Assembly (NCBI GenBank): GCA_029838195.1
Contig: JALGVJ010000017.1
Span: 1 to 64,000, forward strand
Length of the DNA: 64,000 nt
Source of the DNA: Promethearchaeota archaeon
Lineage (GTDB): Archaea; Asgardarchaeota; Lokiarchaeia; Sigyniarchaeales; SOKP01
Reading direction: 5' to 3'
Below the pieces are notes generated by a model. It made no database searches. It was not told the origin of the DNA and saw only the letters and a program-made list of their open reading frames with translations. Positions 1-64,000 of the stretch are shown in pieces (the first letter of the stretch is position 1; each line of letters begins with the position of its first letter). Both the position numbers and the translations under genes were made by a program.

Positions 1-111
1 ACGTTTAAGGAATTTCAACGGGCAATTTTTAAATTTATTAGAAAATATAAATATACATCCACGGAAATTAAAACGCTGTGCAATTTTACGAAGTTATTTA
101 GTGCATCATAA

Positions 112-870
112 ATAACATTTAAATCTAAGTCTTTTATATTTGAATTTGTATTTCCAATTATAATTGTTATCTTTTTATATTTATTTATATCTTCTTTATT
201 AATTTATCATTCACAGATAGGTCCTTGGAATTTACATAATTACTTAATCATTCCACTTTTAAGCTACACCATATTTTTTGGATCAAATATGATTATAAGC
301 ATTCCTGAACAATTAAATTCGGAAAAATATCTTGAAAAACTCCATTCTATGGCGAAAGGTCCTATTAACCAACGCAATTTATTTTTAGGAATCCTTTTAT
401 CACATTTTATTTTAAGAGGTATAATATTTGGAATCGTTAATGTTTTATGTTGTATATATTACCCAATTAGCTTTTTTACAATAATAGGCTTGATTATTAT
501 TTATTTTTTAATTTTGATATTATTTTTCAGCCTTAGTCTTATTATCGATACTATTGAAAGCTCGAACATTATTGCAGGAAGAATAATAGCAATTATAACC
601 TTAATCTTCGTTTATTCAAGTCCGTTTCTTATTGTAATTTTTCCTTCACATCTTCAAGATTCAATATTTTTAAGCCCATTTAATCCCATATTTAATTTAT
701 TGTATTTTATTTGGTTAGAAAGTAATATTTTTTATTCAATTCTATCTCATATAGGCATGGTCATCATTTTTATTTTTTTATTAATTTTTTTAATCCTTAT
801 AGGGCATCTCATGCAATCTAAAATAAGAAGGACATTAGTAACTAAGAGTGATGAACCAAAATTAGGTTAA
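112..870 (+). CDS. ABC-2-type permease-like membrane protein (ORF track starts at 289; frame open from 112; an in-frame TAA at 109-111 separates it from an open frame running off the window start)
   Basis: Multiple hydrophobic helices; 'ITFKSKSFIFEFVFPII' and 'EKYLEKLHSM..P.....LFLG' resemble ABC-2 permease motifs. Confidence 0.55.
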   Translation: MTFKSKSFIFEFVFPIIIVIFLYLFISSLLIYHSQIGPWNLHNYLIIPLLSYTIFFGSNMIISIPEQLNSEKYLEKLHSMAKGPINQRNLFLGILLSHFILRGIIFGIVNVLCCIYYPISFFTIIGLIIIYFLILILFFSLSLIIDTIESSNIIAGRIIAIITLIFVYSSPFLIVIFPSHLQDSIFLSPFNPIFNLLYFIWLESNIFYSILSHIGMVIIFIFLLIFLILIGHLMQSKIRRTLVTKSDEPKLG

Positions 871-1153
871 TTTCAATAATAATTCTTGTTATTTATAATT
901 TCTTGACTTTATAAGATATCTATTATTCAAATTTTTTTCCTCTAAAACTAAAAAAAATGGCATTCTCTAAATATCTTTAAAAAAAGTTAGGGAGCACGCT
1001 AAAAAAAATGGAGAATATTTACATGAAATGGTTGAGCTTTAAAAATTAAATCTGAATTATTAAAATGAATTCTTAACAGTCGTAAAATAAGATTTCATTT
1101 CAATTTACTAGAAGACATTACGAAAAAAGAAATCCTATTGGCCTAAAAAATCG

Positions 1154-3031
1154 CTACTGTACTGTTTGGTGAAAAATCCATTCTCTGATGTCCATTGTGA
1201 AGATATTTTTTATTTTTTCCTTGAATAATTCAATTTCATGAAAGTTTTCATTAGGGACGTGGTGGGCAAGGCGTTCAAATTGGTGTAAGACTTCGTTGTA
1301 CATGCGATCATCTAATATTTGTTTAGGTGCTTGTTCTTTAAGGGAGGTTTTTACGGTTTCATGGAAGATTTTAATGAGTTTTGCTAATCCAAGTAATTTT
1401 TTAGCATCCGTGAAGCAGTCAATTTCATGGAAGGCACTTTGATTGAGGAGGGCGTTTTTAATTATTTTGCTGGTAAAAAGATTTAATTTTATTTCGTCGG
1501 AGAGGTCTTGGACGCCTAGAATTTGGCGGACATCTTCGAGTTCATGTTCTTTGGACAGGAGTTCATTGAAGAAGTCCCTACATTCTTTCCAATCACAAGA
1601 GATTTCTTCCCATTTAATATCATTATTTTTCCACCAGTTGGAAACGTGGTCTACATGGCCGGAGTAAGAGGAGATCCAATTAATGGCGGGATAGATTTTC
1701 AAATAGGCGAGTTTACTATCCAATACTAAAATTTCTTGAACTACACGTTTAGTCGAGGCGGTCACGGGTTCATTTAAATCACCTCCTGGCGGGGATAGGG
1801 AGGATATTATCGTAATGGAGCCAGTTCTTTCATTCTGAAGAGGATAGGTTCCTAAACATTGAACGACCCCAGCACGCTCATAGAAGCTGGAGATTTTAGA
1901 GAAAAGATAGGCGGGATATCCTTCTTCAGCGGGCATTTCTTCGAGCCTGCTAGAGATTTCTCTCAGGGATTCGGCCCATCGGGAGGTGCTATCCGCAAAC
2001 AACGCAACGTTATATCCCATATCCCGATAATATTCTGCTATGGTGGCCCCTGAGAACAAGCTTGCTTCTCTTGCAGAAACGGGCATGTTCGAAGTATTTG
2101 CAATTACTACCACGCGTTCCGAAATGGGGCGATTGGTGGTGGGATCAAGGGTTTCCTTAAATTGTTTAATTAGATTCGCAATTTCATTACCAGGTTCTCC
2201 ACAGCACACATAGACTACCACGTCCGCATTACAATATTTCGCCATGGTCTGCAATAATACGCTTTTACCCGTTCCAAATCCTCCTGGAATGGCGCATGTT
2301 CCTCCTTTAGCGATGGGAAATAATAAATCAATATATCTCGTACCTGTTAGGAGGGGTTTATTAGGTTGTAATCTCCGCAAAAAAGGCCTGTTGAAGGTAA
2401 TTGGCCATTTTTGTAGCAGGGAAAAGGAATGCTCTTCTCCGTTTCGTTTTATCCTATAAATTTGCTCTTCAATAGTATAAAATCCCTCTTCAGCCAAGAA
2501 AGATAGGGTTCCGGACATGAAAGGAGGAATCATGACTCGATGCTTGACGAGAGGAGTTTCCTCGATTTCTCCAATAACGTCCCCTTCTTTCACTTTTTTC
2601 CCTTCAGGTATCAAGGGAGTAAAGTACCACTTTTTCTCACGGGATAAGGGGGTTATTACAATTCCGCTTTTTAATCGTCCATTGGAATGTAGCTTAAAAA
2701 GCAAATCGAGGGGACGTTGAATGCCATCAAATACATTATTTAGGAGGCCTGGACCGAGTTCCATGGAAAGTGGTTTACCTAAATTAAGGACCTTGTCATT
2801 AAGTTTTAGATTCACGGTACTTTCGAAGCTTTGGGCGATTAGGTAATCAGAATATATTTGGATGACTTCACTCATGATATTTTTATCAACAATTTTTAAT
2901 AAATCGTGTAATCGTGCTTGTTTTTCTAAACCTCTAATTTTTATTATTGAACCGTTAATTCCCGCGATTACTCCGTAATGGGGATTGGGATCTTTCATTT
3001 TCATGTATTCGATTTGGTTTTTTCTATTCAA
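1154..3031 (-). CDS. atpA: A/V-type ATP synthase subunit A, divergent stand-alone paralog
   Basis: Motifs DGIQRPL, Walker A PGGFGTGKS, ANTSNMPVSAREAS, DSTSRWAESLREIS, EEGYPAYL, SPPGGD; canonical GCGERGNE reads CCGEPGNE. Confidence 0.93.
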   Translation of the reverse strand: MNRKNQIEYMKMKDPNPHYGVIAGINGSIIKIRGLEKQARLHDLLKIVDKNIMSEVIQIYSDYLIAQSFESTVNLKLNDKVLNLGKPLSMELGPGLLNNVFDGIQRPLDLLFKLHSNGRLKSGIVITPLSREKKWYFTPLIPEGKKVKEGDVIGEIEETPLVKHRVMIPPFMSGTLSFLAEEGFYTIEEQIYRIKRNGEEHSFSLLQKWPITFNRPFLRRLQPNKPLLTGTRYIDLLFPIAKGGTCAIPGGFGTGKSVLLQTMAKYCNADVVVYVCCGEPGNEIANLIKQFKETLDPTTNRPISERVVVIANTSNMPVSAREASLFSGATIAEYYRDMGYNVALFADSTSRWAESLREISSRLEEMPAEEGYPAYLFSKISSFYERAGVVQCLGTYPLQNERTGSITIISSLSPPGGDLNEPVTASTKRVVQEILVLDSKLAYLKIYPAINWISSYSGHVDHVSNWWKNNDIKWEEISCDWKECRDFFNELLSKEHELEDVRQILGVQDLSDEIKLNLFTSKIIKNALLNQSAFHEIDCFTDAKKLLGLAKLIKIFHETVKTSLKEQAPKQILDDRMYNEVLHQFERLAHHVPNENFHEIELFKEKIKNIFTMDIREWIFHQTVQ

Positions 3032-3166
3032 ATTGTAGATATTTTCTAAATTATAAAATTTTTATGAATTTGGAATTGAAAACTTTTAATGAGAAATATA
3101 AGTGCTTGAACGGTGCAAAACAATTATTTAGAGATCCCTTGATAAGAATGAATTTAGGAAGGTTTA

Positions 3167-3952
3167 TTATTTAAATTTTTGGATAAATTCGTGTAATGGT
3201 TGAAAGTATTCTTTTTCATGAGAGAAAATATCATTATGTCCAGCACCTTCGATTAAAATTAGTTTTTTTTCGATGGTATTGGGAAGCGAAGTAAAAATTA
3301 GTTCTGCTTCACTTTTAGGAATGATCCAATCTAGCGTGCCGTGGATTATCAATACGGGCATTTGTATTCTTCTCATTCTTGTATCATTAGAATATGGTTC
3401 CAAAGATTCGGGAGTGATTCGAGGATCGTTGATCCGAAAAAGTCTCGTCATCATATTATATGCACTTGCGAAGCTACTTTCGAAAATAATTCCTTTTAGG
3501 TCACTGGGATTTTGAGCTCCAATTTCCGCGGCACATGTACTCCCTAAAGACCGCCCTTCAACGAATAGAGAACCATTAAATTCATTTTTTCGCATCCATT
3601 CTATAAATTTTTGATACACGGGAAACGCATCAGCATATAAACTGCTATATGAAGGCTCTCTCGTACTATGTCCGTAGCCTCGAAAATCTATCACGGCTAA
3701 ATTTACGTCTATTTTAAAAAAAAGGTGATAAAAATATTGATAATCCAGCGCAATTTCTCCATTTCCGTGAAAAAATAAGATATTAGGGAGTTGCTTATCT
3801 TTCTTGTAAATATACCCGCCTATTCTTACATTATCATGGATTTTAAAGGTTAAAGGTTCCACGTGCGATTTTAAATTATTGGGTATGGGGGCTTTCCTTG
3901 GGAAAAAAACCACATTAGAAATGCGGGGATCATCAATGAACGGTTTTTCCAT
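3167..3952 (-). CDS. Alpha/beta hydrolase (ABHD13/17/BEM46-like)
   Basis: FFHGNGE, DFRGYGHS, nucleophile elbow GRSLG, IHGTLD, GAGHND triad motifs. Confidence 0.9.
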   Translation of the reverse strand: MEKPFIDDPRISNVVFFPRKAPIPNNLKSHVEPLTFKIHDNVRIGGYIYKKDKQLPNILFFHGNGEIALDYQYFYHLFFKIDVNLAVIDFRGYGHSTREPSYSSLYADAFPVYQKFIEWMRKNEFNGSLFVEGRSLGSTCAAEIGAQNPSDLKGIIFESSFASAYNMMTRLFRINDPRITPESLEPYSNDTRMRRIQMPVLIIHGTLDWIIPKSEAELIFTSLPNTIEKKLILIEGAGHNDIFSHEKEYFQPLHEFIQKFK

Positions 3953-4026
3953 GATATTAATTCAAAAAATGATTGTTAATAAAAATATTGTTGGTAAAAA
4001 GGAATATCGCATGCGATGATTAAATA

Positions 4027-4773
4027 TTATTTGGCTTTTCCTTGAGCGATTACGGCTTCCGTGGCTTTTTTAATTTTTTCAGGATCGCCGAGATAATAAT
4101 GTTTTATCGGCTTCAAATTCTCATCGAGCTCATAAATCAAGGGAATCCCCGTGGGAATGTTAAGTTCTACAATCTCATCCTCCGGTATTTCATCTAAAAT
4201 CTTGACTAAAGCTCGCAAACTATTTCCATGAGCCGAAATCAACACTCGCTTACCTTTCTTGATGCATGGAGCAATGGCATCTTCCCAATACGGTAAGAAT
4301 CTTTTAACCGTATCTTTAAGGCTTTCTGTCAGGGGAATTTCATCGGGTTTTAAATTTTTATATCGTCGATCATGGCCGGGATATCGTGGGTCTGTAGTTT
4401 TTAAAGATGGAGGGGGAACATCATAACTTCTACGCCAGATTAAAACTTGCTCCTCGCCTACTTCTTTGGCAAGCTTCGATTTATACAGTCCTTGCAGGGC
4501 GCCGTAATGTCTTTCGTTTAATCGCCATGAGCGGTATACGGGAATCCACATGAGATCCATTTCTTCTAACACGATCCATAACGTTTTTATTCCCCGTTTT
4601 AAAAAAGAAGTAAATGCAACGTCAAACGTGAACTGTTCTTTTTTTAACCATCGTGCGGCTTCCTTAGCTTCTTCACGACCTTTTTCTGTTAAGCCCACAT
4701 CAGTCCAGCCCGTAAACCGATTTTCCTTATTCCAAACACTTTCTCCATGTCTTAATAAAACCAAAACATGCAT
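4027..4773 (-). CDS. gpmA: 2,3-bisphosphoglycerate-dependent phosphoglycerate mutase
   Basis: [48 protein letters not shown]. Confidence 0.97.
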
Positions 4774-5020
4774 ATTATCACTTTTTTTATAGGAATGGCA
4801 TTAGTCCTTTTTTATTGAAGGTACCTACCATTAATGAATTCTTCTGAGATAGAAGTATTCTTGCTTCCAAAAAAATTTATGTTAAATTCATTGGCAAGTG
4901 GAAATTTCAAAATTTTTTTCCACTTCATCCTGCTAATGCTCTTGATTTTGGTAAAAGATTTTTAAAAATGTCAAGTATTAATAAATCTTAGGTTGAATTA
5001 TAAATCCACGTGAATAAAAA

Positions 5021-5698
5021 ATGATTAAAGAAGGGATTTTAAAAGGGAGTGACAGAAAAGAAGAAAATTGGGTAAAAGTTAAACCCGCCTTAAGAGAACC
5101 TTTTCAGAAGGCTCTCGATCGGTTCAAAACAGACGTCTTGGAACGAGAAGATTTTGACCCCACTTCTTTATTACAATTCGGGTTGTTCATGTCTTTAGGC
5201 ATTATTAACGTGTTAAAACTGGCGGAAAAAGAATTGGGCACTAAAGGGCAAGAAATCGTCTCTAAAGCATTAATTGAGGCAGGGTATGAAGTAGGGAGGC
5301 AAATGATCGACCTAGATGAAATTCCAAAAGACATCTCCGATATAGAATTAATGAGTTTTCTGGCTACCATAATAAATACTCAAGCTTGGACGTCTATAGA
5401 AGCTCCAGTGATTGAGAATGAAGACCAATGTTCGTTCGATATTTTATGGTGTCCCCTACAAGACATTTATTCTGCTTTTGATTGTAGAGTTCAAAGATAT
5501 TTCGTCCAAGGAATCGTGAATTATTTTAGAGATCACGTATTTAAATCGGATTTTCAAATTGAATTTAAATCTACGATTCCCGCTGGGGCGAAAACGTGTA
5601 AATTCATTATTTCTCGAAAAAAACCCGAAGAAGCCGATAAATGGGAAAGTTACTCGAAAACCTTGGAACGCAAGGCTCTTGAACGAGCCAAGAAATAA
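5021..5698 (+). CDS. V4R / L-2-amino-thiazoline-4-carboxylate hydrolase-like ligand-binding protein
   Basis: Cys pattern ILWCP...FDC...IPAGAKTCKF typical of V4R-type domains. Confidence 0.6.
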   Translation: MIKEGILKGSDRKEENWVKVKPALREPFQKALDRFKTDVLEREDFDPTSLLQFGLFMSLGIINVLKLAEKELGTKGQEIVSKALIEAGYEVGRQMIDLDEIPKDISDIELMSFLATIINTQAWTSIEAPVIENEDQCSFDILWCPLQDIYSAFDCRVQRYFVQGIVNYFRDHVFKSDFQIEFKSTIPAGAKTCKFIISRKKPEEADKWESYSKTLERKALERAKK

Positions 5699-5831
5699 TT
5701 TCCTTTAAAAACGATCTTTTTTCACTTTTAGATAATCCCTGAATATTTTTTTCAATATTAACGGAAATATATCAAAAAAATTTAAGATATAACAAATCAT
5801 TAATTAGAATAAACAACTATTTCGATTAAAA

Positions 5832-7862
5832 ATGAATGATACATATTCAGGAGAAGAACTCCGTAATCTTCCCTTTCATGACATGAATCTCCCTTTAGAA
5901 GAAAGAGTGGAAGATCTTCTTAAAAGACTCACATTAGAAGAAAAATTTAAATTATGTGCGGGAAAACAGTTATGGTTTACAAAACCCATCAAACGATTAG
6001 GAATTCCTTCCTTCAAGATGACTGATGGGCCTCACGGCATTGCTCCTCATAGTTCAAACAATAAGGAATGCACGTATTTTCCTACTGCTATTTGTCGTGC
6101 ATCTACTTGGAATCCTTCGCTTTTAGAACACTTTGGCGTGGCTTTAGCTGAAGAGGTGAGGGAAATTGGATATCACATGATTTTGGGGCCGGGAATAAAC
6201 ATTCAACGCACGCCCATGTGCGGAAGAACCTTTGAATATCAAACGGAAGATCCGTATCTAAATTCCAAGCTTGCTGTTGCTACTGTCAAGGGAATCCAAA
6301 GCCAGAGAATAGCGGCCTGTGTAAAACATTATGCTTGTAATAATCAAGAAACAAATCGCTTTACCTATAGTGCCGAAGTGTCTGAACGGGCCTTACAAGA
6401 GATTTATTTACCCGCTTTTAGAGCAACTGTAATAGAAGCGGATGCTTGGTCGTTCATGAGCTGTTATAATAAAGTTAATGGCGTTTATGGGTCTGAAAGT
6501 GAAGATCTCATCAAAAAGCGATTAATGGGAGAATGGGGCTTTCGAGGGTTTGTTGTTTCAGATTGGGGCGCTAGTTCTAATTGTACGAGCACAGAAAGCT
6601 GCATTAAAGCAGGATTGAGTTTGGAAATGCCACGACCAATTTTATATAAAGATAAAAAACTTAAAAAAGCATTTAACGAAGGAAAATTCTCAATTGAAGC
6701 GCTAGATGATAACATTCGTAGGCTTTTGCGGGTAATGTTTTTAACGGGAATGTTTGATGATCCTGCCACTCTTCCAAGCGGTAAGAGAAATACGCCAGAA
6801 CATCAAGAATTAGCACGACGAATTGCTGAGGAAGGATTAGTTCTTTTAAAGAACCAAGGAGGATTATTGCCACTTGATCTAAATGCGATAAATAAAATTG
6901 CTATTTTGGGTCCTAATGCTGACAAGAAAATGGCGGAAGGAGGTGGTAGCTCACAAGTAAAACCACCTCATGAAATCACTCCTTTGGAAGCTCTTAAACA
7001 AAAATGTGGCTCTAAAATAGTAGTTAATTCCGATCCTTCTGACGCAGATGTTGCTCTTATTTTTGCTGGCTTAAATCATGAAAGAGAAATGGATGCAGAA
7101 GGAATTGATAAGAAATCTTTTCATTTGCCCCAAGATCAAGTCGAGTTAATAAAAGAAACAGCGAAAAAAAACCCTAAAACCATTGTAGTTCTAATTATTG
7201 GAAGTCCCGTGAGCATGATTGAGTGGATAGATGACGTCCCAGTAGTACTTATTCCATGGTATGCGGGCATGGAAGCCGGCTATGCGATAACAAACATTTT
7301 ATTCGGTGAGGTAAATCCTTCCGGAAAGCTCCCAATTACTTTTCCAAAAAATCTTTCTGATTCTCCCGCACATCAATCCCATGAAACATATCCGGGCAAC
7401 GAAAAAGTGTTATATAAAGAGGGAGTTTTTGTAGGCTATCGCCATTTCGATACAAGAGGGATAGAGCCTCTTTTTCCTTTCGGATATGGATTATCCTACA
7501 CGAATTTCACGTGTGAAAACATATCGCTCAGTAGCAATTCATTGAAAAAAGGAGAAACTCTTACTATAGCCGTTGATGTAATCAATACGGGAGATCGAGA
7601 GGGAGCTGAAGTGGTTCAATTATATTTACAAGACGCCGAATCTAGCGTGGAAAGACCACTAAAAGAGCTAAAAGGATTTAGTAAAGTCTTTTTAAACCCT
7701 AAAGAAAAGAAGACTGTTCAATTCACTCTTACAGAACAAGATTTAAGTTTCTTCGACGAGAAAAGCATGATCTGGAAATCAGAACCCGGAACATTTAAAG
7801 TTCTTATCGGAAATTCTTCTAAAAATATATTACAACAAGCAGAATTTGAATATATTGAGTGA
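5832..7862 (+). CDS. Glycoside hydrolase family 3 beta-glucosidase/xylosidase with Fn3-like C-terminus
   Basis: TDGPHG, GRTFEY..EDP, KHYACN, nucleophile VVSDWG, NPSGKLPITFP, PFGYGLSY, EVVQLY, KELKGF. Confidence 0.96.
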   Translation: MNDTYSGEELRNLPFHDMNLPLEERVEDLLKRLTLEEKFKLCAGKQLWFTKPIKRLGIPSFKMTDGPHGIAPHSSNNKECTYFPTAICRASTWNPSLLEHFGVALAEEVREIGYHMILGPGINIQRTPMCGRTFEYQTEDPYLNSKLAVATVKGIQSQRIAACVKHYACNNQETNRFTYSAEVSERALQEIYLPAFRATVIEADAWSFMSCYNKVNGVYGSESEDLIKKRLMGEWGFRGFVVSDWGASSNCTSTESCIKAGLSLEMPRPILYKDKKLKKAFNEGKFSIEALDDNIRRLLRVMFLTGMFDDPATLPSGKRNTPEHQELARRIAEEGLVLLKNQGGLLPLDLNAINKIAILGPNADKKMAEGGGSSQVKPPHEITPLEALKQKCGSKIVVNSDPSDADVALIFAGLNHEREMDAEGIDKKSFHLPQDQVELIKETAKKNPKTIVVLIIGSPVSMIEWIDDVPVVLIPWYAGMEAGYAITNILFGEVNPSGKLPITFPKNLSDSPAHQSHETYPGNEKVLYKEGVFVGYRHFDTRGIEPLFPFGYGLSYTNFTCENISLSSNSLKKGETLTIAVDVINTGDREGAEVVQLYLQDAESSVERPLKELKGFSKVFLNPKEKKTVQFTLTEQDLSFFDEKSMIWKSEPGTFKVLIGNSSKNILQQAEFEYIE

Positions 7863-8036
7863 ACGGATTCTAATGCTCCACTCTTTAATTTTTTTTAAAA
7901 AGATGTTTTACTTTTTATTTTTTTTCGATTAATATATGATATAATGGAGGATTTACCTTTTATTAATTGGAAGGAATTCTCCTTTACTGGTAAAAAGTTG
8001 AAGTTGTTAAATTTTCCATTGTCCATCTTGAAAAAT
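7532..8036. repeat. Left copy of ~0.5-kb imperfect direct repeat (GH3 3' end, intergenic region, remnant of aminopeptidase 3' end)
   Basis: Begins TAGCAATTCATTGAAAAAAGGAGAAA and ends GTTGTTAAATTTTCCATTGTCCATCTTGAAAAAT; matches 10304-10814. Confidence 0.95.
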
Positions 8037-8039
8037 GAG

Positions 8040-9119
8040 TCATAAATCAATTCTATTTTCAAATTTTAACAACAAGTTATCAGTCTTAAATTCTAAAATC
8101 ATTTTAGCAAGAAAGTCTCGATGGCAAAAATGTTTTTGTAATTTGTTTGGCCTCGGAAATTGTTCCATACACATGAAGCAGCATCTTCCATTCTCTTTAA
8201 GGAAGCTTATAAATTCTTCGAGTTTAAAAGAATTTTTTTCTAAATGCCAATCATACCATTTCTTAAAACATTCGTGAGAAAGATAACCCTCGATATATGG
8301 AGCTCTTATTATATATTCAACTCCCAATTCGGGCTTATGAATATAATTTATCTTTAACTTTTGAAATTCACGTTTGAGGATTTCAGAATTAAATTCTGGT
8401 TTGTTACTACTCTGTCCTGATTGACGAATGTCAATGAGCGTATTTATTTTATTTTCTTGAAGTATTTTGATTAATTCATCTAAGTTTTTTCCTTGATAAC
8501 CAATAGTAAATATGGTTTTATTTTCGAATTTCTTGAGTGCTTCTCTCGAGTCATTGATACTGAGATTTTTTTCTAGGATATAGGCAAGAAAATTATCTTG
8601 GTCTTTCTTTGAGAGTTTTGATAACAAGACAGCATGGGTTGTTGTAATTTTTTCCTCCTTGAGCGCGTCTTGTACTTTTTTTGAAACATCTAGGATTAAG
8701 GCTAATCGATTACTGACCCAAGCTTGACTTTTACCGAGCATTTTTGCGACCTCGCTCTGAGTATATCCAAAATCATCAATAATTCTTTTAATAGCTTTTC
8801 CTTCTTCAATATCCGTAAGATTTTTTTGAAGGAAATTGGTTTTAATTGATAATATTGCTGCCATAGAATCTTCCACATCTAAAATTTTAGCTTCAATCTC
8901 ATCCCAGCCTAATTTTTCTACTGCTCTTAACCTATGTCCACCAGAAATTAACTCATAATCTCCATTTTTTAAGTTCCTTACTAAAATTGGATTCCATAAT
9001 CCATCTTTTTTTATACTTTCTGCTAATTCGTTTAAATATTCCTCATCAACGACATCTCGTGGATCGTATTTTGAAAACTTAATCTTATTTAGCTTGATTT
9101 TCATTTTTCTCTTTTTCAA
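8040..9119 (-). CDS. ParB/Srx-HTH protein fused to a C-terminal DUF488 domain
   Basis: ParB: LAESIKKDGLWNPILVR, LISGGHRLRA; HTH TQSEVAKMLGKSQAWVSNRL; DUF488: IFTIGYQG, LIDIR, YIHKPELG, FMCME...CHR. Confidence 0.88.
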   Translation of the reverse strand: MKKRKMKIKLNKIKFSKYDPRDVVDEEYLNELAESIKKDGLWNPILVRNLKNGDYELISGGHRLRAVEKLGWDEIEAKILDVEDSMAAILSIKTNFLQKNLTDIEEGKAIKRIIDDFGYTQSEVAKMLGKSQAWVSNRLALILDVSKKVQDALKEEKITTTHAVLLSKLSKKDQDNFLAYILEKNLSINDSREALKKFENKTIFTIGYQGKNLDELIKILQENKINTLIDIRQSGQSSNKPEFNSEILKREFQKLKINYIHKPELGVEYIIRAPYIEGYLSHECFKKWYDWHLEKNSFKLEEFISFLKENGRCCFMCMEQFPRPNKLQKHFCHRDFLAKMILEFKTDNLLLKFENRIDL

Positions 9120-9165
9120 ACCTCATTATTTTATATAATTAATAATTTTATTTCTCATTTACGGT

Positions 9166-9981
9166 TTATTTTAAGAAAGCATTTAAACTCAGATCCTTTC
9201 GTTTAGGAGGATAAAATAGCCCAATTATGAACCAAGTATTAAATCTATTATGAGTTCCTAAAATGAAATATAAATCTCTATTTTTCATCCAATCTTCATA
9301 TCTTTCTTTTAATTTTTCTTCTAAATGAACTGGATTAATATATTGATTTCTCCATTTTCTAAATGATTCAAGGAGTTCCCAATCTGTACATATCATATTA
9401 TGACCAGAACAATTTTCTCCATAACAATTAAAGCTATAATAAAATATATTTTCTATTTTATCAACTTTTTTTAATTTTTCACCAAAAAGATTTATTTGAA
9501 TGCTTTCAGCAATGTCAATATCAATCTTTTCAATAGGTTTTTTAAGTCTAAATTTCACAGAATCTATTTTGGGTTTAATTAGACCCAATGAAGTCCGATC
9601 TTCATTAGCTTTCTTCTTTAATATTTCAACCGAATCAGAAAGAGTTTTGATTAAAATATTTCTTCTTTTATCCCATACACCTTTTTTTTTAGGATCTACT
9701 AAATCTTTATTAGTGATTTCAATGGTAGAATCTCTTATCTTGAACGACTCTTTTCTTCTTAGCATTTCTTTTGTATTCTTCTTTATTTGGGCTTTGAAAA
9801 ATACAAATTTTTTTAAGGGTTTCGCATTATATGAATTGAAATTTATAGGATAAATCCTTACCCAGGTATTTGAATCCTTCAAAATACCAGCAGTGCAAAC
9901 TGTATTTCCATACTTTTTACTCCTTTCGGGATATGTTTTAACTACCAATAAAATTTCCTTTTCTTCCCAACTCAAATCCAA
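9166..9981 (-). CDS. Conserved hypothetical protein, dual-OB-fold-like DUF488 partner
   Basis: VKTYP.RSKKY..TVCTAG, WVRIYP, SLGLIKP, C...C.GH...CTDWE, DLYFILGT, WFIIGLFYPP; co-oriented upstream of the DUF488 fusion. Confidence 0.6.
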   Translation of the reverse strand: MDLSWEEKEILLVVKTYPERSKKYGNTVCTAGILKDSNTWVRIYPINFNSYNAKPLKKFVFFKAQIKKNTKEMLRRKESFKIRDSTIEITNKDLVDPKKKGVWDKRRNILIKTLSDSVEILKKKANEDRTSLGLIKPKIDSVKFRLKKPIEKIDIDIAESIQINLFGEKLKKVDKIENIFYYSFNCYGENCSGHNMICTDWELLESFRKWRNQYINPVHLEEKLKERYEDWMKNRDLYFILGTHNRFNTWFIIGLFYPPKRKDLSLNAFLK

Positions 9982-10303
9982 TCATCTCTTTTTAATTTTA
10001 TAATAAAAGCAATTTATAGAATAAAAATTAAAACCCAGTTGAAATTTTTTTAATTATCTTGATATCGTTCCTATTTTTGAATTTGTTAAGAAGGATAATT
10101 TTTTTAAAGATTGTTTCGCAAATGAAATCTTTATTAATATTTTAACTAAAGAACATTAATATTTTTGAATTTTGTATCAATTTAATTTTAAGAGCAATTT
10201 GCGAATTAGGAACTGGGTTTGCTTCAATCCAAGTATAATTTGACCTGATTTCATAAAATACATGTTCAAAATAATTATAGATTATAGTTATTTTTAAATA
10301 GAA

Positions 10304-10814
10304 TAGCAATTCATTGAAAAAAGGAGAAATCCATACTATGTCCGTTGATATAATAAATATGGAAGATCGAGGGGAAGCTGAAGTGGTTCAATTATATTTA
10401 CAGGACGTCGAGTCTAGCGCGGAAAGACCACTAAAAGAGCTAAAAGGATTCAATAAAATCTTTTTACAACCAAAAGAAAGAAAGTCCTTTCAATTCACTC
10501 TTACAGAACAAGATTTAAGTTTCTTCGACGAGAAAAGCATGATCTGGAAATCAGAACCAGGAACATTTAAAGTTCTTATCGGAAATTCCTCTAGAAGCAT
10601 ATTCCAACAAGCGGAATTTGAATATATTGAGTGAACGGATTCTAATGCGCCACTATTTAATTATTTTTAAAAAGATTTTTTACTTTTTATTTTTATTACC
10701 CATAAAATTATTGAATAATATGAAGGGGGATTTACCTTTTTTAAATGAAAGAATCCCTTTTTTACTGCTAAAAAATGGATGTTGCTAAATTTTCCATTGC
10801 CCCTCTTGATAAAT
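10304..10814. repeat. Right copy of ~0.5-kb imperfect direct repeat
   Basis: Matches 7532-8036, including an identical core of about 70 bp (CAATTCACTCTTACAGAACAAG...AAATCAGAACC). Confidence 0.95.
10314..10634 (+). pseudogene. 5'-truncated duplicate of the GH3 C-terminal Fn3-like domain
   Basis: 106 aa closely match the last ~106 aa of 5832..7862; homology begins abruptly at 10304. Confidence 0.88.
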
Positions 10815-11894
10815 TACTTTACCATCAGCAATAATTTTTGAACCGGGAACTTTCATGTCTTTAATGAGATCCCAATGAATGCTTGATACATTTTTGGAGC
10901 CTGTCTCGGAATAACCACTCCCGATGGCACAATGAATGGTTCCCCCTAGTTTTTCATCAAACAAAATGTTTTTGGAGAAGCGCGTGATTCCATGATTCAT
11001 TCCAATAGCAAATTCCCCCATGATGTTGGCATTTTCGATGGTTAATAATTCTTTTAACAACTCCTCTCCTTTCGTAGCAGTAGCTTTTATCACCTTGCCA
11101 TTTTGAAATTCTAAATAGACATTTTCGATTTCTCTTCCATTATATATACCCGGATACGTGAATCTAATATGCCCATTCACGGAATCTTCCACCGGCCCGG
11201 TAAATATTTCTCCATCCGGCAGGTTTTTCAAGCCACAACAATTTATCCAAGTTCTTCCTTTTACGGATAACGATAGCTCTGTGTCTTCTCCTAATACTTG
11301 CAGGTCATTAACGGTATTTAAAAAAGAGACAATTTGTTCTTGCTTTTCCCCCAATTTTTGCCATTCCAAGATCGGATTTTCCTTATCTAAAAATAAAGCC
11401 TTTTCTACAAAGTCGAAATATGAATCGAGGTCCATGCTCGCTTCTTGCGCGTGTGCTTCACAAGGAAACGGCACGACCGTCCATCTTAATTCTCCCTTAG
11501 CAGACCGCTCTTGAAAAATCTTGCTCAATTCTTTACGGGCTGGAGCTCCTCTAAATTTAGCAAGGACTTTTGGATCTATTAAACTAAATCTACGTGTATT
11601 ATAATCGGCATGAATTCGAATAAACCCATTAAATTCCTCATGGATTGCTTTTGTTAATTTATCTACGTATAATAATTGTTCTTCTGAAGCATGCTTGAAG
11701 AAAAGCTCTTGAATGCCTTCAATTTCGATGTCTAACCAAGGATGTCCTCCAGCTTTCAAGATTTCAACAAATAGTGCTTGAATGAATTCCTTTGCCAGTG
11801 CTGGCCCCATGATGCGCACTCTATCTTCCTTTTTCACTTCCAGAGAATAATTCACGACTAACTTTGCGAGTTTTCGAAAAAATGGATTTAACAT
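10785..11894 (-). CDS. Aminopeptidase, M29 family (AmpS/AmpT)
   Basis: NLPDGEIFTGP, GEFAIG, ILFDEKLGGTIHCAIG, SSIHWD. Confidence 0.95.
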   Translation of the reverse strand: MLNPFFRKLAKLVVNYSLEVKKEDRVRIMGPALAKEFIQALFVEILKAGGHPWLDIEIEGIQELFFKHASEEQLLYVDKLTKAIHEEFNGFIRIHADYNTRRFSLIDPKVLAKFRGAPARKELSKIFQERSAKGELRWTVVPFPCEAHAQEASMDLDSYFDFVEKALFLDKENPILEWQKLGEKQEQIVSFLNTVNDLQVLGEDTELSLSVKGRTWINCCGLKNLPDGEIFTGPVEDSVNGHIRFTYPGIYNGREIENVYLEFQNGKVIKATATKGEELLKELLTIENANIMGEFAIGMNHGITRFSKNILFDEKLGGTIHCAIGSGYSETGSKNVSSIHWDLIKDMKVPGSKIIADGKVIYQEGQWKI

Positions 11895-12364
11895 TTTTAC
11901 ATGGCCCCAGTTAATAATTCATGAGAAATATAATTAATAAAAATACTTCTCCCATATATATTAATATTGTTTGCTCAATAATTATGGATTTCTATTTCTT
12001 TTTATCTATCCTAATTGATTATATTATTTTTTTGAATCGAATTTCTTTTTCCGTGAGATCGTGCTAAATCAAAAAGAATTAATACTAATTTCTAATAAAA
12101 AATCTTCCTCATTTTTCGCCATCGAAGCCATTGCCATGGCCTTGCTTGTCAGATAGAATGAAATACTAATTTCTGCTTTAAAAATCTAAAAATTGATACA
12201 TGGAATGAAGGCTTCCACCTACAAATTTTATCTTACTAGAATTTCGCAAAATATTTAAATTTAAATGAGAAAATCAAACGGATATTTCCCATGTTTGCTT
12301 GCTCTTTAAAGTTGTCATTTCTAAAATTTATAGTTAGAGAAAAAAGAAAAAAAAAAGGAGTAAT

Positions 12365-13786
12365 TTATTTCTGATTCTTCATGAGCTCTTTCAATTTTTT
12401 GTGTTTTTCTTCGTGCATTTTTAATATTTCTTTTTGAATTTTAGCCCAATACTCTCCTTTTAAGGGGTAAAATTGAAGAATCAATACTTCTAATAATAAT
12501 GCTATGCCCGGAATGAGTCCAATGAATAATCTAATAGCGAATAAAGCTGCTGCGGGCTGTAAATCTGGGCGCGCGATGCCGCCCGTTTGGCTCCTTGGGA
12601 TGAACCCAGTAGCGGCCAATAATGCCACAGGAATGGCCAAAGCAAGACTCTGAGCAGGCTTTGTAATCAATGCATTTACTCCAAAAAACATGGCTTCCCG
12701 CCGAACGCCCGTGCGCACTTCATCTTCATCCGCAACTTGAGCAAATAGAAGATTTGTGAAAACAAGTGGACCAACAAATCCAAAACCTGCTATTGCGATG
12801 CTTACAAAGATTAATTCATTAGTGGGCATGAACGTCAACAAGATGAGGCCTATTCCCCCTAGTATTAAAAGCAATTGATCGGCTCGTACCACATCGAATT
12901 TTTCAATCAGCTTAGGTGTAATCCAAATTCCTACAAGCAACGGAATGAATACAAATAAAATAAGAATAATTGAAGAGGTTTGAGTGACATAGTCGCCTAA
13001 ATAAAATAGCGAGCCGAGAATCAAGGATTGGAGGAGGATGCTCATGAAATTGGCAACGACAGCAATGATAAACGCCTTGCTTTTAAAGGTAAATTTTATC
13101 ATATCAATCATTCCTAAAGGCTCATCAACAATCGTGAATTCTGGTCTTTCTTTGAATTTATATGTCGTAAAAATGATGAGCGTGCTTCCAATAATGCCCA
13201 CGGCGATCATAGACATGCGCAAAGGAAGGAGGGATGCTTGATGACGAAACAGGTCGGGAATAATGAAGCCAAAAATCGTACCTATTAAACCTAGAAAGGA
13301 GCTTATTACTTGAAGTCCATTCCTTTCCTTTTCATCTTCAGTTATCTCAGGCAGGAGGGCAGAGAAGACGAGGAAAATGATGGTATATGCCGTATCATAG
13401 AGGAGCATGGTAATTAACATCCACCAAAAAAGTTGCATTTCAGAAAAACTCGGATCAGCAAACCATACCAAAATAAAGAATATCCCCAAAAAAGGAGCAG
13501 TATAACGCATGAAAGGGATTCGACGTCCTTTCTTTGATTTTGTTTTATCTGAAATGACACCAAATAAAGGATCGTTGATTGCGTTCCATATGGCATAGAT
13601 TATGGAGACAATATAGATAATTCCTGCATTTTCGACAAGACCAAGATAATCGGTGTAAAATATGGGGAGTAAACTAGCATAAATGCCCGAAATTATAGAA
13701 CCACCTAAACTGGCAAATCCCCAATAAAAGCGCTCCTTAATCGTGAATTTTCTGGGTCCCATGGTTTCTGTAGACGCATTTTCCAT
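12365..13786 (-). CDS. MFS transporter, GPH (glycoside-pentoside-hexuronide) family
   Basis: WNAINDPLFGVISDKT...GRRIPF, DEDEVRTGVRREAMFFG, about 12 TM helices, terminal FYPL. Confidence 0.93.
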   Translation of the reverse strand: MENASTETMGPRKFTIKERFYWGFASLGGSIISGIYASLLPIFYTDYLGLVENAGIIYIVSIIYAIWNAINDPLFGVISDKTKSKKGRRIPFMRYTAPFLGIFFILVWFADPSFSEMQLFWWMLITMLLYDTAYTIIFLVFSALLPEITEDEKERNGLQVISSFLGLIGTIFGFIIPDLFRHQASLLPLRMSMIAVGIIGSTLIIFTTYKFKERPEFTIVDEPLGMIDMIKFTFKSKAFIIAVVANFMSILLQSLILGSLFYLGDYVTQTSSIILILFVFIPLLVGIWITPKLIEKFDVVRADQLLLILGGIGLILLTFMPTNELIFVSIAIAGFGFVGPLVFTNLLFAQVADEDEVRTGVRREAMFFGVNALITKPAQSLALAIPVALLAATGFIPRSQTGGIARPDLQPAAALFAIRLFIGLIPGIALLLEVLILQFYPLKGEYWAKIQKEILKMHEEKHKKLKELMKNQK

Positions 13787-13918
13787 TTTTCATGACCTTT
13801 TTAATTTTTTAAATAATTATGTAGATTTTATTGTACTTAACTTTATTCACTTTTATATAAATTTTCGCTTTTTTTAATAATAATAAATTTTCTACGAATC
13901 ACAATATCATGGGATTTT

Positions 13919-14728
13919 TTAAGGTATTAAGCCTAATTCTTTAGGTGTTGGAAGATAATGCTCTCTGGGAGGACCACTCATGCGCTTTACAATATAACAA
14001 TAAATTAATTCATGTTTTAATTTTTTAATTGAATTCTCATTTGGTTTGAACTCAACTTTCCTAAATCCTTCAGCGAGATACGGAGCCGTATGGATCATTC
14101 TCGAATAATAATATATTCCTCTTATAAGTTTTAAATATTTTAAACCAAGTGGACTTATTTGAGAAGCGTGTTTTGATAGAGCTTCCATTTGAATGGATAA
14201 ATCTTTAATGGTGATATAAAAATTAGGATTAAATGAATGATATAAGAGAAGGAGGGGTCTTTGGAAAGGTTTCATGGATTTAATTGCTACATAAACCAAC
14301 CATCCAGTATGGAGATGATCGGGATGTAAATCTAAGGAAAAGAAACTATCGGGTGCGATTACCACGTGAGGCTTGAGGTTTAAAATTAATGTCTTAAGTT
14401 TTAAAAACACCCGTTTATTAAAAGGAAGATACCCATCTATTTCACCGAACCAAATCAAATTTATTTTTGGCTTGCCATCAAGTTTAGTTCCGTAGGCTTT
14501 TGCGGCTTCTCTCATCTCATGTTTCCGTATTCGTCTAATTCTTTTTCCTTTAAAATCATTTCTGGAGGTGCCATACTCATCCGACGTCATTAAAACTTCA
14601 TGGACTTCCCATCCTAAATCTAGTGCTTGCTTGATGGTACACGCACATGTAAATTCCGCATCATCAGGATGAGGATTGATGATTAGCAATTTCATTATTT
14701 TGGATTTATTTTGCGTGTTTTTTAACAT
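13919..14728 (-). CDS. PIG-L/LmbE family deacetylase
   Basis: NPHPDDAE, R..E...A, HPDH, HASQ. Confidence 0.9.
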   Translation of the reverse strand: MLKNTQNKSKIMKLLIINPHPDDAEFTCACTIKQALDLGWEVHEVLMTSDEYGTSRNDFKGKRIRRIRKHEMREAAKAYGTKLDGKPKINLIWFGEIDGYLPFNKRVFLKLKTLILNLKPHVVIAPDSFFSLDLHPDHLHTGWLVYVAIKSMKPFQRPLLLLYHSFNPNFYITIKDLSIQMEALSKHASQISPLGLKYLKLIRGIYYYSRMIHTAPYLAEGFRKVEFKPNENSIKKLKHELIYCYIVKRMSGPPREHYLPTPKELGLIP

Positions 14729-14935
14729 GTTATAAACCCTTTAGTCTATTTGAGTCTAATCTATAAATTACAATGATTTTATTAAATTAGAGGTAAGAAT
14801 TATAAGCTTTTAAAATTTTGATAACATGCGAGAGTAAATATTCAAGATTATTAATTTGAATTGGTATTTTCTTTTCATGAAAAGTAAAATTTTAAAATAA
14901 ATATGAATGAAAATATTAAATATTTTCCAATTTAA

Positions 14936-15373
14936 ATGCACGTCTTTATCATAAAAGCTGAAGATCACATTAAACGTTATCTAAGGATGAAATCTACAAT
15001 TAATGAATTATTAAAAAAACCTCTTTTAAAACGTGATCATGCATCAATTTTAATTCTTATTCATTGGGCTTCTTATCATTTAGTGTCAACAATCATTGAT
15101 CAATTATTAATACCCGAAAAATTGAAACATAGAAATCATCGAGGAATTAAAAAGACACTTAAAGATACAGAAATAATGAAAATTCTTGGAAAAGATGCCA
15201 ACAAGATTTTGAAATTGTATAATTTATTAGAAATGGATTTTTCTTCAAAATTCCAATATGGATATATTAATAATATTCCGGATTATAGTAGAGTAATTCA
15301 AATTTTAAGAGAATTAGAGGAAATTTGTAAAAAAATTACAAAAAAGGTGCAAAAAGAAGTTGGAAAAAATTAA
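14936..15373 (+). CDS. HEPN-like protein (UPF0332-type), partner of MNT
   Basis: Predicted all-helical 145 aa; WASYH...RNHRG...FQY pattern; overlaps the downstream MNT gene by 14 nt. Confidence 0.6.
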   Translation: MHVFIIKAEDHIKRYLRMKSTINELLKKPLLKRDHASILILIHWASYHLVSTIIDQLLIPEKLKHRNHRGIKKTLKDTEIMKILGKDANKILKLYNLLEMDFSSKFQYGYINNIPDYSRVIQILRELEEICKKITKKVQKEVGKN

Positions 15374-15806
15374 AATTAACAATTCTCGGCTAATTATTGA
15401 CTTAACACCCATTAAAACATTTGCTGAAAAAATTGGAAAAAGATATCCTTTTCTTCTCTCAATTTATTTATATGGAAGCGTGGCTCGGGGAGATGCTGAT
15501 AAAGAGAGCGATATTGACATTTTAATTATAGCAGAGGGAAATCCTTCTGAAATTTATTTGATATTATTTAAAGATGAAGATTATAAAAACTTAGAAGATT
15601 GGGCTTTTGAAATTGTTGAAGGAGGCCTGAGTATACTTATTTGTAATGAAAAAGAAATAACTCAACATTTCGATACATTAATTAATAAAATTCTGATAGA
15701 GGGCATTTTATTACATGGAACAAATCTTGAAGTAATTTTAAGTAAATATCCTACAAAACATGATGCTCATGAATCGAATTTATTGGATCTCATGAAAACA
15801 TTATAG
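15360..15806 (+). CDS. Minimal nucleotidyltransferase (MNT)
   Basis: IYLYGSVARGDADKESDIDILII signature; C-terminal EGILL. Confidence 0.92.
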   Translation: MEKIKINNSRLIIDLTPIKTFAEKIGKRYPFLLSIYLYGSVARGDADKESDIDILIIAEGNPSEIYLILFKDEDYKNLEDWAFEIVEGGLSILICNEKEITQHFDTLINKILIEGILLHGTNLEVILSKYPTKHDAHESNLLDLMKTL

Positions 15807-16025
15807 AAAATAAATCAAATATTTTTTAATTATTTACTTTAATCATATTAATGAAATTTCTTCAAAACTCTTGTAGATAATTCTATATAAATCGAATAAG
15901 ATTAGATTTTGAACGGAATTTTAGAATATTATAGAAATCATTTCACTTTTATCCGAAAGAATAAAATAATAACAATATCAAATTTATTATTTTAAATTGA
16001 TTAACATCATCTCGAGGAGTTTTTC

Positions 16026-16859
16026 ATGAATGATAAAAAATTAAGTATTATGGCGATTTTTGCTCATCCGGATGACCTGGCATTTTCTTGCGCGGGCACT
16101 TTAGCGCGGTGGGCAGAAGAAGGGCATGAGATTCATGCAATTTGCGTCACGACTGGAAATGTCGGCACGTTAAGAACGGATTTAACTTTAGATGACGTGG
16201 CCCAAATGCGAGAGAAAGAATTACGAGCTTCTAATGAAATTCTCGGAATTAAAAATACTATCATGTTAGGATATCCTGATGGAGGATTCATTGATGGAAA
16301 GAAACTTCGTAAGGAGTTGATATATCATATTCGAGCCTTAAAGGCGGATCGGGTCGTAACGTTTGATCCTTGGCAAAAATACGAAGTCCATCCGGATCAC
16401 ATGATGGTAGGAAGAATGGCAGCGGAAGCGGCCGCTTTTGCCGCATTTCCCTTACTTTATCCCGATCAAATAAAGGGAGGAGTATCCCCTTATTCTTGCT
16501 CGGAAGTATGGTTCATGGGTATATTAGGCCACGCACCTAACATGTATGTGGATATATCTTCCACCTTCCAAAAAAAGGTGGAATCAGCATTAAAGTTTGA
16601 AGCAACATTAACCCTCTTGGCAGATCTCTTTGCGCCTAATATTGACCCCGCCAATGTTTCACCTAAAGAACTCAAAAAATTAACAAAATACGCCCAAAGA
16701 TTACTTCGTTCCATGGCGATAGCCATTGGGAAAAAAGTAAACTTAGAGGTTGCGGAATGCTTTTTCATGCAGAAAACGCTTCCCGGTCATTTCGATAATT
16801 TTCAAATGCTCATGAGCGAAATGTTAGGAAATCCACCCGAAAAACCAAAAGTAATTTGA
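16026..16859 (+). CDS. PIG-L/LmbE family deacetylase
   Basis: FAHPDD, REKEL, LGYPDG, HPDH, VDIS. Confidence 0.92.
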   Translation: MNDKKLSIMAIFAHPDDLAFSCAGTLARWAEEGHEIHAICVTTGNVGTLRTDLTLDDVAQMREKELRASNEILGIKNTIMLGYPDGGFIDGKKLRKELIYHIRALKADRVVTFDPWQKYEVHPDHMMVGRMAAEAAAFAAFPLLYPDQIKGGVSPYSCSEVWFMGILGHAPNMYVDISSTFQKKVESALKFEATLTLLADLFAPNIDPANVSPKELKKLTKYAQRLLRSMAIAIGKKVNLEVAECFFMQKTLPGHFDNFQMLMSEMLGNPPEKPKVI

Positions 16860-16946
16860 ATTTAAATCAGTTTTTTTTTATTTTTAATTTCTCGTCTAAA
16901 AAAACAAGATCTTGAATCTAATTTTTAAAGATTTCTGTTTTGCTTT

Positions 16947-17840
16947 TTATCGTCGTTTATACTTGTTCACGTCAAAAGGAATGCGCTCTCCGGTATCTAC
17001 GATTCTTCTGACAAACTTTTTCTTGCTTTCTTCGACCATCTTTTTAGCCGGCATAAATTTACGTGCCGGGCGCCCAATATATATCCAATCGGGTTCTAAA
17101 ACTTGGTTTATCTGCGTGACGGCCCAAATTCCCACTGTACTTCCTTTCCCAATCACGGTTCCCGGAGCAATCACGCAATTTCCTCCCAATACCACGTGAT
17201 CTCCTATAATGGTTTTCTTGATTAAGAGTTTATCTCCAATAATCATGCTGGAGAGCACCACGGCGCCTTGCCCGATCATCATGTTATTTCCAAATTCAAT
17301 AAACTCTACATCCGTCCACCCATCAAACATGGTGGACTTGAAATCAGCACGCATGTCGCACGTTTTATACGCCATATTTGCTACCCAGGGAAAGCAAAAA
17401 TTATTCCAAATCCAAAAGATGAATTTTTTTACTGTCACCCTCAAACAATAAAATTGATAATCCCGATTATCCCCTTTTATATCAAACAACCCTTCTTTCG
17501 GAGCATGAATTAATTTTAAAAGGATGAGCACGAGCTTGCCCAATACGAGGCTAGTTAGTATATAAGTACCCCACCATGCTAAAATATCAATAACAATGAA
17601 ATAGATTCGCCAGTGAAAAAAATTACCATGCAATGCATCCGTAAAAAACGTCAGAACCATTACTAATGGCATCATTAACGAGACGCAATGAAGAAAAATA
17701 TAAAGAATTATCGCCGTGGGTGTCCAAGCAAAGGTTCCCGTGGTAATGGGAAGATTTAAAAGAAGATCATTTCCTAATTCCACGTCCTCAGATTTTTTTA
17801 GAGATTGTTTTGCTCCTTGCATTTCCTGTTTCCTATTCAT
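16947..17840 (-). CDS. Membrane protein with left-handed beta-helix (acyltransferase-like), one TM-hairpin/LbH unit
   Basis: Two TM helices, PKEGLF...Y motif, hexapeptide repeats IIGDHVVLGGNCVIAPGTVIGKGSTVG, YIGRPAR. Confidence 0.8.
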   Translation of the reverse strand: MNRKQEMQGAKQSLKKSEDVELGNDLLLNLPITTGTFAWTPTAIILYIFLHCVSLMMPLVMVLTFFTDALHGNFFHWRIYFIVIDILAWWGTYILTSLVLGKLVLILLKLIHAPKEGLFDIKGDNRDYQFYCLRVTVKKFIFWIWNNFCFPWVANMAYKTCDMRADFKSTMFDGWTDVEFIEFGNNMMIGQGAVVLSSMIIGDKLLIKKTIIGDHVVLGGNCVIAPGTVIGKGSTVGIWAVTQINQVLEPDWIYIGRPARKFMPAKKMVEESKKKFVRRIVDTGERIPFDVNKYKRR

Positions 17841-19446
17841 CTAAAATTCCTCCTAAAAATTTTTTTAATTCTTCTTTTTCAATTACTTTAACGGGAAATC
17901 CACCATATATTTTATTTCCGTTTAATTTATCATATTTTACCGTCGTTCCCATGGGTAAAAGAGTAGTGTTATTTCCCATTTCCGTGCCGGGAAGCCCTCC
18001 CGTTAAAGCGTTCAATATGGAATTATCGCCAATGGTGATTCCGAAAAATGTTAGATTTTCCTCTCCATATACACCATCTACTAGATGGTTGGTCATGTGA
18101 GCAAACGTTCCTAAATAACAGTTATTTCCAAAATTAATATGGCTATGAATGTAGGTCTCCTCAAGTACCGTGTCTTTTCCAACCTTATTCGAGCCTAAGA
18201 GTCTTAATTCCCAATTTAATAACCAAGGAAAAGGAGAATGAGCAACAGCAAATATCGGATATTTGAATAAGAAGGAACGCACGTGATAATAATCTATTTC
18301 TCGCGACGATGCGTCTAAATTCCTATCAAATACACCTTGAACGGCTCCATGCTTTTCTGCATATTTATAAAACCAACTGGTTATCAAGGCAATAAAAAAT
18401 AAATGAAGTAAGTATATTCCAATAAATATTAACGGTGTAGATATTAAGATCTGAAGGACCGGCAAGCTAAGCAATTTTTCGAGAGAAAAAGGCGTGCTAA
18501 GAAAATGGGGAACAAAAAATCCAAAAAAATAGAGAACGAATAAAAACCCCGGCAACACATACGAGCCCCCGATAATGATTAATCCACATAAAATATAAAA
18601 TAAGAACGGGATTGATAGTTCTTTAGGTGCCTCAGTAAGAAAACCAGCGGGAAGTTCTGCTAATCCTTGTTCTTTAAAAAACACTTGCTCTAATCTTTTT
18701 TCTCTAAATAAATCTTCTCTTAAGGCTATTTTCTCAGCAGGAATTCCTTGATAAATAGCATTCTCCTCTAAATGTTGATTCACTGTGGTCATGGAATTCG
18801 TGTCTAAAATGGTATTGGATTCCATGATTGTACCTGGCAAAATGATTGAGTGGATTCCCACGATTACATTATCTCCGATGATTACTTTTTTGATAATTAA
18901 TTTATCTTGTATCAATAAATTAGAAGTTATCAGGCTGCCTTGCCCTATCCGAACGTTTTTTCCTAATTGAATGAATTCCGAATCAATCCAGCCTTCATGA
19001 AGACTGTTTGAAAAAGACGTTTTCACGCCAAAGCATTTCAATGCTAAGATTTCAAAAAAAGGAAGATTTAACTGCCGGCATAACCACGCAGGCCATTTCT
19101 TTACGATATTTCTCAAGCTCCAATAACAATAATCTTTATCATCTCTTGTTCTAATAAACACGCCCTCTCTTGGCTCGTGAATGAGATTAATGACTAGTAA
19201 AAATATTTTCGCCACGAGAATCGAGCTAAAAATAAACAAGAACACGCCTCCCATGAATATGAATGGGAAGGCAATGAAGAATATCAAATTTAATCCCGGT
19301 GGAAACAATTGCCAGACGTACCAGAAATAAATGAGGGGCGGCTGGGCGCTTAACACGATAACTAGAAAATAAAGGATTAAATATCGCTTTTTTACTAATG
19401 TATTAGTCGTGCGAATTCCTAATCGTAATGAGGAAGGGATGGAAAT
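17833..19446 (-). CDS. Membrane protein with two TM-hairpin/LbH units (ORF track start 19356; frame open to 19464, probable ATT start 19446)
   Basis: PREGVF...YCYWSLR, IIGDNVIVG..SIILPGT, YQGIPA; second unit GVFDR...YYH, ITIGDNS, YGGFPV. Confidence 0.78.
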   Translation of the reverse strand: MSIPSSLRLGIRTTNTLVKKRYLILYFLVIVLSAQPPLIYFWYVWQLFPPGLNLIFFIAFPFIFMGGVFLFIFSSILVAKIFLLVINLIHEPREGVFIRTRDDKDYCYWSLRNIVKKWPAWLCRQLNLPFFEILALKCFGVKTSFSNSLHEGWIDSEFIQLGKNVRIGQGSLITSNLLIQDKLIIKKVIIGDNVIVGIHSIILPGTIMESNTILDTNSMTTVNQHLEENAIYQGIPAEKIALREDLFREKRLEQVFFKEQGLAELPAGFLTEAPKELSIPFLFYILCGLIIIGGSYVLPGFLFVLYFFGFFVPHFLSTPFSLEKLLSLPVLQILISTPLIFIGIYLLHLFFIALITSWFYKYAEKHGAVQGVFDRNLDASSREIDYYHVRSFLFKYPIFAVAHSPFPWLLNWELRLLGSNKVGKDTVLEETYIHSHINFGNNCYLGTFAHMTNHLVDGVYGEENLTFFGITIGDNSILNALTGGLPGTEMGNNTTLLPMGTTVKYDKLNGNKIYGGFPVKVIEKEELKKFLGGILDE

Positions 19447-19644
19447 CTTATCTTCACGTCCTTTTTAGATAATTCTTACTTCTAATTATAAAAAAAATAA
19501 ATACATGATTACTTAAATCTTACTATCAACCATCTTCAATTTATCTTAACTCTCTTTCAGTTTCTTATTTCTTTCGAATCGAAAAGATTGAACTTTAAAT
19601 AAAATCCACCCCTTATAAATATATTATTATTTCATGAAAACCTC

Positions 19645-21195
19645 ATGAAAAAAGGAAAAGATAAAATGAGCGAAACTTATTTTTGGTGGACGGAAGAACA
19701 TAAAGCAATTGCTAAAAAAGTAGAACAATTCGTTGAAGAACATTTCGAAGAAGCCGAAAAATATTTCTGGAAACGCAAGTTTCCTTGGCCGTTGGTGCAA
19801 AAAGTTGCGGATGAAGGGTATTTTGGAGCCGGAATCCCTAAAAAATATGGCGGTTTAGAATTAGGTGCAACCGGAGCTTGTATCGTAGCGGAACAACTTG
19901 GACGTTTATATTCGGTAGGACACGTGTTTGTAGTTAGCATGCTTGCTGGATTAGAACAACTCTTAAGATTTGCTAATGATGAGCAAAAAGAAAAATGGTT
20001 GCCACAATTAGCAAGTGGAAAAAAACTTGGCGCTGTATGCATTACAGAACCCTTTGCGGGAAGTGACGCTGCCAACGTCATGACCACTGCGGAAAAAGAT
20101 GGGGATGAGTGGATCATTAATGGAAAAAAGCGCTTCATCACGGGTGGTGGTGTTGCCGATAGATATTTCATATATGCTAAAACCAGTGATGATCCTGCCA
20201 CGCGCAAGAATTATGGGCATTTAACAAGTTTCATCGTGGAAAAAGGCACACCGGGATTCTCCTTGGAAAGAATAAATCCCTTGATTGGATTTGATAACGT
20301 GCCGAATGCTTATTTAAGTTTTGATAACGTGCGCATTCCTGAAGAAAATCGAATAGGTCCCATTGGGAAAGGCTGGACCGTCATGATGGCAGGGCTTAAC
20401 TTTGAAAGGCTCATTGCCGGAGCTGTCTTGGTTGGGACGATACGGGATTTAGTTCATTTATTATATTATTATACAAGTCGAAGAATTCAATTTAATCGGA
20501 CTACTAATCAATTTCCCGGCATACAAAATGTAATAGCGGAATTAATTGCCAAATACAGAATGGGGCGGTTATTTTCTTATCATTGCGCAAAACAATTAGA
20601 TGATGGATTAGAGCCCATGATCGATGCTTCCATTTCGAAATGGTTCGTAAGTGAATACGTGAGGGAAGCGGGAGTAAAAGCTGTTCAACTCTTGGGAGGA
20701 GACGGCTTGACAAAATTCTATCCCGCAGAGCGTTTAGTCCGAGAGGGAAAAATCTCAGAGATAGTAGCAGGAACTTCCGAAGTTCAACAAATGATCATTT
20801 ATCGTTTTGCTTCCATGTTGCCCCTCTATAATAAGCCCATGCGCTTGCGTTGGGATGAAGAAGTTAATGCTCCCATAATTTCGAACAAGAAATCGAAATT
20901 CCATGGCTTAGAAGTAAATGAGGAAAACGTGTTAAAAGTGATTGCTCATGATTACAAGGTGAATCCGGGGTTATACATGACTGTAGATGATGTTCGTGAA
21001 GACATTGGAGGCGGAAGAGCTGAAATTCGTAAGATCTTGGAAAATCTGGAAGCAAGTAAAAAAATTGTCATGCATAGGGATAGACAAGGGAAAATCGCAC
21101 TTGTTAAGGCGACTTACAAGGGTATACAAGAAGCCTTTCCAAAAGAATATTATCGCTGGTTTCCTGATTGGTACGATACAACAGATAAATTTTAG
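19645..21195 (+). CDS. Acyl-CoA dehydrogenase with C-terminal winged-helix-like extension
   Basis: CITEPFAGSD, INGKKRFIT, LNFER, RIQF, QLLGGDG, GTSEVQ, then ~125 extra aa. Confidence 0.93.
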   Translation: MKKGKDKMSETYFWWTEEHKAIAKKVEQFVEEHFEEAEKYFWKRKFPWPLVQKVADEGYFGAGIPKKYGGLELGATGACIVAEQLGRLYSVGHVFVVSMLAGLEQLLRFANDEQKEKWLPQLASGKKLGAVCITEPFAGSDAANVMTTAEKDGDEWIINGKKRFITGGGVADRYFIYAKTSDDPATRKNYGHLTSFIVEKGTPGFSLERINPLIGFDNVPNAYLSFDNVRIPEENRIGPIGKGWTVMMAGLNFERLIAGAVLVGTIRDLVHLLYYYTSRRIQFNRTTNQFPGIQNVIAELIAKYRMGRLFSYHCAKQLDDGLEPMIDASISKWFVSEYVREAGVKAVQLLGGDGLTKFYPAERLVREGKISEIVAGTSEVQQMIIYRFASMLPLYNKPMRLRWDEEVNAPIISNKKSKFHGLEVNEENVLKVIAHDYKVNPGLYMTVDDVREDIGGGRAEIRKILENLEASKKIVMHRDRQGKIALVKATYKGIQEAFPKEYYRWFPDWYDTTDKF

Positions 21196-21200
21196 AGCAA

Positions 21201-21566
21201 TTAATCTTCTTTTAATTGAAAATCTCTAATAATATTTACATTTTTTTTTACATCTATCGTTATGGCTAAAATTCGTAATTTCTCTTCGTTCGGATCTTGT
21301 TCGGGATCTTCCATTAAAAAATAGAACTTTTTGTTTGTAATGTCATATCCAATTTCCATGTCGCCGCAATCCTTAGGCAAAAATTTTTTAATATCACTTG
21401 GAGCATTATTTATAACAGCAGAATAGATCGTATCTTCAATTCCACGCTGTTTATCGCGAACATTCCGCATGGACGAAAAATTGAGAGTATTTAAAGATTC
21501 AGCAATTTTGGAATTACATGATTCCCATGAGATAAATAAGTCATTCAGATCTAATTCTTCTCCCAT
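21201..21566 (-). CDS. Hypothetical protein
   Basis: 121-aa ORF filling the gap between genes, protein-like composition; no family recognised. Confidence 0.65.
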   Translation of the reverse strand: MGEELDLNDLFISWESCNSKIAESLNTLNFSSMRNVRDKQRGIEDTIYSAVINNAPSDIKKFLPKDCGDMEIGYDITNKKFYFLMEDPEQDPNEEKLRILAITIDVKKNVNIIRDFQLKED

Positions 21567-21719
21567 GAGAATTTATAAAAAAGAATCCCTTTAATACTTT
21601 TTATTAAGATACTATTAATCAAGCAGCGTGAAGGCAAATACTAATATTTTAAAACGTGATATAATATAAATAGAGAAGTGTTTTATTTTATTTCTTGTTA
21701 GAGAGGTGATCTCAATAAA

Positions 21720-22298
21720 TTGAAGATTTCTTTACCAGAGCCAAAATTTAATGATAATAAATCCTTAAGGGAATGTATATGGGAAAGGGAAAGCATCCGG
21801 GCATTCAAGGAGAAGGAGGTCGAATTAGAAAAACTTTCGGCACTTTTATGGGCAGTACAAGGAAAGAAAGGACGTAAAAGAACGGTTCCTTCAGCTGGAG
21901 CCACTTATCCCCTAGAAATTCACGTTTTAATAAAAAATAAAGGATTATTTCATTACGACATCCAACGTCATGAATTAGAATTAATAAAAGAAGAGCGAAA
22001 TTTATCACGATCTTTAAGTGAAGCAGCTTTGAATCAATATTTTATTGAGGAGGCTCCTTTAAACATCATTATCAGTGCGAAGTATGAAAGAACTTGTAAT
22101 CGTTATGGAAAGCGAGGAATTAGATATGTTTACATAGAAATAGGACATGCTGCTCAAAACCTTCATTTAATGGCCACGTCTTTAAATCTTGGCTCGGTAC
22201 CAGTAGGAGCATTTCAAGATAACTTGGTAAAGAGCGTGTTGGAGCTTCCTCTCGATTTAGATCCTTTATATATTATTCCTATAGGGTATCCTAAATAA
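21720..22298 (+). CDS. SagB/ThcOx-family nitroreductase-like oxidoreductase
   Basis: RESIRAF, LLWAVQG, RTVPSAGATYPLE, EIGHAAQN, VGAF; GAGGTGA RBS upstream. Confidence 0.92.
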   Translation: MKISLPEPKFNDNKSLRECIWERESIRAFKEKEVELEKLSALLWAVQGKKGRKRTVPSAGATYPLEIHVLIKNKGLFHYDIQRHELELIKEERNLSRSLSEAALNQYFIEEAPLNIIISAKYERTCNRYGKRGIRYVYIEIGHAAQNLHLMATSLNLGSVPVGAFQDNLVKSVLELPLDLDPLYIIPIGYPK

Positions 22299-22455
22299 AA
22301 ATAATTAGCCCCTCTCCTCCTCTTTCTTTTCATTAAAAAACCTAATAATAGAAAATATAAAGTACGATTTCATGAATTATAGACTCAATTTTTTAATTTC
22401 TTAAAACATTAAATTTTCATAAACATTAAAAAAATCAAAAGGAGTAAGAAACACT

Positions 22456-22704
22456 TTGAATAAGTTGGAGAGTGTAAAAAAAATTGTGGATGCGTATCCA
22501 GATCACTGTCCGTATTGTTTTAAAAAGTTAAAAAACAGATTATATAAACCAAATAGTACGGCAAAGCCTTATTGTCCCTCTTGTTGCAATTTTATCGATC
22601 TTGAATGGGATTATTTACATGCGATTGCCGTGAAAGTGAAAAATTATTTGGTTTTAGAAGGAGATGAAAGCATATTGGATTTTAGGAAAAACGTGAAACA
22701 ATAA
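22456..22704 (+). CDS. Small zinc-ribbon protein
   Basis: CPYC...CPSC pairs; AAGGAG upstream. Confidence 0.6.
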   Translation: MNKLESVKKIVDAYPDHCPYCFKKLKNRLYKPNSTAKPYCPSCCNFIDLEWDYLHAIAVKVKNYLVLEGDESILDFRKNVKQ

Positions 22705-22840
22705 TTCTTGTAATTAAATTATTACACGGTAAAAGAAAATCCAAGGTATTATCAAGTTTCTTAAAAAAGAACACGAATCATGAAAATAATAAGATATTAA
22801 AAGTTCATTTATTATAACATTAAATTGGTTTAAATTTAAC

Positions 22841-23587
22841 ATGGATATTTCTCTAAAAAAACTCTTGAAACAAGCCAAGAAGAAAAATGATGTGGCTCAA
22901 TTAAATGATCTTATTATTGATTTTGGCAAAAATCCGCACCCGTTTCACCTTGAACTAATTAATGATTTATTAGATCAGATAGATGGTGTCTTGCTTGAAA
23001 AAATCATTTTAAATTTAGTTTATTTTCTTGGTGAATTAGGAAAAAGCCATGAAATTCCGAGAAAATATATTGAATTTCTTCACGATATTTATTATAAATC
23101 AGATAGATGGGTGCGATTGGAAATCATGAGCGCTTTTAATAACATTTCCGAGAAAAATATACTTCAGCGAGAAGATATGAATTTAATCAAGAGTGGACTT
23201 AAAGAAGAATATGATAAAATAAAAATCCAAGCATTGAAATGCATCCAACATTTAGAAAAAATTCCAAATGAAATTCTAAAAGAAGTCATTTTACTTTTAG
23301 ATTCTTCTAATCAAGAAATTATTGAAATATCTTCGAACGTCATGAAGATTCATGTTAGAAATGAAGTTTTTTTGTTTGAATTGTTAGATGCCGACGATTT
23401 TTATAAACACCTCTCTCAAAAAATATTTAGAAAAATCATCATCGCCATTTTTGATTCTCCCCTGCTCGTTCCCTCTATGGAGGTTTTTAAGAAATTAATC
23501 GTGAATTCAAATTGGGCTCAAGAGAAGAAAGAGTTTTTTCTTAAGGAAATTAAGACGTATTCCAAAATACTCTTGAAGATTTTATAG
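22841..23587 (+). CDS. HEAT/ARM-repeat-like helical protein
   Basis: Repeated amphipathic helices: FLGELG, DRWVRLEIMSAF, KIKIQALKCI, LLDSSNQEI. Confidence 0.6.
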   Translation: MDISLKKLLKQAKKKNDVAQLNDLIIDFGKNPHPFHLELINDLLDQIDGVLLEKIILNLVYFLGELGKSHEIPRKYIEFLHDIYYKSDRWVRLEIMSAFNNISEKNILQREDMNLIKSGLKEEYDKIKIQALKCIQHLEKIPNEILKEVILLLDSSNQEIIEISSNVMKIHVRNEVFLFELLDADDFYKHLSQKIFRKIIIAIFDSPLLVPSMEVFKKLIVNSNWAQEKKEFFLKEIKTYSKILLKIL

Positions 23588-24820
23588 CCTATTAAGAGTG
23601 TTAAATTTAGTTTTAAGTTCTTCAAGGTCATGGGTTCCTTGAATTATTTCATTAAAAATTTTAATAAAAGACTTGATGATCTCTCTTGGATTTCCTTGAG
23701 TGCGCATGTAAATATTGTGCAAGAAATTTTCATCAAGAGGGAAATATGGATTATCATTTTTCTCTAAATAATCCATAAAATCTACATTTTTTAAAAAAAG
23801 TTTTAAATTTTCTCGATAAAGGTAGAAGATGTCGTTTCTCTCGAAATTAGTGAGAAAAATGGGTTTTTTAAGAAAAGAAAGAAACATTTTATTTTTTTGC
23901 TCGAATAATATTTTCACGTGTTCGAGATTATCAAGGCTTCTTAATGTGATGATACATTTTAAACCCTTGATTTTTAATAATCGGGAAATTCGATCCATGA
24001 TTTTATCTATTTTCTTTTTCTCCGTTGCATGCTCTTCCGATATTTTTCCATATAACCAACTCGGATCAAATACTTGCTCATCCGAATCTTCTTCTGGTCG
24101 TGCGAAAGAAATTAGTTTATCAAAATCATCTATAAAAATCAAGCATTGTAAACGTGCATTTTCGATGAGTAATTTTAAGAGAGTATAAGCATGAATACTA
24201 CTGGACAAATCTTTTTTTAAGTTTAACACGGACAGTTCTTTAAAATCCATGATTTCTCCCAAGAGCCAGTTTTCTGCTTGGGATTTTCGATAAGGATCTA
24301 AATGATGAGATGTAATGGCTTGAAGGACATCCATTAAAGCCTCTTTATTTTCATGTTGGTCTTTTAACAAGTTAAAAGCATTGGAAAATACTTTATTTAT
24401 ATCAACAACCCTAAAAAATCCATATTTTCTTTGAGAAGCACCCCATGCATTACATAGTTGGTTTGTAATGCTCCTCAAAACATTAATTCCTAACGTTTCT
24501 ATGAATTCTGAATAAATGTTATAATAGAATTTATGAAAAAGATTTTCCATTGAGATATATATCATGTATACGTGATCTAATTCTTTTTTTAAGGCCCAAA
24601 ATAAATGAGTCTTGCCCGTGCCTACATCTCCTATTATGGGAAGGATGCAATTCTCTTCAGCTTCCAAACTATCTAATATATCTTGAAATAAAGAATTCCT
24701 GGATGGCGCTAAACCTAAATCTTCTTGAATTTCTCCTGTAGAAACAAATCTATTAAACGGATTTATTCCAATTTGAAGTAATCGTAAGAGTTTTTTTTTC
24801 TTATTTTCATGTAATAACAT
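23582..24820 (-). CDS. P-loop AAA+/STAND-like ATPase
   Basis: N-terminal NPF, Walker A IIGDVGTGKTH, Walker B LIFIDDFD, YFP, TQGNPREII. Confidence 0.85.
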   Translation of the reverse strand: MLLHENKKKKLLRLLQIGINPFNRFVSTGEIQEDLGLAPSRNSLFQDILDSLEAEENCILPIIGDVGTGKTHLFWALKKELDHVYMIYISMENLFHKFYYNIYSEFIETLGINVLRSITNQLCNAWGASQRKYGFFRVVDINKVFSNAFNLLKDQHENKEALMDVLQAITSHHLDPYRKSQAENWLLGEIMDFKELSVLNLKKDLSSSIHAYTLLKLLIENARLQCLIFIDDFDKLISFARPEEDSDEQVFDPSWLYGKISEEHATEKKKIDKIMDRISRLLKIKGLKCIITLRSLDNLEHVKILFEQKNKMFLSFLKKPIFLTNFERNDIFYLYRENLKLFLKNVDFMDYLEKNDNPYFPLDENFLHNIYMRTQGNPREIIKSFIKIFNEIIQGTHDLEELKTKFNTLNRL

Positions 24821-24855
24821 TATCTTATCCTTCTTTTATTTTAACTAATTTATGT

Positions 24856-25530
24856 TTATTCTCTTAATGATTCTCGCCCTAAAATGATAATATAAATTAA
24901 ATTTATATCTTCCACGAATACAATGGGTTCATGGGATACGGAAAGATTCTCTTCTTGATCCCTTCCTACGATAATTCCATCATAAAAAACGGGGTTGCCT
25001 TTTTCATCAATTACAACCCGATCTGCTAAAACAATTCCATTTTCTACAAGACAAACGGGATTTTTTAAAATTTCACCAATGACAAAATCAAGATGATTTA
25101 TTCTCACCAAAGAATTTTCTAGTAAATATAGGCCCGCCGTATGCAATAAAGTTAAAGCAAAGGGGTAAGATTCCGAAAATTGACCCTCCTCAAATTGATC
25201 CATTATACGGTTAGGAATTAAAACCGCATATTCTAGGAGGGTATTATTAATAGATTCATTCAGATTTATTTTTCTCGAAAATGCTGTTTTTTTATCAAGG
25301 ACTTCATTATATTCAAATCCTACTATTAATCCTTCATGAATTTCAATAGAATTTTCTTCGGAAATGGTTAAATTATCGCAAAAAATTATGGAGTCCGAAG
25401 GATTTCCATGCTTGCAAATTATTGACCCTGCATGCGTTCCTTGAGAACTGATTCCTTTAACAGAATCATGTAATATGATTCTTTCGTTCATATTGTTATT
25501 TAAAACGGTACCTTTTAAATAAATGATCAT
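24856..25530 (-). CDS. Hypothetical beta-rich protein with internal duplication (likely start ATG 25491)
   Basis: IIFCDNLTISEENSIEIHEGLIVG resembles IVLADRVVIDEKGNPVFYDGIIVG; ends 35 bp before the ATPase. Confidence 0.7.
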   Translation of the reverse strand: MIIYLKGTVLNNNMNERIILHDSVKGISSQGTHAGSIICKHGNPSDSIIFCDNLTISEENSIEIHEGLIVGFEYNEVLDKKTAFSRKINLNESINNTLLEYAVLIPNRIMDQFEEGQFSESYPFALTLLHTAGLYLLENSLVRINHLDFVIGEILKNPVCLVENGIVLADRVVIDEKGNPVFYDGIIVGRDQEENLSVSHEPIVFVEDINLIYIIILGRESLRE

Positions 25531-25600
25531 TAAGGAAAAGATATAAATACCACGATGTTCTTCATGTCTTTAAAAATGATAAAAAAGGTGAATTTTCAAT

Positions 25601-26851
25601 ATTTCTCTCACGGAAAATTTACTTAAATTATCTAAAAAGGAGTTATTAAATCGAGCAAAAGAATTCATTTTTTCCACCGGTTTAAATGATGGTACTTCAG
25701 ATTTGTGCAAGCAAAACATGAAATATGGTCTCGCTCAAATTCATCTCATTCAAGAAAAATACGGACTTGCACCCAATGCTTATTTCATCTCGTCTCCCGA
25801 TGAGACCATTTCTCGAAATAAATTTAGATGGAATTCAGGATTAGGTTATGGAGGAAAAATTAATTGGGGAAACGGGAAGGAAAAGTTAATTTTTCTTAAT
25901 GTTAAACCAAATCACTGTGGAATATTAGTAGGAGGATTAGAAGAGGAACCAAATGTAGTTGAGTTAATTGAGCAAATTGATGAAATAAAAAATAATCCCT
26001 TATATTATACTTTAAATGGACAAGAAATCAAAATTAATTGGGATTATGACGTCTCTAATCATTTCATTAATTGTTTTCGCGTTCAAAATTTTTCTGATAT
26101 TGATTTTCCTCCTTACGTATTTTTCATTCATGGCTCGGTTCCGGAATTGCAAAATGACGACTATGGCTTAGGATTATACGTGGATAAATCAAACACTTTA
26201 AAAGAGCTAGCTATTAAAGAAGCAACTCCCTTTGAGACCGTTCAACACATATTAATTGATTCTGATGCGAAAGAATATTTGAATTATAACATGAAAGCGA
26301 TCCAATTTTCAAAAATTAAGAGAGAATTAATTGCAAAAGCGATTTTCGGTTCACGAATTCAATTAATTTGTAATCCCTTGCACCAATATTTACAAGATTA
26401 TAACACCATGTATTTGGGCTCCAATTGTACAGATCCTCATTCTCCTTTAAATGATTCTGACATTTTTCCCATTGCTTTACGGGCAGATATTTCTTGTTAT
26501 TTATTTAGAGGTAAAAAAAATTTAAATCAAGTTATCATTAAGAACTTGAATTTCGAAAAAAGAGCGGAAAAATTGGAACTCATGGCTCAGATTAAAGAAG
26601 CAAATATATTACCCCATGGCGGAGGATATAATTTTCCTGATATAAAAAGAGTTGTAAGAGTAATAGAATATAAAGATCAGCGATATTTTGTATGCTCTTT
26701 AAAATCTAAAATGGAAAGAGTAAAAATAATTCGAGATGTTACTAATTTACAATTCAAATATAGGGGACGCTCCGTCGTACTAAAATCCATTCAACTGGAA
26801 TTAGGAAATCTTGTTGCTAGGTTAAATCCACTTTTCTCGTTGAAGGTATGA
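25601..26851 (+). CDS. Divergent RtcB-like RNA ligase family protein (ORF track start 25703; probable ATT start 25601)
   Basis: Motifs in RtcB order: SPD, GLGYGG, PNHCG, SNHF, IHGS, LHQ, LPHGGG, RLNP...LK. Confidence 0.72.
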   Translation: MSLTENLLKLSKKELLNRAKEFIFSTGLNDGTSDLCKQNMKYGLAQIHLIQEKYGLAPNAYFISSPDETISRNKFRWNSGLGYGGKINWGNGKEKLIFLNVKPNHCGILVGGLEEEPNVVELIEQIDEIKNNPLYYTLNGQEIKINWDYDVSNHFINCFRVQNFSDIDFPPYVFFIHGSVPELQNDDYGLGLYVDKSNTLKELAIKEATPFETVQHILIDSDAKEYLNYNMKAIQFSKIKRELIAKAIFGSRIQLICNPLHQYLQDYNTMYLGSNCTDPHSPLNDSDIFPIALRADISCYLFRGKKNLNQVIIKNLNFEKRAEKLELMAQIKEANILPHGGGYNFPDIKRVVRVIEYKDQRYFVCSLKSKMERVKIIRDVTNLQFKYRGRSVVLKSIQLELGNLVARLNPLFSLKV

Positions 26852-26875
26852 GGTAATTTTCTTTTTGTTGATTAA

Positions 26876-28951
26876 TTATTCTATTCTTGCTCCAACTTTT
26901 ATCTCTTTGTCTGGGGTTAAAATGGAGACTTTCTCCCCATCAACAGCAGCCAATAACATTCCTTGACTCTCTATTCCTCTTAATTTTTTAGGTTCTAAAT
27001 TGGCAAGTACAACGATCTGCTTATTTTTTAATTCCTTAGGGGTATAATGTTGAGCTAATCCCGCAACTAAAGTTCTTTTTTCCGTGCCAATGTCAATGGT
27101 CAATTTTAACAAGTTTTTAGTTTTTGGAACGGGTTCTATTTCCAATATTTTGGCTACTCTTATATCCAATCTTTTAAATTTTTCGTAGGAAATTAAATCC
27201 GGTTTTTCTTTCATTTCTTTTTTACCCTTTCTAATTATTTCAAGTTTCTTTTTCATTTCTTCAATATCTAATTTCTCGAATAGGGGTTTAGCCTTTTTAA
27301 TGGGATGTCCACTTTTTAATGCTTTATCTGATATGCTTTCCCAGGTAATATTTTTTAACGATGTTTCAAGATTTAAGAACTCTAAAATCTTTTGTGATGT
27401 ATCTGGAATAAATGGTGAAAGTAAAATGGCAAGAGCGTGAACTGCTTGAACGCAAATATTGAATACTTGTCCTGCTAATGCTTTTTTTTCTTTAATGAGA
27501 TGCCACGGCGCCTTTTCATTCAAGTAAACATTACCAATTCGAGCAAAACTCACGATTTCCCTTAATGCACTTCTCAATTCAAATCGTTCCAACAAATCGC
27601 CCACGGTTTTCCCAATAGAATTTATTTGTTCCAAGAATTGCTTGTCTTTATCGTCTAGTTCTATTATGTCCGGAACTTTTCCCTTGAATTGCTTGTTAAT
27701 AAAGGTTAAAGTTCTATGAATGAAGTTTCCAATGACATCATTTAATAATTTTATATTATTTTCGAATTCAGACCATAAAAAGGAGGTATCACTCTTTTCC
27801 GGGCGGTTATAAATTAAATTGAAACGCCAATAATCCAATGGAGCTAATTCTAAAGCTTCATCAATCCATATCCCTACGCCTCGCGATTTAGAAAATTTAT
27901 CGTTTTCGTACATGAGAAATTCCGTGGATGAAACATTATAAGGGAGGACTAATTTTTCATTGCCTTTTTTATTTTCATTGTATGCCATGATTAATCCGGG
28001 AAATACAATCAAGTGAAAGATAATGTTATCCTTTCCGATAAAATATACGGTTCTCGTTGTTGAATCTTTCCAAAAGTATTCAAATTTTTCCGGTTTTTTA
28101 ATGATTTTTTCTGCCCATTCCTTTACAGCAGAAATGTACCCCAATACAGCTTCGAACCACACGTAGATAGTTTTCCCTTCCGCCCCTTTAAATTTGGCAG
28201 GAATTCCCCATTCTAGATCTCTCGTTATGGCTCTCTCCGGTAATCCCTCTGCAATACTGTTTAAACACATCTCCTTGGCATTTTTCGGAATGATCTCATT
28301 TTGTTCTATGAAGGTTTTAAGGCGATCTTGCAACTTGGGAAAAAGTAGATACCAATGCTTTGTCTTTTTAATATATGGTGAGCTCCCACATATGGCACAA
28401 GTTGGCTGAATTAATTCTAAAGGCGTTAATAATTTTTGACATTTATCACATTGGTCACCCCGAGCATTTTCAGCTCCACAAAATGGACATTGTCCCTCTA
28501 CGAACCTATCTGGTAAATACATGGCATCTTTTTCGCAATATAGGGATTCAATTTCTTTTTCTGAAACATAACCATTACGTTGGACATCTAAATAAAAATC
28601 TTGACAAAATTTAATATGAGTAGGGTTATGCGTTTGCGTATAATTATCAAATGAGATCTTCCATTGCCTAAACAATTGGGACGTTTTTTCATGATTTTTC
28701 ATTGCCAGTTCTTCGGGTGGGATGCCTTGTTTTTTGGCTTCCACGGCTACCGGCGTTCCATGTACATCTGAACCTGATACAAACACGACTTCATCCCCCT
28801 TCAATCGCACATATCTAGCAAAAACATCCGCAGATAATACAGAGCCTATCATTGTACCAAGGTGGGGTGTGGCGTTCACGTAAGGCCACGCGGAAGTCAC
28901 TACCCATTTCCTTTTTCCTTCGGCCACCAAGATCATCAACCTCTTACGCAA
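26876..28951 (-). CDS. metG: Methionyl-tRNA synthetase with C-terminal tRNA-binding OB domain
   Basis: TSAWPYVNATPHLG, GSDVHG, zinc knuckles, YVWFEA, IGKDNI, KFSKS, Trbp111-like tail GIESQGMLLAA. Confidence 0.98.
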   Translation of the reverse strand: MRKRLMILVAEGKRKWVVTSAWPYVNATPHLGTMIGSVLSADVFARYVRLKGDEVVFVSGSDVHGTPVAVEAKKQGIPPEELAMKNHEKTSQLFRQWKISFDNYTQTHNPTHIKFCQDFYLDVQRNGYVSEKEIESLYCEKDAMYLPDRFVEGQCPFCGAENARGDQCDKCQKLLTPLELIQPTCAICGSSPYIKKTKHWYLLFPKLQDRLKTFIEQNEIIPKNAKEMCLNSIAEGLPERAITRDLEWGIPAKFKGAEGKTIYVWFEAVLGYISAVKEWAEKIIKKPEKFEYFWKDSTTRTVYFIGKDNIIFHLIVFPGLIMAYNENKKGNEKLVLPYNVSSTEFLMYENDKFSKSRGVGIWIDEALELAPLDYWRFNLIYNRPEKSDTSFLWSEFENNIKLLNDVIGNFIHRTLTFINKQFKGKVPDIIELDDKDKQFLEQINSIGKTVGDLLERFELRSALREIVSFARIGNVYLNEKAPWHLIKEKKALAGQVFNICVQAVHALAILLSPFIPDTSQKILEFLNLETSLKNITWESISDKALKSGHPIKKAKPLFEKLDIEEMKKKLEIIRKGKKEMKEKPDLISYEKFKRLDIRVAKILEIEPVPKTKNLLKLTIDIGTEKRTLVAGLAQHYTPKELKNKQIVVLANLEPKKLRGIESQGMLLAAVDGEKVSILTPDKEIKVGARIE

Positions 28952-29078
28952 CTATATTTTTTAGATATAGATTTAGATGTTAAAGGTAATACTTTAGATA
29001 AAATAAGATTTTTTCTTAGAATACATGAATTTAATTAGTTGCCGCTAAAATTTAATAAAACATGAAAAATGGCAAATA

Positions 29079-30254
29079 TTAAACGATTTCGGCTCCGCAG
29101 AAACGGCAACTCTTTATTTCCTCATACATTTTACGCAAACAAGGTTCGTGATAATAAGAGCCGCATTTTTCGCATTGAAATACCTCGTATTCTCCTAAAA
29201 ATATATTATGGCAATACGAACAAGAATAATTGATAGAGGCTACCTCCGCTTTTGGAATGAGTTTCATTTTTGTCGTTTCATGAGTTTTCAAGGGTGTTCT
29301 TTTATCTTTTTTTGATTTTTCTAGTTTTAATTCAGCTATTTTTAAAGCAGATTTAGGTATTTTTAGTAAATAGAAACAAAACGGGCATCGGAATATATTT
29401 ATATCATATTCCGTACCTTTAGCCCACATGGCAGCACAAGAGAGATGCATGAGATGCTCGCAAGAGGGACATGCTCTTCCTTCTGAAAAAAGATCTGCGT
29501 TAGTAATAGGCGATTTCGAGGAATGGCAAATCTGACATTTTTCAGCCGCGGTTTTATGCTTATTTAACATGATTTTTAGTTCTAATACCGATGGACGCTT
29601 TAAGGGTAAAGCTATTTCGTTTATTAAAGGAATACTTTTTTCTTTTGTATTTCCCGTAATATAGTCCCGAGTCGGTTTGATGTTTTTTTTAGAAGCGAAA
29701 GCAATTCCGGCATTGATTAATGCCTTTGAATTATTAAAATACCCATATTCTCCTCCCGTTTGTCTTGTTAAAATCTTTAACTCATTTTTTCCAGACGCTT
29801 CTGTATTTCCAATTTGACACGCATCAATTAAAACACCGAGTCCTTTTGCAACTTCCGTGATATCATTAAATTTATTCTTGTTTAAGGTAAATTTATTATC
29901 CGTCACAACGAAAATTCGTGAGACCTTTCCTCCTAATTTTCTCATCTCTTCAATGAGTAATTGTAAGGAAAAAGAAATACCTTGAATGAGATTTCCCTTT
30001 CCAGAGATGCGAATTCTTTGTAAAGCTCGATATAATTTTTCTTCTTCATTAGTAAAAGGGCTTAATTTTTTAGCATGTTTTCCAAAAGTAATGAGAGCAA
30101 TTTTATCATTCAAATCGATGGAAAACTTTGTTCGAATAAAGTTTTTAATTGTTTCAATGGCATTTTTAAGTCTATTTGGAGGAAAATCCGTTTTTAACAT
30201 GGATCTTGAAACATCCAACAAGATAACAGTATCTTCTACTTTAAAATCGCGCAA
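29079..30254 (-). CDS. vWA-domain protein (Ssl1/p44- or Rpn10-like) with two RING/PHD-like Zn fingers
   Basis: ILLDVSRSMLKTDFPPNRL, TGGEY; CQIC..CPSC.H..H..C..CPFC and CSYC..CEKC..H..C..CRFC. Confidence 0.85.
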   Translation of the reverse strand: MRDFKVEDTVILLDVSRSMLKTDFPPNRLKNAIETIKNFIRTKFSIDLNDKIALITFGKHAKKLSPFTNEEEKLYRALQRIRISGKGNLIQGISFSLQLLIEEMRKLGGKVSRIFVVTDNKFTLNKNKFNDITEVAKGLGVLIDACQIGNTEASGKNELKILTRQTGGEYGYFNNSKALINAGIAFASKKNIKPTRDYITGNTKEKSIPLINEIALPLKRPSVLELKIMLNKHKTAAEKCQICHSSKSPITNADLFSEGRACPSCEHLMHLSCAAMWAKGTEYDINIFRCPFCFYLLKIPKSALKIAELKLEKSKKDKRTPLKTHETTKMKLIPKAEVASINYSCSYCHNIFLGEYEVFQCEKCGSYYHEPCLRKMYEEIKSCRFCGAEIV

Positions 30255-30346
30255 ATTCCTAAATCAGATCCCATTTCATTAAAAGTATAATATCAATTTG
30301 GGCATTTCAATTTTTACATTGTTTAATTTTTATGGTTTATTAATTA

Positions 30347-31699
30347 TCATTTAAGAAATTTATAAGCGAAAAGGGCATATACTTTAATTGCATTAATAAA
30401 GTCCTCAACTTCGATGAACTCATCAATTGCATGAGCAGTTGATGCACTTCCAGGACCAAATAGAATGGTTGCCGGGCAATAATCGTGATTTCTATAATAA
30501 CCAGCATCCGCACCGGCGGGATATAAGAAATAAAAAGGCGTTCGTTTATACACTTTTTCTACTATGGAAGTGAATTCTTTCAAATCTGAAGAATGTTTCC
30601 ATCCATGCCAATAAGAACCCTCCGATTCATGCATTATTTCTATAACTACGGATATTTCATTCGGTTTAACCTCATCTTTTTTGAGGACTTTATATCCTAT
30701 CTCTTGTTCTATTACTTGCTTTAATGCATTCATTACATCCTCGATCTTCTGACCTGGAATTAATCTAAAATCAATTATTGCTTCGCACTTATCCGGTACT
30801 ACGTTTTCTTTGATTCCGCCCTTTATCATGTTCACGCTTTTTGTAAATTTAACTAATGATTGAAGTAAATTTTGAAGAAGAGTTTGTTCCGAAAGAATCT
30901 TCTCAAAAATTTCATTGCTTGGAAATGCCTTGCTCATTAATTCTTTCAATTCTTCAAGGGAAAGTGGTGGTTTAACCTGTTCCATATAGTTATCAATTTT
31001 ATCAAAATGGTGAATGAATTCACTCATCATGTTAATAGCATTTTTCCCCATGGAAGGAAGCGATGAATGACAAGCTATTCCATTCATGGTTATTTTTACA
31101 ACTAAATGGCCTCGTTCTCCTAATATTATTGCTTTGGGTAAAGGATTGATTCCTGTAGGCTCTCCTATAATAGCAAAATCACATTTAATTGAATTTAATT
31201 CATGGGTTAAGCACCATCCCGTACCTAATATTCCTCCGGTCTCTTCATCAGCCACGCCATTAAAAATTAAATTTCCTGATAAATTTAAATCAAGATTTTT
31301 CAATATTGCCAGAGTAATTACCATTGCAGCTAAACCACCTTTCATATCGGCAGCCCCTCTCCCATAAATTATTTTATTTCTTCTCATGTGAGCTGAAAGA
31401 GGAGGATATTTCCATTCACTTTCATTTCCAGGTGGAACTACATCCATGTGTGCATTAAACAGAAGGTTTTTTTTCGAAAAATCATCGCATAATGAAGCAA
31501 TGAGATTAGCTCGATTTTCATTAAAAGGAATTACCTTACATTTAATCGCATGTTTTTCAAGAAATTCCTTTACTTTAACAGCAACATTTTTTTCATTTCC
31601 CGGCGGATTACATGAATCTTGTTGGATTAATTCCCGTAAAAATTGAATATATTCCTCCCGATTCACTTCAATTTTTTGAATTATTTGCTCTTCACTCAT
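30347..31699 (-). CDS. M20 family metallopeptidase (ArgE/DapE-like)
   Basis: NAHMDVVP, YGRGAADMKGG, ADEETG, IGEPT, AHAIDE. Confidence 0.94.
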   Translation of the reverse strand: MSEEQIIQKIEVNREEYIQFLRELIQQDSCNPPGNEKNVAVKVKEFLEKHAIKCKVIPFNENRANLIASLCDDFSKKNLLFNAHMDVVPPGNESEWKYPPLSAHMRRNKIIYGRGAADMKGGLAAMVITLAILKNLDLNLSGNLIFNGVADEETGGILGTGWCLTHELNSIKCDFAIIGEPTGINPLPKAIILGERGHLVVKITMNGIACHSSLPSMGKNAINMMSEFIHHFDKIDNYMEQVKPPLSLEELKELMSKAFPSNEIFEKILSEQTLLQNLLQSLVKFTKSVNMIKGGIKENVVPDKCEAIIDFRLIPGQKIEDVMNALKQVIEQEIGYKVLKKDEVKPNEISVVIEIMHESEGSYWHGWKHSSDLKEFTSIVEKVYKRTPFYFLYPAGADAGYYRNHDYCPATILFGPGSASTAHAIDEFIEVEDFINAIKVYALFAYKFLK

Positions 31700-31867
31700 G
31701 ATTCCACTATTAAATTGATTGTTTTTAGTAATAGGTAAGAAAAAACGCGTGAATTAATAAAATTTTGTACAAATTATCTTTTTTCACTCGAAACTCTAAT
31801 TAGGAAATTTTTAATGAAATGAAGGATTTTATAAAAAAAACTAGGATTAAGAACGGTTAATCTAAGA

Positions 31868-34800
31868 TTGCGGACGATAAAAAAAGCTTTAAAATTTAGT
31901 ATTGTAATTTTTATCATCACGATTTTCTTCCTTGCTTCTATCACGCAATCTAATAACTCTTTTTTGACGAATGTTTATGATACTACTTCTAATAATAATC
32001 CCAATGAAATCTTAAATGAAAATATAGATGCGCCCTCAATAAAAGAATCCAGCGGTAATACTTTAATAAATGAAACCGTGAGCGGAACGGGAGATAATCA
32101 AACGGTAAGAACGTATTTTATTAACCAATCATTGGCAGAAAATAACATGGGATATTTCAACATTACCGTTCCTAATAGTGAGATGAATTTTAGCCAAGGC
32201 GATTTTAATTTCACGTTTAATAATAATTACACGACAAATCATGTTATCGAGGATGATAATGCTTTAACAAGCCTAAATGAAAATAACTTAATCACCCATG
32301 AATATGATCCAAGCAATTCTTGGTTGACTCTATCTGAAGGAGCAGACAACATGAACGGCGATTTTTTAAGCATTTCGGATAATAATGATTCTACTTATTG
32401 GAATTTAACTTCAACAAGCGGGACATTAAATTTTACGATTAATGCTAACTTTACTGATGTTCTCTCTTCCGACGTAGAAACCATTTTTAATCGATCGAAC
32501 GTGCTCGGTTTTCTTCTTTCGCTTCGATTCAACATTACTTTAGATGCTAATTTAACTATTAAAGCATGGAATAATTCAATAGGTGAATGGGTTGACATTT
32601 CAAATACCATCCCAATTAACGCAAGCAGCTCGCAACCACTTCAAATCGATAGGCGTTTCATTAATAAAAACTTGTTTTTCATAAATTCAAGTAATATTAC
32701 TAAAGTCCAATTTTATTTTAATAAAACCGATTATTCTTCCAATTTCAACGTGATTTTAATTGAATTTGACTTGAAATCTGCTTTAGCCTTTGATGTTCCC
32801 ATAACAAGTGAAAAATACGTGGCATTAGAATTTGACTTGCGAGGTGAAGGAACGAAAATAAATGGCTTTTTTGCTTGGATTCGGACGATTAATCAAATGC
32901 TCGCTGATGGTGGACGATTAAACGTTAGCTTGTATAGAGCAAATGATTCCATAGTTAGAAAGGAAACAGAACTACAAAAAAATAGTATCAAACCAGACGA
33001 TGGATCCTATATAGGATCAACTTTAATTTATTCTTTTAAAGGAGATGATGTTTATTATGTTAATTTTAGTTCAATAAACGCCACCAATTTGGGAATTGGG
33101 AATTATTTCATCGTGATTAAATCAAATTTAGCATCCCCAGTATATCGTCTAATCACGATTCCTTGTTCGAAATATGGGGATTTAAAAACCGAGCATCAAT
33201 TAAAAATCAGTACCGATAGTGGGGCAACATGGACCAACGCAAAGAAAACCATTCAAACTACAAATACACCTTATACCTCTAAACAATTAGATGCTAGCTC
33301 TTTCAAATTGAACGTTACCCGTGGTTATTTACCATCTGATTTTAATGGCACGTTAAGGATTGAGAATTTAACGATTGTTGATAAACGCATTGATGTTTAT
33401 CCTTATAAAGGGAGTTCAGTAGAAATAATGGAATGGGGAAAAGGAAGATGGAATCGTGAACTTACAACCCCAATTTCCGCTGATAAATTTAACCATTTAT
33501 TCATTAATTTGACCGGATATCATGCGTTAACTAAAGATTTAAGTTTCAATGTCACGTATTTAGCTGAAATATATCAAAATGAAAATGTTACTTCCATTTT
33601 CCACGTGAATTATAACGGAGTTCCCTTGTGGACGTTAAATGGTACTTTAGACCCTAATCAATATTTAAATTGGAATTTTACAGAATATTGGTTCATTTAT
33701 CCAAATTTTTGGGACACGCGTAATTTAACCACTCCAAATCCTGAAAATGGAGATGCATTGGGAAGTATTGAGGCACCTACACCGTTTTCAGAGGATTCAC
33801 GATTCGAAAAGCTCATTTTAACTACTTCAATTGTTAATGTTTCCAATCCCCTCTACAATGGTTCATACGTGTTGAATTTAACTAGTTATAATTGCATTAA
33901 TCAAATGCACTCCTTTCTTAATTTTGATGGGATTTTATGGGAAACGGAAGGGTTCATGATAGGAGATAATATCTCCGTGAGCGTCTACATTCAAGATGAG
34001 TTCGGTATTGCTCCTTCAAGTGGAAGTGCAAATGCAACCCTGTTTTTTCCCAATAACTCTCGCGTGCCTTCAGCTTCCCTTTATTCTAAGGAAGGAGCTC
34101 TATTATCCCAACTATCACTTTTGAAATATGATTTCTCTAATCAAACACTAATTAATATTTTACCATCGCTTCCCGAAGTTGGACGATATCAAATAGGATT
34201 TTTTTGGACTAATGGGTCGGCAATTGGCTGTAGAAAAATGTATATTTATATTGATAATTACGATATCGAGCTAAGTGGGGCGAATTATTACCCTGAAATT
34301 GGAGTTAACGTACTCGAAGGAAGATTCGTGAAGAAAATTCTGAATACATATTCTATCCTCATGGCTTCGGTAAACGAAACCACGGGAACATGGATTCCAA
34401 ATTATTTTTCTATTAGTAATGAATCTTTGAATAAAATCTTCACTTACCAGTTTGGAGCATATTTATTTAATGTATCTTTAAAGGCGTTTCGACAAAATGA
34501 AACCATTCTAAATCCAAATGAAGAAATCTCCTTTAAAATAACTTTAGAAAATCAAGATGATAATACAGATCTTAACGTGAGAATTAAGGTACAATTATTA
34601 TCTTTAGTAAATGAAAAGTGGATCGTTGCTGAAAAGGATAGTAATACCATTAAATTAAAATATAATGGCCACCCTCAAGATTCTACTACTTTCAATTTAA
34701 CCATTGCCATGCCAAGTTATAATGAGCTGATGAATCGGTGGAATGGAGTAAATTCTCCTGTTCGATTAGGTGGTGTAAAAACGAGAGTACAGGTATATGT

Positions 34801-36073
34801 TGAAAACTCGAATGTAGGCCATTTTGATTATCCGGAGTATTCCTTATTAACTAATGTGAATGACACGGAGTTTGAAGGAGAAATCATTACTACTAAGACT
34901 TCGTTCAATATCTCGAGTAATACTATTACTAAAGTATTTGAAAGAGACGAATGCTTGTATTCTCCTCAATTAACTTATTTTATTGTTAATATTTTTGATG
35001 AAAACTACATTAGTTCCTTGATTAGTCCTAATTTCTCTAAAACCTTCAAATCAGATAGTAAATTTGAAGATATAACTTATTCTCCCTCTAATCCCATTAA
35101 AGGCAATGTCCTCACGCTATCTGCCACATTAAAAACTGAATTTGATGAAATAATGGCTAATAAAAGAGTCACATGTGAATATTTTGATGGAAACTCGTGG
35201 ATTAATATTACATCAGAAAAGACTGATTCTGCGGGAGTTGTATCATTCACGATTGAAACGCTCCCCTTAACAATCCAAGAAAATTTTGGATTCCGTTTAA
35301 AATGGTTAGGAGATGCTAATTTTCTAAGCAAGACGCAAGAAATTCCAATTAATATTACCTCTCAGTTTAATCAAATCTCTCTTCATTTTAATACTCAGGA
35401 AAATCAAGCTTTTTTTCGCAGCCAAAATAATACCTTGACGATTACCATAAGTAATACGGGTAATTCTACTATTAGGATTTTAGATATGAATATCGAGTTT
35501 GATCTCAACATTAATTATACTATTATTGAAAAAAATGTTTATGAGTTAAATAGATTAGAATCCGGACACAGTACGTCTCTCACATTAGAATTTACCATTC
35601 CTGATATCGAACCCGATTTACTAAATGTTACGATATCGGTACGGGGCCAAAATGTGCTTTCTAATGAAATAGTACGCGCAGAGGCGGAAACCTCTTTAAC
35701 ACTTTTGGATCCGTCCCTTCCTACCTTTATTATCGGCATTTCAGCTTTGATTGCGATTGGAGGTATCTGGATCTTTTCCATTTGGTATTCTCGAAAGCTA
35801 ATCGTGAAAATAGAAACTCCTAAAGAAGAAATTCCAAAAAAGAAGAAAAAAATTAAAAAAGGTAAATATGTAAAAGTTTCTGAGCTATCGCAAGAGTCAA
35901 CTAAGCCTTCAGAAAAGGCTCCGGAAGAATCAAAAAAAGAAGTCCCTTCAAAAGAGAAAACTACGGAAAAAAAACAACCGAAAAAAAAGGGTAAAAAAGA
36001 AAAATCCGGTAAGAAAAACGATAAAAAAGTAGATCTTGATGATCTAATAAAAAGAGAAGGTCTTGAAGATTAA
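31868..36073 (+). CDS. Large cell-surface glycoprotein with Ig-like beta domains, C-terminal TM anchor and Lys-rich tail
   Basis: N-terminal signal-like hydrophobic segment, numerous N-X-S/T sequons, beta-rich body, TM FIIGISALIAIGGIWIFSIWY, charged tail. Confidence 0.85.
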   Translation: MRTIKKALKFSIVIFIITIFFLASITQSNNSFLTNVYDTTSNNNPNEILNENIDAPSIKESSGNTLINETVSGTGDNQTVRTYFINQSLAENNMGYFNITVPNSEMNFSQGDFNFTFNNNYTTNHVIEDDNALTSLNENNLITHEYDPSNSWLTLSEGADNMNGDFLSISDNNDSTYWNLTSTSGTLNFTINANFTDVLSSDVETIFNRSNVLGFLLSLRFNITLDANLTIKAWNNSIGEWVDISNTIPINASSSQPLQIDRRFINKNLFFINSSNITKVQFYFNKTDYSSNFNVILIEFDLKSALAFDVPITSEKYVALEFDLRGEGTKINGFFAWIRTINQMLADGGRLNVSLYRANDSIVRKETELQKNSIKPDDGSYIGSTLIYSFKGDDVYYVNFSSINATNLGIGNYFIVIKSNLASPVYRLITIPCSKYGDLKTEHQLKISTDSGATWTNAKKTIQTTNTPYTSKQLDASSFKLNVTRGYLPSDFNGTLRIENLTIVDKRIDVYPYKGSSVEIMEWGKGRWNRELTTPISADKFNHLFINLTGYHALTKDLSFNVTYLAEIYQNENVTSIFHVNYNGVPLWTLNGTLDPNQYLNWNFTEYWFIYPNFWDTRNLTTPNPENGDALGSIEAPTPFSEDSRFEKLILTTSIVNVSNPLYNGSYVLNLTSYNCINQMHSFLNFDGILWETEGFMIGDNISVSVYIQDEFGIAPSSGSANATLFFPNNSRVPSASLYSKEGALLSQLSLLKYDFSNQTLINILPSLPEVGRYQIGFFWTNGSAIGCRKMYIYIDNYDIELSGANYYPEIGVNVLEGRFVKKILNTYSILMASVNETTGTWIPNYFSISNESLNKIFTYQFGAYLFNVSLKAFRQNETILNPNEEISFKITLENQDDNTDLNVRIKVQLLSLVNEKWIVAEKDSNTIKLKYNGHPQDSTTFNLTIAMPSYNELMNRWNGVNSPVRLGGVKTRVQVYVENSNVGHFDYPEYSLLTNVNDTEFEGEIITTKTSFNISSNTITKVFERDECLYSPQLTYFIVNIFDENYISSLISPNFSKTFKSDSKFEDITYSPSNPIKGNVLTLSATLKTEFDEIMANKRVTCEYFDGNSWINITSEKTDSAGVVSFTIETLPLTIQENFGFRLKWLGDANFLSKTQEIPINITSQFNQISLHFNTQENQAFFRSQNNTLTITISNTGNSTIRILDMNIEFDLNINYTIIEKNVYELNRLESGHSTSLTLEFTIPDIEPDLLNVTISVRGQNVLSNEIVRAEAETSLTLLDPSLPTFIIGISALIAIGGIWIFSIWYSRKLIVKIETPKEEIPKKKKKIKKGKYVKVSELSQESTKPSEKAPEESKKEVPSKEKTTEKKQPKKKGKKEKSGKKNDKKVDLDDLIKREGLED

Positions 36074-36299
36074 AATAAGATTTTTTTTTCTTATCAAATT
36101 AAAATTAGTTATATCTAATTTTAATAGATAATTCAATTATACAATTTCTACTTAATGGATTTAATTTTTTCTTTCTATTCACATTCTTTTTATTTCAAGA
36201 TTAAATAATATCCTAATTAACATCATGAATTTTTCATAAATATTAAAAAAAATAAAAAAATTCTGTTTATTAAGAATAAACGCTTACAGCGATAATTAT

Positions 36300-36700
36300 T
36301 TAACTCGGAAACAAAGCTTCTTCAAAACCCAAGATGAAAGCGAGATAAATGCTAATAACACCGGCATAAAGTATTAATATGATGAGGATTTTTTTTCCAT
36401 GAATCGTTTAAAGAAACCTTCTTTCAAATCTAGCATTTCTGGATGCTTGAAATATTTTAAATTTGTTAATACAGGGCTTTTAATATTCAAAGTACCTAGT
36501 TCCATGAATTCACTAACTTTTATTACTACACTATTCACCCATCTATGATGATAGATTGATAAATATACTAAAGTAACTAAAAAGGGGATTTCGGCCGTCA
36601 TTAAAACAATGAGACCGAAACAAATACGAACCGTGGTGTATAAATTTAAAGCTAAACCTGGAGTTTCCGTTAAACTAGAATAATTTTGAAGCTTCTTAAG
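36300..36700 (-). pseudogene. Truncated, frameshifted membrane-protein remnant (transporter C-terminus-like)
   Basis: Hydrophobic frame ..GLALNLYTTVRICFGLIVLMTAEIPF..; one extra A at the A8 run (36389-36396) restores the TM tail KKILIILILYAGVISIYLAFILGFEEALFPS*. Confidence 0.5.
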
Positions 36701-36949
36701 TTAATCTTCATTAAAAAAATTTTATTTTTTCAAGAATATTTCCCTGTCTTGTAAGAAAAATGATTGAAATGATTGAAACAAGCAAGATAATTAATAGTTT
36801 GGCGATTACTTCTGATAATTATTTAATAAATAAACTTGAATTAGAAAATATTGTAGGCGGTTAAAATTGTTAAAAAAATAAGATTTTATAACCTTTATTA
36901 AAAAATTTCTTTCAATCAAAAATAGATGATATAAAATTAAATTGACGTT

Positions 36950-37297
36950 TTATTTCAAAATAGAAACGAGGTTCCTCCTTAAAAGAGCCAGAGAAGCCTT
37001 ACCATCTAATCCCGTTAGACCGATTAAAATTGTTTTTGCTGATCCTACTAATATCGCAAACCCATTTTCTAATTCAATTGTATTAGTTACCAATGACCCT
37101 TTGCCAATATTTTTACCCAATTCATTCGAATCTTGAATGATTTTTGCACATGCGGTGGCTATTTTTGAATGATCCATTTCTACTATCGTTTGCCCAATTA
37201 GTACTTTTCCTTCTTTATCAGCTGCAATTACTCCTTCACATTCAGGAATGGAATCCATTAATTGTGCTAATTTTGGTTCTAATTCTTCCTTACTCAT
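36950..37297 (-). CDS. Roadblock/LC7 domain protein
   Basis: IPECEGVIAADKEGKVL, helix, IELENGFAIL, terminal helix LALLRRNL. Confidence 0.85.
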   Translation of the reverse strand: MSKEELEPKLAQLMDSIPECEGVIAADKEGKVLIGQTIVEMDHSKIATACAKIIQDSNELGKNIGKGSLVTNTIELENGFAILVGSAKTILIGLTGLDGKASLALLRRNLVSILK

Positions 37298-37625
37298 GAA
37301 AATTCTGCTCTTACTAATTATTATGTTAAAAAAATTAAATGATTAAATTGTACTTAATAATAATGCGTCAATTAAGATTAATATATCACTATTACAATAT
37401 AAATCTTATATTTTAGCAAAATGATACTTAATATGAGATTAATACATGTAAGAAAGTACTCTTGCTTTATCATTAGCTCTTGATCGTACGTACGAGGTGG
37501 TATGGGTTCTAACTTATTTTAAGCTTTTAAATTTCAAATATATTTTTATTTATATTCGACTATAATATTTATAATAAGAATGAAACAATTCATTCGATTG
37601 AAATAAAAAGAGGTTAAATAAAAAA

Positions 37626-37910
37626 TTGATAGATACTAATGAAGTTAAAGCCATCATCCGGCGATTTGAAGAGAAAGAAGGCGTGCGCGGCGTGATAATT
37701 TGTGACTCATCGGGACTCCCTATTAAATCTAATCTTGATACAGAATTATCTGAAGAAGTTTCAGCATATATTACTAGTTTGATAGGAAAATCTAATCAGG
37801 TAGTAGATGCATTGAAAGAAGGTACTTTGCGCTTTATCAGGTTAGAAACAAGTAAAGGAGAGATCATGATTGCCTTGGAGTCTAATCTGATTTTAATTGT
37901 TTTAAAATAA
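37626..37910 (+). CDS. Roadblock/LC7 protein, dynein light chain roadblock (DYNLRB)-like
   Basis: EGVRGVIICDSSGLPIKSNLD...LRFIRLETSKGEIMIA...LIVLK; GAGGT RBS. Confidence 0.9.
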   Translation: MIDTNEVKAIIRRFEEKEGVRGVIICDSSGLPIKSNLDTELSEEVSAYITSLIGKSNQVVDALKEGTLRFIRLETSKGEIMIALESNLILIVLK

Positions 37911-37950
37911 TCTTTTTCCTTACTATTTCTTCTCATTTTTATAAGGAACA

Positions 37951-39237
37951 TTACCAATATTTTTTTGAATTTAGTAAAAATCCCTCTCCGTCAAATTGGA
38001 GGATTTCTGGATTTCCAATAAAATGTACTTGCATATTAGATTCTACTTCCTTCAATAATGCTTCGGATATGAGCATGGTCTTTAGTTTTAATGTATTTTT
38101 AATCCATGCAATGCGAATATGGGAGGAAGGAATTGAACTCATCATTTCTGCTACCGTGTTTAAAACAGCCTGATCATTTAAAAGGATAACGGGTAATTTT
38201 GGTGAATCCGTACGATAAGCAGTTAAAGCATTTGTATAAGTTTGAAATAAATCAATTTTTTCGATTACCCGTTTGGTCGTAAAATCTGCCAATCCAATAC
38301 CTTGAGCATTACCCCTCGTTTCTTCCGTCAAGCCTCGGATAAAAACCCATTGAACATCTATAGGAGAGGAACTTTTTCTTCCGCAAATATTGGGATTCAT
38401 GCCAGTTCCAAAAATATTTTTCCCCATCTCATCAATTATTAATAAATCGAGCTCTCGAAAAGGCATTTTTTCGGTTAATTCTTTGGAGCGTTTTAATAAT
38501 AGCGGTTCTCGTTTAGGGATTTCTTCAATTCTTAAGGCATGGACTTCAGCAATTTCATCATTGATATTTTGTATAATGGCAAGCCCTCCAATGATAGCCG
38601 TTTTTTTCATCAAAATTTCTCGGGTGGCTTTCATTACTTCTTTCCAAGAATAACGGGAAATGAATTGATGATATGTTTTAGCTCCAAAATGCTTTCCAAG
38701 TCCCATTAGACACATTTTACTTAATCCACTTTCGATATCTCCGATAAATTTGGAGTGACTTTTAATCTGATTTATTAAAAATATTTTATCAGCTGAAGCC
38801 GCATGCTTATCAATGACTACAGGCATGCCAAATTCTGTTTCCTCGATTTTTACCACTTCCATTGTAGCTTTTATGGGACATCCCATATTTCTTTCTGTTA
38901 TTCCTCTATCGTGAAGAATAGCAAGCTGTCCTTCAATAGTACCGCCACCATGACTTCCCATTGCCGGAATGATAAAAGGTTTTGTCTTTAATTTCTTAAA
39001 ATAATTCACTACTATTTTTAAAATAAGAGCTTGATGAGGAATTCCTCGAGAGCTGGCCGTTATAGCAATGGTATCCCCCGCCTTAACTAACTCCTCTAAT
39101 TTTATTTTTTGAAACTCTTCATGAATTGATTTTTTAATATCCGAAATTTGAGGACAAGGAATTTCTTGTCTAATCAACCGAAATTTTGGGAGCTCATGAG
39201 ATTTTGTTGTTAACGATGGAATGTTCAACTTTAACAT
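37951..39237 (-). CDS. LarA-like N-terminal domain (DUF2088/DUF362-type) protein
   Basis: AITASSRGI, PAMGSHGG, IKSH, ESGLSKM..GLGKH, GKNIFGTGM, WIKNTL. Confidence 0.82.
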   Translation of the reverse strand: MLKLNIPSLTTKSHELPKFRLIRQEIPCPQISDIKKSIHEEFQKIKLEELVKAGDTIAITASSRGIPHQALILKIVVNYFKKLKTKPFIIPAMGSHGGGTIEGQLAILHDRGITERNMGCPIKATMEVVKIEETEFGMPVVIDKHAASADKIFLINQIKSHSKFIGDIESGLSKMCLMGLGKHFGAKTYHQFISRYSWKEVMKATREILMKKTAIIGGLAIIQNINDEIAEVHALRIEEIPKREPLLLKRSKELTEKMPFRELDLLIIDEMGKNIFGTGMNPNICGRKSSSPIDVQWVFIRGLTEETRGNAQGIGLADFTTKRVIEKIDLFQTYTNALTAYRTDSPKLPVILLNDQAVLNTVAEMMSSIPSSHIRIAWIKNTLKLKTMLISEALLKEVESNMQVHFIGNPEILQFDGEGFLLNSKKYW

Positions 39238-39290
39238 GTTAACTTTTTTGAATTAAAAGAAATAAATAAATCTAAGGAAATGAAAATATT

Positions 39291-41093
39291 TTATAACAAT
39301 TCATGAAGCCCGAGTTCTTTTAATTTTTTTTCTGTTGGAATACCATTTGATGTCCATTCCATCGCACTGTAATATTCATCAAGTAAAAGATCTAAATTAA
39401 CAATCTGTCCCTTGCTTTCGCCACGAGCAAGAGGCTCTTCTATGAATCGCTTCGGTAATGTATCAGTGCTTCGATCAAATCCGAGTTTTACATTATACAT
39501 TCGCTCTAAATTAATTATACGTTCCGCAGCCTTCTCTAACGATTTGCTATTCATGGGAATACCCGTTACCAAAAAATAAGCCTCTGCTTGATCATCTAAA
39601 GGAACTCCCCCTCTCATGGTCGAGCACAAGGCGATGGAATCGACAATTGCCATGGAAAACTGTTGATTTCGCTCCAGAAGTCCTTTTCCTTTTTCAATAA
39701 GGCGATTTCCCAAAGCCAGTTCCAAACCAAATGTAGTAGCATACATGTGGTGTGCTCCCTTGGGAGAAGTACTATAAGTGAGGGCCATTGCTTTTGCTCC
39801 TCGAGGGTCATAAACGGGAAAAGATTGTCCTTTTGAATGAATGGAAAATTCACTTATTTGAAGTTTTTCTCCCGCGCGTGCCACTCCCTTTGCTAAAATA
39901 TCCCCAAAACCTTCCCGCATTCCGATCTTTTTCAAGCTCTTTAATAATGCCTCTTCATTTCCAAATTTCATTTCAATACCATCCGTATCATCTAACGTGA
40001 GTCGCCCTTTTTCAAAGGCTTCCATCATCATGGAAATGCAAGCACCCCCATTGATCGTGTCAAAACCAAATGTATCGCAGATGCGTGCGGCTTTAAGTAA
40101 TGTTCCCCAGTTTGAAATTCCACAATTAGAACCTAACATTCCCACGGTCTCAAATTCGGGTCCTTCCATCATGATCTTCTCATTCTCTTCAGGAACTAAG
40201 ACCTTTGTCCATTTCCCACATCCAATAGGACATCCAAAGCAAGAACTATCTCCAGAAACGACCTTTTCCCTCATTTGAGGACCTTCTAATTTATATCCTT
40301 CTTCAAAAAAACCCTCCGAAAAATTCCGTGTTACCCAAAACCCCGCCTTATTTATTCTTTCTACTAATTCCATCGTGCCATAAATTCTCCTGATCTGTCC
40401 TATTTTGGACAAGCGAATGTTATCAATTAATCTTTTAGCGAATGGAATGATTTTATCGGGATGAGCCACCTCAACATCATTAGAGCCACTCAAAGCAATC
40501 CCCTTTAAATTTTTTGAGCCCATTACAGCTCCTCCGCCGCCTCGACCAAATTCTCGATATAATCCCGCTGTAATGCACGCAAAACTGACTAATTTCTCAC
40601 CAGCAGGACCAATGACAGCGATTTGAAGGGTTTTATCTCCTCCCAAATCTTCACGAATTAAATGTTCACTTTCAGGAATTAAGTTTCCCCAAATCTTTTC
40701 AGCACTCTTGAATTCGACTTCATCATTATTAATCCAAAGATAGACGGGATTGCTGGCTTTTCCTTCAACAATTAATCCTATATATCCGGCATATCGTAAT
40801 TCAGGCCCCCAATGTCCGCCACAGAGAGAGTATGAATAACTTTCAGTTAGGGGTGATTTAAACGTGACACATATTTTATTATTTCCGGGAATTAAAGTTC
40901 CTGCTAAAGGTCCATTCATGAAAATTAATTTATTTTCTGGATTTAAGGGTAAAGTAGAAGGAGGAACTTCCCTAAATAGAAAATAAGCTCCAAGGCCTCT
41001 TCCTCCCAAAAATAATTCATGAAGTTTAGTATCTATATCTTCTATAGAATATTTTTCAGTGGTGAGATTAATTCGCAATAATTTTCCAAACAT
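39291..41093 (-). CDS. aor: Aldehyde:ferredoxin oxidoreductase (W/Mo-pterin)
   Basis: FLGGRG, KSPLT, IGPAGE, GRGG.GAVMGSKNLK, CFGCPIGC, EGPEFET, YDPRG, DTLPKRF. Confidence 0.95.
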   Translation of the reverse strand: MFGKLLRINLTTEKYSIEDIDTKLHELFLGGRGLGAYFLFREVPPSTLPLNPENKLIFMNGPLAGTLIPGNNKICVTFKSPLTESYSYSLCGGHWGPELRYAGYIGLIVEGKASNPVYLWINNDEVEFKSAEKIWGNLIPESEHLIREDLGGDKTLQIAVIGPAGEKLVSFACITAGLYREFGRGGGGAVMGSKNLKGIALSGSNDVEVAHPDKIIPFAKRLIDNIRLSKIGQIRRIYGTMELVERINKAGFWVTRNFSEGFFEEGYKLEGPQMREKVVSGDSSCFGCPIGCGKWTKVLVPEENEKIMMEGPEFETVGMLGSNCGISNWGTLLKAARICDTFGFDTINGGACISMMMEAFEKGRLTLDDTDGIEMKFGNEEALLKSLKKIGMREGFGDILAKGVARAGEKLQISEFSIHSKGQSFPVYDPRGAKAMALTYSTSPKGAHHMYATTFGLELALGNRLIEKGKGLLERNQQFSMAIVDSIALCSTMRGGVPLDDQAEAYFLVTGIPMNSKSLEKAAERIINLERMYNVKLGFDRSTDTLPKRFIEEPLARGESKGQIVNLDLLLDEYYSAMEWTSNGIPTEKKLKELGLHELL

Positions 41094-41117
41094 TTTTTCA
41101 CCTTCTTCCTGAATTCA

Positions 41118-41600
41118 TTAATCATTTTGTTTTGTATTTTGAGCCATTACCTCTACAAGCGTCGATTTATACACGTGGTCGGCTCTCTCGATATTCACAT
41201 ATTGTATTGCCTTTTCCGGACAAATTTTCACGCAAGCAGGGTTTCCCTCGCACGTGGTACAAATTAAAACATGTTCGCTTGTAGGATCCATTTGAATGGC
41301 GCCATGTGGACACATTTGAATACATGCCCTGCACGCTACGCAGTTTTCTTGATTTACAATAATTGCATGTGTATCTGGATTAATGGATAATGCATTAAAT
41401 TTACAAGCATCCACGCAGGGTGGCTTAGAGCATTGATGACAATAAAATGCTAAGTCCATTTGAAGGTTAGGGTCTCGAATAATGCGAATGCGTGCTTTTT
41501 CCGGATTCGTGACATTAAAATGAGTCATGACGCATGTTGCTTCACAAAGTCTACATCCAATACATTTTTTTGGTTCAAACACTAATACTTTTCGAATCAT
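41118..41600 (-). CDS. 4Fe-4S dicluster protein (DmsB/CooF-like AOR partner)
   Basis: CIGCRLCEATC, CHQCSKPPCVDAC, CVACRACIQMCP, CTTC...CVKICP. Confidence 0.94.
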   Translation of the reverse strand: MIRKVLVFEPKKCIGCRLCEATCVMTHFNVTNPEKARIRIIRDPNLQMDLAFYCHQCSKPPCVDACKFNALSINPDTHAIIVNQENCVACRACIQMCPHGAIQMDPTSEHVLICTTCEGNPACVKICPEKAIQYVNIERADHVYKSTLVEVMAQNTKQND

Positions 41601-41645
41601 GGTTCTCTTATTAGAATTTTTAGAGTGAATTCAAATCTCTTCTTT

Positions 41646-42290
41646 TTATAAAAAAAATTGTCTGAACATGTTTTTTTCTTTCTCTTCGCCGATGGAAGTT
41701 CTTCCCATGTGGCCGGGAAAAATGATAAAATTATCGGAAAGATTCGGATTGTACATTATTTTTTTTTTAATGCTTTCAAATAAAACGCTTTGATCACCCC
41801 CCGGGACATCTGAGCGGCCAATACTGCGGCGAAATATGAGATCTCCCGTGAAAATGATGCCATCGATTTGTTGCCCTTTATATTCTTTCACGTCTTTACA
41901 GTAATAGCACAGAGAACCTGGCGAATGTCCTGGAGTTTCCAAGACATAGAGCGTGAGTTCTCCTACAAGAATGGTATCTCCTTCTCGTAGCCATTTATCT
42001 TTTTTGGAAAAGGGACCAAAACCGCTGTTAATTTCTTTTTTATCATACATTACGGGAATATCATAGCTTCTCAAAAATTTTTTAAGTTTCATGACGTGGT
42101 CAAAATGTGCATGAGTTAATAACACAGCAATGGGTCGGGCATTTAATTCTTCAAGAGTTTGGGTGATCTCTTTAATGTCAAAGCCAGGATCGATTACTAC
42201 GACTTCTCTTGTTTTTGAGGAGCCAAAAATGTAACAGTTGGTTGTTAAAGGGCCCACGACTATTTTTTTAAAAATCATGTTTTTTATCAA
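41646..42290 (-). CDS. MBL-fold metallo-hydrolase (glyoxalase II-like)
   Basis: TNCY, IDPG, THAHFDH, TPGHSPG, FTGD, PGH. Confidence 0.93.
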   Translation of the reverse strand: MIKNMIFKKIVVGPLTTNCYIFGSSKTREVVVIDPGFDIKEITQTLEELNARPIAVLLTHAHFDHVMKLKKFLRSYDIPVMYDKKEINSGFGPFSKKDKWLREGDTILVGELTLYVLETPGHSPGSLCYYCKDVKEYKGQQIDGIIFTGDLIFRRSIGRSDVPGGDQSVLFESIKKKIMYNPNLSDNFIIFPGHMGRTSIGEEKEKNMFRQFFL

Positions 42291-42388
42291 TTAAACCTTG
42301 TACATAAAAGGCTACAATGAACTAAATAAAAATATAAATAAATTAATTGTAAGAAGAAAAAATCTTACTTAAATCTTAAATATTGAGA

Positions 42389-42709
42389 TTATTCCGAAAG
42401 AATTAATTGATTAATCTCAATTAATTTATCATATACGTCTTTTCCTTTCTTAGTCAGTTGAATTATGGTGTTATTTTTACTATTATTTTTTTTGGATTCC
42501 GTAGTAGGATTTATATCTATGATTTCAATTAAACCTTTCTCTATCAATTCATTTTTAATCCGGAAAAATGAGTTGTAATAACTAAATTTATTCAATTCGT
42601 TATAAAAGGTGTGTTTATCAATTTTATGGTTTTTAAATTTGGAAAGGACGTAAAAAGTATCTCTAAAACCTTTTTTCTTTAAAAATGAAAATAATCCATC
42701 CATGTTCAT
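42389..42709 (-). CDS. Winged-helix protein
   Basis: NELIEKGLIE...IQLTKKGK wing motif; GGAGG upstream. Confidence 0.75.
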   Translation of the reverse strand: MNMDGLFSFLKKKGFRDTFYVLSKFKNHKIDKHTFYNELNKFSYYNSFFRIKNELIEKGLIEIIDINPTTESKKNNSKNNTIIQLTKKGKDVYDKLIEINQLILSE

Positions 42710-43047
42710 TAAAATCCCTCCTCAATATAAGGTTAGGGAGACTGAAAAAATCCCATAATAATTAATATGAAAAAAATAAAAGAATTTATAAAGCTTTTGG
42801 TTTAGATATCACGTATTTAAATAGCACGATTCAATAAAACAATGTTTAATATAATATGAATTTTCTTAACAATAATGAGAATTATCTTAAACCTTTAATG
42901 ACATGATATATAAATTATTCAGTGGTTTTCAATAGTCTTCGTAGGAAGGTTTACTAATGCTCCATTTTATTTGAAGAAAATTTATTCATTATGGAATAAT
43001 TAATTTTTCATTTCAATAAAGAAGAAGCACCAGCTTTTTTTCACACG

Positions 43048-43821
43048 ATGAATTTATTAATTCATATTAGAACTGATTCCTTCAACTTTAACATGAATAT
43101 TCGAAAGTATATTGAACAGAGTGTTGGCAATTCTCCCATCGTTTTATCTTGTGCTCATGGGGGATATAGAAAACCTCCTTTTCTTCCAAATAAGATTAAA
43201 GGTGATAAAAATCCTGATACCAATACGATTTTTATCACGAGAGCAATCATTTCTCAATTGAATACACAAGGAATCCAACCTTATTACTTGATTAGCAAAA
43301 TCCATCGAGTTAAGATTGATTTCAATAGGCCTGTGTTATCTCCCTCTGCATTTAATCAAAAATCATTAGAAGCGCGTGAAATTCATGGCTCTTATCATGA
43401 AATCTTGAAAAGGTTTACACGTGAATGCGTGCATCGCTATCAAAAATGCTTGGTAGTGGATATTCATGGATTTACAAAACCTAAAAAAGATTATCCTGAT
43501 ATCATTTTTGGGAATATTTTTGGAAATACTTTACAAATACGTTCAAACAATTCTAATGTAAAAAACCAACAGCATTCTTATTGGATTTTTTCTGAAGTAA
43601 TCAAGCAATTATCTCAAGAATTCACGTTAGATGATGGTCTCGGACTTGATATATATAATGTAGCATATTCCGGAGGCTATATTATTTATCAATTTTTTCA
43701 AATGAATAATGTAAACGCTTTTCAGTTAGAACTCTCTAAAGAGATTCGATTTGATCTAAATCTCTTAAAACATTTCATTACAATCTTTACCTCAGCCATA
43801 ATGGATGAGATAAAAGAATAA
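43048..43821 (+). CDS. N-formylglutamate amidohydrolase-like protein
   Basis: LSCAHGG, HRVKIDFNR, YH, VDIHG, YSGGY, FQLEL. Confidence 0.8.
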   Translation: MNLLIHIRTDSFNFNMNIRKYIEQSVGNSPIVLSCAHGGYRKPPFLPNKIKGDKNPDTNTIFITRAIISQLNTQGIQPYYLISKIHRVKIDFNRPVLSPSAFNQKSLEAREIHGSYHEILKRFTRECVHRYQKCLVVDIHGFTKPKKDYPDIIFGNIFGNTLQIRSNNSNVKNQQHSYWIFSEVIKQLSQEFTLDDGLGLDIYNVAYSGGYIIYQFFQMNNVNAFQLELSKEIRFDLNLLKHFITIFTSAIMDEIKE

Positions 43822-43899
43822 AAGATCTAATATGTCCAATTAGTTTGCCTCCTTTTATTGGCGTCGTTGGTGTATTCATAATTTTATAAATAATCGTTT

Positions 43900-44676
43900 T
43901 TATTTTTGATTTTTCTGCTTTAATTTTCCCGCCTTCTCTGCTAATCTTCGGGGCATGGTGGTTTTATGGATGATAAAATTACACAATATTAACATACCGA
44001 TCCAAGCTGTTAAAACTAAGATATCAATACCAATGGGAAAAACGTTATCTCCATTTACCGCATGTTGTAATAAGTCCGTGAAATAAGTCACGGGAGAAAA
44101 TAAGGATAGGATCAGTAGGCTAAAAGAAGCTGAACTCAAAGGAATGAAAACCCCTCCAATAAATACTAAGGGAAATTTAATTAAATTTATTATCACCATG
44201 ACATCTGAAGTCATCTCTGAAGGATATGAGGAAGCCAACAAGCCCAGCAACGAGCCAGTAGAACCCATCAATCCAATTCCAGCAATTATTAAAAATACTT
44301 GTGAGAGGGACGTAATGGGAATCGAGAGTATAAACATGAATATTATCATGATGAGCAGAGAGATTAAAAACGAATATAAAAGGGAAGCAAGAAATATTCC
44401 CGATAATATTTGACGAATAGATATTGGATAAATTAACTGCCTTTCCAGTGATTTTTCACGGGTTTCTTGAGGGAGAACGACGGGACTGATTGCCGTAGAA
44501 GTAAAAAATGCGGTCATCACGATTATTCCTACAAATATTTGAGAACTCGTAAGATCCCTACCGATCACCCAGGCAAGCGTCATGAAAAAAGGAAAGAGTA
44601 ATCCGAAGATTAGCACGGGTCCTTTTTTAATATAAAGCGTGATATTTTTTCGGCACAACACCCATGTAATTGACAA
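43900..44676 (-). CDS. ABC-2 transporter permease
   Basis: Six TM helices; E...KSLER..IYP; FIGGVFIP; SPVTY. Confidence 0.9.
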   Translation of the reverse strand: MSITWVLCRKNITLYIKKGPVLIFGLLFPFFMTLAWVIGRDLTSSQIFVGIIVMTAFFTSTAISPVVLPQETREKSLERQLIYPISIRQILSGIFLASLLYSFLISLLIMIIFMFILSIPITSLSQVFLIIAGIGLMGSTGSLLGLLASSYPSEMTSDVMVIINLIKFPLVFIGGVFIPLSSASFSLLILSLFSPVTYFTDLLQHAVNGDNVFPIGIDILVLTAWIGMLILCNFIIHKTTMPRRLAEKAGKLKQKNQK

Positions 44677-44680
44677 TTTA

Positions 44681-45643
44681 TTAGACCTCCTTTTTGTCCT
44701 TTATTCCCGTTTTGGTTATCAAATCAATAAATATTTCTTCAAGAGAAATGTCATGAACCTGAAAATCTACTATAGTAATGTTGAGAGATTTGAGCAAATT
44801 ATGTAGTTTGGTAATATCTTCTAACGGATCATCACTTCGAAATTGATAATATTTTTTTTTTAATTCCTTTAGTTCAAAATGCCGATTTAAGATCTGTTTT
44901 TGCTCCAATATCAAATCTTGGGGTGTTTGAAAACTAATTACCGATTTTTGTTTGAAATTTTTTCGGAGCATGTTTGGATTGGCATCGGCAATTATTTTAC
45001 CCTTATTCATTATCAAGACTCGATCACAGAGATTTTGAGCTTCTAGCATGTCATGAGTGGTAATTAATATGGTTTTTCCTCGTTCTTTCATTTGTATAAT
45101 CTGATTTCTCATGGTAATCGTAGAAATTGGGTCTAATCCGCTTGTAGGCTCGTCCAAAATTAAAACAGGCGGATCATGGAGTAAAGCTAAACAAAGATTC
45201 AGCCGTTGTTTTAACCCTTTGGATAACGTTCTTGCTTTTGAATTTTTTTTATTTTCGAGTTCAAATTGCTTCAAAAGGGAACTCCCCCTTTTTTTAATCA
45301 TCTTGGAAGTAAGACCATAAATTTTACCTGCAAGTGTAAGGTTTTGCCAGAGAGTAAGCGCAGAAAACACATTGCTGGTTTCAGGAACAACGCCAAAGAA
45401 AGTTTTACATTTCTTGAGGTTTTTCCTTAAATCTAAATTGAAAATGTGGATTTTACTTTTTCCATCGGGTTCGAATACACCGGTGAGCATCCGGATGGTT
45501 GTAGTTTTTCCTGCTCCATTAGGTCCTAAGAGGCCCACAATTTCTCCCGTAGAAATTTCAAAGGAAATATCATCAACAGCAAGGAGATTCCCAAATTGTT
45601 TTGTTAAATTCCTAGCACTTATTGCTATTTCGGAACTCTCCAT
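44681..45643 (-). CDS. ABC transporter ATP-binding protein
   Basis: GPNGAGKTT, LSKG, LILDEPTSGLD, TTH. Confidence 0.96.
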   Translation of the reverse strand: MESSEIAISARNLTKQFGNLLAVDDISFEISTGEIVGLLGPNGAGKTTTIRMLTGVFEPDGKSKIHIFNLDLRKNLKKCKTFFGVVPETSNVFSALTLWQNLTLAGKIYGLTSKMIKKRGSSLLKQFELENKKNSKARTLSKGLKQRLNLCLALLHDPPVLILDEPTSGLDPISTITMRNQIIQMKERGKTILITTHDMLEAQNLCDRVLIMNKGKIIADANPNMLRKNFKQKSVISFQTPQDLILEQKQILNRHFELKELKKKYYQFRSDDPLEDITKLHNLLKSLNITIVDFQVHDISLEEIFIDLITKTGIKDKKEV

Positions 45644-45811
45644 TAATTTTTCACGTCCGGCAATTAATTTTTCTCGATCTTGTGAATTCTTTAATTCTCA
45701 CTTCATAGAAATAATAATTTCTTATTCTTTCCAATATTAATTATATTATATTTTTTAAACCATTTAAACTTCAAAATGGAAAGTATTGAAATAACTTTCC
45801 TAAAATAAAGT

Positions 45812-46240
45812 ATGGAGGAGATGTCCATGCATACAAAAAGCGAAAATCTTGAGTCTTATGAAAAATTATTAAAATGGCATTGTCCTAAGCAAGAGCACGT
45901 GAAAAATTGCCAAGAAGAGTGTTGCATGGGGACTATATTAACTCTCTTCGGAAAAAAATACGTATTACCCATAATTAGATTATTATTATTCCAAGGAAAA
46001 CTACGATTTAATGAAATTGAAAAAAAGATTGGGGGTAGCCCTAAAACTATCACTGCACGATTAAGAGAATTAGAAAACCAAGGAATTATTAAACGGGAAA
46101 TATTTAATGAAATTCCTATTCGTGTGGAATATTCTTTAACATCGTATGAAAAAGAATTAGAAGATATCTTCGAAAGAATTTCCAAATGGGCTCAAAAATT
46201 AAAAAATCACCGATTAAAACCCAATTTATTAAATTCTTAA
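45812..46240 (+). CDS. HxlR-family transcriptional regulator
   Basis: GKKY, LRFNEI, SPKTITARLREL, PIRVEYSLT; divergent from the ABC operon. Confidence 0.92.
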   Translation: MEEMSMHTKSENLESYEKLLKWHCPKQEHVKNCQEECCMGTILTLFGKKYVLPIIRLLLFQGKLRFNEIEKKIGGSPKTITARLRELENQGIIKREIFNEIPIRVEYSLTSYEKELEDIFERISKWAQKLKNHRLKPNLLNS

Positions 46241-46274
46241 TCAATTCTTTAAAAAATATATAAATTATCATGAT

Positions 46275-47099
46275 ATGAACCGTGAAGACTTGCCTTTATA
46301 TTCGCAATTACCAAATGGTTGCGGATTAAGTTCATTTTTAATGCTGATTAATCTTGAAAAACACGTTAAATACAAGAACTTATTAGAAGAAATTTTTAAT
46401 CGCCTTAATATTAGGAACTATTTAAAAAGAGATGAATTTAAATGGTCATACAGCTTGAGCTATATATTATTAAAATCCTTGGGAAATAACGTCTTGAGAG
46501 ATTTTTTAAAGAAAAAGAATGAGATCTTGGTAAAATATTACATGCCCATTTTACTTCACGAGTTAAAAGAACCAAAAGAACCCTCTTTAGCTACCCATAA
46601 TGTTATTACTCCTAAAATTCTACATTCATTTGTTCATGATATGAAAACTGATGCTGATTTAAAAATTTTGTTTTATCTTTTTGGAGGCGCGTTCTATCCT
46701 CAAGAGCAAGAATTTTTAGACGGAACGGGAGGTTTATATTTTACTCGTGAGGATTTTGATAATAATAATGGAAAGAGACATGAGAAAAAATTAAAATTAA
46801 TCATGAATCATTTATGGGAGAATAAGGGAAAAAGAATTCCCGTCATTGCTCTGAATAAAGGATATCATTGGGTCGCAATTAATTCCATCACGCCCGACAA
46901 AATCCTCATCATTCATGACCCATTAGGTGGAAAATATTTCATGGAAATCAAGCAGTCAATTCCTGATTATTACCGGTTTTATTTTTTCGACCATGATCCT
47001 AAAAATGCATTTATTTTGCAAGAACAAGTTCGCCGATTCCTTTTCTCGGAAATGAGTAGTGAGTCATGGAAAGGGAAGGAAAAAAATTTAACGGAATAA
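46275..47099 (+). CDS. Papain-fold cysteine peptidase-like protein (C39-like)
   Basis: YSQLPNGCG.SS (Gln/Cys), YHWVAI (His), IHDP (Asp). Confidence 0.6.
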   Translation: MNREDLPLYSQLPNGCGLSSFLMLINLEKHVKYKNLLEEIFNRLNIRNYLKRDEFKWSYSLSYILLKSLGNNVLRDFLKKKNEILVKYYMPILLHELKEPKEPSLATHNVITPKILHSFVHDMKTDADLKILFYLFGGAFYPQEQEFLDGTGGLYFTREDFDNNNGKRHEKKLKLIMNHLWENKGKRIPVIALNKGYHWVAINSITPDKILIIHDPLGGKYFMEIKQSIPDYYRFYFFDHDPKNAFILQEQVRRFLFSEMSSESWKGKEKNLTE

Positions 47100-47195
47100 A
47101 AGAAAATTATACCCCATTTTTTAATAAATATTCATTTTACTAAAAAAAAGATATTTTAATTATTTTAATAAAATAACAAAGATTTAAGAGTCAAA

Positions 47196-48326
47196 ATGAA
47201 AGAAAATCAAATAATCGAAAAAATTCACTCGTGTCTTGATTGCAAAAAATGTCTTGAGTCTTGCGATACATATCTTGTTACGCAAGATGAGCTGAAATCT
47301 CCAAACGGGAGATTAAAAATTGCCGATAAAATCTATAGTAATATAGAAATAACAGATGAAGAATTAAACTCGATGTATACTTGTACACTATGCGGAATCT
47401 GTGATTTAGTTTGCGTTCAAAAGATTCCCATCACGGAAATAATTCATGCGTCCAAAGCTAAATTAGTGGAATTGGGGAAAGCTCCTCTTGAAATTCATGA
47501 AAAAATAATTGAAGGTATTTTAAAGTATAATAATTCCGTAAATGGAAATCCGGAAGAGCGTCTAAATTGGTTGCCTGAAAAATACAAAGCTGAAGAGCTA
47601 TTTGAGCAGAAAGATTCTGACACCTTGCTTTTTTTGGGTTGCATGTCCTCATTTAGAGTGAAAGAAAGTGCTAGTGCATCCTATGAAATTCTTAAAAAAG
47701 CCCATTATGATTTTAAAATATTAAAAAATGAACCATGCTGTGGAGAATATGTTTATAGTGCAGGAAAAGTTGAAATAGCAAAAAAAATAATGGAGGATAA
47801 TTTTTCGCTGTTCAAGAATCTTGGAATTAAAAATATTCTCGTAACATGTGCTGGGTGTCTTTATGCATTCAATAAAATATATCCCAAATATATAAAGAAT
47901 TTTAATATTAATGTAAAACACGTGATTCAAGTAATCCATGAATTAGAAAAGCAAGGCAAAATAAAATTGAAACCATTAAATAAGAGGGTAAGTTATCATG
48001 ATGCTTGTAGAATGGTTCGAAAACTTAATAATCTGAAAATATATAGAGAACCGCGAGAACTTCTCGAAAAAACAGAAACTTCTATTAATGAACTGAATAA
48101 AAAAGAAGAAAACACACCTTGTTGCGGAGCAGGTTCCGGAATAAGAGGCGTAGATAGTAGCATCACGATTAAAATTGGCTCTAAAATATTTGAAGAAGTG
48201 AATTCAAAATTAATTATTTCAGCTTGCCCGCTCTGTGTTTTTAATTATCGATATGTAAATTATAAGACACAAAATAATATAGAAACTAAATACATCACGG
48301 ATTTTCTTCTAGATGCCCTTGAATGA
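47196..48326 (+). CDS. Fe-S oxidoreductase with CCG domains (HdrD/GlpC-like)
   Basis: CLDCKKCLESC, CTLCGICDLVC, EPCCG, TCAGC, YHDAC, CCGAG, ACPLC. Confidence 0.92.
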   Translation: MKENQIIEKIHSCLDCKKCLESCDTYLVTQDELKSPNGRLKIADKIYSNIEITDEELNSMYTCTLCGICDLVCVQKIPITEIIHASKAKLVELGKAPLEIHEKIIEGILKYNNSVNGNPEERLNWLPEKYKAEELFEQKDSDTLLFLGCMSSFRVKESASASYEILKKAHYDFKILKNEPCCGEYVYSAGKVEIAKKIMEDNFSLFKNLGIKNILVTCAGCLYAFNKIYPKYIKNFNINVKHVIQVIHELEKQGKIKLKPLNKRVSYHDACRMVRKLNNLKIYREPRELLEKTETSINELNKKEENTPCCGAGSGIRGVDSSITIKIGSKIFEEVNSKLIISACPLCVFNYRYVNYKTQNNIETKYITDFLLDALE

Positions 48327-48340
48327 GAATTAATACCTAT

Positions 48341-48547
48341 TTAAATCATTTCATTTCTAATACTTTCTACATAGGCACGCAAATGAGATTTATCCGGGTT
48401 TAACCACAATGCCTTTTCATATAATGTTATAGCTTCAAGAAGATTTCCGCCTTCCTCGAATTCTTTTCCTTTTTCTTCATATAAATCAGATAATCGGTTT
48501 TCTGTCGCTTTCATGTAGTTAGATAATTCGGTATAATGTACTCGCAT
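48341..48547 (-). CDS. Small single-TPR protein or TPR gene fragment
   Basis: LYEEKGKEFEEGGNLLEAITLYEKALWLNP fits the TPR consensus. Confidence 0.55.
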   Translation of the reverse strand: MRVHYTELSNYMKATENRLSDLYEEKGKEFEEGGNLLEAITLYEKALWLNPDKSHLRAYVESIRNEMI

Positions 48548-48830
48548 TTTTACGAAAGCATGAATGAATCCGATATGATTTAAGATGAGAGAGAGAAACC
48601 TTGTCGTTTTTATTGATAAGCGATTTTTAAATTTCCATTAATCATAAAGAATCAAAAATAGGCTCCAGGCGTTAATTTTTAAATAAAGATTTTAAATCCG
48701 ACAAAGAATCTTAAATGAATATTTTGAAGTCTAATCTCTTACATTAAAAATCGGACTAAAGATCATTTTAATGTACCGCTTTTCATTTTTTAATTAGCTC
48801 TTGAATGTTGAATGAATAAAATGTCTAAAA

Positions 48831-49067
48831 ATGAGATGTATTTTGTCCGGGAAAAAAAATTCTGTTAAAGATTTTGAAAATGCATTAGCATGCTATGAAA
48901 TCATAAAAGAAGCTCTAATAGGATTAACGGAAATCACTCATGTAAATTTTTCAAAAGACGATATCTTTTATGGCGTTGCGCTTGACAATATTCAAGCCAT
49001 CCACGACGCTGTTAATTGCATTCTAGATATTTATAACCCGTATAATGAGCAGAAAAAAAACATTTAA
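48831..49067 (+). CDS. Small hypothetical helical protein
   Basis: 78-aa ORF in otherwise empty region, amphipathic pattern. Confidence 0.45.
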   Translation: MRCILSGKKNSVKDFENALACYEIIKEALIGLTEITHVNFSKDDIFYGVALDNIQAIHDAVNCILDIYNPYNEQKKNI

Positions 49068-49495
49068 TTTTAATTTTATTTAAAAAATGATGCAATGAAA
49101 GAATTTTAAAACTCCCCAAGTTTTCAACTCTTTTTACGGTTCTTCTTAAAAGATTTTTTACTCCCAAAAAAAAATCTTCACCCTAATAGGATCTATTAAT
49201 TGATTAACTCCCTTTTTTCTCTTTATAACTGAAATGAGAAATTAAAATATTATTCAATCTGATATGAATATCATTCAAGAAATAAAGATTAAACATGTGA
49301 AAATACTTCATTTTAATCTCATTTTCAAAAAAAAGGGACGTGATTATTTATTTTACTATTATTGTATGCGGACTTTCCCTTCTAATCAAGAAAAAAAATC
49401 TGTAACCATGAAAAAATTGGAAATGCTTTTATAAGAACAAAAATTAGTTAAATCATCTAATGAATATTTATTCTAAATTATAAAAGTGATAAAAA

Positions 49496-50005
49496 ATGCC
49501 CTCATTTAAAGAAACATATGAAGCTATCAAAGAAGATTGGAGTAAGGGAGAAAAAAATTTCAACGTAGAATGCACAATGCTAAAAGAAGGAATGCAAATA
49601 GAATGTGTAATGGGAAATCCTGGTGGTGAGCCTTTTAAACTCTTAATAGATGCTCCTGCTGGATTAGATGGAACGAATAAAGGCCCCTCTCCTTTACTTG
49701 TCATTTTGTCTTCGATTGGTGCTTGTATCATTGCCGTGACGAGATTTTGGGCTAAAATAATGAATATTAATATTAAAGAAATGAAACTCTTCTCGCGCGG
49801 ACACATAAATTTAGGAGCCATTTTTGGACTTGATGATACAAAATTAGCCGGCTATGATAAACTTGAACCCGTAATTCGGATAAAAGCGGATGCTCCGAGA
49901 GAAAAAATTGAAGAATTAATGGAAAAAGTGTTTTCACATTGTCCAATCATAACAAACTTTAGTGGTGCTTCAAAAATAACCCCAAAACTCCAGATTAGAG
50001 AATAA
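49496..50005 (+). CDS. OsmC/Ohr family protein
   Basis: DAP..LDGTNKGPSP, SIGAC, HCPI. Confidence 0.9.
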   Translation: MPSFKETYEAIKEDWSKGEKNFNVECTMLKEGMQIECVMGNPGGEPFKLLIDAPAGLDGTNKGPSPLLVILSSIGACIIAVTRFWAKIMNINIKEMKLFSRGHINLGAIFGLDDTKLAGYDKLEPVIRIKADAPREKIEELMEKVFSHCPIITNFSGASKITPKLQIRE

Positions 50006-50254
50006 AAATGATAAATTCTTTATTTTTTTCTTTCTTCTATTTATTTCTAAAAGGAAATTAGAAGATGATGAAAAATCAATTCTCATTATGCTTAAAGGGA
50101 ATTTCGCTCTTCTATTTTTAAAAAGTTAGGCGGGGGGGAACTTTCTTAGGATTTTTTAATAATACTTATGATTTTAATTCTCTTCCATTAATTTACTATT
50201 AATAACATGAAAATATAAAGAAGTAAAAATATAAAGAAAGAAAAAAAAAAAACA

Positions 50255-51403
50255 TTAAAGGATGGCAGTATCATGCCGAAATAAAATAATCCCAATGAGA
50301 GTAGAGATAACCCCTATACTCAAGATAATGGTAATATCTAATCCAATAACATTCCACGTAGTAGCACCATTTATCATCACTTGCCGCATGGCACGAGCTG
50401 CGTAATAGGTTGGTATGGAATGTGAAATGGGATTCTCAAAGTAAAAAAATAGTCCCCCCAAGAATTGAAGGGGTAATATGATAAACCAAGCTAGTCCCCC
50501 AGCTGAAGCTGTAGATTTTGTTAGCGAAGCCAGACATAGTCCCAATCCAAGACATGTAAAGGCAAAAATCATGGGAATCAGAATCAATAAAAATATATTA
50601 ACACCTTCAACAAAATAAGCTCCGACGAGATACAAGAAGAATAGCAGGAGAATAGTTTGAATCAAAGCAACGAATAATTGGGAAAGCATTCCTGAAAGCA
50701 GGATTTCGCTCCGAGCAACGGGCGTGGTACAAAGCCTTTTTAACGTTTGCTTCTCTTTTTCTTCAGCAAAAAAAAGTGAAATTTGACTAATGCATACAAG
50801 AACTCCCGCTATAACAAAACCGGGGGCAAGATAATCAAAGGCAGTCAATTGTATCGTATTTTCAAGACGAGTTGTTATTATTTTAGAAGGTGTTCCTCCA
50901 TTTCGAATGATAATAAGGTGATCGATAATTTGTTTTACGATCGAAGTGACCACGCCTTCCGTTACCTCATCGGGAATTGTCCTAATGAATACTTGAGGTT
51001 CTTTTCGCCTGTTAATTAATTCAGAAAAATTAGAAGGAATTATGATTATTGCATCGATGTTTTCAAATTTTAATAATTTTTCAGCTTCCTCCAGTGAATA
51101 TTCATTTACTTCTCCAATGATTTGAATGTAATCAGTTACTTCTTCTTTTAGGATTTGAATCATTTTTCTAGAGTAAGCAGTTCCGCCTTCTTCTGGATCA
51201 TGATTAATAATTATTAAATCATATTTTGACCGAGAATATGTTTGATTAAAAGCCAAGGCAAAAACTATTATGAGAAGTAGAGGATATCCAATTAGCCACG
51301 TTAATTGAGCTTTATCCCTGTACATGGATTTTAAATTCTTTACAAAAAGAGGCCAAACATGCCCCTTATTCTTATATTTCTTATTTTTATTTTTAAAATT
51401 CAT
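50255..51403 (-). CDS. ABC-2 transporter permease with extracellular loop
   Basis: RDKAQLTWLIGYP, DYLAPG, EEKEKQTLKRL..TP, FLGGLF. Confidence 0.92.
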   Translation of the reverse strand: MNFKNKNKKYKNKGHVWPLFVKNLKSMYRDKAQLTWLIGYPLLLIIVFALAFNQTYSRSKYDLIIINHDPEEGGTAYSRKMIQILKEEVTDYIQIIGEVNEYSLEEAEKLLKFENIDAIIIIPSNFSELINRRKEPQVFIRTIPDEVTEGVVTSIVKQIIDHLIIIRNGGTPSKIITTRLENTIQLTAFDYLAPGFVIAGVLVCISQISLFFAEEKEKQTLKRLCTTPVARSEILLSGMLSQLFVALIQTILLLFFLYLVGAYFVEGVNIFLLILIPMIFAFTCLGLGLCLASLTKSTASAGGLAWFIILPLQFLGGLFFYFENPISHSIPTYYAARAMRQVMINGATTWNVIGLDITIILSIGVISTLIGIILFRHDTAIL

Positions 51404-51423
51404 GAATTTTACACCTCTATTTA

Positions 51424-52368
51424 TTAATCTCGCAAACGCCTCCCCGTTAAATCAAGAAAAACATCTTCTAAAGTGTTTTTTCTAATAGAAATGTCAAGCA
51501 TTTTAACTTGAACTGCATCCATTATTTCGGAAATTCTTCTCAAGCAATCTAACCCATTTAAAATTATACGCCCTTTTCCCACTTTTTTTGCCCATTTAAT
51601 GAAATCTAATTGTTTTAATCTGGAAATGATTTCATCCCGTTTTGGTCGATTCTTTTCTTCCACCTTAAACTCAATAACATCTCCTTCTCCTAAACGCTGT
51701 TTCAACTCATTGGGCCTTCCATGGGCAATGATCTTGCCATAGTCAATGATGACTAATTCATCGCATAAATCATCTGCCTCTTCCATGTTATGAGTGGTTA
51801 ACAGAATGGTACAGTTCTTTTTTTGAAAATCTTTAATAAAATCCCAAACTACTCGACGGCTCTGGGGATCTAATCCCGCACTCGGTTCATCAAAAAATAT
51901 AACATCAGGTTCATGAATTACGGCCATTAACACGTTAACCCGCCTTTTCATGCCTCCCGAGTACTTTTTAACCAAATCATCAGCCCGTTCTAAAAGATTC
52001 ATTTTTTCCAATAACTCTTCCGTTCTTTCTTTATAATCTTTTTTATTCATTCCGTGCATCTGAGCAATGAGATGAATGTTTTCGCGTGCGGTTAATCTCT
52101 CATAGAGCACGATTTCCTGAGGACAGACCCCTATATGCTTTTTAATTTCTTTAGCTTCTTTTTCTAAATCATATCCTAAGATAAATGCATTTCCACTTGT
52201 GGGTGGAAGAATCGTGCTTAACATGGAAATAGTCGTGGTTTTTCCTGCCCCATTTGGTCCCAAAAAACCAAATAATTTTCCTTGGGGTATTTCTAAATCA
52301 ATTTCATCTACAGCAACAAGGTTTCCAAATTTTTTTTTTAACCTATTAGTTTCAATCGCCAACTCCAA
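51424..52368 (-). CDS. ABC transporter ATP-binding protein (DrrA-like)
   Basis: GPNGAGKTT, YSGGMKRR, FFDEPSAGLDPQSR, TLEDVFLDLTGRRLRD. Confidence 0.96.
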   Translation of the reverse strand: MELAIETNRLKKKFGNLVAVDEIDLEIPQGKLFGFLGPNGAGKTTTISMLSTILPPTSGNAFILGYDLEKEAKEIKKHIGVCPQEIVLYERLTARENIHLIAQMHGMNKKDYKERTEELLEKMNLLERADDLVKKYSGGMKRRVNVLMAVIHEPDVIFFDEPSAGLDPQSRRVVWDFIKDFQKKNCTILLTTHNMEEADDLCDELVIIDYGKIIAHGRPNELKQRLGEGDVIEFKVEEKNRPKRDEIISRLKQLDFIKWAKKVGKGRIILNGLDCLRRISEIMDAVQVKMLDISIRKNTLEDVFLDLTGRRLRD

Positions 52369-52689
52369 TTTTGAACACCAAAAACAATTTTAAATTAAAT
52401 TTATTTATCTACAAAAATAAGGAATATGGAGTCCAATATTTTAAATATAGAAACAAGAAAAATTATTTACACGAGAATAAATATTCAAGCAAAATCGTCG
52501 AAGAAATTATAGAAATTGATGAATAAGAAGGAAAAATGATTATAATAATGTTCTGTATTTAGTGCATTATAAATAATCTTTTTCTTTTTTTTTATACGTT
52601 AAATTGAGGTTTCTATTTATTTCACGCGATATTAGATTTAAAATCTTTTTACAATTCTTTATTCATCTTTAATATTTAATAAGATTCTT

Positions 52690-53538
52690 CTATTTTAAAG
52701 GATATCGTGGTTTTCTCTTTTCAAAAAATGCTGAGGTCGCTTCTTGAATATCTTTAGCAGAAAAGGTCACGACGATTGAGCTATTCTCGAATTGAAGCAT
52801 GTTTTCCAAACTCGGAGAATCTAATGAGAGATTAATTGCCTCTTTTGTCATTCGTAGGCCTAAAGGACTCTTAGTTAATAGTTCTTCTGCCAGTTTTATG
52901 CCCTCTTCTAATAACTGCTCCTTCTCAACGACTTTTAAAACTAAACCGATTTTTTCAGCTTCTTTAGCATCCACGAATCGCCCCGTATATAAGATTTCTG
53001 CTGCTCGCGCCATTCCAATTAACCGGGGGAGAAAATAACTCATTCCCACGTCTGCTCCACTTAAACCGAGATGTACAGCCGCATTCATGAATTTCGCTTC
53101 AGGAGTTGCAATGCGCATGTCTGAAGCCAAAGCAAAACCCATTCCCCCACCTGTAGCGGCTCCATGAATTAAGGCAATGATGGGTTGGCTTATTTTTCTC
53201 ATTTTAACGTAAATTTGGCTAATTCTCCATTGATGGTACATTTTACGTTTCAAGGGGTCGGAAATATTTAAAAAATTGAATTTTTCAAGACTTGGGGGTA
53301 ATTTTTTTGAATTCAGTATGATGCCATCTTGAAGATCCATGCCGGCACAGAAAGCTCTACCTTCTCCTTTTAAAATTAAAACGCGACAATCTAAATTAAC
53401 CATTAAATGATCTAAGAGCGCATGTAAATCTTCCTCCATTTGGAAGGTGATTGCGTTTAATTTTTCTGGTCTTTTTAAAGTTAATATCCCCACTCCATTT
53501 TCCTTTAATTCAAATTGTATGGTTTTAAACTCCATCAT
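52690..53538 (-). CDS. Crotonase (enoyl-CoA hydratase/isomerase) family protein
   Basis: RPEKLNA, AFCAGMD, QPIIALIHG, LPRLIG, FFEKRKP. Confidence 0.94.
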   Translation of the reverse strand: MMEFKTIQFELKENGVGILTLKRPEKLNAITFQMEEDLHALLDHLMVNLDCRVLILKGEGRAFCAGMDLQDGIILNSKKLPPSLEKFNFLNISDPLKRKMYHQWRISQIYVKMRKISQPIIALIHGAATGGGMGFALASDMRIATPEAKFMNAAVHLGLSGADVGMSYFLPRLIGMARAAEILYTGRFVDAKEAEKIGLVLKVVEKEQLLEEGIKLAEELLTKSPLGLRMTKEAINLSLDSPSLENMLQFENSSIVVTFSAKDIQEATSAFFEKRKPRYPLK

Positions 53539-53880
53539 ATAATACTCACGTTCTCATGTGTCTTAAATGGTTGTTAAGAAAAACTTTTATGATTTTCGGA
53601 AAAATCAAGTATTTTTAAAAACTTTAGATTAATTAATTAAAATATTAAAAAAAATAATGAAAGATATTTATTAATTCATTTTAAAATGACAGTCGCCGAA
53701 TAGTCAAACCAATTTTGGACAAAATTAGACATGAACACAAAAATAGAGGGGTTTTTTTTAATCGTCTTTTATGATCATTCTTCAGGAACTCTTTCTTTTT
53801 TTGGAGCAAAAAATACAAATAAAAAAAAAAAGATTGGAAAGAAAATTAAAAAGACAGACCTCATCCTTTAATTAATATCT

Positions 53881-54735
53881 TCATTTTAGCGGGTATTTCG
53901 GCTTTCTTTTTTCGAAAAAAGCTGCAATCCCTTCATTCAAATCGGAAGAAGTGGAGCATAACATTTGAGTTCTATTTTCTAATTGTATTATGGTTTCTAA
54001 ACTGGGCGAATCCATCGATAAATTAATAGCCTCTTTCGTCATGCGCAGTCCCAATGGACTTTTTGCCAATAAATCACTTGCTAATTCAAGACCGCTTTCC
54101 AATAATTTTTCCTTCTCTACAACTTTCAAAACTAATCCTATTTTTTCTGCTTCATCTGCCTCTATAAATCTTCCCGTATATAAGATCTCTGCGGCTTTAG
54201 ACATCCCAATAAGGCGAGGCAAGTAATAACTACAAGCTAAATCCGCTCCTGAAAAGCCTACTTTAATGAATGCATTATTAAACCGTGCTTCTTTACTCGC
54301 AATGCGAAAGTCAGAAGCGAGGGAAAAAGCAAAACCAACACCAGAAGCGGCTCCCTGAACCAGTGCGATGATGGGTTGGCTGATTCTTCGCATTTTCACG
54401 ATGATTTGAGAAGCTCGCCATTGGGCATAAATTTTTGCCTTAATGATGTCTTTTTCGGGTACATTTAAAAAGAAAAATTTCTCCTTTAGCTCTTCAGGTT
54501 TCTTTTTAGATTGCAATATCGTAGATTCTTTAAGATCTAATCCCGCGCAAAAAACTCTTCCTTCTGCTTTTAAGATTAATACCCTACAATCAAGATTGGT
54601 CATTAAATGATCATATACCGAATGAAGCTCTTCCGACATCTGAAAATTCATGGCGTTTAGTTGATCTGGCCGATTAAAGGTAAGAATACCCACTCCATCG
54701 TCCCGAACTTCAAATTTTAGGGTTTCGTATTCCAT
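53881..54735 (-). CDS. Crotonase (enoyl-CoA hydratase/isomerase) family protein, tandem paralog
   Basis: RPDQLNA, VFCAGLD, QPIIALVQG, LPRLIG, FFEKRKP. Confidence 0.94.
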   Translation of the reverse strand: MEYETLKFEVRDDGVGILTFNRPDQLNAMNFQMSEELHSVYDHLMTNLDCRVLILKAEGRVFCAGLDLKESTILQSKKKPEELKEKFFFLNVPEKDIIKAKIYAQWRASQIIVKMRRISQPIIALVQGAASGVGFAFSLASDFRIASKEARFNNAFIKVGFSGADLACSYYLPRLIGMSKAAEILYTGRFIEADEAEKIGLVLKVVEKEKLLESGLELASDLLAKSPLGLRMTKEAINLSMDSPSLETIIQLENRTQMLCSTSSDLNEGIAAFFEKRKPKYPLK

Positions 54736-54962
54736 TTTTTCACTTCCTATATTATTCTCTATGATAAAAATGTAAGTTGAACTCCATAAAAAGTCATGGA
54801 TTTTCGGGAATTAAATGTACATGAACAAATTTTTAAATTACTCGCTCTATTCGTTTGAATGATCCCATTTTTAAAGAATTTGCTAAGCGAACATGATGAA
54901 TCTGCTTAAGATACCATTCATGGGGCAATCCATGGGATGATGCGCATCAACAAGGTTCACGT

Positions 54963-56132
54963 CTAGTCTACCGGAAGCGTCAAGTCTTCCAATGTCTCTG
55001 GCGCTTTGGTTAAGCTTAGATTTCCATCTTCCGTGATTAGAACCGTGTCAGAATGTCGAAACCCTCCAATTTTTGGAAGGTAAATTCCCGGTTCAATACT
55101 AATGATCATTCCTGGTTCAATTACTCTATCATAGCCAATTGCCACAAAAGGAGCTTCATGTCCTGTGATACCCAAGCCATGGCCTGTACGATGGAGCAAT
55201 TTATCTCCATATCCTCTCTTTTGGAAGATCTTGCGCACCGCCTCATCGACTTTACTGAAATTTTCTCCCGGTATTGCTAATTCAAATGCTTTTTCCCGTG
55301 CTTCCATCATGACTTGAAATGGTTCTCTTGCAACTTCTGGAACCTCTCCTAAGAAAAAAGAACGTTCAATCTCGACACCGTATCCATCTAATTGCCCTCC
55401 AACACCAGACACGTGAGGACCCCCGTGCTCCATGGTAAAAAAAATGTTCGTCATGTTATGAGGGTCGTATGAAATGCTAGGAGGCAATACAATGGCATCT
55501 GCCTTAGAAACCATTGGATTTAAATTAGGTAAGTCTTTCAATACTTTTCCTTGCATGTAGCTTGAAACTTCACTATAAATTTTAATGAAAGGAACACCCG
55601 GCTTGCAAATTTTTAGCAGTTTATCATGACCTTGATTAATGATTTTACATGCATGGACGGTTCTACCGATTTCATAGTCCGTCTTGATTAACCTGCATTC
55701 GTCAATGATATCCGTTCTTATTTTTTGACCCGGCGTTTCTTCATAAATTCTAAGCGTCATGGCTGATTCGACTCCCACACGAGCATCCTTTTCGATGAGT
55801 TTTCGATATTCATCATTCCAGTTTTGTCCTTTGGGTGCGGGATATTCAAAATAATGAATCAACTCTAATTCACAACGAGCGCGTGTTTCTACGTGAGTCT
55901 TTTCCAAGAGAGGTACTAAAAATTTTATGGTTCCATTTTTCGGAATGATCAAAATAAAGGGCCGTTCGTGAACATAATTCGCAAAATTTGTAAGATAATA
56001 AATATTAACCGGATCAAATGCAACGTAATAATCTAGATTTTCTTTTTTCATCAAATTTCGTACTTTTTCTAATCGTGAATTTAATTCCGCTTCATCCGGC
56101 GGCTTTTTTATCGGCTTTGGTATTTTCGTCAT
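54963..56132 (-). CDS. Xaa-Pro peptidase / creatinase-like, M24 family
   Basis: Creatinase-like N-domain, HRTGHGLG..HEAP, SIEPG, GGFRHSD. Confidence 0.9.
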   Translation of the reverse strand: MTKIPKPIKKPPDEAELNSRLEKVRNLMKKENLDYYVAFDPVNIYYLTNFANYVHERPFILIIPKNGTIKFLVPLLEKTHVETRARCELELIHYFEYPAPKGQNWNDEYRKLIEKDARVGVESAMTLRIYEETPGQKIRTDIIDECRLIKTDYEIGRTVHACKIINQGHDKLLKICKPGVPFIKIYSEVSSYMQGKVLKDLPNLNPMVSKADAIVLPPSISYDPHNMTNIFFTMEHGGPHVSGVGGQLDGYGVEIERSFFLGEVPEVAREPFQVMMEAREKAFELAIPGENFSKVDEAVRKIFQKRGYGDKLLHRTGHGLGITGHEAPFVAIGYDRVIEPGMIISIEPGIYLPKIGGFRHSDTVLITEDGNLSLTKAPETLEDLTLPVD

Positions 56133-56221
56133 ATTGTTTTACTTTCTCTTTTTAAATGAAGATGAATTTATAAGTATATCTTGGTAGAAGATTAAAAAAT
56201 ATAAAAACGTGATTAAAACTA

Positions 56222-56503
56222 ATGTTAACCATTATAGCAACCGTGAAAGTAAGGGAGGGTAAAATGGAACAAGCTATCGAGGTTTTAAAAGAAGTGGTTC
56301 CAAAAATTAAGGCTTCAGAGCCCGGAACTTTGGAATATATCCCTCATATCGTTGAAGGAAAAAACGAAATCATTTTTTATGAGAAATATGAAGATGATAA
56401 GGCTTTCAAAACTCATTCGAAAAGTTTGGCTACCTCTTTAGCTAATTTTTTACCCTTGTTAGAACCTGGAATGGATTTAAAAAGATGCAAAGAAATTCTC
56501 TGA
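56222..56503 (+). CDS. Antibiotic biosynthesis monooxygenase (ABM/YgiN-like) protein
   Basis: EPGTLEY, FYEKY.D..AF..H. Confidence 0.88.
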   Translation: MLTIIATVKVREGKMEQAIEVLKEVVPKIKASEPGTLEYIPHIVEGKNEIIFYEKYEDDKAFKTHSKSLATSLANFLPLLEPGMDLKRCKEIL

Positions 56504-56716
56504 ATCATTTCCTTGAGTTTTAATTTCTCTTTTATTTTCTTTATTTTAATTAGATGCGCATCATTGAATAATCATTCATTTTCCGAATACCCCAAATCTT
56601 ATTAAAAACAATTCTTCCACGTTATGAATATATATTCACAAAATTTATATAAGGTGATTAACTTTTGTTACTTGAAATTAAAAAAAAATTGTAAAAAAGG
56701 AGATGATGTAATAAAA

Positions 56717-57088
56717 ATGCCAGGAGGAGATGGAACGGGTCCGGCTGGTTTAGGACCCATGACAGGTCGTGCTTTAGGATATTGTGCTGGTTATAGCAGT
56801 CCTGGATATACGAAGGGTCCTGGACTTGGATGGGGTCGAGGATACGGTCGTGGATGGTGGGGACGAGGGAGAGGATGGTGGAGAGGAATCCGATGGGGAA
56901 CACCCGTGTATAATCCATGGGTAGCGCCCGGCTATCCTACCCCCACGGCTCCCGTAGTAGCCACGCCTGCTGATCAATTAACCATGTTAAAACAGGAGAA
57001 AGAATACATGGAATCCGAATTAAAAGCGATCCAAGAAGCATTAGAGGATATTTCAAAAAGGATCGAAGAAATAGAACAAGAAAAATGA
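56717..57088 (+). CDS. DUF5320 family protein (ORF track start 56624; family start MPGGDGTGP at 56717)
   Basis: MPGGDGTGP.G.GPMTGR..GYCAG, Gly/Arg/Trp-rich middle, coiled-coil C-terminus; GGAG RBS. Confidence 0.9.
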   Translation: MPGGDGTGPAGLGPMTGRALGYCAGYSSPGYTKGPGLGWGRGYGRGWWGRGRGWWRGIRWGTPVYNPWVAPGYPTPTAPVVATPADQLTMLKQEKEYMESELKAIQEALEDISKRIEEIEQEK

Positions 57089-57172
57089 TTTTTTTTTTAA
57101 TTTTTGTATTAATTTAATTATCCCATTACTGCTTCAAGATCTATTTTCAATAATTGAGCGAGAGTAATATTC

Positions 57173-57547
57173 ATGGAAAGTATAAAAGAAAGTCAAGAAG
57201 ATTATTTAAAGGCAATTTATCTCATTTCGAAATCGAAAAAAGGGGGCTGGGTTAATAATTCTCAGATCGCAAGATTTCTAAATGTTCAACCGCCTTCTGT
57301 TTCAGAAATGCTGCATAAATTAAAAGCAAAAGGATTAATCGATTGGAGCCCTCGAAGGGCAATACGTTTAACCCGCAAAGGAAAACTATTAGCAATGGAT
57401 ACTCTTAAAAAGTATGAAATTTTGAAAGATTTTTTTCTTAACGTATTAAAAATAGAGGATGAGGCTCTAATAAATCAATCATGTTGTAAAATTGAACATC
57501 ATCTAACCCTTGATGTTTTGGAAGCACTAAGGGACGTTTCACCTTGA
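57173..57547 (+). CDS. DtxR/MntR metal-dependent transcriptional regulator
   Basis: EDYLKAIY, IARFLNVQPPSVSEML, LTRKG, CKIEH. Confidence 0.92.
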   Translation: MESIKESQEDYLKAIYLISKSKKGGWVNNSQIARFLNVQPPSVSEMLHKLKAKGLIDWSPRRAIRLTRKGKLLAMDTLKKYEILKDFFLNVLKIEDEALINQSCCKIEHHLTLDVLEALRDVSP

Positions 57548-57686
57548 TGAGGTTTCAGTTCTTTTATACTTGATTTTCATTATAGTTTTCAATTTCGTCC
57601 ATAAAGATTCCGAGAATTAATGAGAATTAATGAGATAATAATTTATTATATAAATTTTTAAAATTCGAAATTACTTATTTTAACAC

Positions 57687-57839
57687 ATGGCTGAAGTTAA
57701 ATTAGAAATTAATGAAAAATCTATTCCTCTGAACAATTTGATGCAAGAAATGCTGAAAAATTTGATATTGGCGTATCTAAAATCAGCAAAAAAGATACCA
57801 GAACCCATGGAAACCATTAAAATAGACATTATATTATAA
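57687..57839 (+). CDS. 50-aa protein resembling the C-terminal domain of MobB (not in ORF track)
   Basis: ATG..TAA reads MAEVKLEINEKSIPLNNLMQEMLKNLILAYLKSAKKIPEPMETIKIDIIL. Confidence 0.6.
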   Translation: MAEVKLEINEKSIPLNNLMQEMLKNLILAYLKSAKKIPEPMETIKIDIIL

Positions 57840-57959
57840 TATTTTATTTTATTTTTTTTTTCCTTGTGTTTTTTTTTTCCAAAAATTCTTTGGAAATGGA
57901 TTTTTCACATCCATGAATGTCAATTTACCCTTACAAGGAATAAAGATTGGTGATTAGAA

Positions 57960-57988
57960 GCGAACGTTAGTTCGCAAGGAGTTTTTTT
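57960..57988 (+). terminator. Possible hairpin plus T-run terminator between convergent genes
   Basis: GCGAAC-GTTA-GTTCGC stem-loop followed shortly by T7. Confidence 0.3.
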
Positions 57989-58088
57989 CTTTTTATTTTT
58001 ATAATGACAATTTTTCGCTTGGAACGCTAATCTAGTAAAATTAAATTAAAGGAAAAACAATTAAGTAAGAGAAAAAAAAAAGAAGAAT

Positions 58089-59429
58089 TTAAGGTTCTTG
58101 AGCTTCTAAAATTGCCATTTGCCTCTTGTATTTTTCTTCTTCAGACAGCTCAGGCTCGCCACGTTTTACTAAAAACATGCAAATTAAGGCTGCGATAAAA
58201 AAGTAAGATGCATTTAGTAATAAAGTTTCTATGCCAAAAATATCCGTAAGAATACCCACGATCATTGGACCTAATATTGCAGCCATGTAAGAAAAAAAGT
58301 AATAAAGCCCAGTATAAGTTCCGATTTTATCATGAGTTGGTGCTAGCTCCCACACAATGACTATGGAGTTAGTATTTATTAAGGCCCATCCAATTCCAAG
58401 TATCGCTAATGGAATTGCCATTATGAAAATGCTTGCTTTGACCAATCCAAGAAAATAACCGAGAACGAGCATTGCGATCCATAATATCACTCCTATTTTT
58501 ATCGCCTTGCGACGTCCGATTTTGGTGGCAACGATAGCCATGGGATAGATCGTAATTAAAAGCGGTACAGCCACGAGAAAGGGTAAAAACCCCGCCAATC
58601 CTGAAGTATATCCTAAAACAGAGACGCCATAAATCGAAATTAATGCAACAACTCCTTGATAGCCAACAAACCAAAAAAATATAGCTAAGAGTATGAAAAG
58701 CGTGCTTTTATCTTCTTCATGAATAACATCTTTAATGCTTTCAATGAGGGGGGGTTTTTTTTTCTCTTTTTTAACTTTTTGCTGTAATTTAGCCTCCATT
58801 TCTAAAACTAATTGATATCCATAAGATTCCGTTTCCTTTATTTTAAGTAAGAGTACAATAAGGGCCCCAATCATGATGAATGAGATAATGGTAAATAAAA
58901 TCTGAAGACCAACTCTCTGATCTGTAAAAAAATCAAGCAACGCACTAAACCCATAGCCAATGGCCACACCTACGCCCCCCATGAAATTGATAATAGCATT
59001 TCCCTTGCTTCTATGGACTGGCTTTACAAAATCGGGCATTAATGATACGGCTTGAGCCCTATAAAATCCCATACTAAATCCGAAAAAAAACATCCATAAT
59101 AATAACATAAAAAGTGATGTAGCTGTCGGAATTAAGGCAAAAAATAGTGCACCTAAAGGGACTCCCACGATTAGATAAGGAATGCGGCGACCGAGCCTTG
59201 TTCGGGTATTATCTGAGATGGAGCCCATAATTGGCTGTAAAATTATTCCTAGAATGTTATCCAATGCCATCCAAAAACCTACAAATGTTAATAAAGTTAG
59301 ATAATTATTCAGAAGCAAGGGAACTTGAGCATTGTAAAGCGACCATGCGACTTCAGAGGAGAAAAATGCCAAGCCAATGATGAATGTTTGTCCTACATTA
59401 AAGGGAGTTTCTTCACTTTTTTCAGAAAT
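58089..59429 (-). CDS. MFS transporter (SLC45/MalT-like); probable ATT start at 59429 (ORF track 59372)
   Basis: QPIMGSISDNTRTRLGRRIPY, SKGNAIIN, KIGRRK, GTYTGLYY; TM1 extends upstream; GGTGA 6 nt before ATT. Confidence 0.9.
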   Translation of the reverse strand: MSEKSEETPFNVGQTFIIGLAFFSSEVAWSLYNAQVPLLLNNYLTLLTFVGFWMALDNILGIILQPIMGSISDNTRTRLGRRIPYLIVGVPLGALFFALIPTATSLFMLLLWMFFFGFSMGFYRAQAVSLMPDFVKPVHRSKGNAIINFMGGVGVAIGYGFSALLDFFTDQRVGLQILFTIISFIMIGALIVLLLKIKETESYGYQLVLEMEAKLQQKVKKEKKKPPLIESIKDVIHEEDKSTLFILLAIFFWFVGYQGVVALISIYGVSVLGYTSGLAGFLPFLVAVPLLITIYPMAIVATKIGRRKAIKIGVILWIAMLVLGYFLGLVKASIFIMAIPLAILGIGWALINTNSIVIVWELAPTHDKIGTYTGLYYFFSYMAAILGPMIVGILTDIFGIETLLLNASYFFIAALICMFLVKRGEPELSEEEKYKRQMAILEAQEP

Positions 59430-59662
59430 GTTTTTTCACCTTTTTTTTAAATTAATGCTAATATAGAATAATTTACTCTTTTCATTTAAAAATTCTTAGT
59501 TTATACATTAATAGGAAATTATAAATTTTTTCTTAATCTTTTTTTCATATTAGGACTAATATAGAATATTTTCTCGTTTCATTAATTCTCAGTTTATATA
59601 TTAATTAAAAATTAAACTATTAATTAATTCTAAATTATAAAGTAGAAACCAAGTAAAAGAAA

Positions 59663-60544
59663 ATGCGATTAGAACCTGAATGCGTTGGCTGTTTATTTAA
59701 TCAGATATTAAATGCAATAAAACATTTAGATTTAAAACTCCCTCGATCGGATATTATATTTCTTCAAAAAAAAGTGATGGCTTATTTGCTTGAGAAAGAT
59801 TTTGATAACACGACAGCACCGATGGTTGCGCGATATCTCTATGATTTAATTTCACAAGTGGCAAATAATCCCGATCCCTTTCGAGAGTTAAAAAAAAAAT
59901 ATAATTCTCTAGCATTAAGATATCATGATAAGATTCTTAATTCAATTAAAACGACTGAGGATCCATTATTTAAAGCATTAATTATCGCTGCATTAGGAAA
60001 TACAATCGATTTTGCGAGTCAGCATGAAATTAATTTAATCCAAGATCTAACCAATTTCATTCCCCAGCAATTAAAAATTAATGATTATGAATCTTTTAAA
60101 GCCACTCTCGATAATTCTAAAGGGTTACTAATTCTTGGCGATAATGCCGGAGAAATCGTGTTTGATAAATTATTAATCACGATTTTACGAGAAATGTATC
60201 CCCATTTAGAAATAATATATGCCGTCCGAGCATCGCCCATCATTAATGATGCTACTATGGAGGATGCCGAGGAAATTAACCTGACAAGCATGGTAAAAGT
60301 AATTGAGTCGAGTCCCATTCCGGGTATTGATTTGTCTAATGTTTCAAGAGAATTTAAGACCTATTTTTATTCCGAAAATCACGCCATTTTATCAAAGGGA
60401 CAAGGAAATTTTGAATGTTTACACGATTCAAGCACGATTGGCAAGCCAATTTATTATTTGTTTAAAGTTAAATGTAATTTAATGGAGCGGATTTTTCAAT
60501 CACGTGGTGTTAAAAAGGGCGACTTGATTTTTATTAAAATGTGA
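59663..60544 (+). CDS. ARMT1-like DUF89 damage-control phosphatase
   Basis: PECVGC, DPF..K, GNTID, DNAGEIVFD, PIINDAT, SKGQGNFE, KVKC. Confidence 0.93.
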   Translation: MRLEPECVGCLFNQILNAIKHLDLKLPRSDIIFLQKKVMAYLLEKDFDNTTAPMVARYLYDLISQVANNPDPFRELKKKYNSLALRYHDKILNSIKTTEDPLFKALIIAALGNTIDFASQHEINLIQDLTNFIPQQLKINDYESFKATLDNSKGLLILGDNAGEIVFDKLLITILREMYPHLEIIYAVRASPIINDATMEDAEEINLTSMVKVIESSPIPGIDLSNVSREFKTYFYSENHAILSKGQGNFECLHDSSTIGKPIYYLFKVKCNLMERIFQSRGVKKGDLIFIKM

Positions 60545-60685
60545 TGAGCAATCAAATTCAATCATTGAAAGATAAACTAACTCATGGATGGAACCCATTT
60601 TTGATTTCGCTAATAAATTAGAATTTTAAAACATTAATTATTAATTATTTCAAAAAAAATCTTTCACCCTCCCTTGGGAAAGAGA

Positions 60686-61180
60686 TCAAGTGCTTTTTTG
60701 TTGGCGCATTTTTCGGATTGCTTCCGTGAAGAAACCAAAATCTTGTTTAGTACTTGAATTTTTCTTATTTTCAAAAAAATCTTCTATTTGTTTATAAAGA
60801 AGGCGTTTAAATGAAGTGAAGCGAGAAATGTCCACGCACGTAGCGATCTCATCCTTGTAGAGGGTATAAAAATGTTCTAAAGCTTTTTCCGCTTCTTCCC
60901 GTGCATCCTCAGAAAGAAAATTTTTATCAACTATTATAATTAAAATAAGTCTATGGGCTGTGACCACGATAATTTGAACATCTAATCCCTTAATGATAAT
61001 TTCTTCTATTTTCCCCATGCTATCTTTTCCGAACAATGACAAGGCGCCAACAAACGAGGATAATAAAATCGGATTAATGTGCGTATCTAAAATCAAGTCT
61101 AAAAGAAATTCTCCGCTTTCCTTGCATATTACAATTCCTTTAATTTGCTTTGCGATTTCTTCTTGCGAAATGCTGCTGAT
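60686..61180 (-). CDS. Longin/roadblock-like domain protein; probable ATC start at 61180 (ORF track 61096)
   Basis: Upstream extension IKGIVICKESGEFLLD supplies the N-terminal hairpin; LLSSFVGALSLFG helix; F..LY, F..F pattern. Confidence 0.75.
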   Translation of the reverse strand: MSSISQEEIAKQIKGIVICKESGEFLLDLILDTHINPILLSSFVGALSLFGKDSMGKIEEIIIKGLDVQIIVVTAHRLILIIIVDKNFLSEDAREEAEKALEHFYTLYKDEIATCVDISRFTSFKRLLYKQIEDFFENKKNSSTKQDFGFFTEAIRKMRQQKST

Positions 61181-61833
61181 TTTAATCCCCCTTTATTTTT
61201 TTCTTATTTGTTATAAAAATACAACCCATATAGTAAAATGTAAAATAATTTTAATATTTAATGCGAATGGAAATTTAATATAGTAAGGTGATATCCATAT
61301 ATAGACATGATTTTTTTTTCAAGAGTAATTTAAAATAATTATCCTCATTCTTAAATAATTTTTTAATACTTCCTCATGTATAACATTAAGCACACCAATT
61401 TAAATAATTCCTTTTCCATATCTTTTCCATGAATGGAAAGGCTTCCTTTTTCCTTTTATTAGATTAATTGAAAAAATTTCTAATGTTTCATTTTAACAAA
61501 TTAAAGGTATAGTCTGCTTCTCTTCATTAAAGATAAAAAGCTGTGAAATAATTTAAACCAGATATTTTTGAGTTAATTATAACCACATGAATCATTAATT
61601 AATTGAAAAAATATATCAAACCTTATAAAAATCCGAATCCAATATGAAGGAAAAAAACCCGGTAATTAATTTTACACTGCTTAGAGAAACAAGCTTCAAT
61701 CTACAAGCTAAAATCCCGAAGGATCCAGATAAAGTTGATCAATAAATGATCTTAAAAATTTTTCCCCGAGAAATTTAATATATTTCCTTTTTAAAAACAA
61801 GTGAAATGTTTAAACTATAGGAAAAAATTGAAT

Positions 61834-62763
61834 TCAACAAGCTTTCCAAAAAGTTTTATCTTCATAATAATATTTTTTTATTTTTCCTTTAGATTCAAGA
61901 TCGGTTAAGATTTCTATAATTTTTTCTTTTTTCATTTGTTCTTTCATAAATGTTTCAATGATTTGTTCTTCCCGCATTGGATGTCTTGTTAAGATTGAAA
62001 CCAATTCTCCTTGTAAATCCTTAGAATGAAGGATAAAATCCCCCTCTTCAGGAAAATTTATATTATTATACTCTTTGAATACCTGATTTAAGCGCGGAAT
62101 TAAATCCTTACCAGGAATTTTGACATATTTTTCAGCAGGAGGGCGAATGGGCACGTTAATATCAATTCTGTCCGGTTTTATTTCATCCATTATTCTTTTA
62201 ATTTTTCTTAATTCCTCTACTGAATCATTAAGATTTTTCATCACCATTACTTCAATCCAAAATTTTCCCTTATAATTTTTGTTAAATTCTATTAATCCAT
62301 TTACCATTTCTGAAAATTTAATGCTTGGATGAGGCCTATTTATTCTAATAAAAGATTTTTCATCACCAGCATCTAAAGTTGGTAAAACTACATCAACTAA
62401 CATTAGGGCATCTTTCACTTCTTTATCAGACAATAAACTTCCATTAGTTATCACGCAAATGGGTTTTTCTGTTAACGTTTTAGCATGACGAATTAATAAT
62501 TCTAAATCTTTATATAATGTGGGTTCTCCACTTCCAATGAATGTGAGATAATCAAATTTAAGATTTTTTTGAGATAGTACTTCTTTCATTTCATTCTGAA
62601 TAACCTCCACGGGATAAAAATTTTCACGTGTATTCGTAAAATTTGTAGTTCTCCCTAATTGACAATAAATGCATTGATAATTGCATGTTTTCGACGGGAC
62701 GGGATCTACTCCCAAAGATTTTCCTAATCTTCTACTAGGAACTGGTCCAAATAAAAATGTCAT
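61834..62763 (-). CDS. Radical SAM protein (COG0731-type)
   Basis: FGPVPSRRLGKSLG, CNYQCIYC, GSGEPTL, ITNGSLL, INRP. Confidence 0.93.
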   Translation of the reverse strand: MTFLFGPVPSRRLGKSLGVDPVPSKTCNYQCIYCQLGRTTNFTNTRENFYPVEVIQNEMKEVLSQKNLKFDYLTFIGSGEPTLYKDLELLIRHAKTLTEKPICVITNGSLLSDKEVKDALMLVDVVLPTLDAGDEKSFIRINRPHPSIKFSEMVNGLIEFNKNYKGKFWIEVMVMKNLNDSVEELRKIKRIMDEIKPDRIDINVPIRPPAEKYVKIPGKDLIPRLNQVFKEYNNINFPEEGDFILHSKDLQGELVSILTRHPMREEQIIETFMKEQMKKEKIIEILTDLESKGKIKKYYYEDKTFWKAC

Positions 62764-62855
62764 TTTGTGAATAAATATTCATTTAATTAAAATGTTTTAT
62801 AAAATAACACCATCCGATAAAATTAAAAGAAGTAGAGGTAAAATTTTATAGAATT

Positions 62856-63677
62856 TTAATAGGTGTAAAAACCTTTTTTAGTTTTAAGTCCAAGCTCACC
62901 CCTTTCTACTTTCTCTTTTAAAATATCCGGAGGTTTATCCCGTGGATCTCCACTATTTTTATAATAGGATAATTCAATATCATATACAACATCCAAACCG
63001 ACCGCATCCATGAGTTGGAAAGGGCCAAGTCCCATGCCTGTAAAAATTTTCCAAGCCTTATCAACCTCTTCAATATCTGCATGACCTCCCGCCCAAATTT
63101 CGAGGCATTCTTTTTTAACAGCCCTCCAAATTCGATTAAAAACAAAGCCATAACATTCCTTTTTCACGATAATGGGTGTAATTCCCATGCTTTCCACCCA
63201 TTTCTTACTTATTTCGAAGGTCTCATCACTTGTTTGCGTACCACGCATTATATCTGCCATGGGAATTGTCGTGAGATTATAAAAATGAACATTAATGACC
63301 TTATCTTTTCGCTGAACCGCATCCTCAATTTTTGATACGGGAATGGAGGAACTGTTAGTAGCAATAATCGTATGAGAAGGTGCCGCTTTATCTATTTCCG
63401 TAAAAATCTTTTTTTTTAATTCCAACTGTTCAGGAATGGCTTCTATGATGAAATCGGCATCTGCCACTGCTTCCTCTAGGGTTTCATGGAAAGTAACTCC
63501 TCCCGGGATTTTCTTTCTTTTCTTTTTCCGTGCTTGCGAATTCACGTATTTTCTCGCTTCTTCTTGATCCTTATCAAATGCACGAACTGTATATTCTAAT
63601 AAAGCATTTTTTGCTAAAATCTGCCTTCCCATAAAGCCAACGCCAATAATAGCAATGGTTTTTAGTTGTCCGCTCAT
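62856..63677 (-). CDS. 3-hydroxyacyl-CoA dehydrogenase family protein
   Basis: IGVGFMG, IEAIPE, ATNSSS, HF.N, GFVFNR, GPFQLMD.VGLD, G.KT.KGFY. Confidence 0.94.
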   Translation of the reverse strand: MSGQLKTIAIIGVGFMGRQILAKNALLEYTVRAFDKDQEEARKYVNSQARKKKRKKIPGGVTFHETLEEAVADADFIIEAIPEQLELKKKIFTEIDKAAPSHTIIATNSSSIPVSKIEDAVQRKDKVINVHFYNLTTIPMADIMRGTQTSDETFEISKKWVESMGITPIIVKKECYGFVFNRIWRAVKKECLEIWAGGHADIEEVDKAWKIFTGMGLGPFQLMDAVGLDVVYDIELSYYKNSGDPRDKPPDILKEKVERGELGLKTKKGFYTY

Positions 63678-64000
63678 TTTTTTCCCTTTTTTATTTTTTC
63701 CTCTCTTTTTTTTTTATTTATTTTTCGTTTATTTATTAATGTAACTTATTTTTAATATTTAATTTTATTTTAGAACACTTCAAATAATAATCTTCTTAAA
63801 CGCCCTCATTTTCCGTCTAATTATCCTTCTCTCAATTGATATAAAAAATCCATGGAAATAAATACATGAAATGATTTAATTTGATATATTTTACTTCAAG
63901 ATAAGCAATTTTTCTCAAGGTTTTTTTAAGAGAGGCCGTCATATGCGTCACCTAGTTGAATTTTTTGCCGATTTTCCTTATATTCCGAAGCATTAATAAA

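Follow-up and report, generated by a model that had tools for sequence, protein, structure and literature searches.

The stretch of DNA analysed here carries a real, always-paired archaeal variant of a catalogued candidate antiviral cassette, and not a new kind of system. The pair lies in a window of 64,000 nucleotides (positions 1 to 64,000 of contig JALGVJ010000017.1, Promethearchaeota archaeon) and consists of a gene for a ParB_N-HTH_ParB-DUF488 fusion protein and an adjacent gene for a protein with two OB domains. We are highly confident that this pair belongs to a family of the PDC-M19 type, a phage defence candidate of PADLOC-DB v2 in which M19A is a DUF488 protein and M19B a double-OB protein. 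Our confidence in an antiviral or anti-element role and in a mechanism acting on DNA ends is much lower. The preliminary description of this locus had presented the module as a candidate new DNA repair or defence system; the claim of novelty has to be withdrawn, since the pairing of DUF488 with DuOB is already PDC-M19 in PADLOC and the fusion, with CTP binding, already appears in a published survey (PMC12704722). The terms 'PDC-M19' and 'DuOB' do not occur in the searchable full-text literature.

Architecture of the fusion protein and its partner

The fusion gene occupies positions 8040..9119 on the minus strand and reads as 359 aa from a TTG at 9119. Its true start is likely the ATG at 9104, giving 354 aa, because a database protein of 100% identity and all homologues are about 354 aa long and begin MKIK. 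Pfam matches all three domains of the ParB-HTH-DUF488 architecture originally read from the translation: a ParB N-terminal domain of the CTPase fold (8838..9101, minus strand, residues 7-94; ParB_N, E 9e-20), a ParB-type helix-turn-helix DNA-binding domain (8526..8822, minus strand, residues 100-198; HTH_ParB, E 8e-22) and a DUF488 domain of catalytic type (8100..8483, minus strand, residues 213-340; PF04343, E 4e-15). The last of these scores 57 bits against a Pfam gathering cut-off of 22.2, which upholds the assignment of the C-terminus to DUF488, and the fusion reaches 128 bits against the NCBIfam model TIGR00180 parB_part (cut-off 58). All motifs previously named in the two proteins are present, and both open reading frames were recovered on the minus strand at the same coordinates. 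Those of the fusion are GGHRLRA (60-66), TIGY (205-208), DIR (230-232), ELG (264-266), CME (317-319) and CHR (332-334).

Like the canonical ParB/Noc/KorB CTP clamps, the fusion joins an N-terminal CTPase fold to a helix-turn-helix, and its ParB part is about 36% identical to Noc/Spo0J structures in a PDB sequence comparison (36% to Noc). The whole-protein model gives Z 15 to Spo0J for the ParB part, and the helix-turn-helix part of the structure model gives Z 11.8 to a ParB DNA-binding domain bound to parS. Unlike canonical ParB, the fusion lacks the C-terminal dimerisation domain, a ParA and the ParA-binding peptide, and carries a tethered enzyme domain instead. No Pfam match to the dimerisation domain PF23552 was found in the fusion, where DUF488 occupies that C-terminal place; in the homologue comparison PF23552 is carried by bacterial ParBs and absent from fusions. 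The ParA-binding motif LG[KR]G was not found in the fusion sequence, nor was a parA-type gene found among the nine annotated neighbours (3167 to 16859), in agreement with the earlier judgement that a partition role is unlikely. The P-motif also differs from the canonical GERRxRA: GGHRLRA aligns with GERRWRA, only G60, R63 and A66 are invariant across the fusion family, and the loss of the Glu and the first Arg suggests that CTP hydrolysis may be impaired.

Within the DUF488 domain, the conserved GY, D-x-R, C-x-E and C-H-R motifs are invariant in both fusions and stand-alone forms, the invariant residues being D230, R232, C317, E319, C332, H333 and R334. The fold, assigned from the whole-protein model of the fusion, resembles PTP/DSP phosphatases and the tetrapyrrole methylase N-domain (Z 7-8); when the fusion sequence was searched against the PDB, no solved structure of a DUF488 protein came up. 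The domain shares with PTP and dual-specificity phosphatases an alpha/beta fold in which a strand-end Cys is followed by an Arg at the N-terminus of a helix (Z 7-7.5, rmsd ~3.4 Å), but it lacks their C-x5-R(S/T) active-site loop: 16 residues separate C317 from R334, which belongs to a C-H-R motif (C332-H-R334). A RapZ-C/DUF488/DUF4326 clade of the rhodanese-phosphatase superfamily, with a predicted role in DNA-end processing, was reportedly described by Burroughs and Aravind in 2023 in NAR Genom Bioinform. The names of the Pfam sister families DUF488-N3a ('Active DUF488-N3 subclade') and PTP-NADK point to the same rhodanese-phosphatase classification. The earlier prediction of a thiol-dependent DUF488 enzyme, together with the idea of abasic-site crosslinking, gained no support; the fold that emerges resembles Cys-phosphatases.

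The partner gene (9166..9981, minus strand, 271 aa) is separated from the fusion gene by 46 bp on the same strand. Its product contains the motifs VCTAG (28-32), WVRIYP (40-45), SLGLIKP (131-137), C-x4-C-x2-H-x3-C (186-198) and DWE (200-202), and is composed of two OB domains, OB1 at about residues 1-110 and OB2 at about 113-261, the latter including the Cys/His cluster at 186-198. The dual-OB fold suspected from the sequence is borne out by an AF2 model (pLDDT 92.8) in which OB1 resembles SSB/PriB/RPA and OB2 resembles RPA70 DBD-C; the OB folds are RPA/SSB/HIN-like at Z 6-7 with a Foldseek probability of 1.0. The second OB is also comparable to Teb1 OB-C, with the Cys/His cluster placed where RPA70 has a zinc ribbon, whereas sequence identity to RPA70/SSB/HIN-200 tandem-OB proteins and to DuOB is only 5-13%. 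A PDB sequence search with the partner profile gave no match. The model superimposes on DuOB clusters at TM 0.68-0.75, and in sequence the partner family is related to Pfam DuOB (PF22557) at the limit of what the profile detects or outside it: with a gathering score of 27 bits the window partner is not matched, and its homologues score 25.7-28.4 bits. Binding of ssDNA by the partner is predicted from this fold. Not every family member has the Cys cluster, and the invariance of D200 and E202 (D200-W-E202), R42, R76 and S79 hints at more than passive binding. A complex prediction that paired residues 196-359 of the fusion, the DUF488 domain, with the partner scored 0.00, which is evidence neither way.

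Relationship to PDC-M19 and distribution of the pair

The likeness to PDC-M19 extends to both genes, which are strictly adjacent as in that system. The partner matches PDC-M19B (PDLC04508) over practically the full profile (positions 3-268 of 269, E 2.3e-51), and the DUF488 part matches PDC-M19A with E 1.4e-26 and has the same invariant C-x-E...CHR, D and R. The fusion differs in that it matches only positions 136-287 of the 294 in the PDC-M19A profile, that is, the DUF488 part, and in having seven extra residues between C-x-E and CHR. Where PDC-M19A has its N-terminal ~135 positions, a Panacea-like head in the 288-aa form, the fusion has ~200 aa of ParB_N and HTH_ParB. Archaeal DUF488 proteins of 288/289 aa match profile positions 1-285, and this full-profile match indicates that the N-terminal head is what differs, so that the fusion is a variant and not a canonical member.

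An archaeal protein combining a ParB CTPase domain, a helix-turn-helix and DUF488 is listed in the survey of Kaljevic et al. (PNAS 2025, PMC12704722) and binds CTP by DRaCALA. Its Box I helix, EEYIDELAKSIKAD, is very similar to the corresponding EEYLNELAESIKKD of the window fusion. The survey proposes no function for the fusion, reports no double-OB partner and draws no link to PDC-M19.

At least 53 protein clusters contain the fusion, it is found in several archaeal phyla, and the possibility that it was an assembly join can be set aside. DUF488 proteins with ParB heads come in a 354-aa and a 463-516-aa form. Among 400 Asgard species genomes the distribution is patchy, with the cassette in 12, and confinement of the fusion to Asgard archaea was ruled out, as seven or more further archaeal lineages have it. 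The co-occurrence of the two genes that had been anticipated holds for every intact fusion examined: an adjacent double-OB gene on the same strand accompanies 13/13 full-length fusions in the Asgard set and all 22 intact fusions examined across archaea, the latter drawn from Asgard, Bathyarchaeia, Thermoplasmatota, Methanomassiliicoccales, Halobacteriales, Methanoregulaceae, Methanosarcina, Desulfurococcales and Acidilobaceae. A decaying copy also exists, in which the fusion is split and the partner absent. Pairwise distances of fusion and partner are correlated (r = 0.58), a value reached in 0 of 2000 Mantel permutations. The pair is present in a cultured Methanosarcina isolate (Methanosarcina sp. 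KYL-1) and in haloarchaeal genomes.

The ParB-fused form was found in archaea only, while the DUF488 and double-OB pair is widespread in bacteria and the partner family comprises 3,444 half-identity clusters. In the non-fusion contexts examined, DUF488 adjoins an OB gene in five of five. In many pairs DUF488 stands by itself, at 139-150 aa and lacking any DNA-binding head, and the heads of other members give weak, sub-threshold Pfam matches to Panacea (E 6e-4) and MazE/AbrB (E 2e-3). This occurrence of the enzyme-OB core in bacteria with a Panacea-like head, an AbrB/MazE-like head or none suggests that the ParB and helix-turn-helix part is an exchangeable targeting or regulatory head. Plasmids carrying partner homologues number 24 (11 conjugative), among them Sulfolobus pSOG2, where the OB gene lies beside an integrase and the 168-aa gene after it is not detectably DUF488 (hhalign probability 0.3). 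Partner homologues are also found in seven Gordonia phage records representing five phages, and in phage Eviarto the pair (gp42/gp43) adjoins the immunity repressor and the integrase.

Insertion site, proposed mechanism and alternative readings

In the source genome the cassette is single-copy, has a low GC content (0.26-0.30) and is bounded by two direct repeats of ~0.5 kb that are mutually ~88-90% identical. The left repeat (7530..8037) is made up of the tail of the GH3 gene, intergenic DNA and a duplicate of the ~30 nt with which the M29 peptidase gene ends. Within the right repeat (10302..10815) lie the true 3' terminus of that peptidase gene and, at 10314-10634, what is left of the GH3 C-terminus, 106 aa in length. 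Between the pair and the right repeat, upstream of the genes, an AT-rich non-coding leader (9982..10301, minus strand) is presumed to hold the promoter region. Contigs from public hydrothermal-vent metagenomes bridge the left junction in one run and the right junction in two; they are short and of low depth, none spans the cassette, and an empty site did not appear among them. Other neighbours in the window, besides GH3 and the M29 peptidase, are a sugar transporter and PIG-L deacetylases. A same-genus genome lacks the cassette; it is uninformative as an empty site, because its GH3 is only 71% identical and its M29 peptidase lies on another contig.

As the best overall explanation, held tentatively and at somewhat less than an even chance when taken as a whole, we propose that the two-gene cassette was acquired horizontally and is an archaeal ParB-targeted variant of the PDC-M19 DUF488 and double-OB module, working in the following manner. 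The ParB_N and helix-turn-helix part would bind DNA and CTP and close or spread on DNA as other ParB-family CTP switches do; for this step CTP binding has been shown for a homologue, and clamping is inferred. Such binding would tether the C-terminal DUF488, predicted to be a Cys/His/Arg enzyme of phosphatase-like (rhodanese-phosphatase) fold, to the DNA. The RPA-like double-OB partner may capture ssDNA or DNA ends as substrate or trigger, and fusion and partner together could process or mark nucleic-acid ends or intermediates of invading elements. A more specific version, in which the ParB module is a CTP-gated sliding clamp that moves the tethered DUF488 and hands off to, or is triggered by, a double-OB sensor of ssDNA or DNA ends, appears doubtful to us. 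With the ParB C-terminal dimerisation domain missing, the task of keeping two subunits together in a closed clamp would fall to DUF488 or the partner; like the altered P-motif, this weighs against the mechanism. A palindromic parS-like site was sought in the cassette, where only imperfect AT-rich inverted repeats, none convincing, were found; we counted this against the mechanism.

A defence role for the pair is plausible and unproven. We counted for it the single copy, the presence in 12/400 Asgard genomes, the repeats at both sides, the phage immunity region and the plasmids. The expected enrichment in defence islands did not clearly appear around eight Asgard copies, whose 105 neighbour ORFs gave few single PADLOC matches in mostly housekeeping contexts, and defence accordingly stays a candidate label. 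The PDC systems are predicted candidates found embedded in BREX, DISARM or type I R-M, and those that are embedded have a weaker association with further defence genes (Payne et al., bioRxiv 10.1101/2024.01.29.577857), so that sparse defence neighbours weaken the defence reading without refuting it.

The pair could alternatively serve the replication, recombination or end-processing of a plasmid or virus, or counter host defences, with chromosomal copies as remnants of integrated elements; we regard this as unlikely, if the strongest of the competing accounts. It draws on the 24 plasmids (11 conjugative) and five Gordonia phages with partner homologues, on the insertion of the window cassette between repeats, and on Methanoperedens plasmids, where DUF488 is plasmid-specific and has RadC, a UvrD/Dna2-like helicase and further genes linked to replication around it. 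Occurrence on plasmids and phages does not tell the two readings apart, however, since defence systems also ride on mobile elements; here and at the majority of Asgard loci the pair is surrounded by housekeeping genes and has no integrase gene and no gene of replication or conjugation beside it, and the phage copy sits in a lysogeny/immunity region and not in a replication module.

The small, mobile two-gene format and, at other loci, the tight or translational coupling of the genes with overlapping stop and start would also fit an addiction or abortive module of toxin-antitoxin type, in which either DUF488 or the OB protein would be a toxin held in check by the other part, and the DNA-binding head would autoregulate the operon. 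Heads fused to DUF488 elsewhere are indeed of antitoxin type (the Panacea and MazE/AbrB matches above and a PADLOC match to the DarG region), but the antitoxin-domain matches fall below Pfam cut-offs, many pairs have the bare 139-150 aa DUF488 with no head, and a full CTP-binding ParB module far exceeds the needs of an autorepressor. We consider this account improbable. Scarcely better placed, and if anything a shade less probable, is an accessory role in host DNA repair, where the pair would scan the chromosome, process damaged ends or gaps to which the OB protein is bound, and play no part in conflict. The combination of an RPA-like OB partner with a phosphatase-fold enzyme, the proximity of some copies to mutS/mutL or Rad51-family genes and the housekeeping neighbours in the window speak for it; against it are the very patchy occurrence (12/400 Asgard species genomes, with absence from the same-genus genome), horizontal movement across archaeal phyla, decaying copies with a split fusion and lost partner, and occurrence on phages and plasmids. 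Patchiness, mobility and decay of this sort are more in keeping with accessory or conflict genes than with genes for repair. Service as a centromere-binding ParB in chromosome or plasmid partition is effectively refuted: the N-terminal 200 residues are bona fide ParB/Noc-type by the TIGR00180 score and the identity to Noc, but there is no nearby ParA gene or ParA-binding motif, an enzyme domain replaces the dimerisation domain, the invariable partner is an OB protein and not an ATPase, and archaea are generally without chromosomal ParABS (PMC12704722).

Implications for DUF488 proteins and archaeal CTP switches

The ParB-fused form provides a handle on DUF488, with the prediction that the enzyme works at DNA and is switched by CTP. 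Experimental work has a practical footing in a homologue that is already purified and CTP-binding and in the genetic tools of the genus Methanosarcina. Both DUF488 and the double-OB family are very widespread. Solving the pair would assign a function to DUF488, a large domain family, would test one PDC defence candidate among many, and would establish the role of ParB-type CTP switches in archaea, a domain generally without chromosomal ParABS. The module has of itself no bearing on eukaryogenesis, because it is horizontally mobile and not Asgard-specific. If the sliding-clamp version of the proposed mechanism were true, a ParB-family CTP switch would here direct an enzyme to its target, in a form of immunity or surveillance shared by archaea with Asgard lineages among them, and the chemistry of DUF488 would come to light.

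Domains of the fusion and its partner

The cassette consists of two minus-strand genes encoding a ParB_N-HTH_ParB-DUF488 fusion (8040-9119, 359 aa as an ORF) and a double-OB partner (9166-9981, 271 aa). The five codons ahead of the ATG at 9104 are probably untranslated, as homologues of the fusion and an identical database protein (354 aa) start at that ATG; residues are numbered here on the 359-aa ORF. Pfam places ParB_N at residues 7-94 (E 9e-20), HTH_ParB at 100-198 (E 8e-22) and DUF488 at 213-340 (E 4e-15, far over the cut-off), and the generic NCBIfam ParB model TIGR00180 is matched at 128 bits against a cut-off of 58. The motifs named for both proteins in the preliminary description were all found where it had placed them.

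Residues 1-200 align end to end with the structures of Noc and Spo0J/ParB at 32-37% identity. The Box II P-motif reads G-G-H-R-L-R-A, compared with G-E-R-R-x-R-A in those proteins, and among 40 homologues only its positions G60, R63 and A66 are invariant. A survey of the ParB-CTPase fold demonstrates CTP binding for five proteins, one of them an archaeal 'DUF488-HTH' fusion, and is silent on any partner or function of this protein (Kaljevic et al., PNAS 2025, PMC12704722). The Box I helix of this protein is nearly identical to that of the window fusion.

Residues 200-359 were modelled by AF2 as a compact alpha/beta domain (pLDDT 91). Beyond ParB, the best structural matches of the fusion model are Cys-dependent PTP/dual-specificity phosphatases and the tetrapyrrole/diphthine-type methylase N-domain, with middling scores (Z about 7-8), so the predicted likeness is taken at the fold level only. 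The sister Pfam families 'Active DUF488-N3 subclade' and 'PTP-NADK' indicate the same phosphatase-type classification for DUF488, and Burroughs and Aravind in 2023 reportedly assigned it to the RapZ-C/DUF488/DUF4326 clade of the rhodanese-phosphatase superfamily, with predicted roles in DNA-end processing. The candidate catalytic residues (GY, D230-x-R232, C317-x-E319 and C332-H333-R334) show no variation across the fusions or across stand-alone DUF488 proteins with the same type of partner. The C-x5-R signature of classical phosphatases is not present in the DUF488 of the fusion.

The partner has no match in Pfam or NCBIfam. Its AF2 model, built from 53 homologues (pLDDT 92.8, pTM 0.89), contains two OB domains. 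OB1 matches SSB, PriB and RPA domains (Z about 7), OB2 (113-261) matches RPA70 DBD-C and Teb1 OB-C (Z 6.3), and the whole model is similar to tandem-OB HIN-200 domains and RPA. Predicted-structure clusters labelled as the Pfam double-OB family DuOB (PF22557) compare with the partner at TM 0.68-0.75, and some of its sequence homologues reach the DuOB threshold. A Cys/His cluster at 186-198 is placed where RPA70 carries its zinc ribbon and is not universal in the partner family, which comprises 3,444 representatives at 50% clustering and has R42, R76, S79, D200 and E202 as invariant residues.

Pairing, distribution and relation to PDC-M19

The preliminary description had proposed a new DNA repair/defence system built on this gene pair. 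The pair is real, but both halves are already catalogued: the fusion in the ParB survey (PMC12704722) and the pair as the PADLOC phage defence candidate PDC-M19 (Payne et al., bioRxiv 10.1101/2024.01.29.577857), whose double-OB component PDC-M19B matches the partner at full length (E 2e-51) and whose PDC-M19A matches the DUF488 part of the fusion. A literature search found no text linking PDC-M19 with the ParB-HTH-DUF488 fusion or describing a ParB-headed PDC-M19.

The 400 Asgard species genomes contain 13 full-length copies of the fusion, spread over 12 genomes, and a double-OB gene adjoins each copy on the same strand. In a scan with each prokaryotic species represented by a single genome, all 22 intact fusions, which are archaeal, have an adjacent partner, upstream or downstream; their hosts are Asgard, Bathyarchaeia, Thermoplasmatota, Methanomassiliicoccales, Halobacteriales, Methanoregulaceae, Methanosarcina sp. 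KYL-1, Desulfurococcales and Acidilobaceae. Fusion and partner distances correlate (r = 0.58, Mantel 0/2000), and this fits inheritance as a unit, with the caveat that tests of this kind are inflated by relatedness. The exceptions to this pairing are decaying copies. One is a fusion broken into two overlapping ORFs (L043, G165:C110:1506-2568), whose genome yielded no partner gene; the others are fragments bearing stop codons, such as a DUF488 fragment interrupted in frame by TGA and TAG (G179:C11:3828-4211). At some loci a single fusion gene is accompanied by two or three double-OB paralogues in tandem (L026, G195:C45, 1788-4331; L005/L007/L024; L006, 7081-8554), including an extra, shorter (199-aa) paralogue downstream in the Heimdall and Hodarchaeales loci L005/L007/L024.

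A second, longer class, ParB_N-X-DUF488 (463-516 aa), occurs in other Asgard families and has a middle region of ~220-260 aa that barely matches HTH_ParB. Two members have an adjacent double-OB gene (L034:2133-3683 and L035:2261-3652, both minus strand), and a third (L036:1328-2752, plus strand) has no partner match in its genome, G297. This separate class suggests either repeated joining of ParB heads to DUF488 or their strong divergence.

In all five non-fusion contexts examined, a DUF488 gene lies beside an OB protein. The DUF488 protein is bare (139-150 aa) in bacteria, and other forms carry a weak MazE/AbrB-like head (177 aa) or a weak Panacea-like head (288/289 aa). As the 288/289-aa forms match the entire PDC-M19A profile, the window fusion is a PDC-M19A with ParB+HTH substituted for the usual head. 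In the temperate actinophage Gordonia phage Eviarto (L032, MH479912.1, 3033-5280), the convergent DUF488 gene gp42 and the double-OB gene gp43 directly follow the annotated immunity repressor gp44, with an integrase nearby. Such repressor/integrase regions are the usual seat of prophage-encoded defences. Partner homologues are also carried by 24 plasmids. At a Nitrospirota-type bacterial locus (L001-L003, one near-identical contig set), a QueC/Asn-synthase-like gene follows the DUF488 and OB pair on the same strand (L001, 6841-7641); this family is also found in the Qat defence system.

Origin of the window's copy

The cassette is single-copy in its own genome (4.5 Mb, 97% complete), absent from a same-genus genome, and low in GC. 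It is flanked by direct repeats of ~510 bp (7530-8037 and 10302-10815), about 88-90% identical, which duplicate the GH3 gene tail, the intergenic region and the final ~30 nt of the convergent M29 peptidase gene; the right copy contains a 106-aa, Fn3-like GH3 remnant ORF (10314-10634). No integrase was found in the cassette or among its annotated neighbours (3167-16859), and the arrangement is consistent with homologous recombination between the target and a diverged donor copy that brought in the cassette. Both junctions are spanned by short contigs from independent metagenome runs.

Candidate functions

In the proposed mechanism, ParB+HTH would hold the DUF488 enzyme on DNA in a CTP-dependent manner, and the RPA-like partner would present or sense ssDNA or ends. 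Of this model, only the identity of the domains, their pairing and the CTP binding of a homologue are demonstrated; clamp formation, substrate and biological role are inferred.

An antiviral defence role is a candidate only, favoured by a patchy distribution, horizontal movement, decaying copies, and occurrence on plasmids and within the immunity region of a prophage. PDC systems were themselves predicted as candidates from embedding in BREX, DISARM or type I R-M loci, and their authors remark on a weak association with other defence genes. Around eight Asgard copies, the 105 neighbouring ORFs are mainly housekeeping genes with a few isolated PADLOC matches, which counts against defence, or at least not for it. 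One of these ORFs (loci L020-L027), probably the 2551-aa L027:4155-11810, matches the Tc-toxin TcA C-terminal TcB-binding domain (PF18276, E 1e-111). Rival readings of lower probability are that the pair serves element maintenance, acts as a toxin-antitoxin-like module or is an accessory to repair. A partition role, already doubted in the preliminary description, is very unlikely and a partition ParB effectively excluded, because the fusion lacks the C-terminal dimerisation domain of canonical ParB (DUF488 begins directly after the HTH domain), no ParA-binding motif was found in it, and no ParA occurs among the annotated neighbours (GH3, M29 peptidase, MFS sugar transporter, PIG-L deacetylases and hydrolases).

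In the cultured isolate Methanosarcina sp. KYL-1, which may offer an experimental system, an intact fusion with 40% identity precedes its partner (L061, NZ_VOUA01000002.1, 3001-4866). The ParB-headed pair matters chiefly as a tractable way into DUF488 function.
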